A stretch of 64,000 nt of DNA from Yuukianura sp. NJ FZ-2021 (GCA_046563655.1 CM102286.1:5952001-6016000); one strand, 5' to 3'; counted from the first letter of the stretch, positions 1 through 64,000 are shown. Notes: generated by a model from the sequence alone, not told the origin. Program-made: numbers and translations.

Positions 1-477
1 CAGCGATTCAGTGAAAGTTGAAAATCAAAATTTTAAACATTTGAAAATTCCCGCAGTGCCGTGCGTGGCCTCACAGCATTGGTTCCCTTTCGTCAGCTAG
101 AACTTGAGCATTATCCTTTTGCCCAATGCCTTAAAGCGTGTGTGTCCTACTGATTGTTCGAGTAGATTCCTATTGTTGTGTGGAACGTTGTTCCATTTTT
201 GTGAGACGTCATTGTCAAAAGTACTGAAAACAAAGTTGTCAGAAGACGGGAGTAAGTGGAGCGTCAAAGGAAGCCGAAACAAAAGAAGACACGGCAGGAA
301 TGAATGGACGTTAGTTGTTCTTTATTCTTGTGGTTTTGATGAGACAGCATAACCCTCTAGTGACACGCCAATTGTACAAATGCCAACCAGATTCAGATTG
401 TTTGGTCATCCAACTTAACAATCTGCTGCATCGCTGCAAATTACAAATCTAATAGAGTGTGGACGGAATTTTTACAA

Positions 478-3400
478 ATGAAGCCACGGTAAGTCAAAGA
501 AAGTTTCGTCGAATTGGTCAAAAATGTCAAAATTATTTCCATTTGCTTACGAGAATTTCTTCTCTAAAAAATTAATTTTTACCATCTTCTGTTGGAGTAG
601 TGGTGAAGCGCGCAATTTTCAAAAATTGGTTTTTCACGAAATTTCAAAAAGTTGATTTCTTTATGTACTACGGTAACTTTTGTCAGAATGGGGAACATAG
701 TTGAGGACTTAATAAAAAGTACCCCCTCCGCCGTTGTTAGTTTTGGTACGGCATGATGCCTAGTTAGCAGGGCGTTGAGGGTATTAAAACATTCCCTTAA
801 AGGACCCCCTGCCCCTTCAGAAAGAAACTCTTTCATGTGGAACGCAAGAATAATTCATGCGTTCTCTGTCCAATTTTTCTGGAGAGTAAAGGGTACCGCC
901 CTGTAAATTATTACGTTAATGATCTCTCATGAGCCCATTTAGTCCAGCACAAGTGAAATTATAGACTCCTACGGAAATTTTTAGAGTGGGTGTCAAACTT
1001 TTACAAAAAAGAACTTGGACATGAAAGAATCAAATTGTGAGAACAGGAAAGTGTTCACCACCCCCAATTTGTTCAGATAGAAATCAAAGATGTAAACAGA
1101 TTCTGAAGACATCTTGAAAAGTCGCCAAGTGCCGAGCTAGCTGAAACCAGATTTCTCACTTGTAAAGTGCTAGGCGTCAAGAAATTAGCATTGTCGACAT
1201 TAGGAAGTTCTTTTACAACTCTTCTTGTACAAAAGTTGAACTGGGGGTGGTGGAAATGGCCTTCAGCAAACTAAACTTGCAACATCTCGAATGAATTTTC
1301 ATTCGAAGCAGTTTTGAAAATTAGCGGTTTGTACAAATAGAAATACTTCAGAGGTTAACTTTAAGCAATTTCGCATAATCGATGACGTTAGTCACACAAT
1401 TTTAAATAGTTCCGTAAATTAACCTCGCGAAGATTTACAAAACGTACATATTTTATTTAGAACTTAAATTTTGTTTTCAAAATTGGAGCACTTGTGTAGG
1501 ATTTTTTGTTCCTCTTCAAATTTTTGAAATTCAAAATTTTATTTTGAAAACATTATTTTATTTTTCAGGTCATCAATTTTTTTGGTCGCCATCTTCTCCG
1601 TCATCCAGTTTGTCCCTGGCTATACCGAAGAAGGTAATTCACAGTCAATTTTCTGCTTTCAAAAGTGGAACTTACAGAAATTATAATAATCATCCGCATT
1701 CTTCTAATTTTGTAACTTAAACTTTTCGTAACTTATAAAACTTTGTTACTTTTTTTAAGATTTGGAAGTAACGAGAACTGTTGAACCGGCAGTACTTCAA
1801 AGACTTGAATCCCAGTTTCTTAAACGTTTTGGAATGGAGAAGCGTCCGGCTAAACAAAAGTCATCAATTAAAGTAAGAAGTTCAACTGGAAATTTTTCAA
1901 AGAAATTTTAAACAAAATTGAAATTCAAGAGCTAGATCATTTATCAAGTCTCTGAAGATCTCTATTCAATAGCTCCATTGTTTTAATTTTTGGATTTCAG
2001 ATCCCCCGCTACTTGGCTGACTTGTACAAGACCCAAACAGGTCTGGATCTCCCCACGTCGAACCTCAACCTCCCGGGTAAGTTATCCGCATTCAATTAGA
2101 CTTAAAGAATTCTTTAAATTCAATTCTTTCAGAACCATATTCCTTAACGTTCATCAACGTTTTCGAAAGTAACCCATTGTTTTTAACAGGGCGACACACC
2201 AGAACCGCCAATACAGTAAGAACCTTCTACCCAACATCAGATAAGCTCCACTTTGACCTCAGTTCCATTCCACCAGAAGAAGTGGTAACCGGAGCAGAAC
2301 TGCGCATTCCCATCAATAGAACACAAATCCTAAGTGACTTTGGTCAGAGGTCAGCTTCTGACACCAGGACTGAGCCTGAGCCAGAGCTCAAAGTGCGAGT
2401 GATAGTTAACGACGTAGTGAAGTTTAAGGGAAGTGAGCCCTTGATGTATCCGGTGGATTCCAAATTCATTGACTTGACAAAGAGGAAAAGTGACGTGTTC
2501 AGTTTGACACTCGACGTTTTCCCGGCCGTCTCCCGATGGATTGTTTCCAAACAGAAGATGAACAGGGGTCTCATTGTGCAAATCTTCGAAAGTACTGGAA
2601 CCCAGGAAATCAAGTGGACGTGGGATCCAACTAACTACGAAGAGAGGTAAGTTCCAAAAAAAAATGCACTGTAACGTTGTACCGGATAGAACTGAAAGCC
2701 AGCACACAGAAAGCTTTTACTCGGAGAAAGCAGAATCGCTTTATGTCAAGAAGTTATGCCCTTATGCAATTTTCGCACAATTTTCAATTTGGAGTTTTAA
2801 TTTGCAAGCTGCCAAGAGCGTTAGTGATGTTGATGTTGGTTAAAAAAAATTATTTTACTAGAAAAAGATTGGGATTGTTGTACCAAAAAATTAACATTTT
2901 GATTAGAGAGAAAATGTTTGTGTTTTTGCACGCTTTTCCTAGCAAACTTACGCCAAAAGTTATACCACAAGAAGCTAAAAGGATGTATTTGACATATCAA
3001 TTTTTATACAGTACGGGGTTTCGTTGACTAATTGATCATTTTTTTGCAGTCCGACACTGTTTACCTACTCTGATGACGGAGTTCATCATCGTAAGACAAG
3101 AGATGCCAAAACACTTTCCCGTCACTACCGGTCTGCAGTTCAAGAACGAAAGAACCGGAAGAAGCATCGCAACAAAAATAGAAAACGAAATCTCTGTGCA
3201 AGGAGAAAAATGTTTGTAGACTTTGCGGATGTTGGATGGAATGACTGGATAGTCGCACCGCCTGGTGAGCTTCAACTTTTGTTTATAATTTTGAAAAACT
3301 TCAATTTTTAAAACCGCGGAAGATTTAACGAAACTATTTTCGTTTTTTCCAGGGTACGACGCCTACATTTGTTCGGGTGAATGCCCGTTTCCAATGGCGG

Positions 3401-3591
3401 ATCACCTAAATGCTACCAACCATGCCGTGATCCAAGCTTTAGTCAATTCCATGAATCCGCAACAAGTACCTCCACCGTGTTGTGTCCCAACGAAGTACAC
3501 TGGTCTGTCTCTTCTGTACAACGACGCCACAGACAAAGTCGTCTTAAAGAACTACGAGGACATGATCGTAGAGTCATGCGGTTGCAGTTAG
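478..3591 (+). CDS. dpp: Decapentaplegic / BMP2-4 family TGF-beta ligand precursor, about 391 aa, 7 coding exons (478-488, 1569-1633, 1760-1872, 2001-2076, 2190-2646, 3050-3264, 3353-3591)
   Basis: All junctions are GT-AG and phase-consistent. Signal peptide [21 protein letters not shown]; prodomain motifs [20 protein letters not shown] and ANTVRTF; RxxR sites RKTR and RHYR; mature domain [56 protein letters not shown]...CCVPT...[17 protein letters not shown]. Confidence 0.93.
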
Positions 3592-4489
3592 TCAATTCAG
3601 TTCAGCATGCAAAAATCTAAGAGACCTTGTGACCTCACGTGACCTCAAGAAGAACCGTACGAAGGACAATGCTATTTATATGGGAAACACTTAAGCAAAA
3701 ATGGAGGCTACAAACGATATTTTTTGCAATGCAAATTGTTCGTTTCTACAAAGGCAAAGGGAAAGTTTCTGGTCTGGGCCCGGTAGTCATTATGACAAGC
3801 AAATTAATTATTTTTACTAACTTAATTAAATTTTAACAGTTTAAGAATTTTATTTATAATTTGAATTATTCATGCTAGCCAAACTAGGTTAGAGTTTGTT
3901 CAGAAATTAAGAAATGTTAGAGTTGGTTGCACTATAAGTATTAGACTGTACAATTGTGTAAATTGATCAAGTTAGTTAACCAATTACTTCACAAGGAATT
4001 TGTTGCGGCAGAGTTGTTTTTAGCAAAAAAAAAAATGCTAACTACGATATATTGATCTCTTTAGTCTCGAAGTTCCAAATCTTAAAATTTTGGATTTTAG
4101 CTTCCCCTGTTCTTTGTAGACACTTTGTTTTTAGATCCTTAACTAACATTAGCTCCTTAGCCAAAGTTAATTAACTTTTTTGTTATTTAATGACAATGGA
4201 CTCAAGTGTTATTACTCCCATTGTGAGTCACAATTTGTGACACATGAAAAGTAAAGGAAGAGGCTAATAATAAACTTAATTTGACTGAGAATTAAGTGTA
4301 TGAAGCTTTAATTTGTTTTAGTTTTTAAGGATTTTAATAAATTCCAATTTTCGGAAAGTAATTTTGTGTTTATTTTTCAATTTCACAAGGAAAGGCAAAA
4401 AATAATTCTGAAAATGCTCTTGCAGAAAATTTGGAGGAAAAAAGGAATGTAAAATTTTGAAAATCCTTTGTGTGTTTATGCAAAAATTC

Positions 4490-5257
4490 TTATGAAAATC
4501 GATTGCTTTGACTTTTGCTGCTTGGTGATGAGGATCTGTACTTCTTAGAGCGCCAAGGATCTCCGCGAATACTGTCATCAAAGATGGCAACCAACTGATT
4601 CACGTCAAAAATGTCTTTTCCCGCCAATTTTTCACTTGTGCCCCAAACAATAATCGTTGGAATCGACTCCAGTCGGATGGTTCTGTCCAATCGGAAGGGA
4701 TTATTCGGATTGGTCCATTCCTCCAAAGTGCCCACTGTGACTCGGACGAAGTACCCACCCTGGTTCTTCGGTGCCTTGAACTTGGCAATGATGGACTCCA
4801 AGTAGTTACATTCTTTGCACCAACTTCCAGTACTTTTAGTACCTTTGGTACTTCCAGGACCACCACCTTCAATGTCACTGGCTGTGAATAGGACGATGAC
4901 TCGCTCAGGAATGATGGCGTGCGTGGCTCTGCGGTATAAAAGTGGGATTCGATACTGGAAGTAGTCGTAGCTGTAGATGCGTTCCTCCTTTAGTGGATTT
5001 TCGTCACGGTCGTCTTCAGAGACGTTGGTAGTTGGCGTACGTATGCTGGGTGTTGATACTGGCATAGGGTTTACCGAAGCTTCAAATTCGAACCGTCGCG
5101 AAAAACGTGTCGGGGAATGTGAACTGGATCGTAGTTTCTTGTTAGCTGCACCAGCCAAAGCCAAGGAAGCAGTTAGCTTTTCAAGTTCTTTCGCTGGACT
5201 TAAGCTCGACGATTTTTTCGAACTTCCTGGACTCGTAGACGGTTTTGGATTCGACAT
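4490..5257 (-). CDS. Intronless thioredoxin-domain protein, TXNDC17/TRP14-like, 255 aa, with Ser/Lys-rich extensions
   Basis: Single ORF. The core VLFTAS...GSWCKEC...VTVGTLEEWTNPNNPFR...IPTIIVWGTSEKL follows the TRP14 pattern (SWCPDC...VG...WKDPNNxFR...VPTLLxxGTxxKL). Confidence 0.82.
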   Translation of the reverse strand: MSNPKPSTSPGSSKKSSSLSPAKELEKLTASLALAGAANKKLRSSSHSPTRFSRRFEFEASVNPMPVSTPSIRTPTTNVSEDDRDENPLKEERIYSYDYFQYRIPLLYRRATHAIIPERVIVLFTASDIEGGGPGSTKGTKSTGSWCKECNYLESIIAKFKAPKNQGGYFVRVTVGTLEEWTNPNNPFRLDRTIRLESIPTIIVWGTSEKLAGKDIFDVNQLVAIFDDSIRGDPWRSKKYRSSSPSSKSQSNRFS

Positions 5258-6100
5258 TTTTCTACACGTTTCTGCAGTTGATGCACAGTATTTGGTCGCA
5301 ATGTCTCAAAGCTTTCGGTTGAATTTAGAGTCTTAGACCAGCTTTAAAAGACTTTCTAACTAAAGCTACATGGTTGAGCGTAAACGAAATAAATGTTTAT
5401 ATCACGGCCAAATTGCGCTGATGATGTAATTTTTGAACTTCCGAAATATTTGCAAAATCTTGTTGCATACTAAACAAATCCAACGCTTGGACACACGTCT
5501 GTAGTCGGGTGCCATAGAAATTCAAATGCTAAAAAAGTGTCGCTAATTTTGATTTTAAATTTTTGGTTTGCAACTGCAATCGGTCGTACACCAGTCCAAC
5601 TCTCACCTTTTTGTCAATTCATAGCGTGCATACGTCAAGCCAGGCTGTTATGTTTTGTAGCGACATTCCGACATTTGAGCCTGTTCCGCTGAAGGCTCAA
5701 CTTCATTATCGCATTTCGGACCTCGTAGCGTTACCTCCTACAGATATTCCAAATGCCAGCTACTGAGTGCTGGAATTCATTTTTGTCGACAAAACCTTGG
5801 TATGAAAATATGGTATGAAAAAGAATGAAAAATAAGAATACAAAACTAAATTTACCTGACTCTTGCAAACTTTATTATATTTTAGTGACTCCACGAAACC
5901 CTTCCACGTCTACTCTAGTTTAATGAAAGTACAAAACGAATCCTGACATCAAGTCCTAACATCCGTATCCCGCCGCCTCCAAACTAAGGTTAGTACTAAC
6001 GCAAGTACACACAGACACACATCCAGTTGTGCTTAATATACTGCAACGGTGCCATAACTCTAAAGAATTGTGTCGGTTAATCAACGTATAATAATACTTC

Positions 6101-9100
6101 CTATTCAATCAGTGTTTCTCCTGGCTCAGGCGTCATTCTTGGATTTTGTTGCGTCGCTTGACCCTGCTGTCCAGTTGTCGGTGATAAGGCTTCGGTTACA
6201 GCACTGCAAATGACAAGTCAATTTATTTATAAAGGCCAATGCAAAGAAGTGTAAGGTTCTTTTACTTACGCTGTGCCTGTATGGTCAACTACTTCGTCAA
6301 TTGTTATATCTCCTTCTTCGAGCAGCGCCAAGTCAGCTACACCGCTGGTTACCATTTTAATACCTTCCAGTTCACTGCAACTCGACATGAACAGCGCTCC
6401 AGATGGAGTGAAGACCAAAGAACTCATTCCGCTGGAACAAAAAAAAAAGCTCATTGAATTTGGTTAAGAAGTGTAACAGAGTTCAGAAGTAATTTTCTAT
6501 ACCTTATGTCACCATTACGACAGCATTCGCCTTTGCCAAGTCGGCGCATATCTCGAACAGCTAGCACGGCAATTTCCCCTGAGTTGCTCAGTACGAGCAA
6601 TGTGTCACCGATAATGCCAACTTTCCGAACTCGAACTCCCTCATGAGCGGTTACTTTCAATTTCCCAAGCGGCCTCAAGTTGGGTAGACTAAATAATTTG
6701 ATTTGCTCTTCGGATGTAATCAGCAGTTTATGCGGAGCGCTGCTCTGCGAATGGATCGGATTGGAATTAGAATCGAGGACGATGATAGAAAGGACGGGAG
6801 CACCGTGCTTCAACTGAATTTCTTTGGCTATTCTAATTGTGTTGGCTACAGTGTACAGGAACACGGTTCCGGCCGCTGTTCCTGCCATGAGGAGACGAGA
6901 TGGAGTTGTATCTGCAAAAATAATAAGAAATCCATAAAAATTAATTCACTCTTAAAATGTTAAAATAATATTTACTTTTCTCAATTTTGTGGATATTTAA
7001 TAAAACTTACGACTGATTAAGTTTCCTCTACTAAAAGAGATTGTACGTATCATGCCGCTTAGTTCTGGACTTCTAGCTTCTACAGCTCTTTCAACCGGTT
7101 TCGCAACTGCATTTGCATTAGCAGCTACTCCACTTCTCCCCTTCCGAAGTCGACGAAAAGACTCGCGAAGCGATTTTTTGATGGATTTTCGCCGTGAAAT
7201 TGGTCCCTCTCCTGCAGCTAGCAGTTCTGTAATTCCAGTAAAACATCAATCCTGGATTTCCAAAACTTCAGAATTAGATATAAAGTGAACGCAAACACTT
7301 ACCGCCACCCAGCGTGGATTTTACTAGAACCACAGCTCTGGTTTTTAGTTCAAGCACACAAAGACCATGAGCTGTTCCCGCAGCTACCAAGTCACCAGTA
7401 CAATCAAGTGCTGTAATGGCGGCTGGAGGATGAATTTGAAGCAAGGCCTTTACGTTCCCATTTGGTGTGTACGTGTAAGTAAGGGGGGAGTGCCCTTTCC
7501 ATGTGAAATCAGATGGAGTCAAATTACATGTAGTGGGCTGGAGCTGAAATAAAATCCTACTTTAAAAAACCGTAAAACTGTGTTGTGTCATTTTACGCAT
7601 TGTTTACCTCCACTTTCTCTTCAACGCTTCCCTGGGTGTCAATTACGACAATTTGTCCAGCCGTGCCTCCGATTACGAGTAGCCCGTTCGAATACCATAT
7701 TTTCTTCACCGCAAGTCTCGGATCGTCAGTAAATGGATCGAAAACACCAACCTATAAAACATACGTCCAATTCCCCCGTTAGTACTGCATTAGCATGTAA
7801 GTATAATTAGTATTCTCAGTACCTTCTGGAATGGCGGCCAATCCTCGTCGTCTCCCCCATCAGCGTTGCTTTCCAAAAGTTCGTCGTGAGAGAAGATGTC
7901 ATTCGTAGTGTACTTTGACATTAAGCACAGATTAGAATTCCAGAACCGCACTAAATACAACATCGATCATCGAAGGTTACAATCCATGCCAGCACATACA
8001 AAAATCACTAAAAAATATATCACGTTTCATGATTACCTGATCCATCCTCGTGGCCCGTTATGATAGTGGCATTAGATTTAGTACTAGTGGTTGATGTCCC
8101 GAGCGGCCAACTCTGCGCGAAGTATGTAATTAGAAACATTGTTACACGTCACGGTTTATGTTTTGTTTCAGTAAAAGTTCTCACCTCCTGCCAGCTTTTC
8201 CCGACTACTTCAGAGGAATAGACTAAGCACGTCACTGCTGAGGGATGAAGACCTACACAGAATATAAATAAATTAAAGTTAGAAATTAAATTGTAATGCC
8301 AGGCGCCAGAAGCTAGATACTTAAAACGAATGAGTACAGTTTAAATAAGGCATTGGCATGACGGGCCATTCTTCCTTCGTCAAATCAATCATAACCAGCT
8401 CCTCTTCTGCACAGATAACCAACGCTGCAGGAGTAGATCCGTCAAGAATGACTTCGAAATCAACAATCTTGGAAGTAAGTTCAAACGCAACGTGCTTTGT
8501 ACCTAATATCCAATATAAGACAGCAGTATAAGTATAATATCCAATATAAGACAACAAATAACCAATCTTGGTGCTTGATCGTTGCATAAAAATGAACTTA
8601 CTTCCTTGGATAGCGCTAACAGTATATCTCTCCCCGAACTCGGCCCGTGGCATTCCGCCACTAAATGCAACAAAATCTCCAGCAGCACGTATTTTGTGTA
8701 TCTTCTTACATGGAAATGGACCTACAAATTAGACAGTAAAAAGCCCCGTAAGTACTGCAACCACTGAAAAACCGAAGCGGAAACATGTTTCCTTTCATAA
8801 GGAATTACCATAAGGAATTTTTACAGTTTTGTCATTTGATGACAAATCCCACGTGACGTAGGACCCGTCATTGTGAGCTGATCTCAGCGTCGAATTATCT
8901 AGCGAGAGACTCTCTAAATGCTGACCATGTGAATAGTGCTACAACAAAGAAAAATTAAAATGTTTTAAATATTATACTGATAGAAAATTATTATTTTATC
9001 TTCAACATCATAGATTTATCGGTATTTTGCCTTACTTTGAGAGGCTTTTGCTCGGCTAAATCCCAAACGACTATAAGCCCCCGCTCGTAACCCAAGATGA

Positions 9101-10050
9101 GAGTGTTCTCGTGAGTTAGAATACTTTCGACAGCACCTGGGTTCAGTTTGCTTGGAGCCCTATAATTAGAAATTAATTGATCATTGTCTAAGATTAATAA
9201 CATACTCTCACGACTGATAATCTCTTCCCATGTATCATTTATCCACTTATTACCCCTCAGTCACTGCGTCGCTGTAGATGACTGCATTGTTCATTGTGAA
9301 TGTTTCAATATCTAAAGTGTAGATATTTCCTCCTTCGGTACCAATGTAAGCAATCTTCCCGGCAGAAGCCAACGAAGAAATTGTTTTTAATCTAAGGAAA
9401 GACAGAAAATATTAGATTGAAAATGGAAAGGCGAGTGAAGAAGGTGAAACTTTGACTTACTTTCCGTCCAAATCTAATGTCGAGATTAGTACAAGTGATA
9501 GTGTCGACTCCTTTAATTCCCATAAATTCAACTGATTCTTCTCGCATAATGTTATCATGTGAGTCTAAACATAGGTAAAACACACAAGAACTGTTAACCC
9601 AAATACAAATATAAATATGCCTAATATTTTTTCGTATTACCGGTGTAAAAATAATCTTGAGAACCGGAGCTTCTACTGTATGATGTGCCGAGATTTGGAA
9701 ACTTGGTGACCCAACGCTGTTAGAAAAAGGAAAAACAACACTACGGTTAGTACTTTTTCAAATATGCTATTTCTCGGTTTTAGTTCGTATACATTCTCAA
9801 TCCACCATCTCTGGTCCCAATCGCTAGTAACTTCCGTTCAGGATCAAGAGTAAGCGCAGTTGGCTTCTTAGGGTAACCTTGCGGTTGTGTCTTTAAGAAA
9901 CAAAACGAATGACCATTAATCAAAATGAAATGTTTTTCAGTACTGTGTGTACTTGAAAAATGTTGATTGCTAACTCACCTTTTGAATTGTAAAGGGCTCA
10001 TGGGTTGATTTGATTCCCTGACCATGTCTACCCCGTATGAATTTCAGCAT
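6101..10050 (-). CDS. lgl: Lethal(2) giant larvae (WD40 polarity protein), about 18 coding exons, roughly 860 aa by hand reconstruction
   Basis: Starts MLKFIRG. Contains GTEGGNIY, PYGPFPCKKI, FSGGMPRAEFGERYTVS, CAEEELVMIDL, TGHEDGSVRFW and [24 protein letters not shown]. The diagnostic aPKC-site segment ISRRKSIKKSLRESFRRLRKGRS lies near 7135-7200. No C-terminal SNARE coil was seen, which argues against tomosyn. Confidence 0.92.
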
Positions 10051-10258
10051 TTTTGCAATCCGAACGCAGAACGACTGAACTGAGGTTATCACTAACTAAA
10101 GTCTGAATTACTACTAAAACGACGTCCACTACGAACACCGCATTCACAGTCTTCTTTCCAGTTTAGTTTTTAGTAATTGATCCCGTGTGGTGCTTTCACG
10201 ATGAAGAAGATTACGGAAGGTCCTCGCAGTTCGTTTCCTTGTGTGGAATTCTGAGTAC

Positions 10259-10376
10259 TGTCAAACAGAGTATTGATTAGTGTCAAACTTACGTACTTAA
10301 AGAATCAACGATGTTGACATTCCTTCTAACTAATCACACCTTGACCTTATGAGAACTGTAACTGTAAATGTCAAAC
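10259..10376. promoter_or_regulatory. Probable bidirectional promoter between lgl and the BTB-ZF gene, with three TGTCAAAC copies
   Basis: TGTCAAAC at 10259, 10281 and 10369, about 200-320 bp upstream of the lgl ATG. A + strand GTGAGT donor near 10463 may end a non-coding first exon of the BTB gene. Confidence 0.35.
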
Positions 10377-12451
10377 TATACATAACTGCTTGAGAAGTGA
10401 ACTCTCGTCGTGTTTAGTTTTTTAAAAGTTGTGATTGAATGGATTGAACAGCACAGAAAAAAGTGAGTAAATAACAACATCCAAATGCACCCGCCTCCAC
10501 CTCTGCTGTTTCTGCATAAAACACGAAGATCATATTCCTCCCATCCCATCTGGTTTTACCTTTACCAAGAAAGAGGTGGTGAATCCTATCTCTTTGTGTT
10601 GTAGCTTCTCATAACTCCCTCTCGCTACGGCCCCACCGATGACGGGTCAGCCCCACCCACTATGACACTACTCAAAGGTCACGTCAGCCCAACTAAACTT
10701 GGCCATCATCCTTCCGAAAGCTAAAGTTTATTACGGAACGTTAAATTATTACTAGAAGCAAAATTCGGTAACTGAAAATCAAAGCAATCGGAGTAAGAAC
10801 CGCTCAATTAATTAAACCTAGTTTGCATGCCCTTTCTCCGTATCTGTCATTCCTTAGTAAGGAATCCTCACCAAAGTAATGTTGACGTTTTACCGTAAAC
10901 CTGGATTTAACTGGTCATCTGGAGCCGAACTCTGTAGCTTTCTTGCTTACTAATGTTAAAGCTTAGCTAATGTTTCGGAAAATGGTGGTGCTAAGGTGGG
11001 TCCACTGTAAACTGTACAGTGTACAGTACACGCCTACACGAATACGATGGGTACCTCAATCAACGTAACTTTGCTAAGAATTAAAAGAGTAGAGGTTCTC
11101 GTCATCTCACCTCACTCCTTCATACAGGTGGGTACAGATTAATACCTAAAGTGACTCATCCGAATTGCTAATCAATTCATGTATGAAGGTTGGGCCAATT
11201 CGATTAGCTACGCTTTACCAATTGCACAATGCCTAAATTGCGCACCCTAGCTAATAATACCCTCAAGCATGCAATTGTGATTTGCGAATTATGAGTATCA
11301 GTAAATTAATTGTTAACGCATATCTTGTTTTTAACAGTGCATGGCTTCACGTATCGTCAAAATTCATCCCGTAAACTAACCATCATAGTACTTCAAAATA
11401 CAAGGAAATCAGGAACGGAAACCGCAAGAAGTGGCAGACGCCTTACATCGAAAACACTTCATCGAGAGCCACACAATATTCCCTATGTAACTCCAGTCGC
11501 AGACGACGCGAGCGACCGGAGCCAGGGATAGGGACTCAGCATGGAGGGGTGCGAAATGCTAAAAATTCGGGCACTGGGACCCCTTAGCCCTTCCATCCTC
11601 GTTGAACGATCAAAATACAAGTACCCTAGGATACGAAAGGGGCCCTTGGACTCTGCTCCCTTGTATCACTTCCCTTCCAAGGCTATTTTTTTTAGGGCCA
11701 CGTTGCTTTCCTAGGCCCTAGATGATAAATTGGACTCGTTCTCCACAATAACCCACCCAACTTTGAAGGCGTTGTTCGTTGGCAGCTGAATCCACCAAGA
11801 CCTCGAGGCTAGTAACACAATGGGTCTAGGTGGGGTAGATGGAAATGGGCATGGTAGGGTATTTGGATGTGGGTTCGTGCGATGGATTCTGTGACTCACT
11901 CGACTCCACTGTGGCTCTGGTTGGTGGGTGACGGTCAATAGTTGGAATATGGGCTACGACGGTGGGAGGACGGGTGGGAGTGGGATCGGCGGCCCCATCC
12001 AAGTCCAAATCCAAAAAACTTTACCATTGAGTACCACCCAAAGTGGAAATAGGAGGCAGTGCAGTAAGTGGGATATAAACTACTCTAACCCACGCTAACT
12101 TCACTCTAGGACATAGAACGAGGTGGATCCCATTCTAGAAGGTAGACGACATCACGAACCCACCGCACCACCTAAACAGCAACTTCAGTTTGCTCAGTTT
12201 CCAGTCCACCAGACCAGTCCGTCTGTCTCTTGTTCAAAACTGTGAACAACCTATCCAGAACGTTTTTACACTCAAATCGCAGGTCACAACGAGGTCAAGG
12301 CGAAAAACCACGCGATTTCCATCCAGGTAAGCGTGTATACCAAAACCAAACTTCAAAACAATAGCAACATTTGAAGGCGGTGGGTGCGGATGAGAGACTT
12401 GTTTGGGAAACAAAGGCAGAAAGACAACTTTTGTATTTTGTAGGTGTGAAG

Positions 12452-15400
12452 ATGGAGCCATCAGAGTCCGAGTATTGTCTTCGCTGGAAAAAGTACGAAG
12501 TTAACTTCCGGACGTTCTTCGCTGATCTGTATCAAAATGAAGCACTGGTTGATGTGAGTTTGGTTACTCAAGAAGGAGCTATCACGACTGCTCATCGCGT
12601 CGTGCTCTCAGCATGCAGTCAATATTTTCAGGTAATGACATTCTGTCGTTTTAAAAATGATTCGCAGACGTTTTTGTGATTCTGGACGTGACATATGATA
12701 CAGTACAATGACAATCGTGCTGACCTTCCCGTGTTTTCTTTGTTTCAGAACATATTCAACACGATTCCAAATCACCCACATCCCGTGATTGTCTTGAAAG
12801 ATATCTCTGCCGCTGACCTTCAATCCATTCTTTGTTTCATGTACAAGGGCACGGTCAATGTCGTACAAAATCGAGTTAATGGAATTATTACCGTAAGTTT
12901 TGAAAAACTAACGTGTAGTTTAAGTTTTATCTACTAAATTGAAAATCAGAGAACTCAAATGTTTTGGGTTTTAGATTGCCTCTAGTCTTCAAGTCAAGGG
13001 CTTATCCGGGGCGCCATCTTGTTCTCCAGAGCGTCCAGGGCTATCGCCAAACATCCCCACGACAATAAATTCAACGACGAACAATAATTGTTCAGCACCT
13101 CCGTTGAAACCAATTATCGCAAAAGCCATGGCGAACATTATAGCCGGCAGGACATTGCCAAATCTAAGACCTTCTCCAGAAAATGTCAAGGCCAGCCAGA
13201 AGCGGAAACTGGAAATAACACCGCTGTCACATGAGACTGATTATAAAGCACAAGGAGGTAATAATGGAATCTCCTATATTTACGATTTGAAAGGGAATTC
13301 AATTTCGATTTTGATGACAGAAAAAGAGACTGATTATTTCGGTAAACCACCACCACTTCATTGTCAACCTTCTCAAACAAAGTATCCATTACTCGAGAAA
13401 TCATCACAGTCCATTGAAATTAAGCTGGAACACATGGAACCCTCGTCTTTCTCTTCTATGAAAGTAAGTTTTGTTGATTCATGGCTGAAACCAAACTTCT
13501 CATGTTTGGAGTTGATAAAAATCTTAATTTGTGTTGAATAGGATGAAAGTAGTGACGAGGATGACCTGAGCGACAGCAATTTTCTTGGAGTAAATGACAC
13601 TGAGGGAGAAGATGGAAGCAATGGGGATGGTATGCTTGCGCCGCTAATTTACTTTTTATTGGTTATTAAGTAGCTTTAGCTACTTTATAAAAGTATTTTT
13701 GTCCGTCATCGCGTTTTCCGTCATATCTCCATAAGGAAAGCCGGTCCGTCATCACGTTCTCTGTCATGGCATAGGGAACTCCATTGGTCATCACGTTCTC
13801 TGTCATGTCCATAAGATAGGCCTGTCCGTCATCACGTTCTCTGTCATGTCCATAAGAAAGGCCTGTCCGTCATCACGTTCTCTGTCATGACATAGGGAAC
13901 ACCATTGTAAAATGGTGAAAATATCCGCTCAATTATCTCGGAAACTACTGGATCGATTTCGTTCCGGTTTTCACCGTTTAGCAGCTAATGACCCGGGTGA
14001 GGTCAAGTTTGCAAAATCATTCCGGTTAGTGACCTCCTTCCGGGTCAAAATCGATTTCAAAGTTCACGTGAATTCATGCATGGAGAAGTGTGGGTATAAA
14101 AAACTCTGCTTGTGGGACTGGAAAGGTAAATGGCATGGGAGTTGGTTTTCTGCTTAGCAAAAAATCAACTACGCAGCAGTTGACCAACACACTCATGCAC
14201 TGTGTCCTGTCCAAGATCCATTCCTTCTGTTGTTGCTTCATCCGGATCCTACCTCTTCACATCTTAACTTGACCTCACCCCCATTTCCGCTGTGGGGGGT
14301 GAGAAAGTGGGGGAAACACCGCCCCACTCCCCCGGGGAGGTGGGGCGGAAAGGTGGGGAGAACACACCCACTCCCCCGGGAGGGGGTGGGAAAGTGGGGG
14401 GAACACCCCCCCCCCCCGGGGGGGGGGGGGGGGGAACACACCCCACCTAATCGCTAAAGCTACTTTTTTATGTGCGGTTTACAACCGGTTTATTTTTTGT
14501 AGTGGATTCTCAATTAACTATTCACTTTGTAGGATTTCTGTCCAGTTCAAAAACTCTGGAAAGCCTAAACGACAATTTGGGTGGAGTCGAGTTTGTTGAT
14601 GACTCGGATTACTCGGAGGCATTGGAATTCGTGGAACAAGATGTACAATTTCTCAATGACGCTTCTGGCTCAGCAGGCCAGCATTTTATGACAGGTAAGT
14701 TTTTAACTTAGCATAACTTAACAGGATGTTAACTATGAAAAACTCAATTAATCCTGCCAATATTTGTTAGGGGTCACCGGGCAAGAGCAGAAGGCACCTA
14801 CCAAGAGGAAAGCTGGGTCAGAAACTAGAAGATTTAAATGCAATACATGCGGTAATTCCCTTGAATTTAATCAAAATTAATTTAACATAATCTGCGTAAT
14901 AACTTTTATTGGGGAGGTTGCGCTGCAAACCTATTTACTATCTCCCATCGCGATGGGTTTAGGAATAGGTTTAGGTATCGGCATTGTGCGTTACTAAAAA
15001 TGAGCTCACTCTTGCCACTTACCTAACGTCTTGCGACCTATCGGAAAGCCAGGAAATTGCGAAAAAATTCTCACACAGCTGATCCAATGTTTACATCAAC
15101 GTAACATAAGCTATAAAATTGGTATATTCTTAAATGGACTATTGTTTAACTAAAATTTCATATTGTAAAAATTTTCTCATCATCGTTTTAAAATATCGAC
15201 TGTTTTTTCAGAACTTCTGGAATTTCCAAAATTTGTATTTTGTCGTCAAAACTTTAAATTCTTTGCATTAAATTACAAACTGAATTAAATTAAAAATTAA
15301 ATTTACATGATTTTTCTCCAATTCTTTTATGATTTTTTATTTTTTAGTTCATCTGAATTGCCATTTTTTATGGCGTTCATCACAAATTTTATTGTATTTT

Positions 15401-17566
15401 CTGTTCAAATTTCCTACGGCGTATTCGAATTATAATTTATCGGGGAAAATTATTATTTTTCAAAATTTGAATTTTGTTTTCTCTCCGAATTTCGTTTTTT
15501 TCCTCGAAAATTGTGTTTTAAAAAAAGTTGTTTTAAAAAATTTTATTACTGTCTGAAGATTGTTTCATGTTTTTTTAATACTTTTGGTTATTGTCTTCAA
15601 ATTTTCTGTTTTCTCATATTTTTGGTTATTGTGCAAAATTTTTTTGTTGTTTTTAAAATTCTTTTCTTATTTTCTCAAACATTTCTATTCTTTTTCAATA
15701 TTTTTCACTATTGTTTGAAAAAATTTAATCGTTTTTGAATGTTTTTAGTTATTAGGGGTTCTCACGGCCCAAAAAAGAATCCGATTCTTTTCGCAAGTGG
15801 TTCTTTTTTTCTCGGTTTATAATCCTTCTGCTTGAGTGGACCGTTTTTGTGAAAGATTATTAATCGGTTCTTTTTTGAGATGGGAGTAAGAACTTGTAAA
15901 TCGGAATAACCTCTGCTTCACTAGTAGAGTCCAGTTGTTTATTTCATTATTACTTAAAAACAGCTAAGAATTCCGTCGAAAAGTGATAAGCAGTTAATTA
16001 ATAACCTAAGACGCAAAAACGATGATTTGATAAATTTGGCAACAGGACTAGTTTTGTCAGTTCCGTCGTCAGTTACGCATGTATCAGCATCACATTCATC
16101 AGGATCTTTCAGAACGATCAATTCAGTATCCCCCACAGCTTCAAGTACGGTTGACGCTTGGCTAACAATTTCTTCTGGTACTCCAATCTCCACAAAACCA
16201 TCAGAAGCCAAAACAAACGGAGGTGTAACGTTGGCTCGTACCCATTACTTCGTCCAAAACATTAAAGTATGGACATTGCTTTAAGATCCAACCTAAAACA
16301 CAAAACGATGTAATGATCACATTTTCTGCGTCGTATTTTAGGGCTTTTCGTCAGGTATATCTTAGGTAACCTTTGTCAATGTCACTGCCGATGTCAGGAT
16401 CCACCCCAAATCCGCTAGAGTTTAGCTTCTGTCGAATTTCCATGTATTTTCCGATAAACTTGTCAAACCGATTTTTCAACTGCTGATCGGTGCAGTCGAG
16501 CTTCAAGTGGTCATGCATTTTAGGTAGAAAATGTAGCTTCCGACCACCTTTGTCGCCGACATTCTAAAACGGATAGAAACAAATCAAAGAATACAAACAT
16601 TAAAGAAAGTTACGATTAAATACAGTCTTCTATATTTTTTTTCGGAATTTCTCACCTTGTAGGCTTCATAATTTGCAGCAAAGTACTCAGCCATCACAGT
16701 TTTAATTTCATTAGTCCATTTGAATGACGACGGAGTGACCGAACTATCACTGGAGGGGTGACGGGCCTTTGGCATGATAGTTATTTAGATATAACTAATT
16801 AAACTGGAACTAAACACTAAAAACTTATCGATAACTTTGAAAAACGAATAAGAGAAACAGAGAGAATCGGATTCTTTTGAAAAAGAACCACTCCAAAGAG
16901 GTTCCGAGGAAAAAGGGATTATAATCCACTTTTTGAATTTCGCGCCCGAAAAAAAAGAACCGATTCTGAAAAAGAATCGGAATTTGGATTATAATCCACC
17001 ACCGTGAGAACCCCTATTGTCTTAAAATTTTCTACTGTTTTTTAATATTTTTATATATTGTCTTAAAATTTTATATTTCACTTTCTCACAATTATAGGCG
17101 GAATTGAGATAGGTAATGAAGATGGGGTTGGGCTTAGGTCTTATCTAAGAGAGGCCCTCCGTTAGATCACCTATCTCAAAATCTATACCTAACGAGCCGA
17201 TTCTACCTAACAAAAACCGGAAGTAACCTATCTCGTTAGGTGATAGGTCGTGCAGCGCAACCTCCCTCCATTTTCTCTTCCGTATCCATAAACTTAAATG
17301 CGGAGGACTGACTAAACTTAAGCATGTGCCCTTTAATTTTCCTAGGAAACATGTATGCCAAAAAATCGGGCCTTACTCGCCACATGCGTTGTTCTCATGC
17401 TGGATTGAATTCTTTCCTTTGCAATTTATGTAACAAGTGTTATACAAGAAGCGATATACTGACAAAGCATAAGCGACGAGTCCATAACGTTTTTAGTACA
17501 ACTACGGCAGAGAATAATGCAATGGAAATACCTCCTCCAGAAACATTCACAATCACAATAGGATAG
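12452..17566 (+). CDS. Tramtrack/Broad/lola-type BTB-C2H2 zinc-finger protein, isoform A (about 454 aa); exons 12452-12631, 12749-12892, 12975-13463, 13542-13629, 14533-14694, 14771-14851, 17346-17566
   Basis: BTB domain EYCLRWKKY...LVDVSLV...AHRVVLSACSQYFQ...HPHPVIVLKD...FMYKGTVNV...SLQVKGL. Fingers FKCNTCG|NMYAKKSGLTRHMRCSH and FLCNLCNKCYTRSDILTKHKRRVH. Splice phases are consistent. Confidence 0.88.
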
Positions 17567-17985
17567 GTAGGATACACTTCAATATCGTGAACATACAGGC
17601 CTAACTAAATAACTTGGTGAATTTTGACAGGAAACCAGTACAACAAATATTCTCACCTCAATCGACAGTAAGTGTTTGTTTTTTTAGTTAAATAATTGAC
17701 CTTGTCGAAAGTCAAGTTAAAGTAAACTTAAACTTTCAACTAATCGATGTTTATTTTCTATTCCTACAGCCTGCAGACTCATGCGGACCCAAGGTACGCA
17801 AGAATAAAAAAAAGGCTCCCGAATTCCGGCCTTTAACATTTTTAACATTGCGGTTAATCATTTTGTATTTTCGTTTTAGATTTCAATGTGATAAGTGTCT
17901 GAAATTGTTCGTTCGGAAGGATGTGCTGCGCCGACACCTCATCGAAGTTCACAATGTGGTTGTGCAAAATTGTAAAATCAAATGA
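12452..17985 (+). CDS. BTB-C2H2 protein isoform B (about 436 aa): shared exons to 14851, then 17631-17667, 17770-17793, 17880-17985
   Basis: Three small GT-AG exons, absent from the ORF track, join in frame to give FKCNTCG|NQYNKYSHLNR|HLQTHADP|RFQCDKCLKLFVRKDVLRRHLIEVH...stop, which is two canonical C2H2 fingers. Confidence 0.8.
13697..13910 (+). repeat. About five 39-43 bp tandem units (core GTCATCACGTTCTCTGTCATG) inside the HINE-like element
   Basis: Units are directly visible, e.g. GTCCGTCATCACGTTCTCTGTCATGTCCATAAGATAGGCCT. Confidence 0.9.
14278..14448. repeat. G/C-run tandem repeat with self-complementary C-run/G-run hairpins
   Basis: Repeated unit resembling GGGGGTGGGAAAGTGGGGGAACACCC...CCCCGGGG, ending in a long poly-C/poly-G tract. 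Confidence 0.85.
15754..17015 (-). mobile_element. PIF/Harbinger-superfamily non-autonomous element carrying only a Myb/SANT-like gene, nested in the previous element
   Basis: TIR AGGGGTTCTCACGG / CCGTGAGAACCCCT; 3-bp ATT duplication (15751-15753 and 17016-17018); mirrored subterminal AAGAATC(C/G)GATTCTT, AAAGAACC and TTATAATCC motifs. No DDE transposase ORF. Confidence 0.85.
15954..16775 (-). pseudogene. Myb/SANT-like DNA-binding gene of the Harbinger-type element; 3 exons (16775-16656, 16563-16371, 16292-15954) with a probable frameshift near 16238
   Basis: Spliced product MPKAR...FKWTNEIKTVMAEYF...CTDQQLKNRFDKFIGKYMEIRQKLNSSGFGVD...WILKQCPYFNVLDEVMG. The frame then stops at 16201-16203, while RANVTPPFVLASDG... 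continues in another frame to 15954. Confidence 0.72.
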
Positions 17986-18853
17986 TAAAACCTTTACGAC
18001 CTTGAGGGGACGTCCTACGGAGCCATACAACGACTAGAAAAAGGAATCTACGCTGTTGCTAATTACAGAATTCACGTTCGGCGCTGTTTATTTTTGCTAA
18101 GTAAATGAAATCTAAGACAGAATTTATTCTTCGAAAATACAGGACTGTAATTATTTATTTATATTAAACTCCATAAAAAACGTAATTTGTTTGACTGTTC
18201 TCAGAATGAAAGTTTCATTACATTACATACAAACCCAAGCAGGAATTAAGCGTAAACATTTGTTTTGGAAGCGTGCAAGTGCAAGGCCTTATTTCAGAAA
18301 GAAAACTTGCTGCTGAAGGTAGGAACAGATTTAACCCAATGCGGTCAATTCAAAACCGCGAAGAAGAAATTTGTTTTTTTTTGTCATGTCAAGACGACAG
18401 GATGAAAACATTGAAAACAATATTTTACTTGTAGAGTCCTAATTCATTCGAGATTTGATGTACAACAAGTGCTAGATTCATTTTTTAAAACTTATTTAAC
18501 GTTTGGTAGGTTTTTTTTTATTACAACAGTTCCAACGGAGGAAAGCTCAATCAAAGTTTCCATACCAAACAGCTGATCCTCATTGTGGCTTAGTAAGTAA
18601 ACGGGACGGGAATTTAATGTTGTCACCTTCACTTTCTCTATCAAACATCTAAAGTCAAAGTTAATCTTTTTTAATAATTTAATTTTATAAAATAATTTTC
18701 TGATAATTTATAGTCTTTGATTTTATTTCACCCGCTCTAAAAGGTAAACAAGTGGACGCAACGAAGAATCTTCGTCGCATCATTTGCAATTATCCATTCA
18801 CTGGTCTAGTGCCGAGGCCGACGCCGAGAATCTAATATTTGTTGGACTACGTT

Positions 18854-21800
18854 ATGTCCAATTCAACGTCTAGTGGAGCCGCTGCCGCGGTACCGGTAAC
18901 AAGTGAAGAATTTCTGCAACGTAGCTCGTCGTGGACACTTGCCTGTGATAACGCTGTGCTCAATCGATTGAAAGCGTTCTCCGAGGTTTGATACGGCTTT
19001 AAATGAAAATTAGATGAGGTGGGATTTTATAACTGAACAATTTTATAAAACAGAAGGTGTCCAGACAATCTCAGGAAATCCTACAAGAATGTGATAATCT
19101 TTCTACCGAGATTGATCTTCTAAACGTCAGGGTTCAGACTGTGACAAATGAATTCCTTATACTGTCCAATACACAGTTTACTGAAAATCGGGTGGAGGAA
19201 TTCCAGGAGATGCTGACAACCCATCCAACCAATCAAAATGTGCCTATGAAGACAAAAGCGGAGAAGGAACTGGAATTAATTGCCAAAATGAAAGAAGCCA
19301 TTAAAATTGGTGTTGCTGTCAAATCGCAGCAACAACTAAAACGGTAAAACAAACCACATCATTATTTTAAAAGCTAGCCTAACAACCTTAGTTATTTGGT
19401 AAAAAGATTTAAAACTGATGCATCTTGCTTTTGCAGTGATAATTTACATGGAGCCCCTGCACCATATGCAATCAAGAAGTTACCTCATATTATTGGAACA
19501 CCAAAGTTCTTTAGTAGTAGATACTGCGGCCTTGTGGATGAGATAAACTTTCAGCAAGGTACTGCGAAGTCTATTACTGAAGATGAAGATATTGAACCTA
19601 ACGGTGAAGACGTTCAAAGCACCGCTATCACTCCGTCAGATATACATGTTGTCGTCGCTTCTAATCCTGAACCACAGTCTTTCACCAATCCGGCGAAACA
19701 TACGACTAAGAATGGGCATTTTGAAGATATATTTTTTCCCTCAAGGGAGCTATACGTACCACCTACCGATAAGGTGCGTCAAAACTCCTACTCTACTTAC
19801 TAAAATCTGGCCAAGTCCAGCACCATTTAGTTTGACCGATGTTGTATTTTTTTATTCCAGTCTTTATATAAAGAAGGGTCGCCAAGTTCAGACGATCAGT
19901 TCATTCATCGACGGACCCCGTCAACTGCTGCTTCTTCAAGCAGCAACTTAGCTCCAGAAAGTGAAAGGAAAGAAGGCTCTGATACATCTTCAATCTCGGT
20001 AAAGTATTGCTTATTGGTTCAAAATACCTGTCTATTCTTAGAGATCTGACCATATGATGTTACAAATAGGAAAACAAGCCACATACGGAAAGTAATGCAC
20101 GCCATACTCTTCCGCCTCCGATTATTGATACCAACAGTGATGATTCTGATGACGACTTCCGGCCTCTAGAGCCTGGGAAGGGTAGGGTCCATGCCATTAC
20201 ATCGAAAAAAAGACATCGAAAGAAAAGACATCGCAGAAAAAGACATCGAAAAGAAACACATCGAAAATAGAAACACATCAAAAATATAAACACATCGAAA
20301 CAAAAGACATCGAAAAGAAAGACATCGAAAATGCAAACACATCGAAACAAAAGACATCGAAAACTAACCTCACTCAGCCAAACCTACGCAGGCAATCACT
20401 ATTGCGTGCTTTACCAAACCTAACGCCGCGCCTTCGGCGCGGAAATTCCAACGAAATTTGTGCTTGCAGTTTCAGTCTAAAAATGAAAACTTTAGGTTTG
20501 GCGTTAGGTTTGGTAAAGCTCGCAATAGTGATTGCGTGCGTAGGTTTGGCTGACTGGACTGAGGTTAGTTTTCGATGTCTTTTGTTTCGATGTGTTTGCA
20601 TTTTCGATGTCTTTCTTTTCGATGTCTTTTTCTCCGATGTCTTTTCCTTCGATGTCTTTTTTTCGATGTAATGGCGTGCTTCGGAAGGGTAATTTAGTGT
20701 TCTTAAACGTCTGACTTCTAAATCAGTTCTTATACCCTTACCTTGGTTTCTGTTTCGCAAAGGTCTTGCGAAATCCATTTTTGCAGATGAAGATGATGAC
20801 GAAATGTTTGGCAACAATTCATTGTTTCGATCCAGCGCCAGTGCCGGTGCGAACGAAGACCTATTTTTTAACAAGCCACCTAACATAAATAGCTTGTTCG
20901 GTCAGAATGCACGTCCAACTCCAGTTATGCTGCCGTCAGCTCCACCTCCGATATCGCCAAGCAAAGCTCCACCGGCGCAAAGAGCTACTCCTCCTACTCT
21001 TCATTCCCGTGACAGCGATACTAAACAAGCACAAAGTACAGACAAAGATACGGTCACAAGTGACATGGAATCGAGACACATTAGTACGAGTATTTCAGAT
21101 ACCTTGAATAAGCATTTTCTTGAAAATCCGATTCGTCCCATTGCGAATGAGGAGGTTGAAAATCCAGTTGCTCGAAACCACAACCATTCTGAATCCCGTA
21201 CGCAAGTAGAACGTGCCAAACCCGAACCTGAGCCAGTTACAAAAGTTGATAACGCATCTAGTCTTCCTTCGCTTCATACTGAAACTGCTGGTCCTGCCAC
21301 TGAGAAGCATGTAAAAGAAGTATTTGATCCACTGCCCGGGAAGAGCTTTGTTAAATCAATGGCACTGGGTTTAAAAATTGATCCTGCCGCGCTGAATCCT
21401 GGAGCTAAGTTCCCAGCACGTCGTGCTTCACCCATTCAGAATTTACCAGATGATTCTCCGCAGATGGAGTCAGTAGACCAAAACGAAGTTCGAGAACAAA
21501 GCTTGCCAAAACCTCCAGCTCAAGAGGGACGTTCTGATTTGAACAATGCAGAAAATTCTGAGGTGGATAAGACCACACGGAATCCTATGCGACAATCTTC
21601 TGTTGTGAAAACAATTGCAGCGGAAATCAAAATTAATCCCAGTGCTTTAATGCCCGGCATGAAACCACCGGCACGTCACGATTCCATTCCAGCAAATTCG
21701 ACTGTGATTGAGAGTGCGCAAACGCAAGTGATTTCTACAGAACGTGTGAAAGATTCCGATGATCGTATTTTACCACCGCAGGAGAAAGCACCCGCATATA

Positions 21801-23572
21801 AGACTTCCGGTTCATCCTCAGTTGCCCCAAAATCGAATACTCCGCAAATTGAAGTTGCGAAAAGCCCAGTCGGAACTGAAACGGCAAAGCCTGATGCGCC
21901 AATTCCAATTCCTACTCCAAGAAGGTAAAACTGTTCTTTATTATGCTATTCTGTAATTTTTCGTCACAACTTCGTTCCTTTAAGCCTATTATTCTGCTAG
22001 ACATGTGCTTCAAATGATCTTGACGAGTTTATCGTATTTCAAGTTTGGATTTATTTATTTTGACAGCATGAAAGTCAAGTCATCTATATTTGATGGAGAT
22101 AGTAGTGACGATGATTTATTTAGCCCAAAATCATCTTATACAAACCAGTCTCAAAAACAAAACACCAATTCTCTGTTTTCGGAAAAATCTCAAGACTGGA
22201 TATCTACAAGATCTGCCTCTGCTAAGGGCCACGGTTCTTCGAGTGAAGTCGCAGATAAGCAGAATCTGAAATCCCAAATACAAAGGTCTATTTTTCAAGA
22301 TTCAGACTCAGATGATGATGACTTGTTCGGTACAAAGAGCATAAATACAAGTTAGTAAAAACTTCAGCTATACAATTTATCAACTTGATACTACTATGAA
22401 CTGTTTTAAAACAGCGCTAACCGCTATATTTTGTGATATTTTAGAGAAGACTCCGATATTATTCAGTGAAGGCAAGAATGACGATATTTTCTCGGCAAAG
22501 CGGAATTCCAATGACAGTAATGCTGATGGAACTTCTTCGAAACTTGAACAAGCCGATGGAAAACAGTCGGATAAACTTCCTGATGATGTCAAACTGTCAA
22601 CTTCACTCGGAGTTGGAAATGCTACTGGAAAGAAAAATAAAATAACACCATCACAAACTTTGCCAACGCAATCACAATTACCTGCCAAGCGTCCAGTTAG
22701 TCCACTATTTTCGAACGAAGTAGATTCAGATGAACTGAACCCAGAAAGTTCAATTTCTTCTCAACATATCAAAAAACCACTACCGCAAACTGTTTCATCG
22801 CAGAAGCTGTTTACAGGGAAATCGATATTTGGAGATTCTGACTCAGACGATGAAGATTTATTCAAGCCTTCGACGAAAAACAAAACTTTGTCAAAAGGAC
22901 CAGCAAAAACTGTTGTTTCCGAAAACACTACGGGTCCAGTAGTTTCACCTCCATTTCAGGATGCCCAAAAGTTTTCTGGATCTTCAGAAAAAAAGCCAGT
23001 CAAAAAAGAGTTGGAGGATTCACGTTCTACTGCAGTAGACAATTCGTCTGCAAGCAGTGCGAGGTCACGTGAAATCGGTATCGCTGGAAGTTCAATTTGG
23101 GAACGAGAAGGCAAGTCTGAACATAATTTGAGTCTAAGCGAGGACGACATCGCAGAAAATGCTTCCGAGCGGAGTGTGGTTGCAGCGAAACCCAAGCTGG
23201 AGGTTTTATTTCCCACGATGACCACAACTAGCAAGGCAGCTCAGTCAGCAAAGCCGACTGAGCATTTGGACTATGAGCAGGGAATATCGTTTGATGATCC
23301 AGTGTCATCAAGCTTGTTACCAAATGTCGTTAAGGTATTACGTTCGGACGCATGTAATATTTACCACGCACATTCCTTGGGACATTACATATTTAATGTT
23401 TTACTTACAGAGTCGGCCAAAAGCCTCCGCTCGACGCCCTCCGACCAGAAAAGTGGCACAAGTTTCCAGAGAGCCCAGCGACGACAAGTCTATTTCAGCA
23501 ACACTGTTAACTTCAGAGGAAGATGATACAGAGGTATCTTGGAAACCGATGGGCATGGATCAAAGTGAATAA
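18854..23572 (+). CDS. WASHC2: WASH complex subunit 2 (FAM21), about 1168 aa; exons 18854-18985, 19054-19343, 19437-19773, 19861-19998, 20070-20181, 20763-21924, 22067-22350, 22445-23334, 23411-23572
   Basis: Head motifs SWTLACDNAVLNRLKAFSE, NEFLILSNTQFTENRV and LPHIIGTPKF. Repeated LFa-type motifs (SIFADEDDDEMF, SIFDGDSSDDDLF, SIFQDSDSDDDDLF, SIFGDSDSDDEDLF), plus INPSALMP and a CPI-like LPNVVK|SRPKASARRPPTRK. Confidence 0.9.
20185..20682. mobile_element. Mutator/foldback-like MITE with long tandem-repeat inverted arms and a 9-bp TSD
   Basis: Perfect 9-bp direct repeat GGAAGGGTA at 20176-20184 and 20683-20691. Arms begin GCCATTACATCGAAAAAAAGAC and end with its reverse complement, and are built from 14-15 bp ACATCGAAAA-type units. 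The short central spacer is unique. Confidence 0.9.
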
Positions 23573-24319
23573 CAAAATGACTGACGCACTACTAAAAGTA
23601 AACTTGCCGGCCAATTCCATTTCATTCCAAGTTTTAGAAGGTTTATTTATAATTCCAGCTCAAGCAATCAAGTAGTTATTTTAACATAGATGGCATTAAA
23701 TTGCGTAGGATATACTAGAAAAAAGTAAATGTGCTTTTGAGCTTTATCCTAACAACGTCAATCACCAAAAAGTTATAGAATAAAAGCCCTTTTACGATGA
23801 ACTTTGTAACATACGAATCAGCGAAACGTTGAAACTTTCACCTTTTAACGAGTTTCAATTTAAACCGTTTTATTTAATTAATGTGAAATAGTAATTGCCT
23901 TCATCTCGTAACAAGAAATCATCAAAAACGCTTTTGAGTTTAAAACGAAACTAATTCTTCAATTCGAAAAAAATATTCTTCTAATTGAAGTTGGAACTTG
24001 ATGTTGATGCTGACGAGAAAACTTTAATAAACAACGGAGTATACTATCACATAAAGTCTTTTGTTCTAGATCTTGCGTCAAGCGTTTACAAATTTTCGAC
24101 TACAAAGTCAAGAAGTAAAAAAAAAGTTTTAATTTTTCGTAATTGCAACTCATTCAGTTGCTAATTAAAGCAAGTTTAATCACTTTTAGTTCTTTATTGC
24201 AAACATGTAGAACAAATTTCAAACTCAATTATCCCGTTTAGTTAATTAGAACGTACTTCCTTTTGCTGTAAAGTTAAGAGCTGGCATGATGTGAAATATA
24301 AAATTGTCTTTAACTATCA

Positions 24320-25850
24320 AATGAAACCAAACATTTTAGGAACGGTTTTACAAAATAGTTTTTATGGGAAAATTCTTTTTGAAAATCGCTTTTCAAGATT
24401 TCTTGAATATCAAACCTAATGTGCAAAATATTTGCGACGCTCCTGCTTTGATTTTTTCAGTTGCGAATTGCGAAGATGATGCAAAGTGAAAATCAGTAAA
24501 AGCTGGTAGTTTTTGTTACTGTTAAGAAAAGAAAACTTTTACGCGGATGACTTAACGCTTCTGCTTCGACTTTGGCTCAAAAACTTTACGAGACGAACAA
24601 GGTTGGAAGTTTTTCCTGCCTGCTCTGCCGCCCTATTCAAATCCGTTTACGTTTGGGCGCTTGATACGACTCAGCAGCCCGGGAGTGTTTGAAAAAGACT
24701 TCCTTTTTTAAGATGGAGCCCCATCTCACCAGATTCGAACTCTGGAAGCAGGTAAATCTCCATTTCCTTGACAAAGTCTATTCGTCCATTGAAAAATAGA
24801 AGAAGTTTTCCTAGCGACTCTCCGTCTTAAAAAGTCTCAAACTCCAGACGATTTCAATGGTTTTCCATGATTCTGGAAATCCGTACTTTGGAGAAAGCTT
24901 TTCTCCACTCTCTTCCGAACATCAAAATCATTTCAGAAACTTTGAGTCCATTCATGCATAAAACCTTTCCGAAAACCTTAATTGAGCTTAGAGTCAACCA
25001 TCTTGGAAGTCAAAAACAAAATTTGAGAGCCAAGTTTTTAAAACAGTTTCTGCAAAATAAAGGGGAAAGCTGCTCTGAATACTGACAGTAGCGCTACCGA
25101 TTTTTAGTTTAAAAAACACTAGACTTTATTCCAGAGTGTTTCCATTCTATCGACAATTTGGTGCGGGAATACAGCAAGTCAGAAAAAAACAAAAAAAAAT
25201 TTCGTCGTTGAATCAGAATTGAAATCGTGCGTGCACGATAACTGAAAACTTAATGCACATCAGTGCGTTTTTTCAACTTTCCACTTCCTTTCTGCATCTG
25301 CAAACACTACTGCACTCTTAAGCACTGGAGTTGCTGTGAGTTGTGCAACAACTTTCGAGATAAACGGGGAAAATTAGAGATTCATTGGTTTTAAGTTGCG
25401 CCTATTCTAATGTGAAATCATGGAACCTGGGCAATCTTGTCGCAGTTCCAGAAATTGGATTTACTGCTTGGCGACATATTCAAATTGGCCATTGTACTCG
25501 TCTTTTGGAAGGAGTTATTCATACTCTAAATACTCCAACAAAACCTATAGACGCTTTCACTTGCAACACTACTCCAGTGGAATGCAAATCCATCCGTTTC
25601 AGCTGTCAGCGTCTCCGTTTTCGATTTCGAAATATTTTCTTTGGATTTGAGATTCCTTTGACGACGACTCCTGTAGAAACAGGGTTTCCGTGGAACTGGA
25701 TTCGGAACAAACTAAACAAGGTACGACGGTGCATGTGTTCAAATTCTCGTTGTCAAAAAATTTAGCCAATTGCAACGCTGAAGAAATTCAAATTGAATTT
25801 AATAGCAGTGAGAGATGACCTCCCAGTTTTGAACTATGCAAATACTTTAC
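24320..25850 (+). pseudogene. Possible decayed F-box/LRR-type intronless gene
   Basis: Fragments in shifting frames look leucine-rich-repeat-like (LSVLKSLKLQ, LHSLPNIKII, FPKTLIELRV, FQKLDLLL, FSQLQR) but are broken by many stops and frameshifts. Confidence 0.3.
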
Positions 25851-26185
25851 CGTAATGTAAACTTATGGCCAGGCTAAAGTGGTACAGTTACATATTCTTC
25901 TGATTGATCTTTAAAACTTAACAATTACTCACTAATGAAATAGTTAATGATGTTAGACTGTAACTAGCCTTGCTTAAAAATTCGTTCGGTTTGAGTTCAA
26001 TCGAAAGAAAATTATGAAGAAGGTTGACCTTGCTCGGTTTACATTAGAAGTATTCTTTAATTTTAGTTTTTTTTTTTATTGCTGATATGCTGACAAAAAC
26101 GTCTATTGTCTAGAAGTACCTATAGTTGAACAAAATATCTAAACCATACTGTAATTAAATGTTGGTGAAATATTTAATAAGTTGT

Positions 26186-27331
26186 TCAGAACATGTTTAA
26201 ACACGAAATCAATTGAGAGCAAAGGAAGTCCAGGAACATCAAAGTGCTGCAACAGTCAACGAAGTAAAATCCTCCATTTTTGAATTCAAGCGCTCTCAAA
26301 CTCCGCACAACTTTACGGACGCCTGGCTGATGACTCATATTTGACAAGTTGCCACGGATGAACCCAGCCGAATCCTGATTGACTTTCCCCATTGGTCCCA
26401 AAATTATGAAATTTCGAAAAAGTCCTATCGCTGCAGTACTTACAAAAGTAGTTTGACTGAGGAACGGAATTTTTGAAAAAGAGCGAATACACATAAATAC
26501 AATTGTTGTAATGAAGAAAATAAAAATGTACTGCAATCTATAAATCCACCAAGATGTGACCTCGTTGATCCGATTCATGACGCATCCCAAGTATTTGTAA
26601 AGCTCAGTTGCCTTTTCTGGTGTCAGACGGCCTTGATCCAACAATTCTTGGATCATTTTTTGATGGAGGTGAATTCGTCGGGCGAAAAGTGACACAAAAA
26701 CTTCTGGGCCGAATTGGAGGAATGCTGAAATGAAAACATAAATCCATTCGTGTGCAACAAATCCAATACGAATAAGAGCAATAGCGTTAGGATTTTCAAT
26801 CCAAGATTCAAACTGAAATATGCTGTAGACAAACATGCTGTGATTGGGGTAGATGACAAAGTACATTGCTACACCAAAAGCTGCAGAAAACATGTTGTAT
26901 ACAATGACGGATAAAATCCACTTCATCTGTGTCACTTCGCGCTTAATGAATATGTCCAATTCAGCGTTGTGCAAAACACTGCTCATGTTATTGAAAAGAT
27001 CGTTCCAGAGGGAAATAATTTTTTGAACAGTTCCATTTTTGCCGCCAGTGAACGAATACAGTGAATTGGACATTATAAGGGCACAGACGAACCACACCGC
27101 ATCTGTAGCAATCTGGATAGCATTGGACTCCTTTTGTCCAATCACAATCAGGAGACAGTTGCTGCAAAATCGCATTACGATAAACTGTGTTTCCATGAAT
27201 AAGAACCACGAACAAAATCTGTAACGCAGGACTCGCGAATTTTTCATGCGCCAAGCGTTTGACAATGGGGTTGTTCTATTTCCTCTACAAAATTTGACAA
27301 TGTCAACTGCCCATAAATACAATTCTTCCAT
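26186..27331 (-). CDS. Intronless gustatory-receptor-like 7TM chemoreceptor, about 381 aa
   Basis: Single ORF from the first ATG (MEELYLW) with multiple hydrophobic helices. The C-terminal LEFKNGGFYFVDCCSTLMFLDFLCSQLISCL resembles the GR TM7 region (GFFxID...TYLI) in divergent form. Confidence 0.7.
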   Translation of the reverse strand: MEELYLWAVDIVKFCRGNRTTPLSNAWRMKNSRVLRYRFCSWFLFMETQFIVMRFCSNCLLIVIGQKESNAIQIATDAVWFVCALIMSNSLYSFTGGKNGTVQKIISLWNDLFNNMSSVLHNAELDIFIKREVTQMKWILSVIVYNMFSAAFGVAMYFVIYPNHSMFVYSIFQFESWIENPNAIALIRIGFVAHEWIYVFISAFLQFGPEVFVSLFARRIHLHQKMIQELLDQGRLTPEKATELYKYLGCVMNRINEVTSWWIYRLQYIFIFFITTIVFMCIRSFSKIPFLSQTTFVSTAAIGLFRNFIILGPMGKVNQDSAGFIRGNLSNMSHQPGVRKVVRSLRALEFKNGGFYFVDCCSTLMFLDFLCSQLISCLNMF

Positions 27332-27559
27332 TGTTGGATCAAATCGTATCGTAACAAAGTCCAAACACTAACTAAACTGAAATTTCAGTTTCAAAAATAA
27401 ACACGTGCCAAACGATTTTCAAGGTTTCTCTAGATTTAATTCAGCTTGTTATTAGTGGCCTTCAAGTTTCTGCATTTTTAAAATTAATCTTATCCTAAAG
27501 TTTCCAATCAAGAAGGTATAATTGAAATGTTAAAGTTTTAAATGTTTTTCATAATAAGA

Positions 27560-29280
27560 TTGTGATGTGTCTCTAAATTTCTTAATCACCAATATGACTC
27601 CCTGCAGTTATGAAGCTCGTGTTTCATGGGAACGAATAAATAATCGTCTGACAGACGGACAAGGTCGTATCGATAGTCTTCTTCAGCATATTATAGACTT
27701 GCGTCGTCACAGAAAACTAAACGTAGCTAGTCGCCAGAGTTGTGTTTGGAGCGGGAACATTCGGATTTTGAACTGTTTTCTCCAAACAAGTTTTGGGGAA
27801 GACGTTCACTCGTTGTCTGCGACTTTTTGCTAAATTGAAACTCCTATGGGATTCTGACCCCAAAAAAAGATTTTGTTACTCCAAGAAACCTTCCATTCCA
27901 CCACTATTATAATTGAATTTGGAAGGATTATCATCACTGTAGCAAAAGTTTGTGTCCTCCGTCTTTCGGAAGACGAGGAGAACGTAACAAATAGAAGCTG
28001 AAGGGCGAGAAAAGAAACATTTGAAAATCCGTTAGCTCCCGGGATCTTTTAGACTGAAAATTTGTGTTTTGTGGAAGACGGTTTTAAAGTAATAGGAACT
28101 TTAGAAAGTGGTTTGATGGAATCTGCGATACGGTGAAAGTGCCTTAGGAATGCAAAATTGGCTTAAGGTTAAGTTTAGTTAGATGGATACTTTTCCCATC
28201 ACTACGAAGCTGTGTTTTATACCCTATTTCTTAATAACTAACTAATACGGACAATTCAAAACAATCTATCTCTGCCACTTAGGGCTTGTGAAGAATTAAG
28301 ACAAAGTTTAGTAAGCAGAAAGTTTGCGGAGAAAGCCAAAACTTGAGGCTCATAATTGTGCGAAGCACGTCCTCAGCTTGCAAGATTGCTTACTTTTACT
28401 TCCTTATGCCAGTCTTGGCGCACTTTAAATCATTTTTGGTACATTTTTAGTCCACCAAGGGTATGCCTTCGCTTGAATTGAAAATAATATGTCAGGAGAA
28501 AGCGTATGCTTAGACTAGAAACGAGATGGACAGTATCAAACTACAATTTAGGTGCTTTTTTCAAAAATAAAGTTTTTTTTCCCAATTTTAAGTACGTTTT
28601 CTTAATCGCTGACCAACACCCACCGCCACGATCCAAAATTGGTTTTCAAGGAAAAATGAATCGATAAAATGCATTTTCACGCCTAATAACAACCATGACA
28701 GCATAAATCAGAATTTCCTTTCAGACATTCAATTCATCAGAAAGAAAATAACAGAAGAAATGTAACGCCTCTAAAACTTTCTAAATGGCACAAAGACATG
28801 CAAGTTGTGTGGAGTTGATTCAATAGTAATATGTAATCGTAAAACAGTTACAGTTCTCCGTACTTCCAAGTTCTTACTAAATTCCCAGTAAACAAGAATC
28901 TTGTTTCTTAAAATAAGTTTAAACCGTAATGCTATGAAAGCACTGGTTCGTAATTTCTTCGGAACTTTGAAACTAAAGATTCACTTTAAAGTATGAAGCT
29001 ACAAAAAGATTTAGATGGATCGTAATCCTCGTATTTGATATTAAATCCATCAAAGTAAAACTTTCTCAAACTTTCTCTAAAGATTTGAATTTGGTTTCTT
29101 CCTTATAAGCAAAAGATGCCAGCGATTTCAAAATTTGAGCTAAACTTTGTTGGAAATTTAACTATTTCTGGACTGGGAAGACTTTGGATCATAAAGGCAC
29201 GAGATATAAATTATAAACAAAGTCCTACGCTTCATTTGATTAAGGATATTAGACTGATTATAGATGGCTCTGCTGTCTAA
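27560..29280 (+). pseudogene. Possible second decayed LRR-type gene
   Basis: Scattered fragments (FGEDVHSL, FPSLRSC, MPSLELKII, FFPILSTF, MPAISKFEL) in broken frames; no long ORF. Confidence 0.2.
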
Positions 29281-30832
29281 GTTACTTTGTTATCGTAGGA
29301 AAACAAAAGCAAGGAAAAAGCATCATTGGTTCACTTGAGTGCAGAAGTTTCACTTCGCTAATCCGCCATTGTCTTCTGCATGGTGAATTCGGGTGAAAGC
29401 GCCGTGGGATTCTAATGCCCCCTTGATTAATGTCTCTCCCATTCGTCTTAATCTTTTTTAAGAAATTTGATACAAGGCCGCTCCTCTTCATTTTAATGAA
29501 CTCCAACTGTACTTTAGTTGCGTAGAGAGATGAACCGAGTTTTCATCTCCTTCCAGTTCTATTTACATAAGGACTCGCCTCCGTTGGAATAAAAGTAAAG
29601 CTTTCTTTTCAAACAACGAAAGCGGCGATGGGAATAAGTCGAAGTTGGTGGAGAAAGCTGCAGGCCTTCCCCAGGCTTCTCATTTGTCTCTCCTCTCAGT
29701 TCTCCGTTGTCATCTTTTATGAAAAGGAGAAGAAAAAATTGGTTAGAGTTTCTTAGAAAAAACTTAGAAAATGCTAAAAATTTTAATAAATGTGAGCGCT
29801 CCAACCCTAAAGTGGTCCTTTGTATCTTGTACATTTAGATATCTCATCAAGCTAGTGACCTGGTTACCTAAATCCTTCGTTTCTCGCGGTTTCTAAAAAT
29901 GAATTTGCACAATTTTTATTGGTCGTTGTTATGTTTTAAAGCAACCTATGAGAATTTTTTTTTGTGAGAAATAAATTGGAAAAATGTTAGGAATGGTGAA
30001 ATAGGTTTTTAGAGAGAGTTAGTTGTGGAATATGAATTGGGCGGATTGTGTCGTGCCCTTCTGTAGTGTCTACAGTGGTGTTGAAATTATACGGAGCAAG
30101 AAGCCTCATCAGAGACTAGGGTTGCCCTTGCAGACGATTACTTGAATTCGCATGGGGAGAAAACTGTCAGGGAAATTGCCAAGAAATGGAAATGAAGGTG
30201 AAAATTAATTGCCAAGGTAAAAAGAAGAAGAGAGAAAGTGAAGAAAGTGCAAAGGGGAAGAAGACGCAGAAATCCCATTATCTCGGAGCCACAGACCGAC
30301 GGCATCCTGTATCCATCCACTTTCGTCTTTTAATTTCTCCCAAGGAACTTAACATGGTGAGAGGTTAGAAGGTGTGAAAATGACACTTTCGAACAAACTT
30401 TAACCACTTGTTTCAGCTTACATCTGAAACAAAAGCTCAATTACTCTATTATATTTTTTTTTGTACATGATTTGTACAAAAACGAAATCAATTTTTTCAT
30501 CTCATTAGAAAATAATAAACCGTTTATAAACTTCACATAAAAAATTGGATGATGAATGTACGCGAAAAATTTAAAGGCTGAATGGCTTCAGAAATCTTAA
30601 ACTCCTCGAGACTATAAAAGAGATTTTGTTTGTTCTTTAATTATAAGTGTTTCTTTTAGCTACGTATTTGATTCGCCACATAAGTAGCAGAAAACAGAAG
30701 ATTTTTTATTTTCAGTCTGATGTCTTGCTTCTCAATGTTTTTTACATCTAAATTCTAAAACATAACACTAGGACCATAAAAAAGTATTCAACCGATTATG
30801 TATTATTGAAAATTCATGGACAATACCTTATA

Positions 30833-31646
30833 TTAAGCTTTCTTTTCACAAATATAATTTTTTGTTCCTCCAGTCGCCTGAGAATTGGCGTATGTGCATG
30901 CATATCCTTCACAACATTTAGTTCCATCGATAGAACATGGCATTCCTTCGTCCAAACATGATTGGGCACACATATTATGTTTGTTGCATTTCGAATACGA
31001 ACAGCAATCGGCATCACTTTTGCATGGCCATTCTCGAACTCCGCAGCGAACACATACATCGTTGACAGAACAGCGAAAGTCATATCGCTTGTAATTTTTT
31101 CCATAACTGGTGTCACATCTTAGAACTTCCTGTGAGTATCCAGGCAATCGAACTTTGAGTAGTTTTTCATTTTTACCGCAACGGTCCGCATGACATGTTC
31201 CAAATTTTCTATTTCCAACCAAAACACCTCCGACGCAATCCACAAACTTCTTTCCGGGCGTCGGACAACATAACGTTGGCGGTTTGTCATCGACGCGTTC
31301 ACAATATTTTCCATATTTTGCACACATGATGCATTTCCCCGCCAAACATGCGACGCCATAGTTAGTTCGTTTGTTCTTTGGAATGAGATCTTGCGAGCAA
31401 GGACATGCTCCACCAAGAGCACGACTTTCTTCTCCAACTGAAATTGAAATTACATAAGTATAGTCTGTCGAAAATTAGTTCATATGATGCATATCGTAAT
31501 TACTTGTTATGCTTACCATTTTCAGACCCCGTGTTTGGACCCGTAATATTTGAGACGTCAGTGCGTTTTTGCAAGATATTAGTAGTCCAAGATGGGTTCA
31601 CAAGTAGAAATGTTATTATTACAAGCATCCAAATAGTTGCGTACAT
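30833..31646 (-). CDS. Secreted 26-Cys multi-knottin (three ICK motifs) precursor, about 244 aa; exons 31646-31517 and 31437-30833
   Basis: Signal peptide MYATIWMLVIITFLLVNPSWT and a phase-1 GT-AG intron. Three C-x6-C-x5..10-CC-xn-C-xn-C motifs: CAKYGKYC...LCC...DC...TC; CGVREWPCKSDADCCSYSKCNKHNMC; CLDEGMPCSIDGTKCCEGYAC...IC. Confidence 0.85.
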
Positions 31647-32324
31647 TTTTCGTTCAAAAATGCCATTCAAAGTCAAAATTGTATAATGTTCAGATTTTTT
31701 CTACTAAAAAGGTTTTCTTTTAAATCAGATGAAACGAACCAAAGAAACCTATATTTGCTCACACTCACACTCCATGACCTGTATTTCTTTTCAGAAACTA
31801 CATAAGGAGAACTCGCAATAACTTAAATGCCTAGAAATAACATTAGTATTCTAGGGCTGTGTACCATAACCGCCATTCACACTCAAAATTCTGATGAACG
31901 GGTGACGGAAACTTACAAAGGTAAGGTAGGGTTGTGTTGTGCCTTGTGGGAAGTGTTCAAATTCAGTATTCAGCAAAACCTTTATGCTAATGTAATCTAT
32001 GTAAAAAAAAAATCCTCGAACTTTGTTCAAAAGTAGTTGTAGTTAGCATCGGACTGGATATGGACACTTACCTACGTAGCTTTATTGTGCAAACCAATGG
32101 TAAGTCAAAGAGGTGAACAAAGTTGCCCAGAGTGACTTTTTATTAGAATGCCAATGCCAATTTTGAGTAAAGCTAATCGCTGACCCGCCCGATACTTTGA
32201 TATTAAGTTGTTGAAAGGAAAATAGAACTAAATAAACTAAAGCATGTTTTCATTATTTATTGATTCAGAAAAGGAACCAGCAGAAGGATTATACGATCCA
32301 GAATCGGAAGGATTCTACACTTGA

Positions 32325-33063
32325 CTAGGGTTTGTTTCCCAATTTCTTGGTTGCGACAAAGCCGCACACTTCATAAGTACTAGCTTCAAATTGACTCTTA
32401 CAATATTTGATTTCTGCTGGTCCTTTAAGTTTGTACAGAATCTTTTTTGGTGGTTGTCCGTTCTGGGCTTGTAGCCTGCCGCCACCTATAGGAGATTTCT
32501 TCGTTAGAATAGCATTGCATCGAGCCACGGCAGCGTTATCTGGTTGGACAGTAGAACACTGCTTGGAATATTTGCGAATCGCCTAAATTTTGAATAGTAA
32601 AGTTAATTGAGTTAGAGTTGAGAAGTTGTGTTAGTTAACTTGAACAGTAAAAAATAAAATTCTATAATATATTCAATAGTAAAGGTGAATTATGTTCCAA
32701 TATCCACAGCATCAGTGACTTACACCGTCAAAAAATAGTAGGATACAAACTTTTGCTTTCTTTTGTCCATCAGGTTCCGCAAAGTCACATTTGAGGAATG
32801 GATTGCTAGGTGGTTCGTTTTTGTTCGTTGAATTGTCAAAATTGCACGTAATATCGGTAGAGCAATAACCCAGAGGGGGGTTTGTCACGATAACCGACTG
32901 AATAAAAATGAAGCAAAAAATTTTGAAAACTCATCAAAAAATTTTGTAAACAATTAGTACTGCATTTTAAAAGCTGACTAAAGTCATAACTTACGTGAAC
33001 CATAAAAATTCCGCTGAAGCTAAGGAAAGCGCAGACTACACGAAAAATATATGAAGGAGTCAT
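32325..33063 (-). CDS. Small secreted protein of unknown family, about 166 aa, 8 mature Cys; exons 33063-32995, 32897-32724, 32582-32325
   Basis: Signal-like MTPSYIFRVVCAFLSFSGIFMVHS. Two phase-0 GTAAGT..AG introns join an open frame YCSTDITC...LKCDF...KVCILLFFDG|AIRKYSKQC...ARCNAI...KYCK...EVCGF...stop. Confidence 0.75.
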
Positions 33064-33373
33064 TGTTGCAAGTTGCTTGTTAAGGAAGGATATCGCAAAC
33101 ACTTTAGCGGACGCTGGATTTTGAAATTCGAAGTTGAATAGAGTAAAGTAAGCACTAGGGACACATTTTCTAAACAGGACGTATTTAAACGGCGCTGGTA
33201 TAACCCAAATATATCAATTTAAAGATGATTACGATTAGTGACTAGGCTTTGTTAAACCATGAAAAAATTTATATTCGGCCTAACTTCGTACTACTTGCAA
33301 CAACACAGGTTAACAATCTGAATCTCCACATTTCTGCTTACTCTTGAGAAAAAAGAACTGTGGAAGACGAGCT

Positions 33374-33541
33374 GGACAGCATGGAAAACGTGAGGACATT
33401 GGTTTCTCTTATGCCACGACGGAACACGCGAGGACAATGGTTTTCCCTACACCAAGATGGAAAATGCGAGGACAGACTAGCCTTTCACATAGGGACAAGA
33501 TGAAACCGCGAGGACGGACAAAAACGAAATTATAAAATAAC
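33374..33541 (-). mobile_element. Degenerate 5' fragment related to the HINE-like element at 13666
   Basis: The reverse complement reads TTTATAATTTCGTTTTTGTCCGTCCTCGCG...TAGGGAAAACCATTGTCCTCGCG. This matches TTTATAAAAGTATTTTTGTCCGTCATCGCG...TAGGGAACTCCATTGGTCATCACG at 13684-13800, with similar unit spacing. Confidence 0.6.
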
Positions 33542-36500
33542 ATTTAGAAAACTTAAAATACTACAAAAATGGACTGTTTTGCGTAAAAAGTTGAAAAGAA
33601 TTTGCAAGTTGTTTACAAGAGAGGGGTTGAAGATGAAAGTGTAAAGTGGCCTAATGTCTGTAGGAAGGAAAAAGTAATTTGGAAAGTTGCAGATGAGGAG
33701 AAACATTTTCCCTAGGGCAACTTCTTAGAATACTCCCAACTAAAAGTGATTTTTAATTATTGCGAGGCGTGTGGATATTAACTTACAAGTTCAAGTTTTA
33801 TTTACCAAAATAGTTCAAAGTTTTGAAGATATTTTAAACTGAAAAGTTGTTATCAAAGATTCCTCCCACTCTTTAGATCAAAAGGCAAACAAACTACTCC
33901 ATGTCATCGTAGTTCAATCGGAATTTTGAAAATTTCGACATGACTTATGTTCACGCATCATTATCTTCCCTGCAGGAATATTTACACTTTCTTTTGATGC
34001 TGAAATGCATTTAAATCTAATTTCGTAAATTGAAACCAACAACGACGCAGCATTACTTTGGTCGGGAAATATAATCATTATGCGACTCGTAGGTTAGGTT
34101 CTCATTGTAGCAAAAAGTGACTCTGATTGACTAGATATCTGGTATCTCTTGCCAAAAATGCATGAATGGTTGCCCTAAATTTGACTTCTGCGTGCTTCAG
34201 TGGCATAAAAAGGAATGAAATGCATTTCCGATGATTTCAAATGGAGAAATGAACAATTTGATTTAGGAGCTAGCGTGTAGCGTCATTTCGCAGTCTGAAG
34301 AGAACATCTTAATAAATCCATAATATTAATCAATAAATCATTTCCACAAGGTACAAATTCCTGGATTTCTCCAAGGGAAAGGCTAATGTCAGTAGATGTT
34401 TTTCAAACAAAATGGATCACTTCTCATTCCCTGCACCTAAAAAGGCGGAAGCCGGAAACGTACGTCGAAATCCACAATCTAGAAACTGTAATGCTATTTT
34501 CCACAAAAGGTTTAAAATAAATGAAAATTTTCGTTTTGTTCTAAATCTCTACTCATATTAATAAACGTCGGATGAGCAGATCAGCTTTGTGCAAAGTACA
34601 ACGGAGAAAGTTACGCTATGAAAAAAAAATGTTTGGAATTTTGATATTTTCGATATGGGGTTCTAATAGCTCCTAATGGCAATGAAGTATTCATTTCCAA
34701 ACTTTTCTAACCTACTGATACAACTCTACTCTATTCTGGCGAAGTTTGGAAACATTATTTGAGATATTCTCGGATACTCTCTACCTTCCGTAATTTAAAG
34801 TTTCGAAAGTTCAAACCCGCTTTTGAGAACTTATCCAATTGGATGAAAGTAGAACGAGAAGTAAATAAGTGAATTCCTAGCCGAATTCAAAACTTCTTTC
34901 TCGGAAGTTCATAGACTCCAGAGTTGGAGATTTTTGTGACGCATTTTTCCCTCAACATTTTCCATATGGAAAGTACTTTGTGTGTTTGGGGAATATAAGT
35001 TTCAATACTTTTTACACAAAAGTCATTCATATCAGTAGCGACACAAAAATAATTCTACGAATGGCTCTACTTTCAATGCTTTCCTTTTACATAGAATTCC
35101 CGTGAGACTTAGACGTTGCTACTCCGCAGAGCGCTCTCTCTCTTTTGCTATTCCTGGTATTTCACTGCTCTCAGTAACCCGCAAATTTTGAAATTCTAAA
35201 GCTGGATTTCATTAACGGTTTCATGAATTTTGACCACATCGGGTCAGGCCTTGGTGAAAGTGAGTAAAATGCAAATAATAAAATCTGTTTCTCCGAACAC
35301 TGCGCTGCGGTTGTCCCTGTCGAATTTAATTATTACTTTATTAACAAAAGCTTTTGGTCCATCCTAAGTTCAAAATGGGTTTCTGAGAAGTGGCGCCAGG
35401 ATTCAAAATCGGGTGCCACTTTTTGTTCAAAATTTTGGAAATCCGGGTGTTCCTATAAGTTCTGGAAGTGGCGCGTGGTTTTTGAATTTTGTAAGCCCTT
35501 GAGGTTTACTTCCGTCTAACCCTATCCAGCAGGAGCCTTTCCGCACTTTGTGGTCCATGGAGATGGGAGTATGTGATATGAAATAAAATGCACATTATAG
35601 TCTCCATGAAGAATAATTTGGGCTCATTGTATTGCTCTTGGCAATTCCAACCACACAACTAGACTCTATCGCATCTTTATATGATAATTGCTTTCACCAC
35701 TTCGTTGGTTGTTGCAAAGGAAGATTCCGGGAAATGGAGAAGGGAAAACCTGTAGAAAAATTTAATATGGAAACGAGAATCGGCGCTGAATCAGAAAGTA
35801 AGGGGAGTGCTTTCACTCAAATGTTTATTAGAACTTGAAATGTAGAGAAAGTAAACATTCAGCGTTGTGAAAACAATACATATTCGCCATCACCGCTGTC
35901 GTAAAGAACTTCTACTTTTATTAACTCTCATGAAAACTTCTATACTAGATTCTAGTGTAAAAAGTTGTGCTGTCATCTCTTTTGGTTTGTGGTATTTTGA
36001 ACAGAAATTTTGAAGCGTCTATGAAAACCTCTCACGATAATACCGCAACCCAGAACTTTCAATTTCAAGTAAAACCAAAATTTTGAAAATGGAGAACAAT
36101 TTGAGTTATGTCCTTGGCGATCAGATCTTTGAGTTCCGCGATGATGAATGCTTTTGTCATTCTTCTTTCTTTTTCAATACTTTTAGGAAAAATGAAAAAC
36201 GAAAATGTATTTGAGTTTTTAGATTTGACGTTTTTTTTACTTTCTGAGAAAAATTCTAAAAAATGTATGTTACTATTATTATTCCCAATTTGGAAATTGT
36301 GAAGGAATGACCTCCCGCTGCAGAGGAATTTGACTTGCTGGAGAATGTAATTTGATGTGATTCGAAACTGAAACGAAGAAAATACTTGAAAAGCATAGGG
36401 AAATACAATAAAATTGAAATTCAACATTGATGCAAGAAGTTGATCTAAGGAGCGTTAGGAGGATAATGCGTTTCTGATGAGATGATTCTGATGCAGGGAA

Positions 36501-39500
36501 TGTAAGAGGGGCCTTTATCTTTTTTCTTTTTGAGGAAAAAACGCGGAAAAGGGAAGTTTCACTGTGCTTTCACCAGTAGTGGCTATGCAGGTTCTAGTAA
36601 CACAGATTCTGGTTTCATTCATACCAGAAATGGCCACATACCACCCATGCTCAAACTGGACACATAAACTATCATCGCCCTCTTCGCTAATATTTTTTAG
36701 GTCAATTGAAAATTCTGGTCAGATCTTTTTTCGGATTTTGAGATTCCCGCACTCAGGCTTTGATCAATTTTTCTCTTTCATCTAATGCTAAAGGGAGCAC
36801 AAGACCATTTCATACCAAGTATAATATTTCCCATTTCTTTTCACTTCACTTTCTCTTTCTACGAAACTCTTCACTTGCTTTTTTTTTTGAAACGAGGTAT
36901 TTTTGCTAAAAAAAAAACAGAGGGATGGCCTTGCTCTCGTCGTACTACAAAAATCGTTCTGTTTTTGCAGGTTGTCCTTCCTACCTTTTATGGCCTTCAT
37001 TTTATTTCTCCAAAGAGAACCTTTAAGGTTGACACGGCTACAAGAGCCATCCATCTTTGAGGAAGACATTTAAAGTTCATTTTTAGATATGTAGTGACTG
37101 TATACCATTGGTGTGGTGGAGCTATTCCTGGTTTCCCCGGGTCGGGACAACCACTTTCTTGGTTTCTATGCCCATCACGAGGATTGTCTCCCTATTCCCA
37201 CTTCTATTTCTACTGAAAACGGCTTTATTCTTTGTCTCCTTATTTTCAATTCCCATTAACTCATCCTCAAAACCAGAAAACTCGACGATGTCCACTAAAC
37301 TGCAATTTTACGAACCAAAATCTTGCTGCAAATGACCAGTAAAATGCACAATTTGAGATTATGTTTAAAACGAACCAAACGTTATAAGATCACCTGCAGC
37401 ACAAGGCAAAGAGATAAAATTTCTTACAAATACTAGAACGTTGGGCAATTGTTTGTACTTCCGTAGCATGGATTAATTTCAAGTTGCTGAAAAAAAATCC
37501 AGGTGTTAAAATTTTCAATTTTTAACCAGCGCATTTTCATCCCTCATTCAGAATTTTGTTCACTAATGAGTTTTACTGTTAAAAAATTCCTTTAGCCTTA
37601 ATTGCAAAATTAAGATACACGGGGATTGAAAAAAATAATTTCATTGGAATTTTTTGTTGTATGACACAGAAAATTATACTGTTTTAGAAGAATTCGTTTA
37701 TTTTGCAGGTAACAGGAATCTAATCAACAATTATATTTTAAAGCTGTTTGTTAGAATTTTAATTGAAACAAATGAAAAAAGATGAAACTCGATGTGGAAT
37801 AGAGTTAATGAAAACTTGTGTTTATAAACTGCATTCGCCTGTCAGTTTCAAGTGTTAATTTTGAGTCAAACTAGAAACTACTTTGTTCCCCCTTTGATGA
37901 AGTTTGGTTTCCAATTTCAGTTGTTTGATTTGGAGCATTACTGCTTATCGTAGTAGATTGACTATTACCATGCTAGTCTTTTACGTCCAACCTCCAAATA
38001 AATCCGAATCCGACAGAGAATACAATCTTCAATTTGAAGTTCATGGCAAACCTCCTGCTCTTTGTATACACAAGTAGTTTTGTAGAAATTGGATCATCAC
38101 GACAGGGCACTCGAAGGGAGTAGACGCTGAATCTCAAAATCTCAAATCCGAAATCCCGTGATTTCTTTCAAACTTCCAAAAGTATTCCCCTTTTCCCAAC
38201 ATCTAATCCCATCACAATGGAAACCAATTTGGTCCAGGAAACTGGTGGAGGCTGACGTGGAAATCATTTCAGAAGAGGTCAAGTGTACCCGCCGTTCCAG
38301 AAAAAAATCGCTTGATTTTCACAACAAATAAAGTGGCATTGACCTCGGGAGCAAATGCAGACTACAAATTTAAGTTTAAAAGAAGTTTAAGGTTTAAGGT
38401 TAAACTTATTCTGTATTCTTAAGCACTTTGAGGAAAAGTAGCCGTCAATTCAAAAATATTGGCTCAGGCTCTTTGAAAGGAAAGAACAATTTTGTCAAGG
38501 TAGTATTTTTCTCCTGAGTTGGTGAAAGTTTTCTCCTTCCGTTTATTGAATTTTGAGTAAGTTGAAAACTGTGTAGGAGGAGAATGAAATGTAACTCCAG
38601 TGCGTAAGCAATAACCTGGGAACATTTGAGTTCCTTTATGTCCGCAATTCAGTTTTAGTTGGCGCCCAAAATAAATGGACCTTCAAACCCTAAATGGTAA
38701 ACGGTCATTGTCTTCATAATGACAGCTTTGACCTCCTTGTTGACCTCTAGCTGTTCCACTGCCCACTGGAGTATCCGATATCCGCGGGAAAAATTCCAAA
38801 CCCAAGAAACTTAATTTTCGGTCGCGCGTAGTTTTTCTATTACCGTGAAAATCCATTTAATTTATTAATTTGAACAGTATAGGCAAACCTAATCAACAAA
38901 AGAACTTGTCAAGTTTTATTCTGAAACGTTGTTAACTTAAAAATTACAATGAATTTTATTGTTCAAATACGTTCTCTCATTCTTAATTACAATTTCTCGT
39001 AACTAGAATATTATAACCAGAAAATTTAACTTTACCATATCTCAACCTTTGACATTAGGTTACACTTTAGGTTATCTTAAGATGTTACAACCAAATAACT
39101 TATAATAACACTTTCAGCTTCATAATGTTTAACTAAAACTTTTGTTCTTACTACAAAGTTACAATAAAACAGTTGAGGTCCATTTGTTTTGTTTTCCATT
39201 TTAGAAAAGCAAGGTTAAACTCCCTCTCCTCCGTACATTTCGTTTCTCCTTCTACAATCTTTCCATACAAAAATACTCACTCTCAGCCTAATTTCAGCAA
39301 TTAAGTTTAAGTTCATCTGAGAGTTTAGTTCATTCCCTTACTCAACTCTTAACATAACCTTTAGTACTTCTACTTTTAAACTAAAGTGAAATCTGCCGTG
39401 CCCACCCTAGGATTATGCGAAACTTTAATTCTTGAAACGGGTCATCAGTGGGGATTTCGGGAGCTTAAAATTTACCACACTGAAAATCACTTCTCCAAAT

Positions 39501-41245
39501 ACACCGCTTTTGCCTGGAAACATGAAGAGGGAAAGGAAGAAAGTGAAAGTGGTTCCTTTCACTTTCACTCCATTTTTCCACTAATCCACTTCATTACTAA
39601 TGTCACTTTGAAGTAATCGGAGGAGGAAATCAGTTCGATGGAGGAACTGAAATGAACTCTTAGCAGAGGAGGAGCACATTAATCCATTCAACTGGTGTGA
39701 AAAAAAGGAAAGTAATTTTGGAAGTGAAAGGAAAGTCGCAACAGATACTTCGTTTAACGAGGACAATTATTAATGAGAAGTCTCTTCCTACACTAAACCA
39801 TTTCGACGATGACCTCAAGAGAAATTGAAAAAAAAAACCTTGCAAAATTCACAGAAGTCATCTTAATTTTTAAAAAAAAAAGCTTTTCAGTCTAACGGGA
39901 TTATATTGCATTTTTTTTACTTTTAACGATTTGTTTTGTTAAAATAAAAATTTGTCTGTCATGAAAGCTGCTCAAATATTTGAATAACTAAAAAATTGGA
40001 GTTTACAAATTTATGAATTTGCAAAAATGAAGAAACGGCAAACACTGAGTATTGATTTTCAACTTTTATACTGAAGTATTTTTTTCAAATTTTTTCGGCA
40101 TCCGGTGTCAAACGCTTTGTTTGGATTCAACAAAATTCAAGATTTGAATTTTGGAGAAAGCAAAGCTGTTCCACTTTCGAAACAAAAAAAAAAAACAGTT
40201 TTCACTTGTATAGTGAAAGTCGTGTGTGTGTGAGTACTTTGTTCTCTTTGTTTTCGAGGCTCCAAAGGAAACGGAAATGAAAAATTCGAAATTTTCTGCT
40301 TTGACTTTCCACAGTTTTTCCCTTGATCATTCTTCCGCAGAAGTAAGGACTGAGTAAAATAGCTCCATGTAACCGTACGTCTCCGCTGTTTTGTGTTCAT
40401 TTTAACTAGACGAATTTCCTACCCCATTCAATTTTGTCTTCACCTCGTTCATAAGCTTCACAAGCTTATGTTAGTATTCTGACTTATTTTGAAACTTGAA
40501 AGTGTGGAGTCTTCCAGAAAATTGAATTGTGATTTTTTTTTGTTTCCTGGAAGGATTTCCGTCTTGCGTAGCATTTTGCGTCGTTTTGTGCAGGGGAGCA
40601 TGTGAGCATTCAGTTGGATGGAAAAATAAATATGCCTAACACACCCTATTTCTGCATGCTGTCACCCGTTTCTTTCATAACTTCACACACACTTTCACTT
40701 GTGAAAAAGGAAAAGTTGCAAAGTAAAAGTCGTAGGCGGGAGTGCGCCAAATTTGAATTTGGTTTCTTGTTTTGTTTGAAACTGTTAAGCTTCCTGCCGC
40801 CTGCTGTTGTCGCCAGTGGTGGTTTTTAGGGTAAACGTCTCCTTGTTAGATGGAAATTAGGTGCGTTGGTGTTGGCATGTTTAGCAAGCTGAGGTTGGCA
40901 GGTTATCGAAGGTGTGGATCACATTTTGATGAGTACCTACGCCTAGGTTAGGTTGTTAGGTTAACTAAGTTAACATTTCCATAAATACATAACTTTGTTT
41001 TAGTTGGAACAAGCGTAGTTCCAAGTGTATTTACAAGGGAAATGGGAGGTGACGAGAGTCATCGAGTCAAAAGACTTTTCAAGTGTCATCGTCATCTGAA
41101 TGGTTTCCAACTTTTCCTTTCTGTTTTCTGGAACATAGCGTACACAAAATTACACTAATCATACCTATCATAAGTACAATTTCCAACTTTTTGACAGTTA
41201 GTCTAACTAACAAAAGTGAAGTTGTCTTAAAATGGAAAAGTTTTC

Positions 41246-44200
41246 CTATCTAAGAGCCCTTGAGAACCTAAGACTCCTTGTTCGAAGAAGCACTCTGGGA
41301 TTAGCAGTCACATTCAAATTTCTTTGAACTAACAGGGACAGGAGAACCTGAGTTAGTGATGGAACGATTAACGTAATTAGAAATTGGACAGAAAAGTTTC
41401 TCGTCCAATGAAGAGCGACGGTTCTGGACGAAGAGGATTTGGAAGCATCATTTGTAGAGTCAGGAGTTCCATTACCTAGAAAAAAAATTAGATCAAATAA
41501 AAAAACTTTTAACTAGAATTCTTTATTTGGAGAATCTTTTTATGTTTTTGCACCCCAAAGTTTCTTTGTCTTTTGTTCGTGTCAAACGTAAAAATTTCTC
41601 TAAGATGGAGGGAAATTTTTTTTGATTTTTGTTTGACAAAGAAAAAGGTTTATTTCTTTGAAGCTTCAACAAACGCAAAGAAGAAGAAAATTAACCACAC
41701 TAAAGCTGATAGATTGTTCAAAAAATAATGTCGACGGTTGAAAATGCCACAAATTCTGTGTTTTGTGCTTGTTATTAAAGTTTTCGACAGGTCTTGCGCT
41801 CTCAAAAAGGAAAAAAAGAATGTAAAAAATGGAAAACAACAAAAACAATTTCATTTTCAAATCAAAAGCTAAAATACAAGTTGTGTGGTTTTGGCTCTGG
41901 ATCCCTGCAGTGGATCTGCCACTCACTTTCCTTCTATTATAACTTTCCCTGTCCTCTGCAGTCGTAGTTCTAAAACGGAGACATACAAAAAGCAAAATGT
42001 CAAAGACATTTCAAAACATCAAACAAGCAGAACCGTTGTTATTGAAAAAAGGAAGTTGGATATCTTAGGATTTTGAGTTCGAACTGATCCAAATTTTTTG
42101 AGTAGTAGGTTTTTTGTATAACTTTTTGCAAAAAAAAAGTTCCGGCCTGTTTTCAAAAACGACAAAAATAAAGTATAAAAAAGAGAAGAAAGAAAGTATT
42201 TCGTCATTTGTCGCGACAGCTACAGATAAAGCATTTCTTTTCTTTTCCGTTTCTTGGACGTTTTATGAAAAATGGAAAAGCTTTCTTGTGAACTTTCTCT
42301 TCTTTTTTTTTTGCTGAAACTGGACGACATGATGTGGTACTTCCTGCAACACAAGTTTGAATTTTAAAGCAAGGTTTGGTCGTTTTTCTGTTTTCGTAAG
42401 CGAAATCTGGAAACAAAAAATGTTTGTTTTCAACATCTCTCATCTTCAGTTTAGAAATTTTCACCATTTACAAAAAATCAATAAGTTGCGTAAATTCTGG
42501 AAAATTTCACAGTTTTCGACTCTCTCTTTCCAGTTTCCGGGATATGAGCCATTTCCTTCATTTTCCAGAGTAGAAGAGAAAGTAACAACACTACGAAAAC
42601 TTGTCTTTGAAATTCGTAAGCTGAAAACTTAATTTGAGTAACTCTTTTAAGTTTTCGTACGAGCAGAGACCTGAGGCGTTTTTGAAAAACTTGAAAAAGC
42701 CTTTTGCATGCTCTGAGAGAGACTTAAAGAAGTAGTGGGATTCTACAAGGACTAATGTGCCCATTTCCTAGAATCTGATAAAGTGAAAGCATGCATTTGC
42801 ACTCCATCCCGTCATGGATAAAAAAGAGAAAAAAAGAAACTGGCACATACTACACACTACGGGTGCTACGCGGTTAGATTTTACGTAAAATAAAATGAAT
42901 CCATTTGAAAAAGGCGCGCCAACCAATCAATCCAATTTCGTCTTCCTTCCTCTCTCTCCTGCCCTTTTACTCGTCTTTCCCATTTTATTGTCTGTCTCTG
43001 TAGGGAAAAGTTAACGGTTGGGTAAGACAAATTACATTTCAAAATTTCCCTCTCCAATTTCTGGCCACCGTAGAAACTTGGGCACAAGATCAAAGGGCAG
43101 AGGAAGGCACGGGAAAAGACATGGATACAGGAAAAAACCTAACCTAGCGTAACAAGTACACGGGTAGTGGTCAGTCACCGATGCGATGGTCTGATCGTCA
43201 CGATGGACCATTGTGGACGCACAACGCAGGAGCATTGTTTTCAATGAGAGACTTTTGGTGTTAGTTAAAACAATTCTAGGAAAGTCATGGACGGTCTTCA
43301 CTTAATAATGCAATGTCATTACACAGTCACACGGCCTCTCGACACTGCACACAAGTTGTCCGTAAGTGGAGGGTTATGCGTTTACTCGTCCATTTATGAC
43401 CGTCCATTGCTCGTCCATTTTTGACCGTCCATAAGTCTCCTGTTTCGATTCAAAACTAACCTTGTGTATTGAGTGAAATTGGCTTTCCTGACGAGTCCTT
43501 GGGTACCATGACAGATGCTGAGCGGGGTTTTTCCTCCTCGATCTGGACTTCGGTGTTTCTCCGGTACGAACCGTAGACATTCGCAATGCATTTCAGCTTG
43601 AGCCGTCCATTTCGGAAGCTACTCGCATCCGTGTCCGTTTCAAGTGATGACTTGACCCATGCTCTTTTGTTTCCATCTTCAAAGATCGGCAGCTCATTGA
43701 TAAACTGATCCCTGACCTGAGAAATGGAAAAAAAATACAAAGACTACAAATTGCCATCAAACCGCCATTTCCTAACGAATAGAAATTTTCCAATTGGAAC
43801 CACCGTGATGATTGCGGTGGTGGTGGCAGTACTTTCAAAAAAAAACTTTTTGGCGCTCTTTTCAATTTAGGTTACAACAGCAACGCCGCTTCCTCACAGT
43901 GAAGCGGACGTCGGTACCCTTTGGATCCACAAAGGACACAAAGGGCACTTGGTCCAAAGTCAACAACAACGTAGGCACAATTGAACTTTTTCCAATTCTT
44001 CCTCGCCGCCTACCATAGTCAGCCCAGCACCACTTTCCTTCCAAGTCGTATTAAAAGCAAGATGAAAGAAAACCATCAAATCCAAATGACTAAATCAATA
44101 CAAGACGCGTCTGTTTTCTCTGTCGACTCCACACAAAGGACTGAACAGGTTCAAATCCAATTTACTTGGACAAGCACTTCATTTAAGTTTAGGCTTCCAG

Positions 44201-47200
44201 ACGAAGAGACGTTTTGAGGGCCCATCCTTGGTTCCTCTTACGCCTTAAGACCATTTCCCTTTGGATTCCATTGACAAACAAATGCAATGTTGAAGGAAGA
44301 ACAAGGGCGCCGTCCCCTTCAACAACAATTCTCTTCGGGTAAGCTTTCACCACATAACGCAATAAGCATCTTACAATCTGACTTTCACTTCCTGTATGTC
44401 CCCAGGCAACATAAATATCATATTAGCACGCGCTCTGCCAACGGAAGTCTTCCGTCCATTTCAGTTCACATTGTTCCAAAATTTCTGTTTTATAAAATAA
44501 TCATCAAAAATTCCTTTTGGTTCTCCTAATTTTGTCTTTTGAAATGATGTATTTTGCAACCCAACTGAATTCCTCCCCCACCCCCGCCACTGTAAATTAA
44601 ACGAAATTCTTTTCTTTTTTTTCGAAGAAAAATCTTAAAGCAAATTGTAAGCTGACAGACCATAACTCATTTTTTGAGATTAAACTTCAAACGTTCTGGA
44701 TTTGATTAAAATTTGTTTTTTTTTCTGATCTTTGTTTTATCTAGGGGTGGAGTACCGTTCAGAAATGGAGACAAGGACTAAAAAGCTAATTTGAGTTGTA
44801 AGCGGATTTAGTTTTTGACAAAATTATTTTATAAGCTTGAAGAGCAAGACAAAGTTGGAAAAAAATCAAAATAGAAATGAAAAGTCGAGACAGAATGAAA
44901 AGTTGTAATAAAAATCACAAAAGAAAGAAGATTCTGGATTTGATTCCATTAGAAAAAGAAAGAGCGGCAAAGAATAAGTTTAATCAAATTGCGGAGAAAG
45001 TAGGGAAGGACACTTTCCTCGTAATTACTTTCTGGAAAGGATTCGACTGCAAGAGAATTCCACTGTCTGATGAGTCCCCCACCGTCTTAAACAAAAGTCA
45101 AAGAGATTTGGGGAACAAATTCCCTGGTGAATTTAAGTAGGAAATCGGATTCTGGGTTTAGGAACTGCAGAAGACTGCAAGAACGTGGGAGCCGAACGCT
45201 TCAGCTTATTCATTTTCCAACCGAAGGGAACAAGGTAAAAGATTAGCGGGAAATGCGGTTGGGGACCTCACATCTATTATTCACCATCTTCCAGAACAGG
45301 AAATAAGTCTGTAAATGTCCATTGGATAAGCTCTCGAAAGCCCAAGTTCACATCGACGATGCATCAAGTTTAACTCTACAAAATTTCAAATGTTGCACAC
45401 ACAAAGAATTTTAATTTTCTCATCGTTTTCACATAAGACGAAAATCAAGAAAATGTTACACTCCAGTTTATAGTCAAAAAATTTGGCAATTTGCAACCAG
45501 CTCAAAATCAATAAGTCTTACTTGCATCCATAAAATTTTAAGCCGTTTTTTTTTTGGAAAAATTTAGTATGTTTACGTTTCTCCGCCATTGTTAGCGCGT
45601 AAATTCTAAAAAACCGACACCATGAACACACCTCCTGATGGGATTGTGTTTCTGGAATTGAGCGCCTCGATTCAATCAGGTTTCAGGTAAAGACTTTCTC
45701 TTCCACCAAAAGAAGATGACGAAATAGGAGCCTTTCTATTGTACTACTGCAGATGACTGAGGCTTCATTTTAGCATCAGCGATAGAAGAAACACTTCAGC
45801 GAAGAACCCCCATTCAACTTCCACTTCCAATTTCAACAATCTCATCTTCATCTGAGGAAAAAGTACTTCAGGATTCCTCACTTTCACACTTTTCTTTGAA
45901 GGGAAAATCTAAAGGGAGAGGATCAGAAGCAAAAGACTTTGAAAAGCCTTCTTCCTGCTTTTCCCTTTAATAAATGGGTTTTTAGGAGGCATTGAGATCC
46001 TCATCAACACCTTCCTTGATTGATTAAAGAGAGCCTTCCGCTTTTTCTTAACGCCACGCCAAACTCTAGTTGAAATTGGCCAGGGACTGACCTCGACCTC
46101 CTCTGAGTTTCGTGCTAAGCATGTCCAATTGGTCGGAACAAACGGAAATGGAATCGAGTTATCGTTAGGCGGGTAACTTCGACCGTAGAGAAAGCAAAAG
46201 TAATTTCTTGGCGGTAATTCAGTTGAGTTGAGGCGATGGTGTGGCTAATAACAAAAGTTGCTTTTGCTTTCTCGGAGAACGGTGAGGTTAATGTGTCCAT
46301 AGAATGAGAACTAGGCAAGGTGAAAGCATGTGGTACAATAAGTTATTGGTGGGAAATAGTATTTTTTCAGAATTCCTGGAATTGGGCAGAAGTAACCCAC
46401 TTCTTTGAAAACTGACCGCTTCTTCCAACCATTGTCATGAACTGCCAAAGTTTTTCATATTGAAGGAAAAAAAACTAACCTAACTGCTGCCGAACTTTTT
46501 CGCGAAAAGATTCATTGGAACGGGGAATCCAGAGTATCTTAAGGAACAAAGTTCCAGCGAAAGTAGCTCTTCACTTTGCCAAATGGTCGCAAAGCAACCA
46601 ATGACCATCAGCATTAGGTTGTCCAGAAAAACCTATTTTTACAAAAACCTGTGACATTTTTTATTCCTTTTGCTTCTCTGGCAGCTTCTTTTATGGTGTG
46701 CTTTGGCCTTTCACTTTTCGTTCATTTTACCTCAAGATTTTAACAACTTCCAAACACATCTGTCACTTTCAGCTGCCAATTCTTAACCAAAAGTCATGCT
46801 TTGCTTTGAAAAGCGAAAAAATTTCATAAATTCGAAGTCAAACAAAGTTCGTGGCCTTTGAATTCTTGTGAACGTAAAATTTGAATTTTTGGAAAGAAAA
46901 ACTGATTCTGAAGAGCCAATGACCCTAAAATGTTTTGAAATTTTGGATGTGAATTGTTTTCAAAGCCAAAATCTTGCTTTCTCCAACACTTCTATTTTGT
47001 TTTACGATTGCAAGTACCAGAGCTCATACAACTTTTTTTGTTCCGAAATGGCGGTATGTTTGTTGGACTACTTTTGCGTCGTTGTGCCGTTCGTGTTCAG
47101 CGATTATTGAGAAATTCAGAGTTCAATAAGGGAAGGACGTGTGAGTGATCCCCGAGGGCTGCGGAAGGTGGCAATTCTTATGAAGTCGTTCTATTCCATA

Positions 47201-50200
47201 ACATAATGTTACGAGGGTAGGTGAGGTTGCTAACACGTTAAAGAATCTATTGGGAATTGGGAATGGCCTTTTCGCCTGATCACCAGAAAGGGCCAAGGAA
47301 GTCAATCTGAGTGAAGCACAGGGCGACATAAATGTCGGCCATTTCTCGGAGGGGAGATTTGAACAAGTCAATGTAACGCCTTCGGAACTTCAAATCTCAT
47401 CTCCCCTTGTTCCATTCTGGGAAATGGGGGCAATTTCAATAAAAATCTGAGAAATATTACTAAACTCTCCCTCTCCATCCAATGGTCAAGGCTCTCTCGG
47501 GGAAAGACGTGGGGAAGGAGAAAGTTTACAAGGAAACGACAAAATGGAAACTGAATTCAATGCACATACACTTAAAAATAGTTGGAGAGAAAAACTTTTC
47601 CCGCGACTTCTTTTTCCCTTTGTAGTAACCACCCTCACACAGAATTTTGGAGAAAAAGTGAAAACGAAAACTTTCTAGAGAGACATACCCATTGGCACTG
47701 GACAGAGGAGCCAAGTCCAGGGACACTTTGGATGGAAAGCCAATGTTATGGCTTCATATAAATCTAAGGGTCCAAGTACTTTGGACGACGTTTTCATTAT
47801 TAGCCACTTTGTTGGTAGGATTACTGACGACGAAGCAAACTTTTCGCACACAAGGAGTCTATTTGGCTTCCTCTCCAGTTCTTAGCACTTGGCTTCGCAA
47901 ATCCTGAATACTCATAGAATCTTTGACAATGTTCAAGTACGCCCTTGTGACCTTTGCTGTCAAATGTGAATATGTAAACAATTGACGACCTAACTTACTG
48001 TAACTAAATTTTCAATTAACAATAACCTCAGCTGAATTAAAAAGAAGGTAATTTGTTAACTTATTTATTTATAATCATATCTCCCCAGAGCACTTCCATC
48101 CGGGTCAAAGGTCAACTTCTATGGGTTAATTTCACACCTATGGTTGAATAACTGATTAGAAGTAATTTGTTTAGTAGATTGTAGTGACTTGAATTTTCAG
48201 TTTTAAAAGAGCCTCTAAATAATGTTCAAGCTTTCAAATCTTTTGTTTTGAATTTGTGTTTTAGGATATTTTTTGAAACTGCCGGATTTGTGTAAGTTCT
48301 TTTGAAAATAGTTTTGATGGAAACTTTGAAACAAAAATATTGACAAAAGGAAAACTAGCTTCGTTTTATACCCGAGAAAGTTTTCAAGCAAACATTTGCT
48401 GACGTTTCGGATTCCATATCTTTGAACTGCATTGGAAAAGTTTTGATTCGGTTCAAAACTCTCACCTCCTTCCTTCCTTCAAAAATGAATTGAAAAACGA
48501 CACATTTTTCAGGAATGACAAACATGTAAGGCGCATTCGGTTTTCTTTTATAAACGAACAATAAGGGATTCGTTAGTGGATGAGCTCATTTTGTCGAGTT
48601 TCCATTTTTTTGAACTTTTGATGATTTTTATATGCGAAGATTTTTTAATGAATTAGCTCAGTAAAATCAAGTTCCAATTTTGTTTAGTACGTTTGTAAAA
48701 TTTCCTTTGAAGAATGAGAAAATTATACCTTTTTAATTTTAGCCTCTTATTTTCACCGGCAATCATTTCAAAAGGGAAATCGTGTGTTTTTCATATGAAA
48801 TCTCCTCGTCATTCTCAAAATAAATCTACTTTTAATGAGAACCTATTCAGTTTCAAAAGACAGAAATTGACAATCCCGCTTCATAACTCTTACGTGTATC
48901 TCTCTCCTCTTTGTTCAATCCAAAACTCACTTCAAAGCTAATTGTTCCCAACTTTATAACTTTATTTGAAAAGGAAAAGAACTTTTCCAAAAAATTATAT
49001 TTCACAGTTTATGATACGTCCTTTTCAGTAGAAGGATTTTGTTAATTTGATTCCTTTGTTTCTGCTGTCTTTTTGACTTTTTTGAAAAAGAAGATAGAGA
49101 CATGTTTCTACTTAGAAAGCGACAGAATTTTAATTTGGTCTTTAAAAAAAAACTAAACTTGTTCTCACTATTTCTGCTCAAAAAGTGTCATCTTCGTTTA
49201 AAAAAGAAAATGGGAGCAGTAAAATATGAGTTTTTGCAACCCAACCCACAAGAAGGGAAAGGCCTCGTTGTGGAAATCCAAGTTCTTAGCTGGTGAAAGT
49301 AGAGTTGATGAGAATTCGTTGCCCTATGAAGAGTCATATTTCATTTCCAAGAAAATTTTGTAATTAGTTCAGAAAACGTTCCTTATTTCAGCCTTTTCAT
49401 ATTTGCATACGAAAGGCCATACTTTGGACCTAGTTTCATCTCTAAAATGGAGTAAATGTAAAATTGAGCGATCAAGAATACGGTAGAGTTAAAGTTATTA
49501 ACTCTTCATAATTTCACTTCATCAGCCAAAACCAGCTGTAAACTAGGCTTAGATAACATTGTTAGGGTAAAAGCAGGAAGTCTAATGAGTTAGTTTAAGA
49601 ACGTCAATTACGTCAATCAATTAATGACGGAATTGACGCCGTTTGTCAAAATGATCGCAACCTTTTTGTTGATTTGACGAGCAAAGAATGCAAACCATCC
49701 GAGAGACCTATTTGTGCAAACGTATGTATTGCTGGAAACTACGTGTGCAGATGTCCGTCGTCATGCATCACTGGAGATACACTTTAGTACCTGTGCTGCA
49801 TATCTGAATTGCCTTTCCTCTGCTTCTGTTAGTGTTTGCTTGCAATGTTCCGGAAAATGATCCAGATGACTAACCTGAATTTTGTTTCCGTCAATTCGCA
49901 AAAAAAAAGCAATTTCCAATTCGAAGGGATCAGAATGCACTCTTGGATTTAAAGAGACAAGACTTAAGAAAAAAAACCACCCCCATGATCCGTCTTGTTT
50001 GTCTTTTGTGTCTGTTTCTTGTTTCTTGTAGAGTTAATCCCTGCGACAGATCAACTTCCATCAATCCTGGTTGGTTGTTTTGCCACCAATGATGATGTCA
50101 CGAAGAAAGATGCCAATAGAGCAAATGAAAGTTACTATTGTTGCCTCTGCCTCGGACAACACGACTGAGTTTTTAGCCGACATTACAAGACAACTCAATT

Positions 50201-53200
50201 TTCAGCTACAATTTCTCTTTTCAATATTTTTTTGAATCATGCGACACTTTTAATGATTTCATTTTTGAGTTTCAACGATTGTCAACATCCTGTTATAAAA
50301 TGGAAACAAAGTTTTGATTTTGTGGTTGTTTTGAAGCAAATCTAGGAGGAAATGGGTAAAATAAATCCAATATTTGGAAATGCGAAAAAAACACTTTTTT
50401 CCAATTCGCGCCAAATCGAGGGCACCAACCTCCACTTTCACTCAAATCAACCCTTAACATAGGCATACACAAAAATCCAACCTCACGGTACACTAAATCC
50501 ATGACATCACGGAGAGCCGAAATCTAGAGAAACTTTTCTCCCGTGAGCTGTCTCAATTTCTTTCTTTTTTATTTTCCCTTTGCTCCTAAAACAAATTCTG
50601 GATAAAAAAAAAGAAAACAAGTTGGTTTCTAGCACCCTGCCATGTTTTCACAAAATTTTGTCGCTCCCTATACAACTATGTATGCCAGTGGGAACCACCT
50701 CAGGCCTAATGAGAAATGATGACAAAAATTTGTCTGAGACTTTCTCCATTTGGGCTTTACCAAAACTTTTTTTCTCAGAATAAACAAAAACAAGGTTTCA
50801 GAAATTGCATTGTCTCTTTCACAAGTTTTTTGTTTCTTTCCTCTCAACAATTTCTACTTTCTGCCAGACTCCACCAGAAGATTATTATTATTCTGAGTTT
50901 AGCATCCAAACTTTTCTTGATTGTCTCAACTCAAATTGCAAAAAGTAAGTTAGACTAAAAAGTTCAACACAGTTTTATTCTGATTTTTTTTTCGAGATGT
51001 GTACTTTGTAGTGACATCTAACTGTTTTTTTTAAACAAAGTCACACGAAAAGATTTGCAGTCCACGATTTACGGGTATTGATGTTGAAGTTTTTGAAATT
51101 TCAGCGCTACATCAGATTCATTATTTATTGTAACAAAGCTATGATTGATTTGAACTTCTTGCGGAAGTGTCCATTAGTTTAGCTATGTTGTGAAAAATTG
51201 TGAAAAAAGGACAGTTTTTCAAGTCTTTTGTATTGAAAAGGAAAGCAAACCTTTCTCCCTTTGTTTAGTTGAAAAGATATGTCAATTTTTGGATGGGAAA
51301 GAAAAATAATGCTTATCCTTTCAAATGTTCGAGAAGGTTCGTCACTTGGAGTCATTAGGACACAAAACCCCGTTTCCGTTCCATTCCATTTAATCTGACT
51401 CATAGAGGCAGGAGACATACAAAGAAAAAGCAAAGCGTGGGTTTAGTTTCTTCAAGAGCAGACAAAAAATCTGTGAGTAACTCTAACAGCATTGCTCAGT
51501 TTTTTTTTCGCTTCGGTTTCTTTCTCCGCCTCTGCTGGAAATGCGTTAAAGAAAGCTACTAAAAGTAATGAGTTATGGAAGATTCTTTGTGAGAGACAGA
51601 CGGAGGGGCTGAGCCTCCAAGGTGAAATAAGTGAAAGTGTTAAGGCCTTTTGTGAGGTCGATGAAAGGGAATACTTTCTATTCTTTTTTTACTTTCTCGG
51701 AATCTGTTTGAATTTTTCCGAAAAAGGGGTAGATTTATGGCATGGGAGGATGAAGAGAAAACGAGGTCACGGCGTAGAAACATGGAAAAGAGCCACCCGA
51801 AAGAACAAAGTGGAGCCACCGCAGCGCCGGCACGATGATTCAACGTACCTGAACATTGTTGATGAACCAAGTGATGTTGGAAGGTGGTCGAGAGGGTCCA
51901 AATGAGCAATTAGCTTTAATTCTCTCCCCAACTTCGTAACGGTGTTTTCCAACTTCAATCAATGGCAAATTCTCGGGAAACTCTGTTCAGAACAAGGAAC
52001 GAAAATAATTATCATCAACTCTCCGTGTCAAAATGTCGGAGTAGAAAAGTTTCTCTTTTGGAGTGGAGAAAGTTAAGTTAGGTAAAAACTATATCTAGCC
52101 GAATTAGAAGATTCCTGTTATACATTATATTGAACAAGTGTTTTTCCCTTGCTAAGGTATTGTAGTTAGTAAAAAATTTTCTACTGAACACATTTCTAAT
52201 TATTTTTTTGTAAGCAAAAATGCGTTGATCTGCAAAACCAATTTCTTTTTGTAAATTTAGTTAATTAGTTTTTTTAGTTTCTTGTATTTCCATTAATTTC
52301 CAGTAATTTCTTGTTAATTTGTTTTGAAAGCTTTTCTTCTTACTATTTACTGAAAAATATAACATGGGTTGCATTAAAGATAAATTAATTCAGCTCTTCT
52401 TTTTTTTTTACAGAAGAAAAAATAGCGTGTGTTACCGACAATGATGTCGGAATCTTGGACTGCCGGTTGAGGAAATGGGAAATGTGTCAGTGAAGTGACA
52501 CTGTCGTTAGGGCTTGACACATCGAGCCAATTAAGATAACCAACGAACCCACTTCCTTGGTTCAGTTAGTGGGTCTGTCTATAAGAATCCGGAGAAAAAC
52601 CGAATTCTCGGAACTTGATTTGACAGTTCATGTTCTAGTCCAATCCGAATTGCGCGAAAACCAGTTTACTAGCCGGAAAGCAATTAAACGACCACAGGAG
52701 ACGCAAGCGATTGATTTCTCCATACTAATTTCAAAACTTTAGTTCTAAGCTTTGAAAATTGTTAGCAAATTTAGCGTTTTCAAAATCACAATTTTTTTTT
52801 CCGGCTGAGTGAAGAACAGTGAATAGAAGATTGCATAGTTAGAAAGTTTCACCAGTTTTACCGTTTCGTTTTCTAGAACACCAACTCTGTGTCGTTTGCT
52901 CGTAAAGTTTAGTTGGACGTCGAGTTATCAACTGCCTTCGACTTGTCTGCGCTATAAGGAAATGGATGGACTCTTGTCTTGTGCGAAAAATAGGAAATTG
53001 GGTTCCGGGATTTGTGGAGTTGGAAAATTACTTATCTTTTACCCAAGTAGCAAATATGTCTTCCAAACGTCTTCCCGGACTCGCATTCTTTTTATTTTAT
53101 TTTAGTTTAGGCAGAAGGAGCATCAACCCCAAACCACTTTCCCTATCTTTACATGCAATGGGGTTAGAGTAGTGCTTAGCTCAAAAACTATGTTATGTGC

Positions 53201-55070
53201 TACCCCTTTTCCAAAATTCGTTCGGTCGATTGAATAGCCTAGTAACGCATAATATGTGGTTGAGATACCGCAAGTACAGAAGAACATCAGACACACTTCC
53301 AATGCTAACACAAAATGTCTATGGGAATTGCCGTATCTCCATAACACATCTCTTTCTTCACGTCGACGTTCCCCATCACCAAAGTTTCTTTATGGGCCGA
53401 TGCGCTCTTAGAACTACTTTCCGTCCCGGTAGAACTATCAGACAGACTTTGGATTGTACAACTCCGGTCTCTAGAAGAGTTTCTATGGTTTCTAGAAGGT
53501 TTTCAACGTCCGCTAGAACTGTTCTTCTAAAGCCCTCTGCATAATCTCCACTCTCCTTTCCTTTCCATTTTACTCAACAACTCTGAAACTTCTTCACCGC
53601 CACTTAACCAAATCCTTCGAATCCAAAGAGCATGATTTAGATTCAATTCACCGTGTCGTAAAATATGGGCGGACGCAAATGGTACCTCTTCGCAAACTTT
53701 TGAACTCCCCTTCACTCGAATCCTATTGGATCTAATGTAAATCCATTTGAAGTCCAATAGAAGTGAAGGAAGGAGTGAAAGTTTGACCTTCTGATCTTCG
53801 AAAGGTCAAGCGGTCAAAGTTTTTACTTACCAACAATGGTCATGTGAGAGGTTCTCATGTCCGTGTCAAAGAACGGGGCATCTGCGGAAACTTCACATCT
53901 GTAACTCCCGCTTTGCTCATGACGGACGGACTTGAGGAGAACTTGGTGAGCATCCGATTTTGATGTCTGGCAGGCCAAAACACATTGGAAAAAGAAAAGA
54001 AAAAAGAAAGTTAGATATTTTTGAGAGAAAGTACAAAGAACAAGAACTGAACCAATTCACTTTTACAGACACTCCTCGTCATGGTTGAAATGACAAGGAG
54101 TTGGCAGTGGGGCAATTGCTGCGTAACATGTACTTTCACCAGAGTCATGGATATATTTGAAAGCAGAAAGCAGTAAAACTCGAGTACTTGGCCCGGTTTG
54201 GACTTTCCTTGTCTTCCAATACTCCACCAGCTACTCTTTGAAAATTGTTTTTCAAAAACTAGCACACGCTCTTATGGGCTTCCCTCCCATTACTTTATCA
54301 CAGTAGAAACCAGCCGCCAACTTTTTTTAACTTTGAGCTTTCACTCTGATTTAGGCTGTTCCAACAACAAAGCTCAAACCGAAAAGTTTTCACATTCACA
54401 TGTGCCGACTTTGAAATTTTAGTTAAAATTTCAAAGCTGATTGATCTAACACTTATTGAAATTTACAAAACAAAATTTTCCTATTTTTATATTAAGCTGA
54501 TTCCCCATTTTTATTGCAGCATGGAACGAGTTGTGAAATATATTGTAAAAATTTGAATACTGTAAGAAAAAAAATTACAAAGCAAACCGTGAAATTTTAG
54601 AAAATAAAAAAAAGTCTTCTACTTTTACATCGAAAAAAACAAAAACCAATTCGGGGTAAGTGTTCCGGTTTCTGGTGAGCGCAATGGCGCAGTAGTCTAA
54701 AAATTGCAATTTCGCAAAGAAAGCAAATCTTCAAAGGAAAATGCGTGAACGATTGGGCATTTGTTATTTTCAGCCAAAAAACAAACAAGCAACAACAGAA
54801 GACAATACCGCCGCCTCATTTGTTATGAAACGCGCAACGTTTTCATGTTTTCTTTTCTTACGTCAATTTCCAATCCAGTGATCGGGAAAACTTGTATCGG
54901 CGGAACTTCTTTGGGAACGTAACGATAAAACTCCTCTTCACCCAAGTACCATTTGACAGCATACAAAGACTCGTTATGTTCTAGGTCATAGTGACATGAC
55001 AAAGATACGTGCTTGCCAAGGTCAACTGACGAAGGAACAATGACCTGCACATTTTTCAGTGGCTCCACAC
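41246..55070 (-). CDS. beat: Beaten-path (Beat) family two-Ig-domain protein, 5'-partial; exons 55070-54862, 53966-53831, 51982-51849, 43716-43461 and probable last exon 41475-41246
   Basis: Ig1: LSCHYDLEHNESLYAVKWYLGEEEFYRYVPKEVPP...SKSDAHQVLLKSV...SGSYRCEVSADAPFFDT. Ig2: RYEVGERIKANCSFGPSRPPSNITWFINN...FRNGRLKLKCIANVY...EEEKPRSASV. The last exon gives a Ser-rich stalk and a hydrophobic segment. Phases are consistent; the signal-peptide exon was not located and the subfamily is not assigned. Confidence 0.87.
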
Positions 55071-58000
55071 CTGAAAAACACACAGAAAAAAACTCGTTTA
55101 GTAGTGGACTAAATTTTTCCACTCATAATTCATCAATTCCACAAAATTTTGTTTTCAGAGGCATATTTTTCAAATAGACAAACAAAGAAACCAAGTGGGT
55201 CAAAGTGTTCCACAAGTTCTTTGTGCGTGCTTTCACCTCAGAGAAAGTTGGAAGAAAAGGGTGGGAAACACGTTGTTTTATCTAATCCCCGAGATCAATT
55301 TACTTTTCCTGTATTAGCCCTTCCCAGTATCATGCAAGTGTATGCCAGGGTATTGGGAATAACCTATTAAACGAAGTAAAAGAACTGTAACATTTATTAC
55401 AAGGCGGCACGACATCGCAAGTACTTAAATCTAAGCCCTGGATGGTTAGCCATTTTAGTACTTTGAGAAGAAATGGAGCTAACTATTTGCGCTACTTTCT
55501 TCTTTTCAGAAATTGTGGCCTAATTACATCACCATTCAATGCTTCATCTTAAACCCAGACAGAGGCCATTTCAACTCAAATGTAATTTATTGCAAACGGT
55601 AGTGGGCGAAAGTGGTCTTAACATAATTGGATTTGTAATCTGGCTTAAGATTTCATAAAAGAAAAGCTTAGGATCGTTTACAAATCAACCGAATATAGCA
55701 CATAAATATTTAATGCAAGTAATCTAGAAATATTTCAAAACTTTCCGCACAAATCAGTACAGTTTTTGGTTTAAGTGGCGTTACGTGGCTGGAATACGAT
55801 TCTGAAAACGTTTGAATTTTAAACTGGATTCTTTTTAATTTGAAGATTTGTGCCGAGTAGAGTACAAAACGGCATGTAACTTTTTTCGCGGGTAGTTTAA
55901 AGGTAAGCGTTGTGTTATGTTCATGAGTACATTATGTTTTAGGAAAACGATTGAAAAGTAGAACAAAGTAGTTTGAACTGGCAAAGTTAAGTTCTTAACC
56001 AGATTCTAAGGAGCCATTTCTGCTTCAACTATAAACGACTCAGGTTATTTTCTGCCATTTTCTTTCCTCATTTCCTAACTCATTTTCGCAGACATTTTGT
56101 AGGCCATTTATTCCTGAATTGTGTCCTGGCACCTATTATATCCTCCGTCGGAAAGAGAATATAAAAGTTCACTGAAATTTTCTACCTCCGCTTATCCTTA
56201 AACGCAAGCATAGCATGATCCAGTAACGTTAAAACTCAGCCTGAAACCTAACCTTCAGCACTTAGTCAACGGTGGATAACGGAAAGCGTCGTGGAGAGAC
56301 ACCGTTTCAATTTACAAGGGACGTCGCTTCCGCTGTTGCTGCAGAGTGAACGTGAAAACCTCAAAGCTCAAAGGGCTCCTTCGTCCAGTCAACCATGAAT
56401 ATTGAATGGAGTCGCCTGAGTGGTTAAGGACTCACCACCTAACCAAACCAGCCTCGTTGGTCATCAATATTAGGAAGGAAGCTATAGGTCCTGGACGACA
56501 GTAAAAATTGACTACGAAGTTCCTGACACTTCCACAAGAGCATGAATACTTGAGATAACAAGGAATGTCGAGGAAGGCATTCAAAGTGGATCCACAGCAA
56601 AACTAAATGGAAGTTGTGCTCTAGAATTCAGGACTTTTTTGACTTTTGAACTTTCGCTCGTGGCTGAGTTGTGAAATGGCTGAATGTATAATGTCGTGTA
56701 ATTTTGTCGTTGGATGATTCGCACCATAAGTGAGTTAAGAGACGAACATACTACACCGTTCAAGCCTAAAAAAGAAATGCAATATTAAATGTCATTTGGA
56801 ATGGATGCTGACTTTGTCTTTTATTTGAAAAAAGTTCGGCAGAGAAAGCCGTCGGCGGTTGCCTTTCTTTTCGTATATCACTTGATCTCCAAAATTTTCA
56901 ATAGAAACTGACTGATTTTGAGTGGGATTATTGAATTTGAGAAATGCCACAGTCGGAGACACGAGTTTCAAAGAAACCGCGCTTTCTCCGCAAGAATCCT
57001 AAATAGAAAAGTGTCAAAGTTCCAAATCGTCAAACTGTCAATTTTCAAGTCAGTTGGAAGAAACAGGACTGTAAAAAATTTATAATTTGAGAATATATTT
57101 TTTTTTCAAAACTGAAACCACAATGTGCTGTACGTTCCTCGCGCTTGGAAAATCCTCGACGCGTTAGAAGTTTGTAAGGACGCGCCGTTTTTAATGTACG
57201 AATTCTCGCACTACCACCAAGGCCGCAAGGAAAATGAAAAGCAAAAGTTATGAGGAGCGAGCTGACATTTCCACATTTGTGAAAGAAAGAGAAAGCCAGG
57301 ACCTTTTCCATCCGTGGCAAATAAAGTTAGGGTATAAGTCATACCCTAGTGGCGGGAGAATCTTTTTTGTGTGTGCGAAAGTGAAAATGTAAAGAAAAAA
57401 TTGAACTTTCCAGAAAAATACTTGCAAACTGGAGAGTATTTGCCGTTCTCGCCTCCTAAGAAAATCGGCATATTCCTTTCCATTTCTTCCAAAAATAAAA
57501 AAAAAAGTTCCACTTTCTCCGGAAAGAGAAAATATGAGAGAAATTTTTGTGATTTTCCAAAATATATTGGCGAGCCGTGACATTTGTTGGTCGAGAGAGA
57601 TTGAAAATGTGGTCCTTGTACCATTACCCTTGCTTCCCTATCGATTCCAGCCAGTTTTAGTAGTAGTGGCGGCTGGAAATATTCTTTTTGAAAACTGAAT
57701 TTCTTTTTTCTTCAAGTCAAGTACACTTTGTTCTAAAAGGAAGAAAAAACTGGAACTACGCCCTTCAGAATCTCGTTTTATTTGGAAACTGAAAACTTTC
57801 TACTTTTTAGAACAAACTCGTAAAACATTTCCTCTTCAAAGTTGGAGAGTCTTAGATCTTATATGCAGTGGTGTTTGTAAGAGTAAAAACCAACGAGCAT
57901 ATAACATAAATTTTGAAACCCTGAAAACCCTAAACCACAAAATCCTGTTAGCGGAACTTAAAAGTTAATTATTTGCTGTGGTGGAATTAATTTGATTTTT

Positions 58001-61000
58001 GGTGGATATACTTGTTTCACCTATGGGATTTGGCGTCAAGATCAAAAGTTTGCGCTTTAATCAACAGTTGCTAAATACGCAAACACAAGTCAACCATGGT
58101 AGCCTAACCTCATCTGCTTAAACCTAGCCTAAATTTACATAATCGAACATACTCAAACCAACCCACGCTAAATTAACATTTTCCAACACAAACTTTGCTT
58201 TAATTAATTGCAATGTTTAACTTATTAAAACTACAAACACTGAATGCATTTTTTTAGACCAACGATTTTAAAGCTTTAGCTCAACCGAGAGTTTGATCGA
58301 GTGACCTAATGTGAAAAATTTAACTTTTTTGAATTCTGCGCACGCGTGGCCAATAATTTAAGCTGCGGCGGGGGTTTTAGCTTGTAGGTTTAAGTAACTG
58401 AACCCAATAAATCTTTAATCCGCCACTTGCATTTCCAGATTCAGTCCGCGCTTTCACCAAACGTCCATAGCAACCACAAAGGCCGTTGGTTGCAGAGAGA
58501 AAGCAAAAAAGGAAAAAGGATGCGTCGGCTCATGAATAACTATAAAGACCATTACCACAAAATTTAGACTCTTTTTCCCAGCCCCGCCGTCTTTGCCCCG
58601 CCGGATTCTCATTTACCCACCATCCCATTCCTCCATGTAGCTCCAAATGATGAAAGGGATCTTCCGCTAATCTGTCAGCCTGGGCAATTCCCTTCGTAGC
58701 CATGCTCATACTCGACCCAGTTTTACCTCGACGAATGCTAAGACGAATGTCATCCGAAAACCCGAAAGAAAGCAACCGCTTGAGCCTGGAAATTGAATTA
58801 GGACCACTTTTCTTTTGTTGTGGTTCAATCAAGCGCCAGAGCCACAAGGAAGAAGGAGATTCCTTGGAAACAGAATCTACATAATGATAATTGTAACTGT
58901 AGACCACTGCTCTCCTCCTACCCTGCTGGGTTGGAGAGATGGGACTTAATTAACTTTTCCTTTCAAAAACTTGGTCGAAGGGAAAGTTCCCGCTCCACAA
59001 CTTACGAGAAAACCGTCATTTTCTCCAGGGAAACAACAATAGGCGTCATGGACTGAGCAAAAGAAGGAAACTAGAGCCGCAGAAAGACTTTCTCCCTAAG
59101 GCTCCGCATGGCTTGGCCTCTAAGTTGTAACCCCGGAATAAGAAAAGAGGATCAAGGAAGAGGCTTTAGTCGTTACGTCTGCGCAGCATTGTTGACTCTA
59201 CCAGTGGAAACTATGGTCACTGGAATTCCAATCCTGTGAGGCCAGACAAAGTCAAGACAAGTCGCCACTAATGCATTTCTGTCAAGATGCAACAGAAAGC
59301 AGGAAATGCGGGAAGCACTTGCCATCATCGGGATCACTCCTTCCAGTACATCTCCGAATCCATTCATCCGGAATCTAGCTTCGTAAATTTTGTGAAGCAG
59401 GGTTGAATTTGAGGCTAAAACGAAAAGTGTGCATCAGAGACACCGTGAAGGGCTTCAATCAAAGCTCCCGTTTCTAGTTTTCCCCAATTTCAATTTGTGC
59501 GATGTCAGAGGTTTAGTGGGTGTAGTTGGTTGGCATTGTAGCGTCCGTTGATTGACAGGGCGTGGGTGTTCAACCGTTGACAAAATCGCAATAAAAGCAT
59601 GCTTTTGTCTAATATGTTTCAATAGAAACTAGCTCGTAGCAACCCCACGCAATACCATGGCAAACATCGAATTTTCATCTTTGGAATTCATTTATTACCT
59701 ATGCACCGAACCGGTTTCTTTTTACAAAGAAGTTTTTTGTGCACATCCGTTGAAGTGAAAAGAAGATTAAATTGTTACATTGAATAAAGTAACTATGGTT
59801 GTTAGGAACAAAGTTCTGTTGCTACCTTATTAGAGCAATTTTGAGAACATGAAAGTTTCATTTTTAGTACATATCTTGTAGTCCATCTAAAAACGGGAGA
59901 ATTTGATGATGAAAGTGGAGTTGTAGAACATGACGCTTTCATTCCAATGGCTTAAGAAGCATTAACTTTTACTTTTCCTTCCTTTCTAGTGCAGTCCAAC
60001 ACTTTTGATCTGGTTGGGTTCGTCTAATAAGTAAATTAACTTCGCCAGTTGAAATTGGTTTTAGAAATTGGAAACTGGGACGGTGGTTTGGGAGAGAAAG
60101 CCGTTGGGAACAAAATTCAAAGAGCTTGGTTTCTGTTCAAAAGCTTCTCAAATCCAAACATTCCACCATTCCGAGTTCACCATTTTGGTTATAAATTTTG
60201 GTAAAATCAAAGGTGGTGGTGGCGGTGAAAGTGAGCCTTTGAGCTACACTTTCTACACTGAGGTTACTAGTGCTACCCCACCATTGAAAATATTGTAGAT
60301 TCTAGAAATTCTAGTTTCAACGAGAAAGTTTCAAAATTTTCGATTTTATATAGTACCACCAAAACTTAAATCCCCTTCCAGGTTTCCTCTAGTGTCCAAC
60401 CCACGGGAGAAATATTCATCTCCTCCTTTTACTACACACTTTCTACCATTAAATTCACACTTTCCAAACCCACTTCAGTCCATATGTTGCCGGCAGCCTA
60501 TGTTTGAACGCAGACTTGGTTGGCGGGAACTTGTCTTCCATCTTACCAAACTTCCAGTTCAAAATGTAATTGAAACGACGGGTGTCATTCTGACTCTGAC
60601 ATTATGTGCCAATACTTTTTTCTTTTTAAACTTTTCAAAATCTTAGTTGACTAAACTTTCTTAAGACACCTCTAAACCAAACCCACACACTTAACTTTTC
60701 TTAGAAAAAAAAAGAGGAAAGCGTCTATTTGAAAATTAATTTTTTATTAAGAAAGGATTTTTTTGGTACTTTTTCTTTTCATTTTCCGAGAAAGTTTCAT
60801 AATAACTTTTCAGCTCGAAGGAAGGTAAAGCTGACAAACTTTAGTGGCAAGCCACTAAAATTTTATCTTCCGCGCCGCTGAAGAACGAACAAAGTTAAAA
60901 AAAATTTCAAGGCGAACCTAATTGGAACAGGATCAACTTGAACTTCGTCGTTGGTTCTCATTGAATTTCTGCAACTTGATTATTCTGCGCCCCCGCAAAT

Positions 61001-64000
61001 TCTTTATTGTCAAATAATTTTGAGACTCCCAGTTTTAACCAACATCGTTTGCACAAACAGTGATTTCATGCAAGCGTCAGAGAAAATAGAAGACAGCAGT
61101 TTTGTGGGGTTCTTTCAACTCTTACTGTCTATGCCCGGGTTGGGTTAAATTTAAACTAAATTTTGGCTTATTTTATGTTAGGCTTCCGCAACAATACGCC
61201 TTCCAAGTCGTGTACCGTTGGCGTTAAGGTGCCATTTGCCACTTCCGCAGAACATCCTTATTGGAACACTTTCTCTTTCTCTTTGTTCTGTGTGCCTCTC
61301 TGATTGCTTTGTGCTGGGCCTTGCATTAATGCCGCCTAATTTCAAAATGTTTTTGCAAAGACAAGGAGGGAAGTGGTGCTCCGGAGTGCGGGAACATCAG
61401 TTCCACTTTTCCCTCTTTCCTTAATTAAGAATTTATTAATTAAACCTTTGAGCACGAAAACCATAAGTTTTTAGAACTTTCCTTAATTGTGTTATGACCT
61501 TAAAAGGCCTTTGTCAGAGCAAAAGTTAATCCACCTTACAAAATATTTTCACTCTTGGGCTAGTTACCTACCAACTCTAATCTAACGTTTTTCATGTACA
61601 GATCTGTAGATATTTACCATATTTATATCATCCTTAGCTTGCAAAACTAATCCAAGGGTTTTGGACAAGTTTAACATGAAATTTAATTAATTAGATATAA
61701 TTTTAACAGAAATAATTACGTACACATATTGTCTTTAACTAGGGGAAATATTTGCTTTAACTAGAGAAAAACTACATGGCAAAAATAGTCAAGTGCAAAA
61801 CAACCAGAAGGATTTTCTTCGTTAGCGATCAAGGATTTCACTGCACGCACATAGCTCGTTTTCATTAAGTTCAGAAAAACATTAGACCTACTTACCTAAT
61901 GAGTCGCAAGATTTGTAAACAAGGCATTACGCCTCATACTTTCGATTAGTCAAAGTATTCTTGGAAGGGTTTGGTTGGTGTGAAGGATTTGGCAAACTTT
62001 CACGTTTGGATAGCTATTTTGTGCTAGGAAATGGAAGTGTAGTCGGCATTATTTGTGTTCTGCTTGTCTGAAACCCTCTTTTGTTAGCATTTGTAGCAAC
62101 ATTGGACTTACTGGAGAGGACTCTGTCGCCGCACACTTCAGTTTTCAGCAGAAAAAGAGGCAATTCAATGGGATTCGGATGCATTTTGAATTCAAAATTT
62201 GGGGAAATAATGGATAGTATCCGAATTGTACTAACTTGAAACACAAAGGTATAGACTGTGTGATAGAAGTAAAACGGAATCTAACGGAATGTAGAATAGA
62301 GAAAACCCAGTGACTGAATTTCATTCCACATAAATAGACCCTCTGTCATACAAAAGACATCCGGAATCCATGGTTCGGAGGGCTTTTGAAAGCAGTGAGG
62401 AGAAGAATAGAGAAAGTAAGGGAGCGGAACATTATTTTACCATATTTCACTTTCTATTACTAATCTTTGTGAAATTGTGCGTATTGTAACTTTGGACTAC
62501 TTTCGCTCCCGGTTTCTCCGAGATCTGGGAACGAATCTTACTTTCTGCCGGCACTTCTGGATTCTCAACACGCCTTCCATATTATTCTAATTATTCATTC
62601 CCTGTCCAAAATTTGCACAAGTTCAAATTTGGATTCGGCAGTGACCAGAATACAGAGTACAGAAAACGGTATTACTTTTTAAGCTTTTGCGTCAAGCTGT
62701 TCAAACTTTTAGAAAATGAAGCTTTCAAAAAACATATATTAAGTTTCCAAAAAAATAGCTTACATGACCTAGATTCGGTTTTGGAAGTGTCAAAGTTTGA
62801 AATTGAGCTTTCATCTTTTCCGACTTGGGTTTAAAATCCAACCCTTAAACCTTATACTCTCGAAACCAGTGGAAAATCAATGTCAATTGATTGATGACCA
62901 GAGGTCAAGGGTCATCTCCCTTTTCTCCCTAAAGTGAAACGTCTCGTTCAATTTCTCTGTTTGGAAAAAAGATCATTTTCACTCTCGAGAGAGAAAGCCT
63001 TTTTTCCACCTCGAAACCCGAATTTTGTAAAGTTTTCGATTCTGGGTTTTTTGGACATGACCACGAGACAGCCCATGTCTCTTCCGTGTGTCCATTACTG
63101 TCCTACCGTCCAAGCAGAATTTTTGAAAGTGCGGGAAACTATAGTACACATAGGTCTGTACAGAAAGAAAAATAGGTTGGAAAAAGAAACGGAACGACGG
63201 AGAACAAGAGATATGGGATTCCAATTCTGGTCTCCACTTTCACTTGTCATCTTTCTCCTCTTGAAACATTATTTCTTCCTCTTTCTTTCAGAACTTCCAG
63301 AGAGTCCTTGTTATTGAGGGCAGAAGCTCCGCCGTTTTCCTGGAGAGGATAAAGATGATGACGGTATAAGAACAAAAGGTTATTGATTCAAGTGGATGCA
63401 ACTGAAGAATGGGCTGCTCCAAGATTATTTCAGAGGCAGAATCCGGTCTGAGTAAACACAATGAAATAGCGACAGGAAGGATCTCAAACAAGAAAGATAT
63501 GAATAACAATTTCGTAGGCCCCAGGATCAAAAGTAAATGATTGTTTTCTACTTTAGGAGCGGGAGTAAACATAGGCTTATTTGAAAGGACTCGAATTCAA
63601 CATTTTGTCAAAACAAATTCAATTATAATTCAGTAATCCACTAACTTTCCAAGTTTCTCCTTTCTTACTTACAGACTACGTTCAAAATAACAACGTACAT
63701 TGAAAATTAACGAGAACTTTGTTTTAGGTAGAATAAACTTGCGTCACTCATTTGTATGTAACTTCTGGTGTTAACAGCGAAAAGTGAACTATGAATACAC
63801 AGTTTTCCTTTTTCCATTTAAAAAAAAATTAAACATTGACTTCCCTCAAGTGGCTCTCGCTCCTCTACCTTTTTTTAAAAAAATGCTTTAACACACTTCT
63901 GGTACTCGTCGACTCGTGCTAATCATAAGACCATTTTAAATTATTCAAGGGCTCCAAGGCACTCGAAGGCTCCATGAAAAGGGATGTGAAAAATTTACAA

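What the first reader, a model, noticed from the sequence alone, without database searches (positions are those of the whole stretch)
14771..17985. Split zinc finger: splicing swaps the DNA-recognition helix within one C2H2 finger
Seen: the last shared exon ends mid-finger (RFKCNTC-G, phase 1, 14851). Two acceptors, both followed by GAAAC (17346 and 17631), complete it differently. Isoform A gives GNMYAKKSGLTRHMRCSH plus finger CNLC..TRSDILTKHKRRVH. Isoform B, built from 37-, 24- and 106-nt exons, gives GNQYNKYSHLNRHLQTH plus finger CDKC..VRKDVLRRHLIEVH. Known: the base-contacting residues of C2H2 fingers lie in the helix half, and broad/fru/ttk/lola typically diversify by exchanging whole finger-containing 3' exons. 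Inference: one shared Cys pair is combined with alternative His-helix halves, a compact switch of binding specificity that ORF-based annotation would miss.
Basis: partly seen in the sequence, partly recalled or inferred. Interest (0 to 1): 0.8.

Follow-up and report, generated by a model that had tools for sequence, protein, structure and literature searches.

The report
Zinc finger completed by alternative exons
An insect-type BTB transcription-factor gene stops its last common exon in the middle of a zinc finger and offers two old, intact, duplicated 3' exon sets that could each finish that finger and add a second one, but no RNA data could be found to show that both are used.

Summary
A BTB/zinc-finger gene (CDS 12452-17985, + strand) has six common coding exons. 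The last one (14771-14851) ends one base after the Cys pair of finger 1. Two GT-AG-bounded cassettes follow. Cassette A is 17346-17566. Cassette B is 17631-17667, 17770-17793 and 17880-17985. Each gives an open full-length frame (454 or 436 aa), the helix/His half of finger 1 and a complete finger 2.

B is not a chance reading. An exhaustive GT/AG enumeration finds only that solution, and 0 of 300 shuffles give any.

A and B are old paralogues under protein-level constraint: 23 of 55 aligned codons are identical, and codon-position identity is 0.56/0.56/0.36. The gene is conserved in a related organism.

No RNA run was listed and no orthologous finger exons could be fetched, so use of both cassettes is inferred. 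The canonical base-contact positions are largely the same in A and B, so any specificity switch is probably subtle.

It is a new variant of a known kind: 3' zinc-finger exon swapping in tramtrack-group genes, and intra-finger splicing in CF2. Interest about 0.4.

The parts
12452..12631 (+). Coding exon 1: start codon and N-terminal half of the BTB domain, with a Y-C-L-R-W-K variant of the TTK motif
   Evidence: Pfam BTB 33.7 bits. Orthologous ORFs are 86% and 79% identical.
12749..12892 (+). Coding exon 2: second part of the BTB domain
   Evidence: Pfam BTB 25.6 bits. 42 of 48 residues are identical in L001.
12975..13463 (+). Coding exon 3: end of BTB and a low-complexity linker with a basic K-R-K stretch
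   Evidence: No Pfam family. Partly conserved in L001.
13542..13629 (+). Coding exon 4: acidic stretch, ends in phase 1
14533..14694 (+). Coding exon 5 (162 nt, phase 1 to phase 1)
14771..14851 (+). Last common exon (81 nt): basic stretch and the beta-hairpin/Cys-pair half of finger 1. Ends one base into a Gly codon.
14852..17345 (+). Intron before cassette A (2494 nt). 2357 nt of it is a TIR-bounded insertion (14911-17267) that holds a second TIR element (15754-17015).
   Evidence: Weak Myb_DNA-bind_3 match on a minus-strand ORF at 16351-16563.
17346..17566 (+). Cassette A: helix/His half of finger 1 (H-x4-H), 7-residue linker, complete finger 2, 26-residue tail, stop TAG
   Evidence: Pfam zf-C2H2 and zf-H2C2_2, both sub-threshold. 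Aligns in register with Zif268/Aart.
17631..17667 (+). Cassette B, micro-exon 1 (37 nt): start of the helix half of finger 1. A CTAAC branch-site-like motif lies at 17601-17605.
   Evidence: The branch motif was read by eye.
17770..17793 (+). Cassette B, micro-exon 2 (24 nt): His pair (H-x3-H) of finger 1 and start of the linker
17880..17985 (+). Cassette B, last exon (106 nt): complete finger 2, short tail, stop TGA
   Evidence: Pfam zf-C2H2 22.3 bits. PDB matches.
17803..17808 (+). AATAAA hexamer inside the second B intron. A possible poly(A) signal for an A-only transcript (inferred).
18163..18168 (+). ATTAAA hexamer 178 nt after the B stop. A possible shared or B poly(A) signal (inferred).

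Best explanation
This is a tramtrack-group-like BTB/C2H2 transcription-factor gene of an arthropod, probably an insect. Its ancestral form already had a phase-1 intron inside finger 1, directly after the Cys pair. Everything downstream of that intron was duplicated in tandem long ago: the helix half of finger 1, the linker, finger 2, the tail and the stop. That duplication produced cassettes A and B.

The single donor at 14851 can pair with the acceptor at 17346 or with the acceptor at 17631. Pairing with 17346 gives isoform A, with a one-exon ending. Pairing with 17631 gives isoform B, in which two further short introns of 102 and 86 nt are removed by intron definition. Each choice joins the same beta-hairpin/Cys pair to a different helix/His pair and adds a different second finger. 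The result is two two-finger DNA-binding modules on one BTB scaffold.

Shown: the sequence anatomy, its departure from chance, the paralogy and constraint of A and B, and the conservation of the gene. Inferred: that both junctions are used in vivo, how the choice is regulated, and that the two modules differ in DNA preference. Any such difference is probably modest and centred on position 3 of finger 1, the finger spacing and the tails.
For: - Both joined frames are open from the ATG to a stop (454 and 436 aa), and all introns are GT-AG.
- The hybrid fingers have canonical C-x2-C-x12-H-x4-H (A) and C-x2-C-x12-H-x3-H (B) spacing (read).
- B's three exons are the only solution of an exhaustive enumeration, and 0 of 300 shuffles give a solution.
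- A and B are paralogues: 23 of 55 aligned codons are identical, and all zinc ligands and core residues align. Codon-position identity is 0.56/0.56/0.36, so third positions are near saturation while positions 1 and 2 are kept.
- The orthologue in L001 differs from the window at only about half of the third positions (0.54 and 0.50) and has the same intron positions. If A and B arose by local duplication, the split is therefore older than that species divergence, and an unused copy should have decayed.
- Both acceptors share the AG|GAAAC junction. Each has a branch-site-like motif about 26-33 nt upstream, read by eye.
- Exon A aligns with solved tandem fingers starting at the aromatic residue before the helix.
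- Tramtrack-group BTB factors commonly have isoforms that differ in the C-terminal DNA-binding domain (PMC11426971, passages).
Against: - There is no transcript evidence of any kind. No RNA run was listed, and the collections searched hold no transcript-derived protein with either junction.
- Conservation of the A and B exons in other species could not be tested. The one related contig (L001) ends inside coding exon 3.
- The dating argument assumes a local duplication. If A was imported from a diverged paralogue, the A/B divergence says nothing about how long B, or A, has been idle.
- B's first acceptor has a weak pyrimidine tract.
- No poly(A) signal lies between the A stop and the B acceptor, so A transcripts would carry B sequence in their 3' UTR or end at the intronic AATAAA at 17803.
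- The Pfam finger matches are below the curated cut-offs.
Confidence: 0.68

Rival explanations
1. Only one cassette is used productively. The other is an unused relic of a duplication or exon replacement, or it yields only a rare, non-functional or degraded transcript.
For: No expression data exist. The B acceptor has a weak pyrimidine tract. An A transcript would have splice junctions or a long stretch downstream of its stop. The dating argument fails if A was acquired from another paralogue.
Against: Both cassettes keep open frames, all eight zinc ligands, the hydrophobic core residues and, for B, six intact splice sites. They keep these despite near-saturated third-position divergence (0.36), which exceeds the orthologue divergence (0.50-0.54).
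Confidence: 0.22
2. Cassette B belongs to another transcription unit, for example an internal promoter or a downstream gene, and is not joined to the BTB gene.
For: Nothing specific. Without RNA data it cannot be excluded formally.
Against: B starts with a phase-1 acceptor only 65 nt after the A stop. It has no start codon or Cys pair of its own in front of the helix half. It completes a finger only with a phase-1 donor that supplies a Cys pair, and 14851 is the only such donor seen.
Confidence: 0.04
3. The whole pattern is a chance reading of non-coding DNA.
For: The helix-half pattern alone is not enriched window-wide: 5 observed against a mean of 3.6 in shuffles. The Pfam finger scores are sub-threshold.
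Against: The full-length frames are open through nine or seven exons. 0 of 300 shuffles give a B solution. The BTB matches are above threshold. An orthologue shows strong purifying selection.
Confidence: 0.02

Closest known systems
Alternative 3' zinc-finger exons of tramtrack-group BTB genes (fruitless, lola, broad, tramtrack)
   Same: An N-terminal BTB scaffold is combined by splicing with alternative C-terminal pairs of C2H2 fingers. Such isoforms are described as typical of the group (PMC11426971, passages). In Aedes fruitless the terminal exons zA, zB and zC each encode a finger domain (PMC3572092, passages).
   Different: In those genes, as far as the passages I read and my recollection go, the alternative exons carry whole finger pairs. 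Here the swap point lies inside finger 1, so the Cys-pair half is shared. There are only two cassettes, 65 nt apart, and one of them is split into micro-exons of 37 and 24 nt.
Drosophila Chorion factor 2 (CF2) isoforms
   Same: Alternative splicing inside a C2H2 array changes the finger set and the preferred DNA site. The isoform-specific segment starts or ends within a finger: 'half of Zn finger 5'' in PMC2876027 (passages), and a legend in PMC3245913. The primary papers, Hsu et al. 1992 and Gogos et al. 1992, were seen only as references.
   Different: CF2 uses alternative 5' splice sites of one exon to add or drop fingers. It is not a BTB protein. It does not offer two paralogous completions of one shared half-finger.
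Alternative exons that arose by tandem exon duplication (general class)
   Same: The cassettes are paralogous, adjacent, in the same phase and homologous in structure, and they are chosen by splice-site competition.
   Different: Here the duplicated unit is the 3'-terminal part of the gene, including the stop codon. The choice is therefore between two acceptors and endings, not between internal exons. Expression is unverified.

Membership tests
Tramtrack-group (TTK-type) BTB transcription factors | N-terminal BTB/POZ domain | tested here: met
   Pfam BTB scores 33.7 and 25.6 bits on coding exons 1 and 2, against a cut-off of 20.5. Relatives found by phmmer are arthropod BTB proteins.
Tramtrack-group (TTK-type) BTB transcription factors | FxLRWN motif in the N-terminal extension (PMC11426971, passages) | tested here: inconclusive
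   The window has Y-C-L-R-W-K at residues 8-13: Y for F and K for N, with L-R-W kept. The orthologous ORFs P0033 and P0034 have the same variant. No TTK-motif profile was available to score it.
Tramtrack-group (TTK-type) BTB transcription factors | One or two C-terminal C2H2 fingers (PMC11426971, passages) | tested here: met
   Either cassette gives two fingers at the C-terminus. The Pfam finger matches are sub-threshold.
Tramtrack-group (TTK-type) BTB transcription factors | Hexamer-forming dimer-dimer interface | not tested
   No structure prediction was run on the BTB domain, because the joined exons could not be handed to the folding tools.
Classical C2H2 zinc finger | C-x2-4-C-x12-H-x3-5-H spacing with an aromatic residue and a Leu in the core | tested here: met
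   All four fingers fit: the two hybrid first fingers after joining and the two second fingers. Exon A aligns in register with Zif268 and Aart.
Alternatively spliced gene with two functional 3' cassettes | Transcripts with each junction | not testable with these tools
   No RNA holder was listed, no genome is held and no transcript-derived protein was found.
Alternatively spliced gene with two functional 3' cassettes | Both cassettes conserved in related species | not testable with these tools
   The only related contig, L001, ends in coding exon 3. The profile search with both cassettes found no candidate.

The most novel reading that the evidence does not exclude
Both isoforms are made and regulated, by stage, tissue or sex. 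The shared beta-hairpin joined to alternative helices gives two proteins with measurably different DNA-site preferences. That would be a natural helix swap within one C2H2 finger, and a mode of isoform diversification not described for tramtrack-group BTB factors in anything I could find (10 of 10 paper searches).
Probability: 0.35. Interest if true: 0.6.

Novelty: new variant of a known kind. Interest (0 to 1): 0.4.

Why it matters
If both junctions are used, this gene shows that 3' exon swapping in arthropod BTB/zinc-finger factors can operate below the level of a whole finger. The zinc-binding hairpin would be reused and only the DNA-reading helix and the next finger exchanged. That would give a compact natural test of how far a helix alone sets finger specificity.

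It is also a warning for annotation. Two micro-exons (37 and 24 nt) and a half-finger exon are invisible to ORF-based gene calling. The only database relatives found are exon-level ORFs that read into introns.

The expected functional difference is modest, because most canonical contact residues are shared. It is a neat case, not a surprising one.

Tried and rejected
- RNA evidence: no RNA holder was listed for 17300-18200, so read laying could not be used. No whole genome is held for the window.
- Word-indexed protein searches. Exon A against longer proteins gave 14 candidates, none at E <= 0.001. A profile of A plus the last B exon against proteins of near length gave no candidate.
- BTB exon 1 against longer proteins: 32 of 41 candidates passed, all at most 55% identical. 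The 10 I fetched are crustacean multi-isoform BTB proteins that are similar only in the BTB domain. I rejected them as orthologues.
- Full HMMER search with BTB exon 1: 2403 proteins at E <= 0.001. Only two are close, at 86% and 79% identity, and both are short exon-level ORFs.
- The metagenome contig found through one of those ORFs ends before the finger exons.
- Earlier findings of this scan: nothing near, nothing in relatives, nothing by words.
- Literature: 10 of 10 searches used. Six returned 0 papers. None of the listed papers describes a shared half-finger with alternative completions in a BTB gene. Subscription papers, such as the 1992 CF2 papers and the lola and broad gene-structure papers, are outside the library, so this is not proof that it is not in print.
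- Further cassettes: none found. There is no other full finger on the + strand near the gene and no other AGGAAAC nearby.
- A donor inside exon A that would chain A to B: considered by eye and rejected, because the only GT in a comparable place would create a stop codon.
- Long-range inverted repeats as a splice selector: 5 pairs were found in 13600-18100, all weak or inside the inserted elements. I did not pursue this.
- Structure or complex prediction of the hybrid fingers: not run, because the joined products cannot be handed to those tools.

Full report
**What is there**

The window is AT-rich eukaryotic DNA (GC 0.33-0.44) with short GT-AG introns. It carries arthropod-type genes: a TGF-beta ligand, a TXD17-like thioredoxin and Lgl.

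Between 12452 and 17985 on the + strand I could build one coherent gene. The six common coding exons are 12452-12631, 12749-12892, 12975-13463, 13542-13629, 14533-14694 and 14771-14851. A probable 5' UTR exon ends at about 12326; I read this by eye.

Exons 1 and 2 match Pfam BTB above threshold, at 33.7 and 25.6 bits against a cut-off of 20.5. The N-terminus carries Y-C-L-R-W-K. This is a variant of the FxLRWN motif that defines tramtrack-group BTB domains (PMC11426971, passages).

The last common exon ends one base into a Gly codon, directly after a CxxC pair that follows a basic stretch.

**The two cassettes**

Acceptor 17346 opens a 221-nt exon that runs to a TAG at 17564-17566. Acceptor 17631 opens a 37-nt exon, followed by exons of 24 and 106 nt that are separated by introns of 102 and 86 nt, and the frame ends at a TGA at 17983-17985.

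Joined to the common exons, both frames are open from the ATG, giving 454 and 436 aa.

In both cases the shared Cys pair gains an aromatic residue, a Leu and a His pair at canonical spacing. The spacing is C-x2-C-x12-H-x4-H in A and C-x2-C-x12-H-x3-H in B. A complete second finger follows.

**Is it more than chance?**

- A regex for full fingers matches 4 times in six frames of 64 kb. Two of the matches are the second fingers of A and B.
- A looser helix-half pattern is not enriched over the whole window (5 observed against a mean of 3.6 in 20 shuffles). However, 3 of the 5 matches lie in 17354-17952 on the + strand.
- For the split cassette B, I enumerated every one- or two-exon GT/AG path through 17567-17879 that would link a phase-1 donor to the last B exon and complete a finger. 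None of 300 shuffles has any.
- AGGAAAC occurs 6 times in the window, and two of these are the two acceptors.
- The Pfam finger matches (22.9 and 22.3 bits for zf-C2H2; 22.0 bits for zf-H2C2_2 on residues 9-34 of exon A) are below the curated cut-offs.
- phmmer against solved structures aligns residues 3-43 of exon A in register with the helix, linker and next finger of Zif268, Aart and others. The last B exon aligns with single fingers of TFIIIA, ZBTB17 and others.

**Age and constraint**

A and B align over 55 codons with 23 identical residues, and the identical residues include every zinc ligand. Identity by codon position is 0.56, 0.56 and 0.36. Third positions are close to what unrelated AT-rich sequence would give, while first and second positions are kept.

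For scale, a related organism is available. A full HMMER search of 1.84 billion representatives with BTB exon 1 gave 2403 hits at E <= 0.001, but only two are close, at 86% and 79% identity. Both are short ORFs that read from the exon into the intron, and each comes from a single contig.

The metagenome contig behind one of them (L001, 2714 nt) carries the same first three coding exons with introns at the same positions. In the two BTB exons, 50 of 59 and 42 of 48 residues are identical. Codon-position identity is 0.90/0.93/0.54 and 0.90/0.98/0.50.

The gene is therefore alive and under purifying selection. If A and B arose by local duplication, as the shared AG|GAAAC junction suggests, they separated well before these two organisms did. 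An idle copy should by now have stops, frameshifts or broken splice sites, and neither cassette has any.

The weak point of this argument is the assumption of local duplication.

**What could not be shown**

- No RNA run was listed for the region, so no reads could be laid.
- No genome is held for the window.
- The word-indexed searches found no protein with either cassette.

Use of both junctions, and conservation of the cassettes, therefore remain inferences.

**How it most likely works**

One donor (14851) competes for two acceptors.

The intron to A is 2494 nt. Of this, 2357 nt is a TIR-bounded insertion (14911-17267) that itself holds a second TIR element (15754-17015). The original intron was therefore about 137 nt.

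Each acceptor has a branch-site-like motif 26-33 nt upstream: CTGAC at 17308-17312 and CTAAC at 17601-17605, both read by eye. A has the better pyrimidine tract, and B has the better branch motif.

B's micro-exons are flanked by short introns of the size that insects remove by intron definition (established knowledge, not tested here).

No poly(A) hexamer lies between the A stop and the B acceptor. AATAAA lies at 17803, inside the second B intron, and ATTAAA lies at 18163. A transcripts would either end in the B region or carry it as 3' UTR.

**How different would the proteins be?**

I used the register and the classical -1/2/3/6 contact scheme. The scheme is recalled and was not tested here.

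| Finger | Cassette A | Cassette B |
|---|---|---|
| Finger 1 | K, S, G, R | K, S, H, R |
| Finger 2 | R, D, I, K | R, D, V, R |

Only position 3 of finger 1 changes in kind. The modules also differ in His spacing, in linker length (7 versus 6 residues) and in their tails. I therefore expect overlapping sites with a modest shift, not a wholesale change of specificity.

**Comparison with what is known**

Tramtrack-group BTB factors typically have isoforms that differ in the C-terminal DNA-binding domain (PMC11426971, passages). In Aedes fruitless the alternative terminal exons each encode a finger domain (PMC3572092, passages).

Splicing inside a finger array that alters the finger set and the preferred site is known from CF2, where the isoform-specific segment begins or ends within a finger (PMC2876027 and PMC3245913, passages). 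The 1992 primary papers were seen only as references.

I found no description of a shared half-finger with two paralogous completions in a BTB gene in 10 searches. The library lacks most subscription papers.

I file the finding as a new variant of a known kind.

**Verdict**

- Best explanation: two maintained alternative 3' cassettes created by tandem duplication downstream of an intra-finger intron, at about 0.68.
- Main rival: only one cassette is used, at about 0.22.
- Interest: 0.4.

Noticed in passing
window 14911-17267 (inner element 15754-17015): Nested transposon-like insertions fill 2357 of the 2494 nt of the intron before cassette A. The outer element has 17-nt terminal inverted repeats (1 mismatch). 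The inner element has perfect 14-nt repeats and minus-strand ORFs, one of which gives a weak Myb_DNA-bind_3 match (17.8 bits, below cut-off).
   Followed up: partly
window 13630-14532: The intron between coding exons 4 and 5 holds a run of roughly 30-nt direct repeats (about 13700-13900) and a G/C-rich low-complexity stretch with long C and G homopolymers (about 14290-14440). It is probably another inserted repeat. Read by eye.
   Followed up: no
window 2081-3591 (+), 4490-5305 (-), 6451-8728 (-): Neighbouring genes by Pfam: a TGF-beta family ligand (propeptide plus mature domain), a TXD17-like thioredoxin-domain protein, and a Lethal giant larvae (LLGL/Lgl_C) gene.
   Followed up: partly
window 26186-27367 (-) and 30833-31474 (-): A 393-aa uninterrupted frame and a 213-aa Cys-rich frame have no Pfam match at E <= 0.01. 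Their nature was not pursued.
   Followed up: no
L001 1758-2500: A 2714-nt metagenome contig carries the 5' part of an orthologue of the BTB gene. It has the same intron positions and the same Y-C-L-R-W-K motif variant. This is arthropod DNA within a metagenome collection.
   Followed up: partly
window 14849-14857 versus 17346-17350 and 17631-17635: Reading through the donor at 14851 would also give Gly-Asn, the same two residues that both spliced cassettes give after the Cys pair. It then runs into a stop nine codons on. This is possibly a coincidence.
   Followed up: no
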